DNA of 23,038 nucleotides from Clostridia bacterium (GTDB taxonomy: Bacteria; Bacillota; Clostridia; TANB77; RGIG9151). The DNA lies in contig JAEEXS010000015.1 of NCBI GenBank assembly GCA_016287855.1, positions 1 through 23,038 on the forward strand. Direction: 5' to 3'. Each line of letters opens with the position of its first letter. Positions within the stretch are counted from its first letter, which is position 1. Below the pieces are notes generated by a model. It worked only from the letters and a program-made list of their open reading frames with translations. It searched no databases and had not been told where the DNA came from. This document shows, piece after piece, positions 1 to 23,038 of the stretch. Made by a program: the position numbers and the translations under genes.

Positions 1-1463
1 TCGCCTTTTCTTACTCTTTCCATTAGTTTTCTTGCATTTCCAAGACCACTAACAACTGCTATTTTTACCTTTTTGCCTGCTATTTCAAGTTCTGCTTCAC
101 GAATTGTTTCATTACCTCTAACTTCTTCATATTCTATCTTAGGTAGCTCTTTTCCCTCTAAAATCTCAGCAACTGTACGAATAGCTGCTTCCATAACACC
201 ACCTGTTGTACCAAATATTACGCCTGCACCTGTAGCTTCTCCAAATGGCTCATCAAATAGCTCTTCTGGTAATTTTTCAAACATTATACCAGCTTTCTTT
301 ATCATTTTTGCAAGTTCAACAGTTGTAATAACTGCATCAACGTCTTTATGACCATCTTCACCAAGCTCTGGTCTTTCACATTCGAACTTTTTAGCCGTAC
401 AAGGCATAACTGATACAACAAAAATTTTATTAGGGTCTAAATTCTGTTCTTTAGCATAATAACTCTTTATTAGCGCACCATACATAGACATAGGTGATTT
501 TGCTGTAGATAAATTAGGAATTAAATCAGGGAAATTATGCTCTAAAAACTTAACCCAACCAGGACTACAAGAGGTTATAAGCGGCAAATTCTCGTTTTTA
601 GTTAATCTCTCTATAAATTCTGTTCCTTCCTCCATAATAGTGAAGTCAGCAGCTGTATCAGTATCTACAACCCTATCAAAACCTAATCTTCTCAAAGCTG
701 CTGCTAATTTTCCTGTAACTGGCATCCCTATTGGCATACCAAACTCTTCGCCGAGTGCTGCTCGAACAGCCGGAGCAGTTTGAACAACAACATGCAAATC
801 AGGATTTTGTAAAGCTTCCCAAACTATATCCATGTTATATTTTATTGTAAGAGCGCCTGTAGGACAAACAGCTATACATTGTCCACAATTTACGCAATTA
901 CTTTCTGCAAGTGGCTTATCAAAAGCAGGTGTAACTTTAGATTTCATTCCTCTATAAGCTACTTCAATTGCGCCTACTGTTTGAACATTCTTGCAAACAG
1001 AAACACATCTTCTACACAAAATACATTTTGAATTATCTCTTACTACAGATGTAGATAAATCATCTATTTCATCTTTGTTTGTTCCTTCGTAAATAACATC
1101 TCCAACCTGCATTTTCTCAGCTAATGCTTGTAATTCACAATCTGTATTTCTAGAACAACTTAAACAATCTTTTCTATGATTTGAAAGAATTAATTCAAGA
1201 GTAGATTTCCTGGCTTCTAAAACATTTTTTGTATTAGTTCTAACTACTAATCCTTCAGATACAGGATATGAACAAGATGCCTGAAGTCCACGTGCTCCTT
1301 CTACTTCAACCAAACATATTCTACAAGCACCAATTTGGTTTATATTCTTCAAAAAGCATAAAGTAGGAATTTCTATTCCAGCGATTCTAGCAGCCTCTAA
1401 AACCGTTAAATTATCTTCTACTTCTACTTTCACACCATCAATAGTGATATTAACTTTACCCAT
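1..1463 (-). CDS. hydA: [FeFe]-hydrogenase catalytic subunit, HydA-type with NuoG-like N-terminus; partial, C-terminus runs off the left window edge
   Basis: Absent from the ORF track because it is open to the window edge. Translating the minus strand from the ATG at 1463-1461 gives MGKVNITIDGVKVEVEDNLTVLEAARIAGIEIPTLCF..GACRICLVEVEG, a 2Fe-2S domain. Ferredoxin-like Cys clusters follow (CVNCGQCIAVCPTGAL), then H-cluster motifs ITSCSPGW (555-575) and MPCTAKKFE. An SD AGAGGTG lies just upstream. The frame stays open to position 1. Confidence 0.85.
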   Translation of the reverse strand, partial: MGKVNITIDGVKVEVEDNLTVLEAARIAGIEIPTLCFLKNINQIGACRICLVEVEGARGLQASCSYPVSEGLVVRTNTKNVLEARKSTLELILSNHRKDCLSCSRNTDCELQALAEKMQVGDVIYEGTNKDEIDDLSTSVVRDNSKCILCRRCVSVCKNVQTVGAIEVAYRGMKSKVTPAFDKPLAESNCVNCGQCIAVCPTGALTIKYNMDIVWEALQNPDLHVVVQTAPAVRAALGEEFGMPIGMPVTGKLAAALRRLGFDRVVDTDTAADFTIMEEGTEFIERLTKNENLPLITSCSPGWVKFLEHNFPDLIPNLSTAKSPMSMYGALIKSYYAKEQNLDPNKIFVVSVMPCTAKKFECERPELGEDGHKDVDAVITTVELAKMIKKAGIMFEKLPEELFDEPFGEATGAGVIFGTTGGVMEAAIRTVAEILEGKELPKIEYEEVRGNETIREAELEIAGKKVKIAVVSGLGNARKLMERVRKG

Positions 1464-1479
1464 TCTTTTCACCTCTTTC

Positions 1480-3348
1480 TTATTTCTTATCAATTGCACT
1501 AAACTTACAATTACTCATACATAATCCACATTTTATACATTTTTCTGGATCTATCTTAAATGGACTCTTTACTTCTCCAGAAATCGCACCAACAGGGCAA
1601 TTTCTAGCACATAAACTACATCCTTTACATCTTTCCGGATCTATTTCATATCTAGTAAGATCCTTACATGCTCCTGCTGGACAACGTTTTTCTTTTATAT
1701 GAGCTTCATATTCATCTCTAAAATACTTCAAAGTGCTTAAAACAGGGTTTGGCGCGGTCTGACCAAGTCCACAAAGAGCAGATCTCTTAATATTATTTGC
1801 AAGTTCTTCTAATCTTTCGATATCTCCCTCTTTTCCTTGACCTTTTGTTATTCTATCTAGAATTTCATACATTCTTCTTGTACCTATTCTACAAGGTGGA
1901 CACTTTCCGCAAGACTCATTAATAGTAAACTCTAAGAAAAACTTAGCAATATCTACCATACAGTTATCTTCATCCATAACAATAAGTCCACCCGAACCCA
2001 TCATAGAACCAATTGCAGTTAAAGAATCATAATCAATTGGTGTATCTAGGTGAGATTCAGGTATACAACCACCAGAAGGGCCTCCTGTTTGGGCTGCCTT
2101 AAACTTCTTGCCTTTAGGAATTCCTCCACCTATATCATATATTATCTCTCTTAAAGTCGTTCCCATAGGGACCTCAACAAGCCCAGTATTATTTATTTTT
2201 CCACCAACAGCAAAAACTTTAGTACCTTTACTCTTTTCTGTACCAATAGAAGAGAACCAATCTGCTCCTTTTAAGATAATAATAGGAATATTTGCTAAAG
2301 TTTCAACATTATTTAAGATTGTTGGCTTTCCAAATAAACCTTTAATAGCTGGGAATGGCGGTCTTGTACGTGGTTCTCCACGTTTTCCCTCTATAGAAGT
2401 CATAAGAGCAGTTTCTTCGCCACAAACAAACGCTCCTGCTCCAAGTCTTATATCTATATCAAATGAAAAATCTGTTCCAAAAATATTCTTTCCTAATAAA
2501 CCATATTCTCTTGCTTGTTTAATTGCTATTTTTAACCTCTCTACAGCAATAGGATATTCTGCTCTAACATAAATGTATCCTTGATTTGAGCCAATAGCAT
2601 ATCCTGCTATTGCCATAGCTTCTAATACCGAATGAGGGTCTCCTTCAAGTACACTTCTATCCATAAAAGCACCTGGATCTCCTTCATCTGCATTACAACA
2701 TACATATTTTTGGCCTTCTGGCTGACTAGCCGCAAAAGACCACTTCTTACCGGTAGGGAAACCTGCTCCTCCTCTACCTCTTAAGCCTGATTTTAACACT
2801 GTATCTATAACTTCTTCTCTTGTCATTTTATGAAGAACCTTTTCTAAAGCTCTATAACCATTAAATGCAATGTATTCATCTATATTCTCTGGACAAATTC
2901 TTCCACAATTTCTCAAAGCTATTCTGTTTTGTTTCTTATAAAAACCTAATTCATGCAATGTATGCGCTAATTGCTCGGTTTCTGTATCTTTTATTAATAA
3001 CCTTTCAACTATTCTACCATTAACTATATGCTCTTCTATTATTTCTTTAGCATCTTCAGGTTTAACCATTGTATAAAAAGTTTCTCCTGGATAAATTATC
3101 ATAATAGGTCCCTTGGCACAAAGACCAAAACAACCAGTTTTAACTACATTTACTTCGTTTTCTAAATTTCTTTCTTTAATTTCTTTTCTTAACTCTTCTA
3201 TAATTTTAGGTGATTTTGAAGAAGTACAGCCCGTACCTCCGCAAACTAGTATGTTTTTTCTATTTATATCTTTTTCGTCCACTACTCTAATCTTTACTTC
3301 TTCTAATGTTTTTCTTTGGATATTATCCAATTCATCTACTGTTATCAT
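1480..3348 (-). CDS. hydB: NuoF-like flavoprotein subunit of the bifurcating hydrogenase (FMN/NADH-binding, Fe-S)
   Basis: 622-aa ORF. It has GRGGAGFPTGKKW (NuoF FMN/NAD site), ESCGKCPPCR (N3 4Fe-4S motif) and two C-terminal ferredoxin CxxCxxCxxxCP motifs. It sits 17 nt upstream of hydA in the same operon. Confidence 0.85.
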   Translation of the reverse strand: MITVDELDNIQRKTLEEVKIRVVDEKDINRKNILVCGGTGCTSSKSPKIIEELRKEIKERNLENEVNVVKTGCFGLCAKGPIMIIYPGETFYTMVKPEDAKEIIEEHIVNGRIVERLLIKDTETEQLAHTLHELGFYKKQNRIALRNCGRICPENIDEYIAFNGYRALEKVLHKMTREEVIDTVLKSGLRGRGGAGFPTGKKWSFAASQPEGQKYVCCNADEGDPGAFMDRSVLEGDPHSVLEAMAIAGYAIGSNQGYIYVRAEYPIAVERLKIAIKQAREYGLLGKNIFGTDFSFDIDIRLGAGAFVCGEETALMTSIEGKRGEPRTRPPFPAIKGLFGKPTILNNVETLANIPIIILKGADWFSSIGTEKSKGTKVFAVGGKINNTGLVEVPMGTTLREIIYDIGGGIPKGKKFKAAQTGGPSGGCIPESHLDTPIDYDSLTAIGSMMGSGGLIVMDEDNCMVDIAKFFLEFTINESCGKCPPCRIGTRRMYEILDRITKGQGKEGDIERLEELANNIKRSALCGLGQTAPNPVLSTLKYFRDEYEAHIKEKRCPAGACKDLTRYEIDPERCKGCSLCARNCPVGAISGEVKSPFKIDPEKCIKCGLCMSNCKFSAIDKK

Positions 3349-3364
3349 CTTTTTCCTCTCCTTT

Positions 3365-3853
3365 CTATTCGTATTTCTTTAGTATTTCATCCACCTTATC
3401 AGGTGTCATTTTTCCATAAACCTCATCATTTATAACCATAACTGGAGCTAGTCCACAAGCTCCAACGCAGCGTGCATCTTGAATTGAGAACTTTCCATCT
3501 GGTGTAGTTTCTCCGGCTTTTATACCCAAAACTCTTTCTAATTTTTCTAGAACTTTATCTGCTCCTTTTACATAACACGCTGTTCCTAAACAAATTTGAA
3601 TGTTATATTTTCCTTTTGGAGTTAAAGTAAACCTAGAATAAAACGTAGCCACACCGTAAACTTCGGCTAAACTTATCCCTAACCCATCAGCTATTATTTG
3701 TTGAACTTTTTCTGGTAAATATCCAAATAATTCTTGTGCTTCATGTAATATAGGAATTAATGCTCCTTCTATATCTTTATTTTCTGCTATAATTTGTTTT
3801 AATTTTTCGATTTTTTCTGGTTCTAATTCGCAACAACACTTGTTTTCAGACAT
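3365..3853 (-). CDS. hydC: NuoE-like thioredoxin-fold 2Fe-2S subunit of the hydrogenase
   Basis: 162-aa ORF with CLGTACYVKG and CVGACGLAPVMVIND, typical of NuoE/HydC. An SD AAGGAGGAAAG lies upstream. It is the first gene of the hydCBA operon. Confidence 0.85.
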   Translation of the reverse strand: MSENKCCCELEPEKIEKLKQIIAENKDIEGALIPILHEAQELFGYLPEKVQQIIADGLGISLAEVYGVATFYSRFTLTPKGKYNIQICLGTACYVKGADKVLEKLERVLGIKAGETTPDGKFSIQDARCVGACGLAPVMVINDEVYGKMTPDKVDEILKKYE

Positions 3854-4040
3854 ATCTCTTTCCTCCTTATTTCTTTTAATAAAAAGTCTTCACCACTTGT
3901 CATTTTACCATATCGGTTTTTTTTATTCAATAAATAACTGTTGGAGTTTTTGTTTTTAATTTACTATTTCTTTTTATTCACATATACTGTGCTATTTGCA
4001 TATACTTTATAGAAAATACTTATATAAGGAGTGTTTTAAT

Positions 4041-4295
4041 ATGAATGAAAAATTGATAAAAACCTTATCCACCATAGTATCAAAACTACCTAAAAAAGAT
4101 TTAGAAAAAAACTTAAATAAAGCAAAAGAAATTTTAAAAAATTCAAAAAAGGAAGATATCTCTAAAATACTTTCCAATCCTGAATTATCAAAAATACTTG
4201 GAAAAGATAAGGATAATTTAAAAAATCAAATTGATGAAATAGATTTTGAAAACATAAATATAGATGAAATAGACAAAAAAATAAGAGGTGATTAA
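4041..4295 (+). CDS. hypothetical small protein (84 aa, Lys/Glu/Asp-rich, probably helical)
   Basis: I trimmed the track ORF 3996..4295 to the ATG at 4041, which is preceded by the SD TAAGGAG. Codon usage matches the host. It is the first of three tightly packed small genes. I recognise no motif. Confidence 0.5.
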   Translation: MNEKLIKTLSTIVSKLPKKDLEKNLNKAKEILKNSKKEDISKILSNPELSKILGKDKDNLKNQIDEIDFENINIDEIDKKIRGD

Positions 4296-4296
4296 G

Positions 4297-4557
4297 ATGT
4301 CAAATACTGAAAACGCAGATGTATCCTCAACTTTAGAAAATGATATGTCAGACATTCTTTCTATTATTTCTAATATTTCTGATGAAAATACTAACTCTAA
4401 AGAAACTGTTTTTTTAAACTCTTTAAAGCCTTATTTAAATAAAAAAAGACAAAAAAAGATAGATCAATGTAAAAAAATCATATCTATTACAGGAACTTTG
4501 CGGCTTTTAAATGATTTACATATCTTTGATAGCTTTTTAGAAAATGATGATAACTAG
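4297..4557 (+). CDS. hypothetical small protein (86 aa, acidic N-terminus, basic C-terminal half LKPYLNKKRQKKIDQCKKII)
   Basis: The ATG at 4297 lies 1 nt after the upstream stop and is preceded by the SD AAGAGGTG. The track ORF starts at the GTG at 4288. Translational coupling to the neighbouring genes supports a real gene. Confidence 0.5.
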   Translation: MSNTENADVSSTLENDMSDILSIISNISDENTNSKETVFLNSLKPYLNKKRQKKIDQCKKIISITGTLRLLNDLHIFDSFLENDDN

Positions 4558-4568
4558 GAGGTTTTTAT

Positions 4569-4844
4569 ATGAAATACTCCTGTAGATATAAAAATAACCC
4601 TTCTTTTCCTTATAATCAGCCAAAAACATCCTCAAAAACAGATTATAAAGAAAAAAAAGAAAACTTCTCAGATAAAGAAAGTTCTCTTTTTAACTCATTT
4701 TTATCTCCAATAGAGGCTTTTTTAGGAAGAAAAGTAGAATTTGAAGATATTCTACTTTTAATTATAATTTATATTGTCTTTACAGAAAAAGAAAAGGAAA
4801 ACAACACCTTGTTATTATGCCTTTTATTTGTTTTACTTAACTAA
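4569..4844 (+). CDS. hypothetical small membrane protein (91 aa, polar N-terminus, hydrophobic C-terminal segments ILLLIIIYIVF and LLLCLLFVLL)
   Basis: The ATG at 4569 is preceded by the SD TAGGAGG. It is the third gene of the small operon. Its stop lies 36 nt from the convergent recF stop. Confidence 0.5.
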   Translation: MKYSCRYKNNPSFPYNQPKTSSKTDYKEKKENFSDKESSLFNSFLSPIEAFLGRKVEFEDILLLIIIYIVFTEKEKENNTLLLCLLFVLLN

Positions 4845-4880
4845 CCTCAAATCAAGCATACATCTGTATTTCATATATAT

Positions 4881-5939
4881 TTACTTCTCTTTTATTATTT
4901 CAAAAGTTTTTACATTCTCTCCTTCAATTTTATCTGTACAAGTAATAAAAACTTGACATTCATTGAGCTTTTCATATAAAAATCTTCTTCTTTTTTCATC
5001 TAATTCAGACATAACATCATCCAATAAAAGTACCGGCATCTCCCCTTTTTCCTGCAAAATCAAGTCTTTTTCCGCTAATTTAAGAGATAATATCGCCGTC
5101 CTAATTTGACCTTGTGATCCAAATAAACCTAAATTAACTCCATTTATCTCAAAAATATAGTCATCTCTGTGAATTCCTATAGAAGTAAACCCTCTTTTGA
5201 AATCCAGGATACATCTATCTTCTAATAGTTTTAACATACTTTCTTTATCTTCTAAAACCTGTGTTTTATATGTTAAAAATACATCCTCTTTATTATCTGA
5301 TATTTCTTTATGATATTTATTAAAAATAGGTATTATTTTCTTTATATACTCTTCTCTTATCTTCTTTATAGCAAAATTCAGCTCAACAAGCTTTTCATCC
5401 CATATATTTAGCTCCATTTTATTTACTTTGTTTTCACCATTTTTTAATAACTGGTTTCTTTGCTCTAGTACTTTATAATATTCCTGTAAAAAATGCATGT
5501 ACTTGGGATTTAACTGGCTTATTAGTATATCAAAGCTCTTTCTTCTCTCTCCTGGCTCACCTTTTGCAAAAAACATATCTAACGGCGTAAACATTACAAC
5601 TAACAAATTTCCAAATAAATTGCTTATTTTAGCCTGTTTTACACCGTTTATTTTTATTTGTTTTTTGTTTTTATTAGATACCAAAAAATTAATACTTTTT
5701 TCTCTACTACTATCTCTAAAGAATAGATCTACTCCTCCATATTCTTCCCCAAAATATATCAATTCCGTATCTTTTCTAGTTCTAAAAGACTTACCTAAAG
5801 CACAAACATATATAGATTCTAATATATTTGTCTTTCCTTCAGCATTATTTCCATAAAAAACATTGGTATTAGGAGAAAAAACAAATTCTCTATCTTTATA
5901 ACTTCTAAAATTTTTAAGTTTTATAGAGTTTATTATCAA
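4881..5939 (-). CDS. recF: DNA replication and repair protein RecF
   Basis: 352 aa with N-terminal MIINSIKLKNFRSY, Walker A GNNAEGKTNILE, the signature SQGQIRT and Walker B LLLDDVMSELD. It uses a TTG start with the SD AGGGGGT. It is in the canonical position after dnaN. Confidence 0.9.
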   Translation of the reverse strand: MIINSIKLKNFRSYKDREFVFSPNTNVFYGNNAEGKTNILESIYVCALGKSFRTRKDTELIYFGEEYGGVDLFFRDSSREKSINFLVSNKNKKQIKINGVKQAKISNLFGNLLVVMFTPLDMFFAKGEPGERRKSFDILISQLNPKYMHFLQEYYKVLEQRNQLLKNGENKVNKMELNIWDEKLVELNFAIKKIREEYIKKIIPIFNKYHKEISDNKEDVFLTYKTQVLEDKESMLKLLEDRCILDFKRGFTSIGIHRDDYIFEINGVNLGLFGSQGQIRTAILSLKLAEKDLILQEKGEMPVLLLDDVMSELDEKRRRFLYEKLNECQVFITCTDKIEGENVKTFEIIKEK

Positions 5940-5969
5940 ATTCTTTACCCCCTAAAAACCAGCATACAT

Positions 5970-7070
5970 CTATATTCTAACTGGTAATACCATATAAATA
6001 TACTCTTCTCCCTCTATTGGTCTTATAATACAAGGAGAAATTGATGAACCAAAATCTAATACAATTTCAACATCTTCAATAGTTTTTACTGCTTCTATTA
6101 AATATCTAGGATTAAAGCCAATTTCAAGAGGTTTTCCAACACTTTCAATCAAAACTTCTTCCCTAACATTTCCCGTCTGAACCGCACATTCTATAACCAT
6201 CAAATGATCTGATATTGTTATTTTTATTGGTAATTGCTTTTCATCTCTAGACATAACAGCTGCTCTTTCTAAAGAACTAAGTAAAACATTTCTATTAACC
6301 TTAACTCTAAGCTCTTTCTCTTTAGGTATAGCTTGTCTATAATCTAAGAATTTTCCCTCTAAAACTCTTGTAACAGCTGTACAATTAGGTATTTCAAATA
6401 AACTTTGGTTCTTTTCAACACTAATTGTAACTATTTGATCGTCATCTCCTAAAATCTTAGATATATCATTTAATGACTTTCCTGGTATAACAACTGAAAA
6501 ATCTTCTGTTCCTTCTTCTAAATTGACTTTTGTTTGAAGAGCTAGTCTAAAGCCATCTAAAGCCACCATATTCATCATACCATCTTTTTTTTCTAATAAA
6601 CAACCTGTAAAAATAGGCCTAGATTCATCTATTCCTACAGCAAATATTGTTTTTCTTATCATATCCTTTAAATCTACTTGTTTTATTTTTATTTTTTGTT
6701 CTGCGTTTATTTTAGGAAAAACAGGAAAATCATCACTCATTGTTGCTACAATTTTAAATAAAGAACCTTCACATTCAATAACCAACTGGTTTTGATCGTT
6801 TGTTGTTAATTCTATTGTAGAATCAGGTAATTTTCTTATTATCTCTGAAAAGATATTAGCACCTATTATTATATCTCCTTCTTCTTCTATTTTGGTATTT
6901 ATTCTATATTCTATACCAAGCTCTAAATCTGTTGCTGTTATATATAGTGTATTATCTTTTGCTACTAAATGAAAGCATTCTAATATTGGCATAGTTGTTT
7001 TACTAGAAACTGCTTTTTGAGTAGCATTTATACCTACTAAAAGATCTTCCTTTTCTATTGAAAATTTCAT
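5970..7070 (-). CDS. dnaN: DNA polymerase III beta sliding clamp
   Basis: 366 aa, beginning MKFSIEKEDLL..INATQKAVSSKTTMPILECFHL and ending MVLPVRI. It lies directly downstream of dnaA with the SD AAGGAGGAATAGG. Confidence 0.95.
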   Translation of the reverse strand: MKFSIEKEDLLVGINATQKAVSSKTTMPILECFHLVAKDNTLYITATDLELGIEYRINTKIEEEGDIIIGANIFSEIIRKLPDSTIELTTNDQNQLVIECEGSLFKIVATMSDDFPVFPKINAEQKIKIKQVDLKDMIRKTIFAVGIDESRPIFTGCLLEKKDGMMNMVALDGFRLALQTKVNLEEGTEDFSVVIPGKSLNDISKILGDDDQIVTISVEKNQSLFEIPNCTAVTRVLEGKFLDYRQAIPKEKELRVKVNRNVLLSSLERAAVMSRDEKQLPIKITISDHLMVIECAVQTGNVREEVLIESVGKPLEIGFNPRYLIEAVKTIEDVEIVLDFGSSISPCIIRPIEGEEYIYMVLPVRI

Positions 7071-7377
7071 TTTCCTATTCCTCCTTAAAATTATAATTTA
7101 AATATTAAAAAGATATAATAGTTATAGTAATGTTGATAATGTTTATAAGTTGAAAATTTTACGATATAACTAAGTTTCAAAAGTTAATAACATGAGGATA
7201 AATTTTAATATTTTATTCACACTAAAAATTTTTAATGTGAATAGTTTGTTATCCACAATATATTTATAAATTATTAACATTTAAATGTTGATAGTTTATA
7301 TATTAGAAAACAAGCTTTTTGTATGTTAATAAAATTTTGTAATAGTCTAAATTTCAAAGTGTTTCATATGTGGAAAA
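7071..7377. other. oriC segment (dnaA-dnaN intergenic) with a DnaA-box cluster and an AT-rich candidate unwinding element
   Basis: A perfect TTATCCACA lies at 7249-7257. One-mismatch boxes are TTATTCACA 7213-7221, TGAGGATAA 7193-7201 (rc TTATCCTCA), TGTTGATAA 7131-7139 (rc TTATCAACA) and TGTGGAAAA 7369-7377 (rc TTTTCCACA). Weaker boxes lie at 7236-7244 and 7287-7295. The stretch 7081-7130 next to dnaN is almost pure A/T. Confidence 0.7.
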
Positions 7378-8712
7378 TTAATAAAATAGAATTTTTTTAA
7401 TTTCTTCAATTTTTTTATTAAGCTCAGAATCTTCTTCAATATTCTTTGAAATCTTATTACAAGCATGAATAACGGTTGAATGGTCTCTTTTTCCAAATTC
7501 AAAGCCTATTTTCGGTAAAGACATGTTTGCAACATCTCTACATAGATACATTGCAATTTGTCTAGGAATTGCGATATCAGCGCTTTTTTTAGTTGATTTT
7601 AGATCTTCTACTTTTATATTAAAATATTTTGAAACAACTTTTTGAATAAGGTCTATTGTAATTGTTTTGGTAGGCGCGTTTGTAATGTCTTTTAATGCTT
7701 CTTTAGCTAAATCTAAAGTTAAAGGTTTATTGTTTAAATGTGCCAAAGCCAAAACCCTATTTAATGATCCTTCTAACTCTCTTATATTAGAATCTACTCT
7801 TTCAGCAATAAAGGCATTTATTTCATCTGGAACAGTTATACCATCAAGTTGCGCTTTTTTACTGAGTATTGCAATTCTAGTTTCATAGTCAGGTGCTTGT
7901 ACATCAGCCGTTAGTCCCCATTCAAATCTAGATCTTAACCTATCTTCTAAAGGTTCAATATCTTTTGGAGGTCTATCACTAGATATTATAATTTGCTTAT
8001 TAGCTTCATATAACGTATTAAAAGTATGGAAAAACTCTTCTTGTGTACCTTCTTTTCCAGCTATAAACTGAATATCATCTACTAAAAGAACATCAACATT
8101 TCTATATCTTTTTCTAAAAGCATTATTTCCTTCTGCACCCTGTTCTTTAATAGCATTTATAAAATCAATTATAAATTTTTCACATGTTATGTAAAGCACT
8201 TTTTGTTCAGGATGTTGTTGAAGTATGTAATGACCTATAGCATGCATCAAATGTGTTTTTCCTAAACCTACACCACCATATAAAAACAAAGGATTATAAG
8301 CTTTTGCAGGAGATTCAGCAACTGCTAGTGCAGCTGCATGAGCAAATCTATTGTTATTCCCTATTACAAAGTTTTCAAAAATATATCTAGGATTTAATCC
8401 AGTTGGAGTCTCATCCATATTTTTTTGACCTGGAAGCTTTATTTCTTCTTGTTTTTTAGCCTCTTCAGGTAAAAGATATTTTATATCTAAATCAACATTT
8501 TTAACGTATTTTATAGTATTTTTCAATAATTCATGTAAATTGGTTTGTAAATAGGTTTTATGAAAATCTGTAGGAACCTCTATAAAAAGAGTATTATTTT
8601 CAATATAAACAGGTTTAATAGGCGAAATCCAAGTATTAAAACTAATTACAGTTATTTCACCTTTTAAGCAATCTATAATTTTTTGCCATTCGTCGGTTGA
8701 GATATTTGCCAT
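7378..8712 (-). CDS. dnaA: chromosomal replication initiator DnaA
   Basis: 444 aa with Walker A GGVGLGKTHL, Walker B LLVDDIQF, sensor SDRPPKD, and the C-terminal DNA-binding helix FGKRDHSTVIHACNKI. Confidence 0.97.
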   Translation of the reverse strand: MANISTDEWQKIIDCLKGEITVISFNTWISPIKPVYIENNTLFIEVPTDFHKTYLQTNLHELLKNTIKYVKNVDLDIKYLLPEEAKKQEEIKLPGQKNMDETPTGLNPRYIFENFVIGNNNRFAHAAALAVAESPAKAYNPLFLYGGVGLGKTHLMHAIGHYILQQHPEQKVLYITCEKFIIDFINAIKEQGAEGNNAFRKRYRNVDVLLVDDIQFIAGKEGTQEEFFHTFNTLYEANKQIIISSDRPPKDIEPLEDRLRSRFEWGLTADVQAPDYETRIAILSKKAQLDGITVPDEINAFIAERVDSNIRELEGSLNRVLALAHLNNKPLTLDLAKEALKDITNAPTKTITIDLIQKVVSKYFNIKVEDLKSTKKSADIAIPRQIAMYLCRDVANMSLPKIGFEFGKRDHSTVIHACNKISKNIEEDSELNKKIEEIKKILFY

Positions 8713-9027
8713 ATTAGTCTCCTTTCAAAAAAATTAAACAAAAATCGCATAAAAACAAAGTTTATAAACAAAAAATTTCAAAGCATCACTATTTGTATAT
8801 GTTTTACCAACATGGGAATAATATAAAGTTATCCACATAGTTATGCACATGTGTTGATAAAGCATAAATAAAAGCTTTGAAATTTTTATCTTTTGTAATT
8901 AAAGTATTTTCGCATTGTTGATAAATTGTTGAATTAACAATATATATCAATATCAGTAACACTATAACAGAAAAAAGTATTATTTTCAAGAAAAAAATGA
9001 ATTAAGATTTTAAAATTCATATTTATA
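8713..9027. other. oriC segment upstream of dnaA, holding a DnaA-box cluster and the dnaA promoter region
   Basis: A perfect TTATCCACA lies at 8829-8837. TTATGCACA lies at 8841-8849. TGTTGATAA (rc TTATCAACA) occurs at 8852-8860 and 8917-8925. The three clustered boxes are bracketed by a perfect 14-nt inverted repeat, AAAAATTTCAAAGC 8771-8784 and GCTTTGAAATTTTT 8874-8887. Confidence 0.65.
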
Positions 9028-9056
9028 TTGAAATAGGGAATTAAACAATATAAAAT
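9028..9056 (+). promoter_or_regulatory. candidate sigma-A promoter of pcrA
   Basis: TTGAAA (9028-9033), a 17-nt spacer, then TAAAAT (9051-9056). This lies about 25 nt upstream of the pcrA ATG at 9081. Confidence 0.4.
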
Positions 9057-9080
9057 GTTTAGAGGAAAGAAGGTTAGAAG

Positions 9081-11342
9081 ATGATAGATTTAACTAAGTT
9101 AAATAAAGAACAATTAGAAGCTGTAAAGACTACAGAAGGCCCTTTATTAGTAATAGCAGGAGCGGGTTCAGGAAAAACAAGAGTTTTAACATATAGAATA
9201 GCTTATTTAATGGATGAAAAGAGTGTAAAACCTTATAATATATTGGCAATTACTTTTACAAATAAAGCTGCAAAAGAAATGAAGGAAAGAGTAGAAGATT
9301 TAGTAGGGGAGAGGGCACGAGATATATGGATATCTACTTTTCATGCAGCATGTGTAAGAATCTTACGGCGAGATATAGAAAAGATAGGCTATGACAAAAA
9401 TTTTGTTATTTTCGATACATCAGATCAAAAGACTTTAATAAAAGAATGTCAGAAAGAAGCTAATTTAGATGATAAAAACTTTTCATATCAATATTTAATA
9501 AGCGAAATAAGCAAGGCAAAAAACCAGCTAATAACAGCAAAAGACTATTTACGTCAAAATCAAACTAATTTTAGATTGGCTAAAGTCGCTGAAGTTTATG
9601 AATTGTATGAAAAAAGACTTAAAGAGAATAATGCTTTAGATTTTGATGATTTAATAATGAAAACTACAGAGCTTTTTCTATCAAATCCAGATATTTTGGT
9701 TTATTACCAAGATAAATTTAAATACATATTAATAGACGAATACCAAGATACTAACACAGCACAATTTACGTTAGTAAACCTACTTGCAGCAGGAAGTGGT
9801 AATTTATGCGTAGTAGGGGATGATGATCAAAGCATATATGGCTGGAGAGGCGCAGATATGCGGAATATATTGGATTTTGAGAAAGCTTTTCCAGGTGCAA
9901 AAACAATAAAACTAGAGCAAAACTATAGATCTACAGGAATAATACTAAATGCAGCAAATGAAGTTATAAAGAACAATGAAAACAGAAAAAGTAAAAAATT
10001 ATGGACAAAAAACGAAGAAGGGGAGCAAATACAGTTATATAGAGCAGATGATGAAAGAGATGAGGCTAAATATATAATAAATGAAATAAAAAGCATAGTA
10101 GATAGAGGTCAAAAATATTCAGATATAGGTGTTTTATACAGAATAAACGCACAATCGAGAATAATAGAAGATTATCTAATAAGCGAAGCTTTACCATACA
10201 AGGTAATAGGAGGACTAAAATTCTACGATAGAAAAGAAATAAAAGACGTTATGGCTTATTTAAGGGTATTATATAACCCAATGGATAATATAAGCCTTAA
10301 AAGGATAATAAATGAACCCAAAAGAGGTATAGGTAATACAACTTTAGAGAATGTTCAAAAAATTGCAACTGAAAACAATGTTTCTTGCTGGGAAATCTTA
10401 CGAAACGTAGATGTATAACGGGATATAAGTCGTTCAAAAAATGGAATAAAAGAGTTTATTAACGTAATGGAAAAGATAAAAGAAGAGGTAAATAAAGAAA
10501 ATCTTTTGGTATCTCAAATAATAAAGATGGTAGTGAACGAGACAGGGTATATAAGTGCATTAGAAGCAGAAGATAGTATAGAAAATCAAACAAGAATAGA
10601 AAATATTGCTGAATTTATATCAGTTGCAGAAGAATATGAAAAAGAAAGCTCTGAACCAAGCTTAGCTGACTTTTTAGAGAATATGGCTTTAATATCTGAT
10701 TTAGATACTAATGATGGTGAAGAAAGTGAATATGTGACGTTAATGACGATGCATAGTGCAAAAGGCCTAGAATTTCCAATAGTATTTATTCCAGGAATGG
10801 AAGAAGGGGTTTTCCCAGGGTATAGATCTATGGGAGATGAGGCAGAAATAGAAGAAGAAAGACGGTTATGTTATGTTGCAATAACAAGGGCAAGGGAAAA
10901 ACTTTATATAACCTGTGCAAGAAGAAGAACTTTATTTGGAAACACTAGTATAAATAAACCGTCTAGGTTTTTAGAGGAAATACCGGAAAGTCTAATGGAT
11001 GGATATACAAAAGAGAGTAATAATCAAGAATATATGGCAAATGACTGGTATTCTAGTAGTGTGATGGAATATAGTTTGCCAGATACATATAAAAATAACA
11101 TAGAAGTTGCTATGGGAAGTAATTATATAAAGAATATACAAGGCCATAAACAACCTGTAACGCAGATGCACGCTGACTTATCTGTTTTCGAAGAAGGTAA
11201 GTTTGTAATGCATAAAAGGTTTGGTGCAGGAGTAATTACCAAAATAACACCTGAAGAAGATGATTTAATGCTTGAAATATTATTTGAAAAAGCAGGGAAG
11301 AAGAGATTGATGGCAAAATATGCTCAATTGGAGGTGCAGTAG
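9081..11342 (+). pseudogene. pcrA: PcrA/UvrD-type ATP-dependent DNA helicase interrupted by a single in-frame TAA at 10416-10418
   Basis: Track ORFs 9081..10418 (445 aa, Walker A AGAGSGKT, DEYQDT, GDDDQSIYGWRGA, QNYRS) and 10467..11342 (291 aa, TLMTMHSAKGLEFP, VAITRAREKL) are in the same frame (both coordinates are 0 mod 3). The 48 nt between them also read in frame as RDISRSKNGIKEFINV. The total would be about 753 codons, a normal PcrA length. Confidence 0.8.
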
Positions 11343-11934
11343 GATTTTTACGGTAAAAGAAGAGGCAAGAGAAGAGTTTATAGAGAAAAAATCTAGATTT
11401 ATAGCGACTATTTTTCCTATAAACTCAAAAGAAGAAGCGGAAAATATTATACAAAGGGTAAAAAAAGAGTTTTGGGATGCAAAACATAATGTTTATGCAT
11501 ATATATTACCCAATAATATAAGTAAATATAGTGATGATGGTGAGCCGCAAGGAACAGCAGGGTTGCCTGTTTTTACTGTACTTAATAAAAAAGAGTTAGT
11601 AAATGTTCTAGTAGTTGTTACAAGGTATTTTGGAGGTGTTTTATTAGGAAAAGGCGGCTTAATAAGAGCATATTCTGAATCAGTGAAAAATGTCTTAGAA
11701 AAAGCAAAAATTTATGAAATAATAGAAAAAACTTGTATTGAAATAGAGTGTGAATATTCAATAAAAGATAAAATTTTAGATTATATAACGAAACATGAAA
11801 TCCAGCATACATCTGTATTTGAGAACAATGTAAAGTTTAAAATAGAAACCCCTAAGGGTTCAGAAAATAAAATTATAGAGGATATAGTCCAAATCACAAA
11901 TAACAAGGCAAATTATCGTATTTTGTCGGAATAA
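11320..11934 (+). CDS. yigZ: YigZ/IMPACT-family (UPF0029) protein
   Basis: 204 aa with KKSRFIATIFP, HNVYAYIL, DDGEPQGTAGLP and TRYFGGVLLGKGGLIRAY, all typical of the IMPACT N-terminal domain. The start is uncertain because the ATG at 11320 overlaps the pcrA 3' end. Confidence 0.8.
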   Translation: MLNWRCSRIFTVKEEAREEFIEKKSRFIATIFPINSKEEAENIIQRVKKEFWDAKHNVYAYILPNNISKYSDDGEPQGTAGLPVFTVLNKKELVNVLVVVTRYFGGVLLGKGGLIRAYSESVKNVLEKAKIYEIIEKTCIEIECEYSIKDKILDYITKHEIQHTSVFENNVKFKIETPKGSENKIIEDIVQITNNKANYRILSE

Positions 11935-12038
11935 AGCGAAAAAAAACAGAAATCATCGACAAATTCTAACATATTTTTACAAGACAAGCTTTTATAATAT
12001 TCTTGTGTTTTGTCTAAAAAATAAAGGGGGAATTTGCG

Positions 12039-12812
12039 ATGAACGAAGGAATAAGCGTTTTAATTGCTGATGGTAACGTAGATATAGCAAATAAATTAAA
12101 AGATTATCTATCACATCAGAAAGATATTTCGGTAGAAGGAGTAGTTGACAATGGTATAGACACGATTAGCATGATTTCAGAAAAGAAACCAGATATCGTA
12201 ATTTTAGAAATGTTACTACCCAAAATAGACGGAATAGGCGTACTAAAAGCAGTACAAGACAAGAAAATAGAAAAAAGACCTATATTTTTGGTTTTATCTT
12301 CCTTATCTCAAGATATTTTGATAAGAGAAGCTATTTCTTTGGGAGCGTATTGTTTTATGTTAAAACCATTTGATTTCTCTATTCTAACAGAAAGAATAAG
12401 AAGGATAATGCGAAAAGAAAAGAATGTAAAAATGGTAAAAAGAGAAAGAAAGATAACGGATGAAAATCTAGAACAAGAAATAACTAATATTATGCATGAT
12501 ATAGGCGTTCCGGCACATATTAGGGGTCATCAATACTTAAGAGAAGCAATTATACTTTCAATCAAGAATCAAGATTTATTAGCGTCTGTTACAAAGACGT
12601 TATATCCTACCGTAGCAACTACATATAATACAACGCCAAGTAGGGTAGAAAGAGCAATAAGACATGCTATAGAAGTGGCTTGGAGTAGGGGAAAGCTAGA
12701 CACCCTGCAAAATGTTTTTGGATATACAATAAACGTAATAAAAGGAAAACCAACTAATAGTGAATTTATTGCAATGATTGCAGATAGAATGAAATTAGAA
12801 ATGAAAGTATAA
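12039..12812 (+). CDS. spo0A: Spo0A, sporulation master response regulator, with an atypical receiver domain
   Basis: 257 aa. The C-terminal domain carries unmistakable Spo0A signatures: [47 protein letters not shown] and [18 protein letters not shown]. The N-terminal domain is CheY-like (MLKPF Lys present). An SD AAAGGGGG lies upstream. Confidence 0.9.
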
Positions 12813-12858
12813 AAAACAAAACCTGTAATGCAAGATACATCAGCATTACAGGTTTTTG
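12811..12858. terminator. bidirectional rho-independent terminator between spo0A and the convergent orphan gene
   Basis: The stem ACCTGTAATGC (12821-12831) pairs with GCATTACAGGT (12843-12853) around an 11-nt loop. An A-run lies on the left and a T-run on the right, so a U-tract follows the hairpin on both strands. Confidence 0.7.
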
Positions 12859-12859
12859 C

Positions 12860-13429
12860 TTAATATGTTCTGCCAGTAATTTGTAACTTATCTTCAGGAG
12901 ATAAAGCATCATATTCACTTTCATTTATAGGAATGCCATCATAAGAATCCATTATAGGATAATAAAATGAAGGAATATCCTGAACTAAATATGGTCTATA
13001 TTGGTCACAATAGTAAACATCAGGGCAGTAATTTAAATTTTGGATATCTGAACTATCAATTGGTTTTGATTTTTTGTCACATAGCGACAAAGCAGATAAA
13101 TTTGTACTATGAGATTGAGCTATAAAATTTGAATGTTCAGAATTATAATAATTATAAAACTGTTCAAAATATTCTTTTTTCTTTTCTTCATCCATCTCAT
13201 TTGCTGGCAAAGCCGGTAAAGAAGATGGAAAGTAATTTGAAAAATCCTTTTTTGGACAAGTAAAAATAGACACTTTTTTACCTGATGGAAGATCTTTAGC
13301 AATTTTTCTACACATAATGCAGTATGCACAGGAATATGGAATCGAACCAGAAACAGCGGTATTTATGGAAGTTGTTGCATCATCAAGAGTTCCATTTACA
13401 AAATCAGCAATTTTATCAAACCAGCCCAT
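12860..13429 (-). CDS. hypothetical Cys/Tyr-rich protein (189 aa), no recognised family
   Basis: I trimmed the track ORF 12860..13438 to the ATG at 13429-13427, which is preceded by the SD AGGTGA with a 5-nt spacer. The upstream carboxypeptidase stop (TGA 13437-13435) lies inside this SD region, indicating translational coupling. Composition matches the host. Confidence 0.55.
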   Translation of the reverse strand: MGWFDKIADFVNGTLDDATTSINTAVSGSIPYSCAYCIMCRKIAKDLPSGKKVSIFTCPKKDFSNYFPSSLPALPANEMDEEKKKEYFEQFYNYYNSEHSNFIAQSHSTNLSALSLCDKKSKPIDSSDIQNLNYCPDVYYCDQYRPYLVQDIPSFYYPIMDSYDGIPINESEYDALSPEDKLQITGRTY

Positions 13430-13434
13430 TATTA

Positions 13435-14697
13435 TCACCTATTTCCTTTCTTTCTACGATTTCTTTTAATAAATTTTCTAATTTCATTGAAAATTCTAAG
13501 GCTTACGCCTAATATTATAACAGAAATAACGAAATAAAGCAATATTCTAAGGATAACAAATATAACATGTTCTTTTTTTACATCATCTTGGGCTACTAAG
13601 TTGACTATTCCAATAGGTTTACCATCCATTGTATAAGAAATAGTGCCAAGCACATCTCCTTTATTTATAGGAGCAACTATCTTGTTATTTATAGTAGTAA
13701 CATGGTCAAACACAGGTGTATCCCCATTTTTAACGGTTATGTTTAAGCTATCTGCAGCTGCTAAATTTAATGTTTTTTTGCCAGATTTTTTAGGAACACA
13801 ACTTGTAATTATTTTATTTTGAGCTACAAGTTGTTCATTATGATAGTTTTCAAAGCCATAATCAAATAATGAAATAGTGTCTGTAAAAGCAGTTGACTTG
13901 TTTACAGGAATAATACTACCTCCAAGAACTACAGATATTAAATCTAAGCCATCTTTTGAAGCAGAAGCTACTAAGCAATTACCAGCTTGAGTGGTAAAAC
14001 CAGTTTTAATACCAGTAGCGTATGGGTAAAAATACTCCCCACCAGATAATAATAGTTTATTAGTATTTAAGAATGTTCTAGAGGTTTTAGAAATATTTGT
14101 AGCTGGCATATCGTATTTTGATTGAGAAACTATTTCTCTAAACTTTTCTATTTTCATACAAGCACAAGCTATTTTAGCTAAATCTGCAGCGGTTGTATAG
14201 TGATTATCATTATGTAACCCATTTGCATTTACAAAATTAGAATTTATTGCACCGAGATTTTTAGCAGTTGAGTTCATTAAATCAGCAAAATCAGATACAG
14301 AGCCAGATATATGTTCCGCTAAAATGTTTGCAGCATCGTTTCCAGAAGGAAGCATAAGACCGTACAAGACTTGTTCTAAATTAAGAATCTCATTTTCAGA
14401 GAAATAAGCTAATGAACTACCTTTTGGAACCGACATAACAGCAGTTCTAGATGGAATAATCTGTTCTTTCATGGTATATCCTTGAGAAAGTGCAATATAA
14501 GCGGTTAAAATCTTTGTTGTACTAGCAGGATATACTTTTTGATTTGAGTTTTTTTCAAATAATACTTCACCTGTTTTACCATCTATTAAAATCGCTGAAT
14601 TGCTGTATACATCTATCGCATAGGATTTTGATATAAGTAATAAAAAGGTAAATACAAATAAAAGTAAAAATCTTTTTCGTAATATAAAGTTTTTCAT
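13435..14697 (-). CDS. D-alanyl-D-alanine carboxypeptidase (low-MW PBP, PBP5/DacB/DacF family) with a C-terminal membrane anchor
   Basis: 420 aa with an N-terminal signal-like segment and the three penicillin-binding motifs: SxxK (ASTTKILT), SxN (PSGND) and KTG (IKTGFT). A hydrophobic C-terminal anchor (VIFVILRILLYFVISVIILGV) follows. Confidence 0.85.
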   Translation of the reverse strand: MKNFILRKRFLLLFVFTFLLLISKSYAIDVYSNSAILIDGKTGEVLFEKNSNQKVYPASTTKILTAYIALSQGYTMKEQIIPSRTAVMSVPKGSSLAYFSENEILNLEQVLYGLMLPSGNDAANILAEHISGSVSDFADLMNSTAKNLGAINSNFVNANGLHNDNHYTTAADLAKIACACMKIEKFREIVSQSKYDMPATNISKTSRTFLNTNKLLLSGGEYFYPYATGIKTGFTTQAGNCLVASASKDGLDLISVVLGGSIIPVNKSTAFTDTISLFDYGFENYHNEQLVAQNKIITSCVPKKSGKKTLNLAAADSLNITVKNGDTPVFDHVTTINNKIVAPINKGDVLGTISYTMDGKPIGIVNLVAQDDVKKEHVIFVILRILLYFVISVIILGVSLRIFNEIRKFIKRNRRKKGNR

Positions 14698-14726
14698 TTT
14701 AAACTCCTTTACAAATATTTACTGTA

Positions 14727-14755
14727 TTGACAAAAATTTGAAAATATACTATGAT
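14727..14755 (+). promoter_or_regulatory. candidate sigma-A promoter of comEA
   Basis: TTGACA (14727-14732), a 17-nt spacer, then TATGAT (14750-14755). Confidence 0.4.
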
Positions 14756-14778
14756 TATTCAAAAGAGGTGGAAAAATT

Positions 14779-15408
14779 TTGAAAATAAACAAGAAAATCA
14801 TAGCAGCTATATCTATCATTACGCTGGTAATATCGGCAATATTATATAATATACTTTATACTAATAATAAAAAAAATGAAATATTTAATGAATTCGATTT
14901 TGAAGAAGAAAATAACATTGAAAGCGTCGACGAAAGAGAGGAAACAAAAACAATTTTTATTGATATTGGCGGGGAAGTTATAAATCCGGGATTATATGAG
15001 TTAAAAGAAAATGCACGAGTAAATGATGCAATAATAGCTGCTGGAGGTACTACAAACAAAGCAGATTTAACTGAGATTAATTTAGCATATGTTTTATCTG
15101 ATGCCTTAAAAATTACTATTCCTAAAAAGGAAGAGGGACAAAAAGAAAACTCAAAGAAAAATACAAGTATAAGTTCTTCGTTAATGACATCAAAAGCAGA
15201 TGTATCCCAAGTTTCAGGATTGATAAACATTAATACTGCAACAAAAAATCAACTAAAAAATTTAGAAGGAATAGGAGATTCAACTGCCCAAAAAATAATA
15301 GATTATAGGACTCAAAACGGACAATTTAACAAAACAGAAGATATTAAGAATGTTTCAGGTATCGGAGAAAGCAAATATCAGAAAATAAAAGATAAAATAT
15401 CAATTTAA
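14779..15408 (+). CDS. comEA: ComEA-like competence DNA receptor (SLBB plus helix-hairpin-helix)
   Basis: 209 aa with a TTG start after the SD AGAGGTGG. It has an N-terminal TM helix, VNPGLYEL..RVNDAI (SLBB-like), and a C-terminal ININTATKNQLKNLEGIGDSTAQKIIDYR..F....DIKNVSGIGESKYQKIK (tandem HhH). Confidence 0.75.
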   Translation: MKINKKIIAAISIITLVISAILYNILYTNNKKNEIFNEFDFEEENNIESVDEREETKTIFIDIGGEVINPGLYELKENARVNDAIIAAGGTTNKADLTEINLAYVLSDALKITIPKKEEGQKENSKKNTSISSSLMTSKADVSQVSGLININTATKNQLKNLEGIGDSTAQKIIDYRTQNGQFNKTEDIKNVSGIGESKYQKIKDKISI

Positions 15409-15440
15409 AACGCATGTGGCTCGCAACAAAGCGAGCCACA
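15401..15440 (-). terminator. GC-rich hairpin acting as terminator of the GC-rich minus-strand ORF
   Basis: A perfect 10-bp stem, TGTGGCTCGC (15415-15424) with GCGAGCCACA (15431-15440), around a 6-nt loop. On the minus strand it is followed by TGCGTTTTAA. On the plus strand no T-run follows. Confidence 0.5.
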
Positions 15441-15459
15441 CGGATTGTATGAAATGTGT

Positions 15460-15951
15460 TCAGAAGGGGGAAATGCAGAGGATGTTGGCGCTGTCGAGAA
15501 TAACGGGGATGGCCGCAGTACCAGGTACACGAACGTAAGTTATGTAGGAATATTCGGAGTGGAACCACATATCCTCGAACCATTCCATAAGGAGAATTTC
15601 AAAATCCTTTGAAAAACCTATCTTTTCTTCAGAAATAACCATGAAGTACTGGTAGCCATCAGGCTCCATTTTAACCTTGAAATGCTTTTTGGTGTGAGGT
15701 GTAGGGAATTGCTCACCCTCGTCACGGTAATACTCGAGGTCGGTGATAGGGGTGATGCTGATGTGGTCTGCTTTCCAGTATCCGCTGGGCAAAGCAGTAA
15801 CGTCTAACTCGGAAAATGGGATGTCAGCGAGGCAGGGAAGAACGACAGTTTTGTTGACCTTCTGCAGATACCAGCCGGTATGCTGCTTTAGGCAATCACC
15901 TTGAACGAAGACAGCAGTAGTGTTTCCAGTATCAGTCTCTTTGGGTTTCAT
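15460..15951 (-). CDS. hypothetical acidic, aromatic-rich protein (163 aa) of foreign base composition
   Basis: The ATG at 15951-15949 has a perfect SD AGGAGG (15965-15960) 8 nt upstream. The ORF fills the GC-rich island exactly. I recognise no motif, TM segment or signal peptide. Confidence 0.7.
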   Translation of the reverse strand: MKPKETDTGNTTAVFVQGDCLKQHTGWYLQKVNKTVVLPCLADIPFSELDVTALPSGYWKADHISITPITDLEYYRDEGEQFPTPHTKKHFKVKMEPDGYQYFMVISEEKIGFSKDFEILLMEWFEDMWFHSEYSYITYVRVPGTAAIPVILDSANILCISPF

Positions 15952-16008
15952 TCCGGTGTCCTCCTATAGTTTCATCAGATTTAAATATTAATTTATTTTT
16001 TCAACGCT

Positions 16009-16037
16009 ATTTTACATAAAAAGTAGAATTCTGTCAA
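16009..16037 (-). promoter_or_regulatory. candidate sigma-A promoter driving the GC-rich ORF
   Basis: On the minus strand: TTGACA (rc of 16032-16037), a 17-nt spacer, then TAAAAT (rc of 16009-16014). The -35 box is the left arm of a 13-bp perfect palindrome shared with the rpmH promoter. Confidence 0.4.
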
Positions 16038-16052
16038 TATGTTTTTTAAATA

Positions 16053-16081
16053 TTGACAGAATAAGCCCTATGTAGTATAAT
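16053..16081 (+). promoter_or_regulatory. consensus sigma-A promoter of the rpmH-rnpA operon
   Basis: TTGACA (16053-16058), an exact 17-nt spacer, then TATAAT (16076-16081). It lies 53 nt upstream of the rpmH ATG. Confidence 0.6.
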
Positions 16082-16134
16082 GATAAAGCCTTTATAGGAA
16101 AAAATAAAAGTTTTTAAGGAAGTGGGTGTAGATT

Positions 16135-16269
16135 ATGAAAAGGACATTTCAACCTAATAACAGAAAAATGAAAAAAGTTCATGGTTTTAGAACAAGAATG
16201 AAAACCGCTGCTGGAAGAAAAGTTCTTAGTGCAAGACGTGCTAAAGGAAGAGAAGTTCTTTGTGTTTAA
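16135..16269 (+). CDS. rpmH: 50S ribosomal protein L34
   Basis: Too short for the ORF track. My translation is [44 protein letters not shown] (44 aa), the canonical L34 sequence, in its usual position before rnpA. Confidence 0.95.
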
Positions 16270-16293
16270 TTAGATTAAAAAGGGAAGAATTGT

Positions 16294-16647
16294 ATGATAA
16301 CTATAAAAAAGAACTTTGAATTTAGAAAAGTGTTAAGTAGGGGAAATTTTGTAAATGGTAATAATGTTGCTATTTATTTTTTCCCCAATAAACTTAATAT
16401 AATAAGGTATGGCTTTGCTATTGGGAAAAAGGCTGGAAAAGCCGTTAGTAGAAACCGAATTAAAAGAATTTTACGAGAAATAGCAAGAATTACACCTATT
16501 GAAACTGAAAAGGGAATGGATGTAGTTTTTGTATGGAAAAATAGAATTTCTGCCAAAGAGGTAGATTTTTTTGAAATAAAAAAAGAAATAGAAAATTTAT
16601 TGAAAAAGGGAAAAAACAGTGAAGAAACTAGTGTTAAAGGCAATTAG
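16294..16647 (+). CDS. rnpA: ribonuclease P protein component
   Basis: 117 aa, basic, with the RNR motif region GKAVSRNRIKRILRE. It lies immediately downstream of rpmH. Confidence 0.9.
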   Translation: MITIKKNFEFRKVLSRGNFVNGNNVAIYFFPNKLNIIRYGFAIGKKAGKAVSRNRIKRILREIARITPIETEKGMDVVFVWKNRISAKEVDFFEIKKEIENLLKKGKNSEETSVKGN

Positions 16648-16831
16648 GTTTTATCAAAAACATATTTCACCTTTAAAAGGGTTTAGTTGTTGCATATATA
16701 CTCCTTCTTGCTCTGAATATACAAGGCAAGCAGTTGAAAAATATGGAGTAATAAGAGGCTTAGCTAAAGGTTTTTGGAGAATTTTAAGATGCAATCCCTT
16801 TGCAAAAGGTGGAGAAGATCCACTTAAATAA
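16619..16831 (+). CDS. yidD: membrane protein insertion efficiency factor YidD
   Basis: 70 aa with YQKHISPLKG..C.YTPSCSEYTRQAVEKYG...G...RILRCNPF..GG.DP. The GTG start overlaps the rnpA 3' end. Confidence 0.85.
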   Translation: MKKLVLKAIRFYQKHISPLKGFSCCIYTPSCSEYTRQAVEKYGVIRGLAKGFWRILRCNPFAKGGEDPLK

Positions 16832-16848
16832 CTTGTGTGGAGGTAAAA

Positions 16849-17685
16849 ATGGTAGCAATTATGGATGCCATAGCTCGGGCTATGGGTTGGATATTAAGAT
16901 CTTTATATGAAGCAACAGCCAATTATGGATTAGCTATAATACTTTTCACAATTTTTATAAAACTTATAACGATACCATTATCACTAAAACAACAGCGCTC
17001 AATGAAGGAAACTCAAGAAATACAGCCTATTTTAGAAAAATTGCAAGAAAAATATAAAAATAATCAAGAAAAATTGGCTCAAGAAATGCAAAAACTTTAT
17101 CAAGAAAGAAAAGTAAATCCATTTGGAGGGTGCTTATTATTACTCATCCAAATCCCTATAATTTATTCTATGTTTTTTGCAATAGCACAGCCTGTAAAGT
17201 TTATGTATCCTGAGTTAAAGGATGTTCCAGGTGTTGTTGAATCAATAGAAAAATATGCAGATAAAGGTACGTATAAAGAGTTATATTATATAGTAAATGA
17301 AAGAAAAGATATTATTGATACTAATTTCTTAGGCCTAGATTTAGGGAAGGTTCCTAATATGGCTGAATGGCTAACGTTAATAATTCCAGTATTATCTGGT
17401 ATTGCCACGTTTTTGTCATCATATGTTACTAAAAAGCAAGCTCAAAAAAATGGAACATCAAATGCTCAAACAGAATCTATGCAGAAATCTATGTCTTTTG
17501 TTATGCCACTTATGATTTTTTGGATTTCGCTTAGAGTTCCTCTTGGAATGGGATTATACTGGTTTGTAAATACTTCAGTCACAATATTATTACAAGTGTG
17601 GATGAATTATAAGATTTATGGACCTCATAATAAAGAAAGGAAATTATTAAAAGAGGGAGGAATCACTGATGGAGAAAATGCTTGA
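16849..17685 (+). CDS. yidC: membrane protein insertase YidC/SpoIIIJ family
   Basis: I trimmed the track ORF (GTG 16837) to the ATG at 16849, 5 nt after the SD GGAGG (16839-16843). It carries GLAIILFTIFIKLITIPL, QEKLAQEMQKLYQERKVNPFGGCLLLLIQIPI and GMGLYWFV, which are typical YidC core motifs. Confidence 0.85.
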   Translation: MVAIMDAIARAMGWILRSLYEATANYGLAIILFTIFIKLITIPLSLKQQRSMKETQEIQPILEKLQEKYKNNQEKLAQEMQKLYQERKVNPFGGCLLLLIQIPIIYSMFFAIAQPVKFMYPELKDVPGVVESIEKYADKGTYKELYYIVNERKDIIDTNFLGLDLGKVPNMAEWLTLIIPVLSGIATFLSSYVTKKQAQKNGTSNAQTESMQKSMSFVMPLMIFWISLRVPLGMGLYWFVNTSVTILLQVWMNYKIYGPHNKERKLLKEGGITDGENA

Positions 17686-18337
17686 GAAAAGTGCTAAAAC
17701 CGTTGATGAAGCCGTAGATGAGGCATTAAAAGAGTTAAACGTTTCAAAAGAAGAAGTTGATATTGAAGTTTTAGAAGAACCTACTAAAGGATTGCTTGGA
17801 ATTGGGGCAAAACCAGCATTAGTCAGAGTTAAAATTAAAGAGAGTTTGGTTAAAAATGAGAATAACAATGTTGAGATGAATTTTGTTAGTGATGAAGAAA
17901 AGAAAGAAAAAGTAACAGAAGTCTTAAACAATATTGTAAATAGTATGGGATTAAATATAAAAACAGAAATAAAAGAAGACCCAGAAGCAATAAAAGTAAA
18001 TATTGATGGTGAGAATTTAGGTTTAATAATAGGCCATAAAGGTGAAAATTTAGACGCATTACAGTTACTTACGAGTGTTATAGTAAACAAAGAAGGCGAC
18101 TATAAGAGGATTGAATTAGATGTTCAAAACTATAGAGAAAAGAGAAGGGAGACCTTAATTCATTTAGCTCAAAGAAAAGCAAAAGATGTTATAAGATATG
18201 GCAAAAATGTTACTTTAGAGCCGATGACTCCTTATGAAAGAAGGATAATCCATACAGCTTTGCAAGAAGATGCAAAAGTTACAACAGTAAGTGTTGGAAC
18301 AGAGCCTTTTAGAAAAGTTGTAATTAAAAAAAGGTAA
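17669..18337 (+). CDS. jag: Jag/KhpB RNA-binding protein (Jag_N, KH, R3H)
   Basis: 222 aa with an N-terminal SAKTVDEAVDEALKELNVSKEEVDIEVLEEP..G, a KH-like LIIGHKGENLDALQ and an R3H-like EPMTPYERRIIHTAL. It overlaps the yidC end by 17 nt, and an SD GGAGG lies upstream. Confidence 0.85.
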   Translation: MEKMLEKSAKTVDEAVDEALKELNVSKEEVDIEVLEEPTKGLLGIGAKPALVRVKIKESLVKNENNNVEMNFVSDEEKKEKVTEVLNNIVNSMGLNIKTEIKEDPEAIKVNIDGENLGLIIGHKGENLDALQLLTSVIVNKEGDYKRIELDVQNYREKRRETLIHLAQRKAKDVIRYGKNVTLEPMTPYERRIIHTALQEDAKVTTVSVGTEPFRKVVIKKR

Positions 18338-18368
18338 TTAAAGACACGAAACATAGATGTATCAAGGG

Positions 18369-18408
18369 CTTCGGCTAAATGAAATTTTAGCCGAAGTTGA
18401 AGTTTTTT
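18369..18408 (+). terminator. candidate terminator or attenuating hairpin after jag
   Basis: An 11-bp stem, CTTCGGCTAAA (18369-18379) with TTTAGCCGAAG (18386-18396). The T-run TTTTTT (18403-18408) is offset by 6 nt. Confidence 0.45.
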
Positions 18409-18450
18409 AGAGAATTTTAGAGAATAAAGATAGAAAAAAGGGAGAATACA

Positions 18451-19821
18451 ATGGAAAAAAACACAATCGCAGCTATTGCCACTTCGCCGGGTATTGGTGG
18501 AATAGGAATAATAAGGATTAGTGGAGAAGAAGCATTTTTAGTGGCGTCAAAGATTTTTTGCCCAAAAGATGCTTTTTTTAATGTTTTAGAACCTATTCCA
18601 AATGTAATTAAATATGGGTATATTTTCGATGGAAAAGAGAAGATAGATGAAGTTTTAGTATCGTTTTTTAAAGCGCCTCATAGTTATACTACAGAAAATG
18701 TTGTAGAAATAAACTGTCATGGCGGAATGCTTGTTATGAGAAGAATTTTAGAAATAGCAATAAAAAATGGTGCAAGAATTGCTGAACCAGGAGAGTTTAC
18801 AAAAAGAGCTTTCTTAAATGGAAGAATAGATTTGGCTCAAGCAGAAGCAATAATAGATATAATAACTTCAAAAACAGATAAAGAAAGAAATGTATCTTTA
18901 GTACAGTTAGAGGGATTTTTATCTGAAAAAATAAACAAAATTCAATCTAAAATATATGATGTTTTAATACAAATAGAAGCTGGAATTGACTATCCAGAGC
19001 ATGAAATAGAGGATGTTACTAGGGAAAATATATTTTCTGTATTAATGGAATCTAAAGAAAGCTTAAAAAAACTGTGCGATTCTTTTGAAGAAGGAAAAGT
19101 GCTAAAAGATGGCGTAAAAACAGTTATACTCGGAAAACCAAACGTAGGAAAATCATCTTTAATGAATACTTTATTAAGAGAAGATAGAGCGATAGTTACT
19201 GATATACCAGGAACTACAAGGGATACGATTGAGGAATATGTTAATATTAAAGGAATACCACTTAGAATAATAGATACAGCTGGAATAAGAAACACTGAAG
19301 ATAAAATTGAAGAAATTGGCGTAGAAAAGGCGAAAAGCGAAATAGAGAATGCAGATATGATAATAGCCGTTTTTGATATTTCAAGAGAGCTTACAGATGA
19401 AGATTACGAAATAATAGAGCTTATAAAGAATAAAAAATCAATCATTATCATAAATAAAGTTGATTTAGAAGAAAAATGGAGTGAAAAAGAAATCTTCGAA
19501 GGGAAAAAAGTAATAAATATTTCTGCAAAAGAAAAATTTGGAATAGAAGAATTAGAAAATGAAATTGAAGAATTATGGAAAATAAATAATATGAGTACAA
19601 ATGAAGATATTATAATTTCAAACATAAGGCATAAAGAGTTGATCCTAAATGCGCTTGAAGAAATAGATGCGGCAATCGACGCTCTAAAATCCGATTTGCC
19701 GGTCGATATGGTATCAATTAATATAAAGAGTATACTTAACCACTTAGGAACGATTGTAGGGCAAAATGTGGACGAACAAACTATAAATGGTATATTCTCA
19801 AGGTTTTGTTTAGGAAAGTAA
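18451..19821 (+). CDS. mnmE: tRNA modification GTPase MnmE (TrmE/ThdF)
   Basis: 456 aa with [18 protein letters not shown], the G-domain [12 protein letters not shown] / DTAGIR / NKVD, and the C-terminal FCLGK tetrapeptide. Confidence 0.95.
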
Positions 19822-19835
19822 GAGGTGCACAAAAA

Positions 19836-21704
19836 ATGAGTTTTTTTATAGATGATTATGATGTAGCTGTAATTGGGGCAGGACATGCTGGTTGTGAAGC
19901 AGCTTTAGCTAGTGCGAGATTAGGGGCAAAAACTATAATTTTTGCAATTAATTTAGATAGCATTGCAAATATGCCATGTAATCCGAGCATAGGAGGTACA
20001 TCTAAAGGCCATTTAGTGCGTGAAATAGATGCATTAGGTGGAGAAATGGGCAAAAATACAGATAAAACATTTATCCAATCAAGAATGTTAAATAAATCAA
20101 AAGGCCCAGCAGTATTTTCTTTGAGAGCGCAAGCAGATAGAAGAAGATATCAGATGGAAATGAAACATACTTTGGAAATGCAAAAAAATCTAGATATAAA
20201 TCAAGCAGAAATAGCTGAAATAAAAGTAGAAGATGATAAAGTGGTTTCAATAAAAACATCTAGAGGCGGAGAATATCATGTAAAAGCGGTAGTTCTTGCA
20301 ACAGGTACTTACCTAAAAGGAAAAATATTTTTAGGAGAAGTAAGCTATGAAGGTGGACCAGATGGTCTATTTCCTGCTAATTTTTTGTCAAAGTCGTTAT
20401 TAGATAATGGAGTAGAGTTACTTAGATTTAAAACTGGAACACCAGCTAGAATTAATAGAAAAAGCATTGATTTTTCAAAGATGGAAGTACAAAAAGGAGA
20501 CGAAAATATTGTACCTTTTTCTTTAGATGATGAAGTTAAAGAATTTCAGCAACAAGATTGTTATTTAACATATACAAACGAAGAAACACACAAAATAATT
20601 AGAGAAAATTTACATCGTTCGCCTTTATATGCTGGAATGATAGAGGGAACAGGACCTAGATATTGCCCATCTATTGAAGATAAGGTTGTAAGATTTGCAG
20701 ATAAAAAAAGGCATCAAATATTTATTGAGCCAATTGGATTAGATACAGATGAAATGTACGCACAAGGAATGAGTTCATCACTCCCAGAAGATGTTCAAAT
20801 AGCAATGTACAGAACAATTCCAGGACTTGAACATGCTGAATTTACAAGACCTGCATATGCTATTGAATATGATTGTATAGATCCATCAGAATTAAAATTG
20901 TCATTAGAATATAAAAAGATATCAGGGTTATTTTTTGCAGGGCAAACAAATGGAAGTTCAGGATATGAAGAAGCTGCATGCCAAGGTTTAATCGCAGGAA
21001 TTAATTGTGCTCAAAAAATAAAAGGAAAAGAACCTGTTATTTTAGATAGAACACAAGGCTATATTGGTGTATTAATAGATGATTTAGTTACAAAAGGAAC
21101 AAATGAGCCATATAGAATGATGACTTCAAGGGCTGAATATAGGCTACTTTTAAGGCAAGATAATGCAGATTTAAGACTTACAGAAATAGGTCATGATGTT
21201 GGATTAATTTCAGAAGAAAGATATCAAAGATTTTTAAATAAAAAAGCTAATATAGAAAAAGAGATAAATAGATTAAAAAATAAGGTTGTAAAACCTACAA
21301 AAGAAGTTAATCAAATACTTGAAAAGTATGGAACAACACCACTTTCAACAGGTTCAAAAATGGCAGAATTAATAAAAAGAACAGAACTTAGTTATGAAGT
21401 ATTAAAAGAAATTGATGATGATAGACCATTTCTTGCACCGGCAGAAAAAGAAGAAGTAGAAATACAGATAAAATATGAAGGATATATAAAAATGGAAGAA
21501 GAACAAGTAAAAAAATTTAAAAAACTCGAAAATAAAAAGCTTTCAGAAGACATCGAATATTCTTCAATAAATGGTTTAAGTCTAGAAGCAAGACAAAAAC
21601 TAGATAAAATTAAACCAACTTCAATCGGTCAAGCTTCAAGAATATCAGGGGTTTCACCAGCTGATATAAATGTACTATTAATATATCTACAAATAAAGAA
21701 ATAA
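19836..21704 (+). CDS. mnmG: tRNA uridine 5-carboxymethylaminomethyl modification enzyme MnmG (GidA)
   Basis: I trimmed the track ORF to the ATG at 19836 after the SD AGAGGTG. The N-terminus is [23 protein letters not shown] (FAD fold). [29 protein letters not shown] and a GidA C-terminal domain follow. Confidence 0.95.
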
Positions 21705-21717
21705 GGAGATATTATTT

Positions 21718-22440
21718 ATGAATAGTGAATTTAAAAATAAAATAACAGATTTAAGCAAAAAAATAAACATAGATTTAACAGAAAAACAAATACAAGATTT
21801 TTATAATTACATGAATTTATTATTAGAATGGAATGAAAAAGTTAATTTAACAGCTATTACAGAAATGGATGATGTAATTTTAAAACATTTTATAGACTCT
21901 ATAACAATATTAAAATATTTAAAAGAAAATGAAAGTATTATAGATGTTGGAACAGGAGCAGGATTTCCAGGAATACCAGTTGCAATAATGAATTTAAGAT
22001 TTAACATTACATTATTAGATTCTTTAAATAAGAGAATAACATTTTTAGATGAGGTTTGCAAAAAGTTAGAATTAAATAATATAAAAACAATTCATGGTAG
22101 AGCAGAAGATTTTGGACAAGATAGCAAAACAAGAGAAAAATATGATATATCAGTATCAAGAGCAGTAGCTAATTTGGCAACACTTTCTGAATATCTACTT
22201 CCATTTGTAAAGGTTGGTGGAATGTGTATTTGTATGAAAGGACCAGATGCAGAAAAGGAAATAGAAGATGCAAAATTTGCTATAAAAGAATTAGGTGGAG
22301 AAATTGAAAAAGTTGAAAAGTTTGTGTTACCTGACACAGATATGGAAAGAAATATTATATTAATAAAGAAGATAAAAGAAACACCAAAAAAGTATCCACG
22401 TAAAGCTGGAACACCTTCTAAACAACCACTAAAAAAATAA
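21718..22440 (+). CDS. rsmG: 16S rRNA (guanine527-N7)-methyltransferase RsmG (GidB)
   Basis: 240 aa with WNEKVNLTAIT and the SAM motif DVGTGAGFPGIP. It is in the canonical position after mnmG. Confidence 0.9.
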   Translation: MNSEFKNKITDLSKKINIDLTEKQIQDFYNYMNLLLEWNEKVNLTAITEMDDVILKHFIDSITILKYLKENESIIDVGTGAGFPGIPVAIMNLRFNITLLDSLNKRITFLDEVCKKLELNNIKTIHGRAEDFGQDSKTREKYDISVSRAVANLATLSEYLLPFVKVGGMCICMKGPDAEKEIEDAKFAIKELGGEIEKVEKFVLPDTDMERNIILIKKIKETPKKYPRKAGTPSKQPLKK

Positions 22441-22447
22441 AAAATTT

Positions 22448-22546
22448 AGGTTATCCTTATACTAATGTTTGATTTGGTAATGTTTTACACAGGTTGAGTG
22501 TGAAACAAAACTTAAAACATTTGATGTAATTAGGATAACTTTTTTG
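22448..22546 (+). terminator. long compound hairpin followed by a T-run; candidate rsmG operon terminator or small structured RNA
   Basis: There are three co-linear nested helices: GTTATCCT 22450-22457 with AGGATAAC 22532-22539; AATGTTT 22464-22470 with AAACATT 22515-22521; and TGTTTTACAC 22481-22490 with GTGTGAAACA 22498-22507. TTTTTT follows at 22541-22546. Confidence 0.4.
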
Positions 22547-22560
22547 TTATCAAATGAATT

Positions 22561-22580
22561 TTCGACAAAATTCGACAAAA
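22561..22580 (-). promoter_or_regulatory. two perfect tandem Spo0A-box (0A box, TGTCGAA) sequences with 10-bp phasing
   Basis: The plus strand reads TTCGACAAAATTCGACAAAA. The reverse complement gives TGTCGAA at 22567-22561 and 22577-22571. It is an exact 10-bp tandem duplication about 100 bp upstream of the soj -35 box. Confidence 0.5.
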
Positions 22581-22676
22581 AAATTATCTAATTAGTATAC
22601 TTAAAGTGGGAGTAAGAAATACTGATATTTTCCAAGGAAATATAAACTACTTTCTTAATGAATTGTAAAAAAATTA

Positions 22677-22705
22677 TTGACAGATTTAGAATATTTGTAT
22701 ATTAT
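22677..22705 (+). promoter_or_regulatory. candidate sigma-A promoter of soj
   Basis: TTGACA (22677-22682), a 17-nt spacer, then TATTAT (22700-22705). Confidence 0.4.
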
Positions 22706-22756
22706 TATATATATTAAAATAAATGAACTAAAGCATATAGAAATGGAGGAACAAAA

Positions 22757-23038
22757 TTGGGAAAAATAATATCTATAGCAAACCAAAAAGGTGGTGTAGG
22801 AAAGACTACAACTACAGTTAACTTAAGTGCTATATTGGCAAAAAAAGGAAAAAGAGTTTTATTAATTGATGCTGATCCACAAGGAAATGCAACAAGTGGA
22901 ATAGGAATGGATAAAGATATAGAATTATCAACTTATGATTTATTGGTTTCTGACCAACCTGCTGTTGACATAATTAGAAAAACAGAAATAAAAAATCTAT
23001 ATATATGTCCGTCAAATTTAAATTTAGCAGGAGCTGAG
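22757..23038 (+). CDS. soj: ParA-family chromosome partitioning ATPase Soj; partial, continues past the right window edge
   Basis: A TTG start at 22757 follows the SD GGAGGA. My translation is [48 protein letters not shown], containing the deviant Walker A KGGVGKT. The frame is open to the window end. Confidence 0.9.

Follow-up and report, generated by a model that had tools for sequence, protein, structure and literature searches.

Can a Spo0A in which glutamate has replaced the phospho-acceptor aspartate still serve as a regulator and, if so, what controls it? Research on sporulation initiation rests on Spo0A~P, and a gene of this kind is present in a 23,038-nucleotide stretch of contig JAEEXS010000015.1 (assembly GCA_016287855.1), hereafter the window, from a lineage of uncultured low-GC (~30% GC) Clostridia of rumen and gut metagenomes. 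An initial annotation of the window described a Spo0A with a Glu acceptor residue and a disrupted acidic pocket, and proposed that it acts independently of phosphorylation. The analysis below supports this proposal as probable. With reasonable rather than high confidence, we favor the explanation that this aspartate-less pseudo-receiver Spo0A is functional but takes up no phosphate, that Glu57 biases it towards the active state, and that control is exerted through its expression or a partner.

Gene identity and domain structure

The open reading frame is a full-length Spo0A. Its product scores 323.3 bits against the NCBIfam Spo0A equivalog TIGR02875 (cut-off 200), spanning model positions 3-261 of 262, and matches the Pfam families Spo0A_C (PF08769, 7e-44) and Response_reg (PF00072, 2e-16). 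The sequence AAAGGGGGA lies ahead of the ATG start. The gene and its domains are:

12039..12812, + strand: spo0A coding sequence (ORF list and sequence), ATG start, 257 amino acids plus stop
12051..12425, + strand: receiver (pseudo-receiver), residues 5-129, with PF00072 on residues 7-121 and a canonical (beta-alpha)5 fold
12468..12809, + strand: Spo0A_C DNA-binding/trans-activation domain, residues 144-257, with PF08769 on residues 148-250; fully canonical

The annotation's description of a textbook effector domain was borne out. This domain matches 1FC3 and 1LQ1 at 1e-45 by phmmer, with recognition-helix residues identical to those of the solved structures, and its model superposes at an rmsd of 1.1-1.9 A by Foldseek. 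In the AlphaFold model of the receiver, DSSP assigns strands to residues 5-10, 30-36, 53-57, 82-87 and 103-108 and helices to residues 14-25, 39-49, 65-74, 92-100 and 113-129; the model fits Spo0A-N of 1QMP at an rmsd of 0.9-1.0 A (Foldseek). The protein thereby shares the two-domain architecture and fold of the canonical Spo0As of B. subtilis, G. stearothermophilus and C. difficile (1QMP, 1DZ3, 1FC3, 1LQ1, 9PHZ), and its effector domain is 60-63% identical to theirs, with the same recognition-helix motif. Likeness to the phosphorylated 1QMP was not used as a sign of an active conformation, because unphosphorylated 1DZ3 is domain-swapped and AlphaFold, which cannot tell active from inactive conformations, is blind to such states.

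Acceptor column and active-site pocket

Gap-free phmmer alignments to the Spo0A-N structures of B. subtilis (9phz_E) and G. stearothermophilus (1dz3_A) pair ‘IADGNVD’ of the window protein with ‘VADDNRE’ of the reference, and the stretch around the acceptor site with DVLVLDIIMPHLDG. As a result, Glu57 falls on Asp56 of B. subtilis Spo0A and Gly12 on Asp11; no genuine Asp occupies the acceptor column. A multiple sequence alignment that included B. subtilis Spo0A-N returned the expected D, D, D, T, F and K in the key columns of the reference. In the AlphaFold model, Glu57 ends beta3 (53-57), Ser87 ends beta4 and Lys109 lies just past beta5, which places all three at the canonical active-site positions. 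Misalignment of the acceptor column is thus ruled out by the pairwise alignments, the referenced alignment and the fitting model topology. The pocket residues are:

12069..12074, + strand: acidic-pair codons, D11 (GAT) kept and G12 (GGT, 12072-12074) in place of the second Mg2+-binding Asp
12207..12209, + strand: Glu codon GAA at position 57, in the column of the phospho-acceptor (B. subtilis Asp56)
12210..12218, + strand: M58-L59-L60 in place of I-I-M, residues that line the aspartyl pocket
12297..12299, + strand: S87, the Ser/Thr switch residue (T86 in B. subtilis), retained and invariant in 140/140 aligned proteins
12363..12365, + strand: K109, the active-site Lys (K108 in B. subtilis), retained

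The protein thus lacks the acceptor Asp at the end of beta3, having Glu57 instead, and has an incomplete Asp10-Asp11 Mg2+-binding pair, since position 12 is Gly. The equivalents of Asp10 and of the switch residues Thr/Ser86, Phe/Tyr105 and Lys108 are all present (D11, S87, F106, K109), the last three being invariant in the clade of Glu-bearing relatives described below. Both substitutions reported by the annotation are accordingly upheld, as are its retained Ser (‘LVLSS’) and Lys (‘MLKPF’). The clade has fixed M58-L59-L60 in place of I58-I59-M60 (23-24 of its 24 representatives), residues that only 0-9 of 95 Asp-bearing Spo0As have; I58 has been assigned to the aspartyl pocket and to dimerization (10.1101/2022.02.07.479450).

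Conservation and selection within the clade

The identical protein is encoded on 14 contigs (JGI, ENA, NCBI, Logan). Glu occupies the acceptor position in all 43 full-length clade members (73-100% identity), and both of its codons, GAA and GAG, occur. Together, the contigs, the fixed Glu and the codon turnover show that the substitution is due neither to chance nor to sequencing or assembly error; these independent assemblies and the conservation across the clade stood in for raw reads in confirming GAA at 12207-12209. The annotation had raised the question of whether both E57 and G12 are conserved in close relatives. This holds for E57 only, as position 12 drifts: it is G in most members, D in P0022, and E in P0023, P0024 and P0138, with the codons GGT, GGC, GGA and GAA observed. 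Retention of Glu despite synonymous turnover, alongside S87, F106 and K109, suggests a role for the acidic side chain within the pocket.

Both domains are under strong purifying selection, as indicated by dN/dS values of 0.04-0.17 for the receiver and 0.02-0.10 for Spo0A_C within the clade, which are approximate due to saturation of dS. The reading frame is unbroken in every member. At matched identity of the C-terminal domain, receiver identity is at least that of canonical Spo0As.

Genomic context

Across the Glu clade, the locus has the order nuoEF-like / recF-dnaN-dnaA / pcrA-yigZ-spo0A / hyp-dac / comEA / rpmH-rnpA-yidC-jag-mnmEG-rsmG. The window spo0A is ~3.3 kb away from dnaA, beside the inferred origin (oriC). 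The same order is found in all Glu-clade loci and in two Asp-bearing sister lineages, L093 (DD-D, 60% identity) and L094 (DN-D, 55%). As the synteny is common to the Asp-bearing sisters, this is the ancestral spo0A locus and not that of a stray paralogue; by position, the gene is the orthologue of spo0A. Following the contigs further out in search of sporulation genes, kinases or another spo0A added only parA-parB-DUF4446, accompanied either by a Mob_Pre/Cys_rich_VLP element or by a HIT protein.

Directly upstream of spo0A lie yigZ and pcrA, the latter with one suspicious single-base nonsense change in the window. The annotation had pointed out that spoIVB, the gene's usual neighbor, does not precede it. 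In contrast to canonical spo0A, the gene does follow yigZ near dnaA rather than spoIVB, but this is not diagnostic, because in a set of 80 loci from related genomes yigZ adjoins spo0A at 57, almost all of which encode a canonical pocket, and a SpoIVB-like gene is detectable at only 13 of the 80 (single-query tblastn, of limited sensitivity). Searches of Pfam and NCBIfam with the neighboring ORFs (of 192 and 163 aa, and three of ~90 aa) yielded nothing convincing even with E allowed to reach 1, and the two larger ORFs equally flank the Asp-bearing sister genes. No sporulation-specific genes were seen in ~30 kb of context around spo0A, and Spo0A also occurs in many non-spore-formers (10.1101/2022.02.25.481979), so that the annotation's sporulation master regulator is a possible role only; the output may be endospore formation or a different stationary-phase program.

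Two 0A-box-like elements precede the gene, and a hairpin follows it:

11924..11962, unstranded: two 0A-box-like elements (upstream regions of 9 loci aligned)
11924-11930, + strand: box 1, TGTCGGA (TGTCGAA in other clade members)
11955-11961, - strand: box 2, TGTCGAT, a putative inverted element
12818..12856, + strand: hairpin and following U-run resembling an intrinsic terminator, between the convergent spo0A and 192-aa ORF

Both elements, and a TATAAT at 11993-11998, are conserved across the Glu clade in the 9-locus alignment, and such boxes ahead of spo0A may form a self-regulatory circuit. No exact 0A boxes were found in the dnaA-pcrA origin region; the only two exact copies of TGTCGAA in the window form a tandem pair upstream of soj (22561-22577). 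The hairpin folds at -18.4 kcal/mol (z = -6.0), and none of 200 shuffled sequences was as stable. A simple terminator scan, which allows loops of 3-8, missed it, probably on account of its 11-nt loop.

The docking surface for histidine kinases and Spo0B

Most positions that specify the interaction with a kinase or Spo0B lie on the first helix of the receiver:

12078..12113, + strand: helix alpha1 (residues 14-25), site of most kinase/Spo0B specificity positions and relaxed in the Glu clade

The positions were mapped from PMC6136694, and the reference string was reproduced in the B. subtilis-referenced alignment. At these seven positions the window protein reads NDIKDYD, compared with NELLEYD in B. 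subtilis and NEFIEYD-like strings in canonical clostridial Spo0As, a departure from the canonical type, and the string varies within the clade. When compared at equal background divergence, pairwise identity at the seven positions is 55-57% in the Glu clade and 95-99% in DD-D Spo0As; at exposed alpha1 positions, it is 25-33% and 73-84%, respectively. This relaxation is meaningful because the residues are conserved across Firmicutes (PMC6136694). Judged by these comparisons, the docking surface for a histidine kinase or Spo0B has lost its conservation in the clade, while the rest of the receiver remains constrained. The DN-D clade hints that relaxation of this helix goes along with, or comes before, loss of the Asp. 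An argument for loss of hydrophobic docking residues from the single alpha1 positions 16 and 19 was weakened by the presence of Thr at position 19 in 56 of 80 genome-derived canonical Spo0As, and was replaced by the seven-position analysis.

Relation to known systems

B. subtilis Spo0A-sad67, which carries a deletion in the receiver and no point change, is used as a constitutively active Spo0A that needs no phosphate. Among the phosphomimics to which PMC4395418 refers (its references 31-33), those of the NtrC D54E type have, like the window protein, Glu at the acceptor, where it partly mimics aspartyl-phosphate. Both are laboratory mutants, whereas the state described here is natural, ancient and maintained by selection.

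The protein also falls within the aspartate-less receivers (ALRs) as defined in PMC4395418 and PMC12632262, with a PF00072 match, Glu in the D position and Gly at DD2. Like ALRs with Glu at this position, such as ChxR of Chlamydia and plant pseudo-response regulators, it retains PF00072 without the acceptor Asp. Its pattern is the most frequent one: D-to-E is the commonest change, and ALRs as a rule lose the second acidic residue but retain Lys and Thr/Ser (PMC4395418, PMC12632262); here the first acidic residue, Lys and Ser remain. The output domain is different, as no ALR with Spo0A_C output is characterized in the literature searched. A further difference is that the state is clade-wide, belongs to an orthologue of a canonical regulator, and goes hand in hand with a relaxed docking helix. 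The Streptomyces proteins BldM and WhiI are likewise response-regulator-type masters of development (sporulation), described as orphan and atypical (PMC4125116), but as they belong to another phylum, have another output domain and govern an unrelated sporulation process, they provide an analogy only.

The annotation was aware of no earlier description of this state in Spo0A. As regards characterization, literature searches for Spo0A D56E and for aspartate-less or atypical Spo0A agree, having recovered only a census table. The proteins themselves had already been tallied, however, with the 2015 ALR census counting 7 aspartate-less among 391 REC-Spo0A_C proteins (PMC4395418, S6 Table). In the present data, the Asp is missing in 18 of 126 representative Spo0A clusters. 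D-to-E also arose independently in P0041 (DN-E, nested among DN-D) and L036 (DC-E). The Glu57 Spo0A is an instance of a more widespread pattern that has received little study.

Probable control without phosphate and alternative explanations

As its receiver has no normal phospho-acceptor, the window Spo0A is probably controlled without phosphorylation, as the annotation had proposed; the clade-wide Glu, the drift at position 12 and the relaxed specificity positions support this. Phosphate would no longer be received by His-Asp transfer. Glu57 is probably a partial phosphomimic, by analogy with the hypothesis put forward in both PMC4395418 and PMC12632262, in which Glu acts via the conserved T and K; here it would reach towards S87 and K109. 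Asp-to-Glu alone is reported to be insufficient for constitutive activity of B. subtilis Spo0A, as cited in PMC4395418 from Green et al. 1991. For this reason, the phosphomimic step is assumed to lean on the co-fixed neighbors: Glu57 together with M58-L59-L60 would bias the receiver to an active, dimerization-competent state, and the protein would bind 0A boxes unphosphorylated. The on/off decision may have moved to the amount of protein, for example through the 0A-like boxes of its own promoter and the origin-proximal position of the gene; alternatively, a partner may provide the input by binding conserved receiver faces other than alpha1.

A different explanation, possible but in our judgment unlikely, is that Glu57 is no phosphomimic at all, and that a partner- or ligand-gated pseudo-receiver keeps the DNA-binding domain inactive or monomeric until triggered. 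Possible triggers are a second protein, a small molecule, the redox state and another kind of modification, in each case acting on conserved parts of the receiver outside alpha1. Clade-specific substitutions are fixed in alpha3 (K70, A71, Q73, K75, K76), beta4-alpha4 (S88, L89, I95) and alpha5 (S114, E118, R122), and their invariance within the clade is as expected of a new interface. In addition, reviews list pseudo-receivers controlled by partners, redox or dimerization as well as cases in which the residue at the D position is irrelevant (PMC12632262, PMC4395418), for some pseudo-receivers activity has been shown not to stem from that residue (PMC12632262), and the reported insufficiency of Asp-to-Glu alone in B. 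subtilis also favors gating. However, no partner candidate is specific to the Glu clade, given that the 192-aa and 163-aa ORFs also flank Asp-bearing genes, and gating does not sit easily with strict retention of Glu through synonymous turnover or with the maintenance of S87, F106 and K109.

It is improbable that the gene is a diverged, specialized extra copy in a genome with a canonical, phosphorylatable spo0A elsewhere. Two paralogues do occur in 10 of 118 Spo0A-encoding genomes and three in one, but 107 have a single spo0A (10.1101/2022.02.25.481979); moreover, the locus is that of the Asp-bearing spo0A of sister lineages, its adjacency to yigZ is the common spo0A context, and no second receiver or Spo0A match was present at any of the 80 genome loci. 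Continued phosphorylation, either as an acyl-phosphate on Glu57 or by a kinase acting on another residue, is very improbable. D11, S87 and K109 are retained, position 12 is D or E again in a few members, and a phosphoryl group on Glu is possible in principle (PMC4395418). Against this, that review knows of no example of bacterial signaling with Glu phosphorylation, most clade members lack one Mg2+ ligand, the kinase/Spo0B docking positions are unconstrained, and position 57 has no Ser/Thr neighbors (L56, M58). We give the least credence, and very little, to a relic decaying in a lineage that does not sporulate, or to an error in base calling. Spo0A does persist in many non-spore-formers and alone does not predict sporulation (10.1101/2022.02.25.481979), and the window does have the suspicious nonsense change in pcrA. 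Nevertheless, the strong purifying selection on both domains, and the intact frames with no frameshifts, stops or dN/dS near 1, are at odds with decay; the artefact is refuted by the 14 independent contigs and the synonymous codon changes at Glu.

Implications

If the preferred explanation of a functional, unphosphorylated Spo0A is extended, it is conceivable, though only tentatively proposed, that the whole clade and a sizeable share of Spo0A diversity (the 18 of 126 clusters) start their Spo0A-dependent developmental program without phosphotransfer to Spo0A. This program could be true endospore formation, with the decision made by expression, gene dosage at the origin or a partner. Such a reading, if true, would contradict the working assumption that phosphorylation activates all Spo0As.

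If an orthologous Spo0A, natural and under selection, is indeed closed to phosphorylation, it would demonstrate that the switch can be rewired to run without phosphate input, and would supply a ready-made constitutive or alternatively gated protein for structural and genetic study. The census suggests that aspartate-less Spo0As are not rare among uncultured Firmicutes, which bears on predictions that use spo0A as a metagenomic marker of sporulation capacity. For the two-component field, the clade would provide a clean case of a pseudo-receiver evolving from a known ancestor, with the pocket altered, the docking helix relaxed and the remaining domain constrained.

Identity of the spo0A gene and its acceptor site

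The window encodes a 257-residue Spo0A whose reading frame is preceded by the Shine-Dalgarno-like sequence AAAGGGGGA and followed by a strong hairpin with a U-run (-18.4 kcal/mol, z = -6.0).

12039-12812, + strand: spo0A reading frame, 257 aa
12818-12856: hairpin and U-run 3' of spo0A

Pfam places Response_reg at residues 7-121 (2e-16) and Spo0A_C at residues 148-250 (7e-44), and the protein scores 323 bits against the NCBIfam Spo0A equivalog TIGR02875 (cut-off 200 bits). At 1e-45, the C-terminal domain hits 1FC3 and 1LQ1, both solved effector domains of Spo0A, and its recognition-helix residues are identical to theirs. Modelling with AlphaFold2 (mean pLDDT 82.9) gives the canonical (beta-alpha)5 topology; in Foldseek comparisons of this model, superposition yields 0.9-1.0 A between its receiver and Spo0A-N (1QMP), and 1.1-1.9 A between its effector domain and 1FC3 or 1LQ1.

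No gaps interrupt the alignment of the receiver with Spo0A-N of B. subtilis (9phz_E) or of G. stearothermophilus (1dz3_A). ‘IADGNVD’ of the window falls on ‘VADDNRE’ of the references, and the 14-residue acceptor segment on DVLVLDIIMPHLDG. Residue numbers in the window exceed those of B. subtilis by one, and the key columns of the B. subtilis receiver, included as reference in the multiple alignment, read D, D, D, T, F and K.

Key receiver residues and their B. subtilis Spo0A equivalents
G12: Asp11
E57: Asp56
S87: Thr86
F106: Phe105
K109: Lys108

In the model, E57 closes beta3, S87 lies at the end of beta4 and K109 follows beta5. The initial annotation had read Glu at the acceptor position and Gly at the second acidic position; the gap-free alignments, multiple alignment and model topology bear this out in every detail, with Glu57 falling on Asp56. 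The protein has lost the acceptor Asp and one Mg2+ ligand to substitution and retains the conserved fold, the switch residues and the effector domain.

Conservation and genomic context

The substitution is a fixed feature of a group of gut and rumen Clostridia. A homology search recovered a tight clade at 73-100% identity to the window protein (24 clusters at 90% identity; 43 full-length sequences), here termed the E clade; the next relatives (at most 61% identity) have Asp at the acceptor position. Of the two residues whose conservation in close relatives was in question, Glu57 held in 43/43 full-length members and Gly12 did not. Members use either GAA or GAG for codon 57, indicating synonymous turnover with Glu retained. 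Position 12 is mostly Gly (GGT, GGC or GGA), with Asp in one member (P0022) and Glu in three (P0023, P0024, P0138), and behaves as though it were now of little importance. Fourteen contigs, drawn from JGI, ENA, NCBI and Logan assemblies, carry the identical protein; a bovine metagenome sample is among their sources. These contigs, the universal Glu and the codon turnover together rule out an error or one-off.

Gene order in the window
First, - strand: NuoF/NuoE-like hydrogenase pair
3996-4844, + strand: three Lys/Asn/Asp-rich ORFs without assignment, about 84-99 aa
Next, - strand: recF-dnaN-dnaA
About 8.7-9.0 kb: GC-skew sign change, between dnaA and pcrA
Next, + strand: pcrA-yigZ-spo0A
12860-13438, - strand: Cys-rich 192-aa ORF without assignment, convergent with spo0A
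Next, - strand: PBP5-type D-Ala-D-Ala carboxypeptidase gene
Next, + strand: comEA-like gene
15460-15951, - strand: 163-aa ORF without assignment
Window end, + strand: rpmH-rnpA-yidD-yidC-jag-mnmE-mnmG-rsmG, then soj/parA

This order recurs at all E-clade loci (L081-L092) and in two Asp-bearing sisters, locus L093 (P0026, with an Asp-Asp acidic pair; 60% identity) and locus L094 (P0043, with an Asp-Asn pair; 55% identity). The window gene is a positional orthologue of spo0A and, given the common gene order, the Asp-to-Glu change arose in place at the ancestral locus. The lack of a neighbouring spoIVB had been considered unusual. This view does not hold among 80 related species-representative loci: yigZ adjoins spo0A in 57, with canonical pockets in nearly all, and a SpoIVB-like gene was detected in 13 by single-query tblastn of limited sensitivity.

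GC skew flips sign at ~8700-9080, where dnaA (-) and pcrA (+) diverge, and oriC therefore probably lies within the window; this region holds no exact 0A box (TGTCGAA). The spo0A start lies ~3.3 kb from that of dnaA, an unusual origin-proximal place common to the E clade, L093 and L094. The unassigned 192-aa, 163-aa and 84-99-aa ORFs have no Pfam or NCBIfam match up to E = 1; they are syntenic in relatives, including Asp-bearing ones, with some absent at single loci such as L094. The window pcrA is split into two ORFs (9081-10418 and 10467-11342) by an in-frame TAA at 10416-10418, where close relatives L081 and L082 have TAC (Tyr). Contigs with the identical Spo0A carry a 753-aa PcrA, unlike the split window gene. 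PcrA is a normally essential helicase, and the TAA is either a genuine strain-level nonsense mutation or a single-base assembly error.

Selection on the receiver and its docking face

At matched C-terminal-domain identity, receiver identity in the E clade is at least that of Asp-bearing Spo0As; in the 80-85% bin, for example, the values are 0.74 and 0.66, respectively. By the Nei-Gojobori method, the receiver has a dN/dS of 0.04-0.17 and the effector domain one of 0.02-0.10, ranges that are only approximate because dS is saturated. By these sequence measures, the receiver is clearly not in decay.

Seven specificity positions of the receiver come from the work of Davidson et al. (PMC6136694), who found them conserved in Spo0A throughout the phylum; in B. 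subtilis they read NELLEYD. Our alignment returns this string exactly, validating the position mapping.

Pairwise identity at docking positions, for sequence pairs with the rest of the receiver 75-90% identical (DD-D: acidic-pair residues, then acceptor-column residue)
Canonical DD-D Spo0As: NEFIEYD and near variants; seven specificity positions, 95-99%; exposed alpha1, 73-84%
E clade: NDIKDYD (window), NELKQYD, NEMKDFD, NEIQTFD and others; seven specificity positions, 55-57%; exposed alpha1, 25-33%

The docking helix of the E clade is relaxed, a signature expected if the phosphodonor-docking face were freed from constraint with the rest of the receiver still functional. Several substitutions, listed below, are shared by the clade as fixed changes and are seldom or never found in other Spo0As; I58, the residue that M58 replaces, has been implicated in the aspartyl pocket and dimerisation (10.1101/2022.02.07.479450).

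Clade-fixed substitutions
M58, L59, L60: beside the pocket
K70, A71, Q73, K75, K76: within and after alpha3
S88, L89, I95: about alpha4
S114, E118, R122: alpha5

Recurrence of aspartate loss

Other Spo0As also lack the acceptor Asp. P0041 (DN-E) sits within a group of DN-D relatives that includes P0044, and represents a second, independent Asp-to-Glu change within the same broad lineage. The DN-D sister clade (P0029, P0034, P0035, P0042-P0044, P0051, P0061 and locus L094) has an Asp-Asn acidic pair and keeps the acceptor Asp. Its specificity strings are strongly divergent and variable throughout (NADNDYD, NTDNDYE), which suggests that docking-face relaxation can precede Asp loss. A further, separate DC-E Spo0A is encoded at L036:2200-2964 (+), in ‘uncultured Eubacteriales bacterium SRP315200_co2_208’, a species representative of GTDB; its second acidic residue is Cys (‘VDCNED’) and its acceptor residue Glu (‘VILEMILP’). 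It stands at 52% identity, has other genomic surroundings and reaches 326 bits against TIGR02875.

An exhaustive HMMER search yielded a set of representatives of 50%-identity clusters (P0149-P0289), of which 126 are full-length. Asp occupies the acceptor column in 108 of these, Glu in 9, Ser in 3, Gly in 3, Asn in 2 and Tyr in 1. Asp is thus lacking in 18/126 (14%) among the best 150 matches to an E-type query, a sample in which cluster representatives give rare divergent sequences excess weight and some may be paralogues. About one third of Asp-bearing representatives have a non-acidic residue within the acidic pair, and the second pocket residue is non-acidic in many more proteins than lack the Asp. 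All 18 non-Asp representatives, P0041 and the L036 protein pass the TIGR02875 cut-off (232-335 bits). Asp loss in Spo0A is recurrent across metagenomic diversity and, with 7 of 391 proteins in an earlier census, the window protein is a less singular case than first supposed.

Among the top-scoring matches of this search are receiver-less proteins with up to four tandem Spo0A_C domains (P0142, 439 aa, and P0144, 454 aa, with four mutually diverged domains each; also P0143 and P0147). Since the repeats differ from each other, they do not resemble assembly duplications. They could represent an alternative route to multivalent 0A-box binding without phosphorylation-driven dimerisation.

Relation to known aspartate-less receivers

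By sequence, the window Spo0A is a member of the known class of aspartate-less receivers (ALRs). The 2015 census that counted seven Response_reg~Spo0A_C ALRs among 391 Pfam-26 proteins tabulated them without discussion (PMC4395418, S6 Table). [quoted passage not shown] According to the citation of Green et al. 1991 in PMC4395418, Asp-to-Glu alone is insufficient in B. subtilis Spo0A. Our literature search found no characterisation of any natural aspartate-less Spo0A. As many non-spore-formers encode Spo0A (10.1101/2022.02.25.481979), its presence is not proof of sporulation.

Predicted mode of action

The proposal of a phosphorylation-independent Spo0A gains support from this new evolutionary evidence: the protein is probably not a substrate of His-Asp phosphotransfer. 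Residual phosphorylation, which the retained switch residues might still serve, is very improbable beside the replaced pocket and relaxed docking helix. A relic or artefact is more improbable still, given the constrained receiver and the identical protein on independent contigs. It is also quite improbable that a second, canonical spo0A lies elsewhere; the E-clade gene occupies the orthologous position. Walking the clade's contigs further gained only parA-parB-DUF4446 and a mobile-element fragment. At L095:18551-20596 (78-kb contig ERZ27270630 k105_33546), Mob_Pre relaxase and Cys_rich_VLP genes follow parB-DUF4446, at a site where L096 has a HIT-family gene; the difference between these strains is a small mobile-element insertion polymorphism close to the origin.

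How activity is controlled is a more tentative matter. Glu57, aided by the co-fixed M58-L59-L60, may push the receiver toward the active, dimerising state, with control shifted to the protein level; we favor this reading at somewhat short of even chances. Its main rival, rather unlikely by comparison, is that conserved receiver surfaces other than alpha1 bind a partner or ligand that gates activity. The spo0A gene could be autoregulated through two upstream 0A-like elements, TGTCGGA at 11924-11930 (TGTCGAA in other E-clade members) and an inverted TGTCGAT at 11955-11961, which are conserved with a TATAAT across the E clade. Two perfect putative Spo0A boxes also occur in tandem (TGTCGAA-nnn-TGTCGAA; 22561-22577, minus strand) between rsmG and soj, which are ~330 bp apart. 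This pair is located about 100 bp upstream of a TTGACA (~22678-22683), and no other exact TGTCGAA exists in the window, where 0.96 would be expected by chance. Related loci lack the pair because window and L081 diverge from about 22300 onward. The window Spo0A represents a still uncharacterised variant of a master regulator that has been studied in great depth.

Follow-up and report, generated by a model that had tools for sequence, protein, structure and literature searches.

The GC-rich segment between comEA and rpmH in the genome of an uncultured member of the Clostridia probably contains a gene that has long resided at this site, with GC-rich codons kept at equilibrium and with old alleles that are exchanged between strains by homologous recombination and appear to be maintained by balancing selection. 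The sequence that was analyzed (hereafter, the window) is a stretch of 23,038 nucleotides.

Organization of the comEA-rpmH locus

The G+C content of positions 15481–15960 is 46.7% (224/480 on recount, compared to 225/480 in the first-pass annotation of this sequence, which had drawn attention to the segment), and the value reported there for the adjacent 16081–16140 was reproduced exactly (16/60, 26.7%). Across the entire window, the G+C content is 30.3%. In a sliding 492-bp scan of the whole sequence, the top G+C (0.474) begins exactly at 15409. Segments of this length outside the feature have a mean G+C of 0.299 (sd 0.037, maximum 0.392), which places the feature approximately 4.7 sd out. 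The compositional step coincides, as first noticed, with a minimal monocistronic expression unit on the minus strand. The ORF (15460–15951, minus strand; 163 aa, 46.5% GC) has a GC3 of 0.549, in contrast to 0.112–0.236 in the remaining 18 ORFs of the window, confirming that its GC-rich codons set it apart from all other genes there.

The Shine-Dalgarno sequence AGGAGG (15960–15965, minus strand) is located 8 nt before the ATG at 15951, so that both this element and the ORF were found as originally annotated. GGAGG is kept upstream of the compared homologues, except in L019, for which the annotated start, yielding an N-terminal extension, may be mis-called. The consensus scan predicted a sigma-A-type promoter of the ORF (16009–16037, minus strand; TTGACA-17-TAAAAT, 11/12 match), which is present in all species examined: TAAAAT is kept in every distant locus (L015, L019–L022, and L026), and so is TTGACA, except that L015 and L021 have TTGACT. 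A longer promoter motif, ACTTTTTATGTAAAAT, is intact in L015, L019, L021, and L022, carries one change in L020, and is absent from L026. Given the promoter position and an alignment of 15 upstream loci, the AT-rich 5' UTR would extend over 15952–16008 (minus strand), with the transcription start site placed by prediction; G+C over 15952–16050, which includes the 5' UTR and the promoter, is 24%. A divergent rpmH promoter that matches the consensus at 12/12 positions was predicted at 16053–16081 (plus strand; TTGACA-17-TATAAT), and inverted-repeat and promoter scans revealed a 13-nt perfect palindrome, ATTCTGTCAATAT / ATATTGACAGAAT (16028–16062), which results from the -35 boxes of the two divergent promoters standing back to back.

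At the opposite end of the unit, an intrinsic terminator hairpin followed by a T-run (15413–15442, minus strand) touches the comEA stop codon. The terminator scan delineated 12 pairs (15442–15413), 8 of them G-C, with a 6-nt loop. The 10-bp perfect stem TGTGGCTCGC/GCGAGCCACA at 15415–15440, with its T-run, was described correctly in the first-pass annotation except for the claim that it is GC-only: it consists of 7 G-C and 3 A-T pairs. The hairpins of different alleles show compensatory changes (gtggctcgc/gcgagccac, gtgacccgc/gcgggtcac, and atgactcgc/gcgagtcat). Together, the near-consensus promoter, the perfect Shine-Dalgarno sequence, and the strong terminator suggest that the encoded protein is well expressed.

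The convergent neighbor is comEA (14779–15408, plus strand), identified by the SLBB and HHH_3 domains in Pfam, and the divergent neighbor is rpmH, encoding ribosomal protein L34 (16135–16269, plus strand; PF00468, E = 3e-22). DnaA-box clusters at 7131–7377 and 8829–8924, along with the flip of the GC skew sign near 8.5–9 kb, place oriC approximately 6.5 kb to the left of the ORF, which is thus oriented head-on to the rightward replication fork, in agreement with the initial assignment. No integrase or IS was found among the neighbor genes, which are housekeeping genes, no tRNA was detected in a scan of the window, and no direct or inverted repeats flanking the ORF were found, so that the locus indeed carries none of the expected mobility features; no partner gene, toxin gene, or defense gene was identified in the locus either. 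The antisense ORFs that overlap 15460–15951 are only short, chance ones (≤55 aa). The same rpmH/ORF/comEA architecture was seen in more than 20 contigs that are independent of one another and come from different samples, and therefore, the locus is not an assembly artefact, which disposes of the chimeric junctions of which the first-pass annotation had warned.

A small protein family with a candidate new fold

In the alignment of 24 family sequences, residues and length are conserved, indels are in-frame, and the position of the stop codon is constant; dN/dS between alleles is 0.08–0.23. This pattern of substitution shows that the ORF truly codes for a protein and evolves under purifying selection. 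In AT-rich genomes, islands of high GC are often a sign of structured RNAs, so that, by composition alone, the segment could be taken for a structured non-coding RNA or DNA element in which the ORF is incidental. We found, however, no Rfam match at the gathering threshold or at E ≤ 1, and the mRNA fold energy is unexceptional compared to shuffled sequences (z = -0.5). Taken together with the codon-patterned substitutions (dN/dS 0.1–0.2), the in-frame indels, the constant stop position, and the confident, coevolution-driven AF2 model of the protein described below, these results make a non-coding element vanishingly improbable.

As originally described, the ORF product is acidic (pI 4.92), rich in aromatic residues (14%), and free of transmembrane segments (maximum KD19 1.57); no signal peptide was detected either, and the protein would be soluble. 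The proteins of the family are only mildly acidic, with a pI mostly of 4.7–5.5 and, in one member, of 6.9. The family is characterized by the motifs N-[LT]-x-T at the N-terminus, GW, PD..YY.F, FS..F.IL, and, at the C-terminus, PL.LD....C[IV]SPF-COOH. It is tiny, with 16 clusters among 1.84 billion representatives, and uncharacterized: searches of Pfam, NCBIfam, PHROG, PADLOC, and PDB sequences with the window protein yielded no match, in keeping with the earlier failure to recognize any motif in it. The same searches with all 24 members gave nothing consistent and no family-wide Pfam match, PHROG and PADLOC contributing isolated marginal matches only.

AF2 modeling with a 9-sequence alignment reached a pLDDT of 52.7; the model became confident only after distant members were added to the alignment (pLDDT 86.5, pTM 0.79) and predicts an all-beta protein. 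In a Foldseek comparison of this model to PDB and BFVD, the best TM was 0.21–0.23, and nothing was retrieved at E ≤ 0.001. The scattered matches (TCR/Ig, AChBP, SSB, and tail-tube; TM ≤ 0.23) were considered noise, and those to tail-tube/Hcp-like proteins were not counted as evidence. Internal domain duplication was also considered and rejected (hhalign probability 0.2%). The predicted structure thus represents a candidate new fold, with no relative in PDB or BFVD, and commends the protein for structure determination. In one relative, P0010, the gene is frameshifted, which indicates that it is dispensable at least sometimes.

Long residence between rpmH and comEA

Every homologue with a readable genomic context sits between rpmH and comEA. 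These homologues come from at least nine lineages, with host genomes of 27–33% GC, and are 21–91% identical to the window protein; they include conspecific alleles (L001–L014 and L025) and the genes of other species (L015–L018, L019, L020, L021, L022, and L026). The GC3 of the homologues in these AT-rich hosts is 0.31–0.59, down to 21–23% identity. The slot is occupied by the ORF in every examined contig of the lineages with RnpA at least 74% identical to that of the window, where in-clade contigs other than L021 and L022 were retrieved via the ORF protein itself, so that empty slots there would escape sampling. The comparison of the comEA-rpmH interval among relatives, as recommended in the first-pass annotation, did reveal an empty slot of 358 bp in a more distant sister lineage (L023; RnpA 56% identical) with identical synteny, and no ORF remnant was found in it. 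The gene thus was gained once in the clade or lost outside of it. Genome contigs were scanned with RnpA as a handle; among metagenome contigs, the RnpA scan retrieved nothing, and the scan with the ORF retrieved one extra allele. No copies were found in the viral, plasmid, and phage collections IMG/VR, PLSDB, and INPHARED, and no homologue in a GC-richer context, as far as contexts were readable, was found among 15 billion proteins. From its distribution and synteny, the ORF is a long-standing resident, approximately 6.5 kb from oriC, of a single clade of uncultured Clostridia that have AT-rich genomes and live in the gut and rumen.

This history does not agree with the proposal, made in the first-pass annotation, that the gene is foreign and horizontally acquired, that is, a recently imported single-gene cassette with the un-ameliorated signature of a GC-richer donor. 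Such an origin would account for the sharp compositional step that coincides with one expression unit and for the orphan status of the family, and the empty slot of the sister lineage shows that the gene entered or left the slot once. However, all traceable relatives carry a homologue with raised GC3 in the same slot, which the annotation itself had named as the observation that would speak against acquisition. Furthermore, synonymous divergence between alleles is saturated, so that a donor signature would have decayed, the protein has the amino acid composition typical of the host, contrary to the expectation for a gene of a GC-richer donor, and the UTRs are rich in A+T. Considering also the lack of mobility genes, tRNAs, and repeats, and the lack of copies in the phage, plasmid, and viral collections or in readable GC-richer contexts, a recent import is very unlikely. 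The term “cassette” remains apt in the sense that the transcript is the unit exchanged between conspecific strains, as discussed below, but not in the sense of a foreign import. The ORF resembles acquired islets and ORFans in its atypical composition, narrow taxonomic range, and absence from the orthologous site of a sister lineage, but differs from them in that it lacks a mobility signature, occupies the same site throughout the clade at saturating divergence, and owes its anomaly purely to synonymous choices. It would thus represent a clean counter-example to the practice of calling horizontal transfer from deviant GC content or codon usage.

GC enrichment confined to synonymous sites

At third codon positions, the frequencies of A and C are.47 and.065, respectively, in the host, compared to.16 and.40 in the ORF, so that C is up approximately sixfold and A is down approximately threefold. 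The FYMINK and GARP fractions of the protein are within the host range, and when recoded with host codons, the gene would have 33% GC rather than the observed 46.5%. By these measures, the GC excess stems entirely from the choice among synonymous codons and does not extend beyond the CDS. A regional bias of mutation was ruled out as its cause by the AT-rich UTRs and the host-like amino acid usage. The dS between alleles ranges from 1.1 to more than 2.9 and is thus saturated, and the persistence of high GC3 in every relative despite this saturation implies that GC-richness is an equilibrium kept by selection on the coding sequence. These comparisons indicate that the composition of the ORF reflects neither a donor signature nor a regional mutation bias. 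GC-biased gene conversion was discarded by argument: recombination is no rarer in the flanks than in the gene, yet the GC3 of the flanks is approximately 0.15–0.2, and the step is limited to the CDS.

Codon usage of this gene was compared to that of highly expressed genes of Clostridium perfringens, in which UAC, AAC, CAC, and GAC are favored and AUA and GAU are selected against, with strong avoidance of CCC, ACC, GCC, UCC, and CAG and a preference for AGA (PMC3522724). Like these genes, the ORF shifts to C at two-fold pyrimidine-ending codons and avoids AUA: relative to the neighbor genes, the contrast between C- and U-ending codons for Phe, Tyr, Ile, and Asn corresponds to S = 1.84–2.67, NNC is favored at all two-fold Y-ending codons, and the share of ATA falls from 59% to 9–17%. 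Unlike the C. perfringens genes, it is enriched in four-fold C-ending codons, CAG, CTG, and CGN and avoids AGA. Family-wide, the shares are 24–41% for CCC, 27–39% for ACC, 21–28% for TCC, 54–58% for CAG, and 0–24% for AGA, and GCC, CTG, and CGN are likewise enriched. This usage of four-fold, CAG, CGN, and AGA codons is the opposite not only of that in highly expressed C. perfringens genes but also of that in the L34 gene, the one bona fide highly expressed gene of the window, in which C3 is 0.05 and 6 of the 8 Arg codons are AGA. The Akashi test, based on 21 conserved columns and hence of low power, gave no excess of C-ending codons at conserved residues; the Mantel-Haenszel OR, 0.74, does not point in the expected direction.

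Ordinary translational optimization of an extremely highly expressed gene, with an otherwise unremarkable composition, would be compatible with the two-fold codon preferences, the near-consensus promoter, and the perfect Shine-Dalgarno sequence. It is at odds with the usage of CCC, ACC, TCC, and CAG and the low AGA, with the codon choices of L34, and with the result of the Akashi test. Moreover, highly expressed proteins normally evolve slowly, whereas the ORF protein is among the fastest evolving in the locus. Ordinary optimization is thus the less likely cause of the GC-rich codons, and we consider it unlikely to be the explanation. Our leading guess is that selection acts on the composition of the mRNA or the coding DNA, or on the use of deliberately non-host codons; the candidate targets would include mRNA stability, translation kinetics of the all-beta fold, and tolerance of head-on transcription.

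A more far-reaching possibility is that selection favors the GC-rich, C-ending, A-avoiding codons as such, in an origin-proximal gene of a new kind that is strongly transcribed, head-on, and monocistronic. The product of this gene, with its novel fold, would be a strain-specific determinant, such as a specificity factor for phage sensing or immunity, whose multiple alleles are kept in a balanced polymorphism. The codons might render the mRNA resistant to AU-directed decay, make translation independent of the usual tRNA pool of the host, or provide for a C-rich transcript that is poor at forming R-loops in head-on collisions. We regard this combination as doubtful. Whatever the selective factor, a resident gene has kept a 17-point GC excess (36 points at third positions) at equilibrium throughout its clade, and an explanation of the codons of the ORF would show what else selects synonymous sites in very AT-rich bacteria.

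Old alleles exchanged by recombination

Among conspecific contigs, the ORF proteins are 64–69% identical (dS > 2), whereas the proteins encoded by the neighbor genes are 98–100% identical; at the nucleotide level, the approximately 600-bp unit is 62–69% identical and the flanks are 94–100% identical. Between the window and L001, DnaA, Spo0A, RnpA, YidC, and Jag are 100% identical and MnmE is 99% identical. The dS for this pair is 0.000 in rpmH, rnpA, and yidD, 0.008–0.029 in jag, mnmE, and yidC, and 0.10–0.21 in the left flank, compared to 2.36 in the ORF, where dN is 0.25. The identity profile of the same pair falls sharply only at 15400–16000, and on the right side, in the rpmH promoter flank, identity is 97–100%. 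On the left, comEA is moderately variable (74–93% amino acid identity among conspecific contigs in tblastn comparisons, dS 0.16–0.36).

Sliding identity, boundary sequences, and mosaic alleles delimit the exchangeable allele unit as the whole transcript of approximately 600 bp (15409–16008, minus strand). When 15 loci were placed side by side, divergence between strains was found to start within the 5' UTR, directly after the -10 element, and this breakpoint next to the conserved promoter is matched by one at the comEA stop codon, with the terminator forming the 3' end of the variable cassette. comEA thus serves as the left recombination flank and the conserved rpmH promoter as the right-hand one.

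The contigs L001–L006 share one allele, with 0–1 of 492 nt different in the ORF, while in the 1351 nt of yidC-rnpA they show as many as 70 differences, and 11–70 in most pairwise comparisons. L009, L025, and L008 carry mosaic alleles pieced together from others. The presence of the same allele in different genomic backgrounds, together with the mosaics, indicates that old alleles recombine and argues against hypermutation. The conspecific alleles, of which about 10 were sampled, mostly on short contigs, are 61–91% identical to one another at the amino acid level and cluster together, whereas the homologues from other sampled species are 21–31% identical to the window protein; the nearest outlier, P0009, from an unread genomic context, is 45% identical. 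Within the species, the patterns of allele sharing delineate discrete old alleles that are moved between genomes by homologous recombination and also recombine with each other.

Locus-specific hypermutation, driven by a DGR-like mechanism or by head-on conflict of transcription with replication and perhaps GC-biased in its spectrum, would explain why the dS of the ORF exceeds that of the adjacent genes more than 10-fold between conspecific contigs, and the gene is indeed head-on and near oriC. Hypermutation, however, is hard to reconcile with the near-identity of the ORF among contigs that share an allele and have diverged in yidC-rnpA, with alleles that form discrete classes and mosaics, and with in-frame indels across the whole gene at a dN/dS of 0.1–0.2. 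The genes within 10 kb on either side include no reverse transcriptase, no template-like repeat was found, and the AT-rich 5' UTR is equally diverged without having turned GC-rich. We therefore consider hypermutation extremely unlikely.

Other parts of the window also depart from the general similarity to related genomes. The ORF at 12860–13438 is replaced between strains as well; it is hypervariable and varies independently of the GC-rich ORF. The C-terminus of MnmG and RsmG encoded in the window are 54–56% identical to those of all other lineages, which are 72–76% identical to each other.

Exchange by recombination could also bring in alleles from outside: rather than being balanced within the species, the alleles could be repeatedly introgressed from an unsampled sister species or a GC-richer extrachromosomal reservoir. 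Distant introgression does occur in this lineage, as attested by MnmG and RsmG, and the ORF at 12860–13438 provides a second case of replacement between strains nearby. On the other hand, the conspecific alleles cluster to the exclusion of the distant homologues from the other sampled species, and extrachromosomal copies were not detected in IMG/VR, PLSDB, or INPHARED; furthermore, repeated replacement of a single 600-bp unit, bounded by the breakpoints, would still require selection for novelty at this gene. Introgression as the source of the alleles is thus quite unlikely and, in any case, is more a variant of the preferred explanation, a resident gene with recombining old alleles, than its true rival.

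Proposed balancing selection and similarity to known polymorphic loci

The maintenance of many old alleles combined with purifying selection points to balancing (negative frequency-dependent) or diversifying selection. Judging from this pattern, we infer that balancing selection acts on an interface involved in conflict or recognition, with the proviso that repeated introgression would look alike. The ORF product would then be a cytoplasmic protein, well expressed, that engages in antagonism or recognition, the likeliest counterpart being a phage- or competitor-derived partner. The population genetics of the ORF is compatible with such a conflict-type role. The locus would represent a compact allele-switching unit of approximately 600 bp, with a single transcript, embedded in the core genome near oriC of uncultured ruminant-gut Clostridia. 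Strain-level determinants of this kind are usually tied to interactions with phages or kin, and the unit may help explain the coexistence of strains in the gut.

Small acidic proteins involved in immunity, anti-restriction, or anti-defense, with which the first-pass annotation speculatively associated the ORF product, are similar to the ORF protein in being small, acidic, cytoplasmic, fast-evolving, and strain-variable. The ORF differs from the genes for such proteins in that it is located off mobile elements, has no toxin or defense gene as a neighbor, is syntenically fixed in the core genome near oriC, and has no PADLOC or PHROG match. These observations are neutral toward that speculation.

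The comQXP block of Bacillus subtilis also departs in GC content from its surroundings. Its within-species polymorphism is limited to a short block between conserved flanks and has been interpreted as resulting from diversifying selection for specificity types (PMC4408185). In comQXP, as in agr and comCD, specificity is encoded by a signal, a modifier, and a receptor that co-evolve, whereas the ORF varies alone, with no adjacent co-varying partner, and shows no homology to ComQ, ComX, or ComP; the feature in common is the confinement of the polymorphism to a short block between conserved flanks.

A further parallel is the S-layer cassette of Clostridioides difficile, for which PMC6254364, citing Dingle et al. 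2013, describes deeply diverged types at a fixed site in near-identical genomes, swapped by homologous recombination in conserved flanks. The cassette, which spans slpA, cwp66, cd2790, and secA2 (PMC6254364), comprises several genes, and the surface protein that it encodes is secreted and serves as a phage receptor. By contrast, the unit analyzed here is a single transcript of approximately 600 bp, with anomalous GC-rich codons and a product that has no signal peptide, transmembrane segment, or known family. As in the slpA cassette, the allele type of the ORF is uncoupled from the genomic background.

A resident GC-rich expression unit in the comEA-rpmH interval

The sharp GC step described in the first-pass annotation was confirmed and coincides with a single expression unit: the 163-aa ORF at 15460-15951 (minus strand; hereafter, the ORF) has a GC content of 46.5%, and the segment 15409-15966 reaches 47.1%, against 30.3% for the window. 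In a 492-bp scan, the GC maximum (0.474) begins at 15409, with a mean of 0.299 outside the feature (SD 0.037, maximum 0.392); GC3 is 0.549 in the ORF vs 0.112-0.236 in the other 18 ORFs of the window. The proposed anatomy was correct for the AGGAGG Shine-Dalgarno (SD) sequence (15965-15960, minus strand), which lies 8 nt before the ATG, and for the terminator hairpin followed by a T-run (15413-15442, minus strand, terminator scan), but its stem is not GC-only, consisting of 7 G-C and 3 A-T pairs. The sigma-A-type promoter TTGACA-17-TAAAAT (16037-16009, minus strand, 11/12 match) is back-to-back with the rpmH promoter (16053-16081, plus strand, 12/12 match). With this near-consensus promoter, perfect SD and strong terminator, the ORF forms a monocistronic unit. 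As annotated, the product is acidic (pI 4.92), 14% aromatic and free of transmembrane segments, and no tRNA, flanking repeat or mobility gene was found at the locus. Judging from DnaA-box clusters (7131-7377 and 8829-8924) and a change of sign in GC skew, oriC lies ~6.5 kb to the left, so that the ORF opposes the rightward fork head-on, as claimed.

At 16028-16062, the -35 boxes of the back-to-back ORF and rpmH promoters together form a perfect 13-nt palindrome (ATTCTGTCAATAT / ATATTGACAGAAT). The ORF -10 element is surrounded by the motif ACTTTTTATGTAAAAT, which is kept in four loci from other species (L015, L019, L021 and L022), has one change in a fifth (L020) and is not kept in a sixth (L026). 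The palindrome or this motif might act as a regulator site common to both promoters or couple them through supercoiling. The terminator hairpins of conspecific alleles (window, L001 and L007-L013) are built alike, and their loops are similar (tttgtt or tttatt in 9 of 10 alleles, cttttg in L001); substitutions between allele stems are compensatory, which is evidence for a functional terminator. Four distant homologues (L015, 2800-2843; L020, 190-231; L021; L022) have a short hairpin directly upstream of the SD, with compensatory stems (cctgt/acagg, cttga/tcaag, ccttga/tcaagg and cccgaa/ttcggg) and a loop resembling aacaat[tc]a. This hairpin, not obvious in the window's allele or L026, is a possible 5' mRNA stabilizer or regulatory element.

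Every homologue with readable context, in conspecific contigs (L001-L014, L025) and in other species (L015-L018, L019, L020, L021, L022 and L026), occupies the same slot, divergent from rpmH and convergent with comEA. The other-species homologues are only 21-31% identical to the window protein. GC3 of the gene is high at all these loci (0.31-0.59), the host genomes having 27-33% GC. The ORF was previously read as a foreign cassette. Its anatomy as a cassette was described correctly and horizontal exchange is real at the level of alleles, but a foreign origin is refuted, on the terms set in the annotation itself, by the similarly GC-rich homologues at the same locus wherever context was readable; the gene is resident. 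No copy was found in IMG/VR, PLSDB or INPHARED. In a more distant MAG (L023; RnpA 56% identical), the order PcrA-Impact-Spo0A-hyp-PBP5-ComEA-rpmH-RnpA is the same and the ORF is absent from a 358-bp slot that contains only hairpin repeats and no remnant of the ORF. Thus, the gene was either gained once in the clade ancestor or lost outside the clade. The repeats in this empty slot (L023, 6486-6845) are two related GC-rich hairpins (tgtagggacagc...gctgtc[ct]), REP-like in appearance.

The dnaA/oriC region and rpmH are adjacent in most Firmicutes. In this clade, they are separated by a ~7-kb block (8712-16135) containing pcrA, an Impact-family gene, spo0A, PBP5 with a hypervariable ORF, comEA and the GC-rich ORF, which puts spo0A, the sporulation master regulator, ~3 kb from oriC.

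The codon anomaly is synonymous and maintained

Third codon positions of the sense strand account for the anomaly, shifting from A3.47, C3.065, G3.086 and T3.375 in host genes to A3.16, C3.40, G3.12 and T3.32 in the ORF, with a similar C3 shift in relatives (.37 in close alleles,.30 in distant homologues). The GC-richness stops at the coding sequence, the 5' UTR and promoter having 24% GC. Amino-acid usage is host-like (FYMINK.28-.39 in the family vs.365 +/-.044 in the host; GARP.13-.21 vs.186 +/-.031), and recoding the window protein with host codons lowers GC from the observed 46.5% (GC3.55) to 33.1% (GC3.19); hence, the anomaly is purely synonymous. Because dS between alleles is saturated (1.1 to >2.9), GC3 of ~0.5 represents a local equilibrium. 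A signature inherited from a donor would by now have faded and should be visible in amino-acid usage as well, and regional mutation bias would alter UTRs and, over time, amino acids, whereas the UTRs are AT-rich and the usage host-like. With both eliminated, selection on synonymous sites is indicated, and the synonymous composition of the ORF is held at an unusual equilibrium.

Translational optimization explains the GC-rich codons only partly. The preference for C over U at Phe, Tyr, Ile and Asn (S = 1.8-2.7 with neighboring genes as reference) and the avoidance of ATA, as in highly expressed genes, fit this explanation; highly expressed genes of Clostridium perfringens favor UAC, AAC, CAC and GAC and select against AUA and GAU (PMC3522724, Table S1). 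In the same table, however, CCC, ACC, GCC, UCC and CAG are almost absent and AGA accounts for 97%, contrary to the ORF family (CCC 24-41%, ACC 27-39%, TCC 21-28%, CAG 54-58%, AGA 0-24%). L34, the only clearly highly expressed gene of the window, likewise has C3 of.05 and 6 AGA among 8 Arg codons, and conserved residues of the ORF are not enriched in C-ending codons (Mantel-Haenszel OR 0.74). Simple optimization is further disfavored in that the C > G asymmetry is in part the expected lagging-strand effect; C3/G3 is 2.2 in the ORF vs 0.8-1.6 in the two other head-on genes. Selection could act on the composition or stability of the mRNA, or the codons could be deliberately non-host, for the sake of translation kinetics or independence from the tRNA pool. 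A third candidate is tolerance of strong head-on transcription; a C-rich transcript would be a poor R-loop former.

Hypervariability and allele exchange among strains

The window and contigs L001-L008 come from one species (backbone nucleotide identity 94-100%). DnaA, Spo0A, RnpA, YidD, YidC and Jag are 100% and MnmE 99% identical between the window and L001, and all seven are 95-100% identical over the conspecific contigs covering them, vs only 64-69% for the ORF protein in L001-L008. Between the window and L001, dS and dN are both 0.000 for rpmH, rnpA and yidD, 0.008-0.029 and 0.000-0.003 for jag, mnmE and yidC, 0.098-0.214 and 0.001-0.048 for dnaA, spo0A, PBP5 and comEA, and 2.36 and 0.25 for the ORF. 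The diverged stretch runs from directly past the -10 element to the comEA stop codon, so that the variable unit is the whole ~600-bp transcript (15409-16008).

Six contigs (L001-L006) carry the same allele, with 0-1 differences in 492 nt of the ORF; most of them show 11-70 differences in 1351 nt of yidC-rnpA and 1-14 in 631 nt of comEA. Other alleles are mosaic: L009 is window-like at alignment columns 100-350 (6 differences) and L010-like at columns 401-516 (1 difference vs 20 to the window), L025 is identical to L010 throughout columns 1-450, L008 changes partners near columns 351-450, and the 5' UTR types are likewise reassorted. Given the near-identity of the shared allele against differing flanks, together with this mosaicism, we favor old alleles shuffled by recombination over local hypermutation. 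The exchange proceeds through homologous recombination within the conserved flanks, namely the promoter and comEA.

The sampled contigs contain at least five coexisting allele classes (61-91% aa identity), with pairwise dN/dS among alleles of 0.08-0.23. The maintenance of many old alleles under purifying selection points to balancing or diversifying selection with recombinational switching. The polymorphism could instead result from repeated introgression from close relatives, the right end of the window being clearly introgressed or chimeric; the conspecific alleles cluster together relative to homologues from other sampled species (21-31% identical to the window protein), the nearest outlier being a protein, P0009, at 45% (context not read).

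Among the saturated alleles, synonymous-site identity peaks at 0.77-0.80 (vs 0.55 overall) at 15755-15787 (residues 56-66, SGYWKADHISI), and 7 of 10 alleles are nucleotide-identical across ~34 nt there. Recent gene conversion of this tract, or an element embedded at the nucleotide level, could account for the peak.

A small protein family with a candidate novel fold

A word-indexed search of 5.8 billion clusters yielded eight relatives (64-89% identity), all unnamed, and an exhaustive HMM search of 1.84 billion representatives yielded a family of only 16 clusters, all of 154-180 aa. The alignment of 24 sequences retains length, with in-frame indels, and contains an N-terminal N-[LT]-x-T motif, GW, PD..YY.F, FS..F.IL and a C-terminal ...C[IV]SPF directly before the stop. 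The ORF is therefore a real protein of a tiny uncharacterized family; a structured-RNA reading was rejected (no Rfam match; transcript fold z = -0.5 vs shuffles). No family member matched Pfam, NCBIfam, PHROGs, PADLOC or PDB sequences, and the protein belongs to none of the curated defense, phage or protein families tested. For this soluble, acidic protein, AlphaFold2 modeling from the alignment yielded a confident all-beta structure of 12 strands (pLDDT 86.5, pTM 0.79). Foldseek retrieved no neighbor from PDB or BFVD (best TM 0.21-0.23, nothing at E <= 0.001), which makes the model a candidate novel fold; no internal duplication was found. A frameshifted version of P0009, P0010 (context not read), matches it identically at most of the first ~80 residues and is out of frame from there on; the gene can therefore be inactivated in some strains and is sometimes dispensable.

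The protein is probably well expressed and may act at an antagonistic or recognition interface, which would explain the multi-allele polymorphism; the partner would most likely be a phage- or competitor-derived ligand. We classify the locus as an allele-switching hypervariable locus. Its population-genetic behavior resembles that of the Clostridioides difficile S-layer cassette with recombinational switching (PMC6254364) and of the Bacillus subtilis comQXP pherotype polymorphism (PMC4408185). Unlike these, the ORF encodes a single small cytoplasmic protein of an unknown family without a co-varying neighbor and joins hypervariability with a GC enrichment that persists and is purely synonymous.

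Other variable features of the window

A second hypervariable gene (12860-13438, minus strand; 192 aa, Cys-rich, normal GC of 0.30) has a conserved N-terminus, MGWFDK, and no Pfam match. It overlaps the PBP5 stop by 4 bp and is therefore probably co-transcribed with PBP5. Its product is only 27-34% identical among conspecific contigs (nucleotide profile 0.43-0.52), vs 97-100% for its neighbors; its allele types (185 aa vs 191 aa) are independent of the GC-rich ORF's allele, and a homologue is found even in L023.

In a third divergence island (20400-23038), the C-terminal part of MnmG is 79% and RsmG 56% identical (aa) to conspecific contigs, and homology to these is lost beyond ~22400. The window RsmG is an outlier, 54-56% identical to those of L001, L002, L021 and L022, which are 72-76% identical across species (L001-L002, 95%); the right end is thus either the product of introgression from a distant lineage or a chimera of the assembly.

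The PcrA/UvrD helicase gene is intact in L001 (753 aa), whereas in the window a nonsense change of one base (TAC to TAA, 10416-10418) splits it into two ORFs, 9081-10418 and 10467-11342. This represents a pseudogene, a polymorphism among strains or an error in sequencing. ComEA (14779-15408) is unusually variable among conspecific contigs compared with other neighbors (74-93% aa, dN 0.03-0.09), a variability that may stem from linkage to the polymorphism next to it or from diversifying selection acting independently on this DNA receptor.
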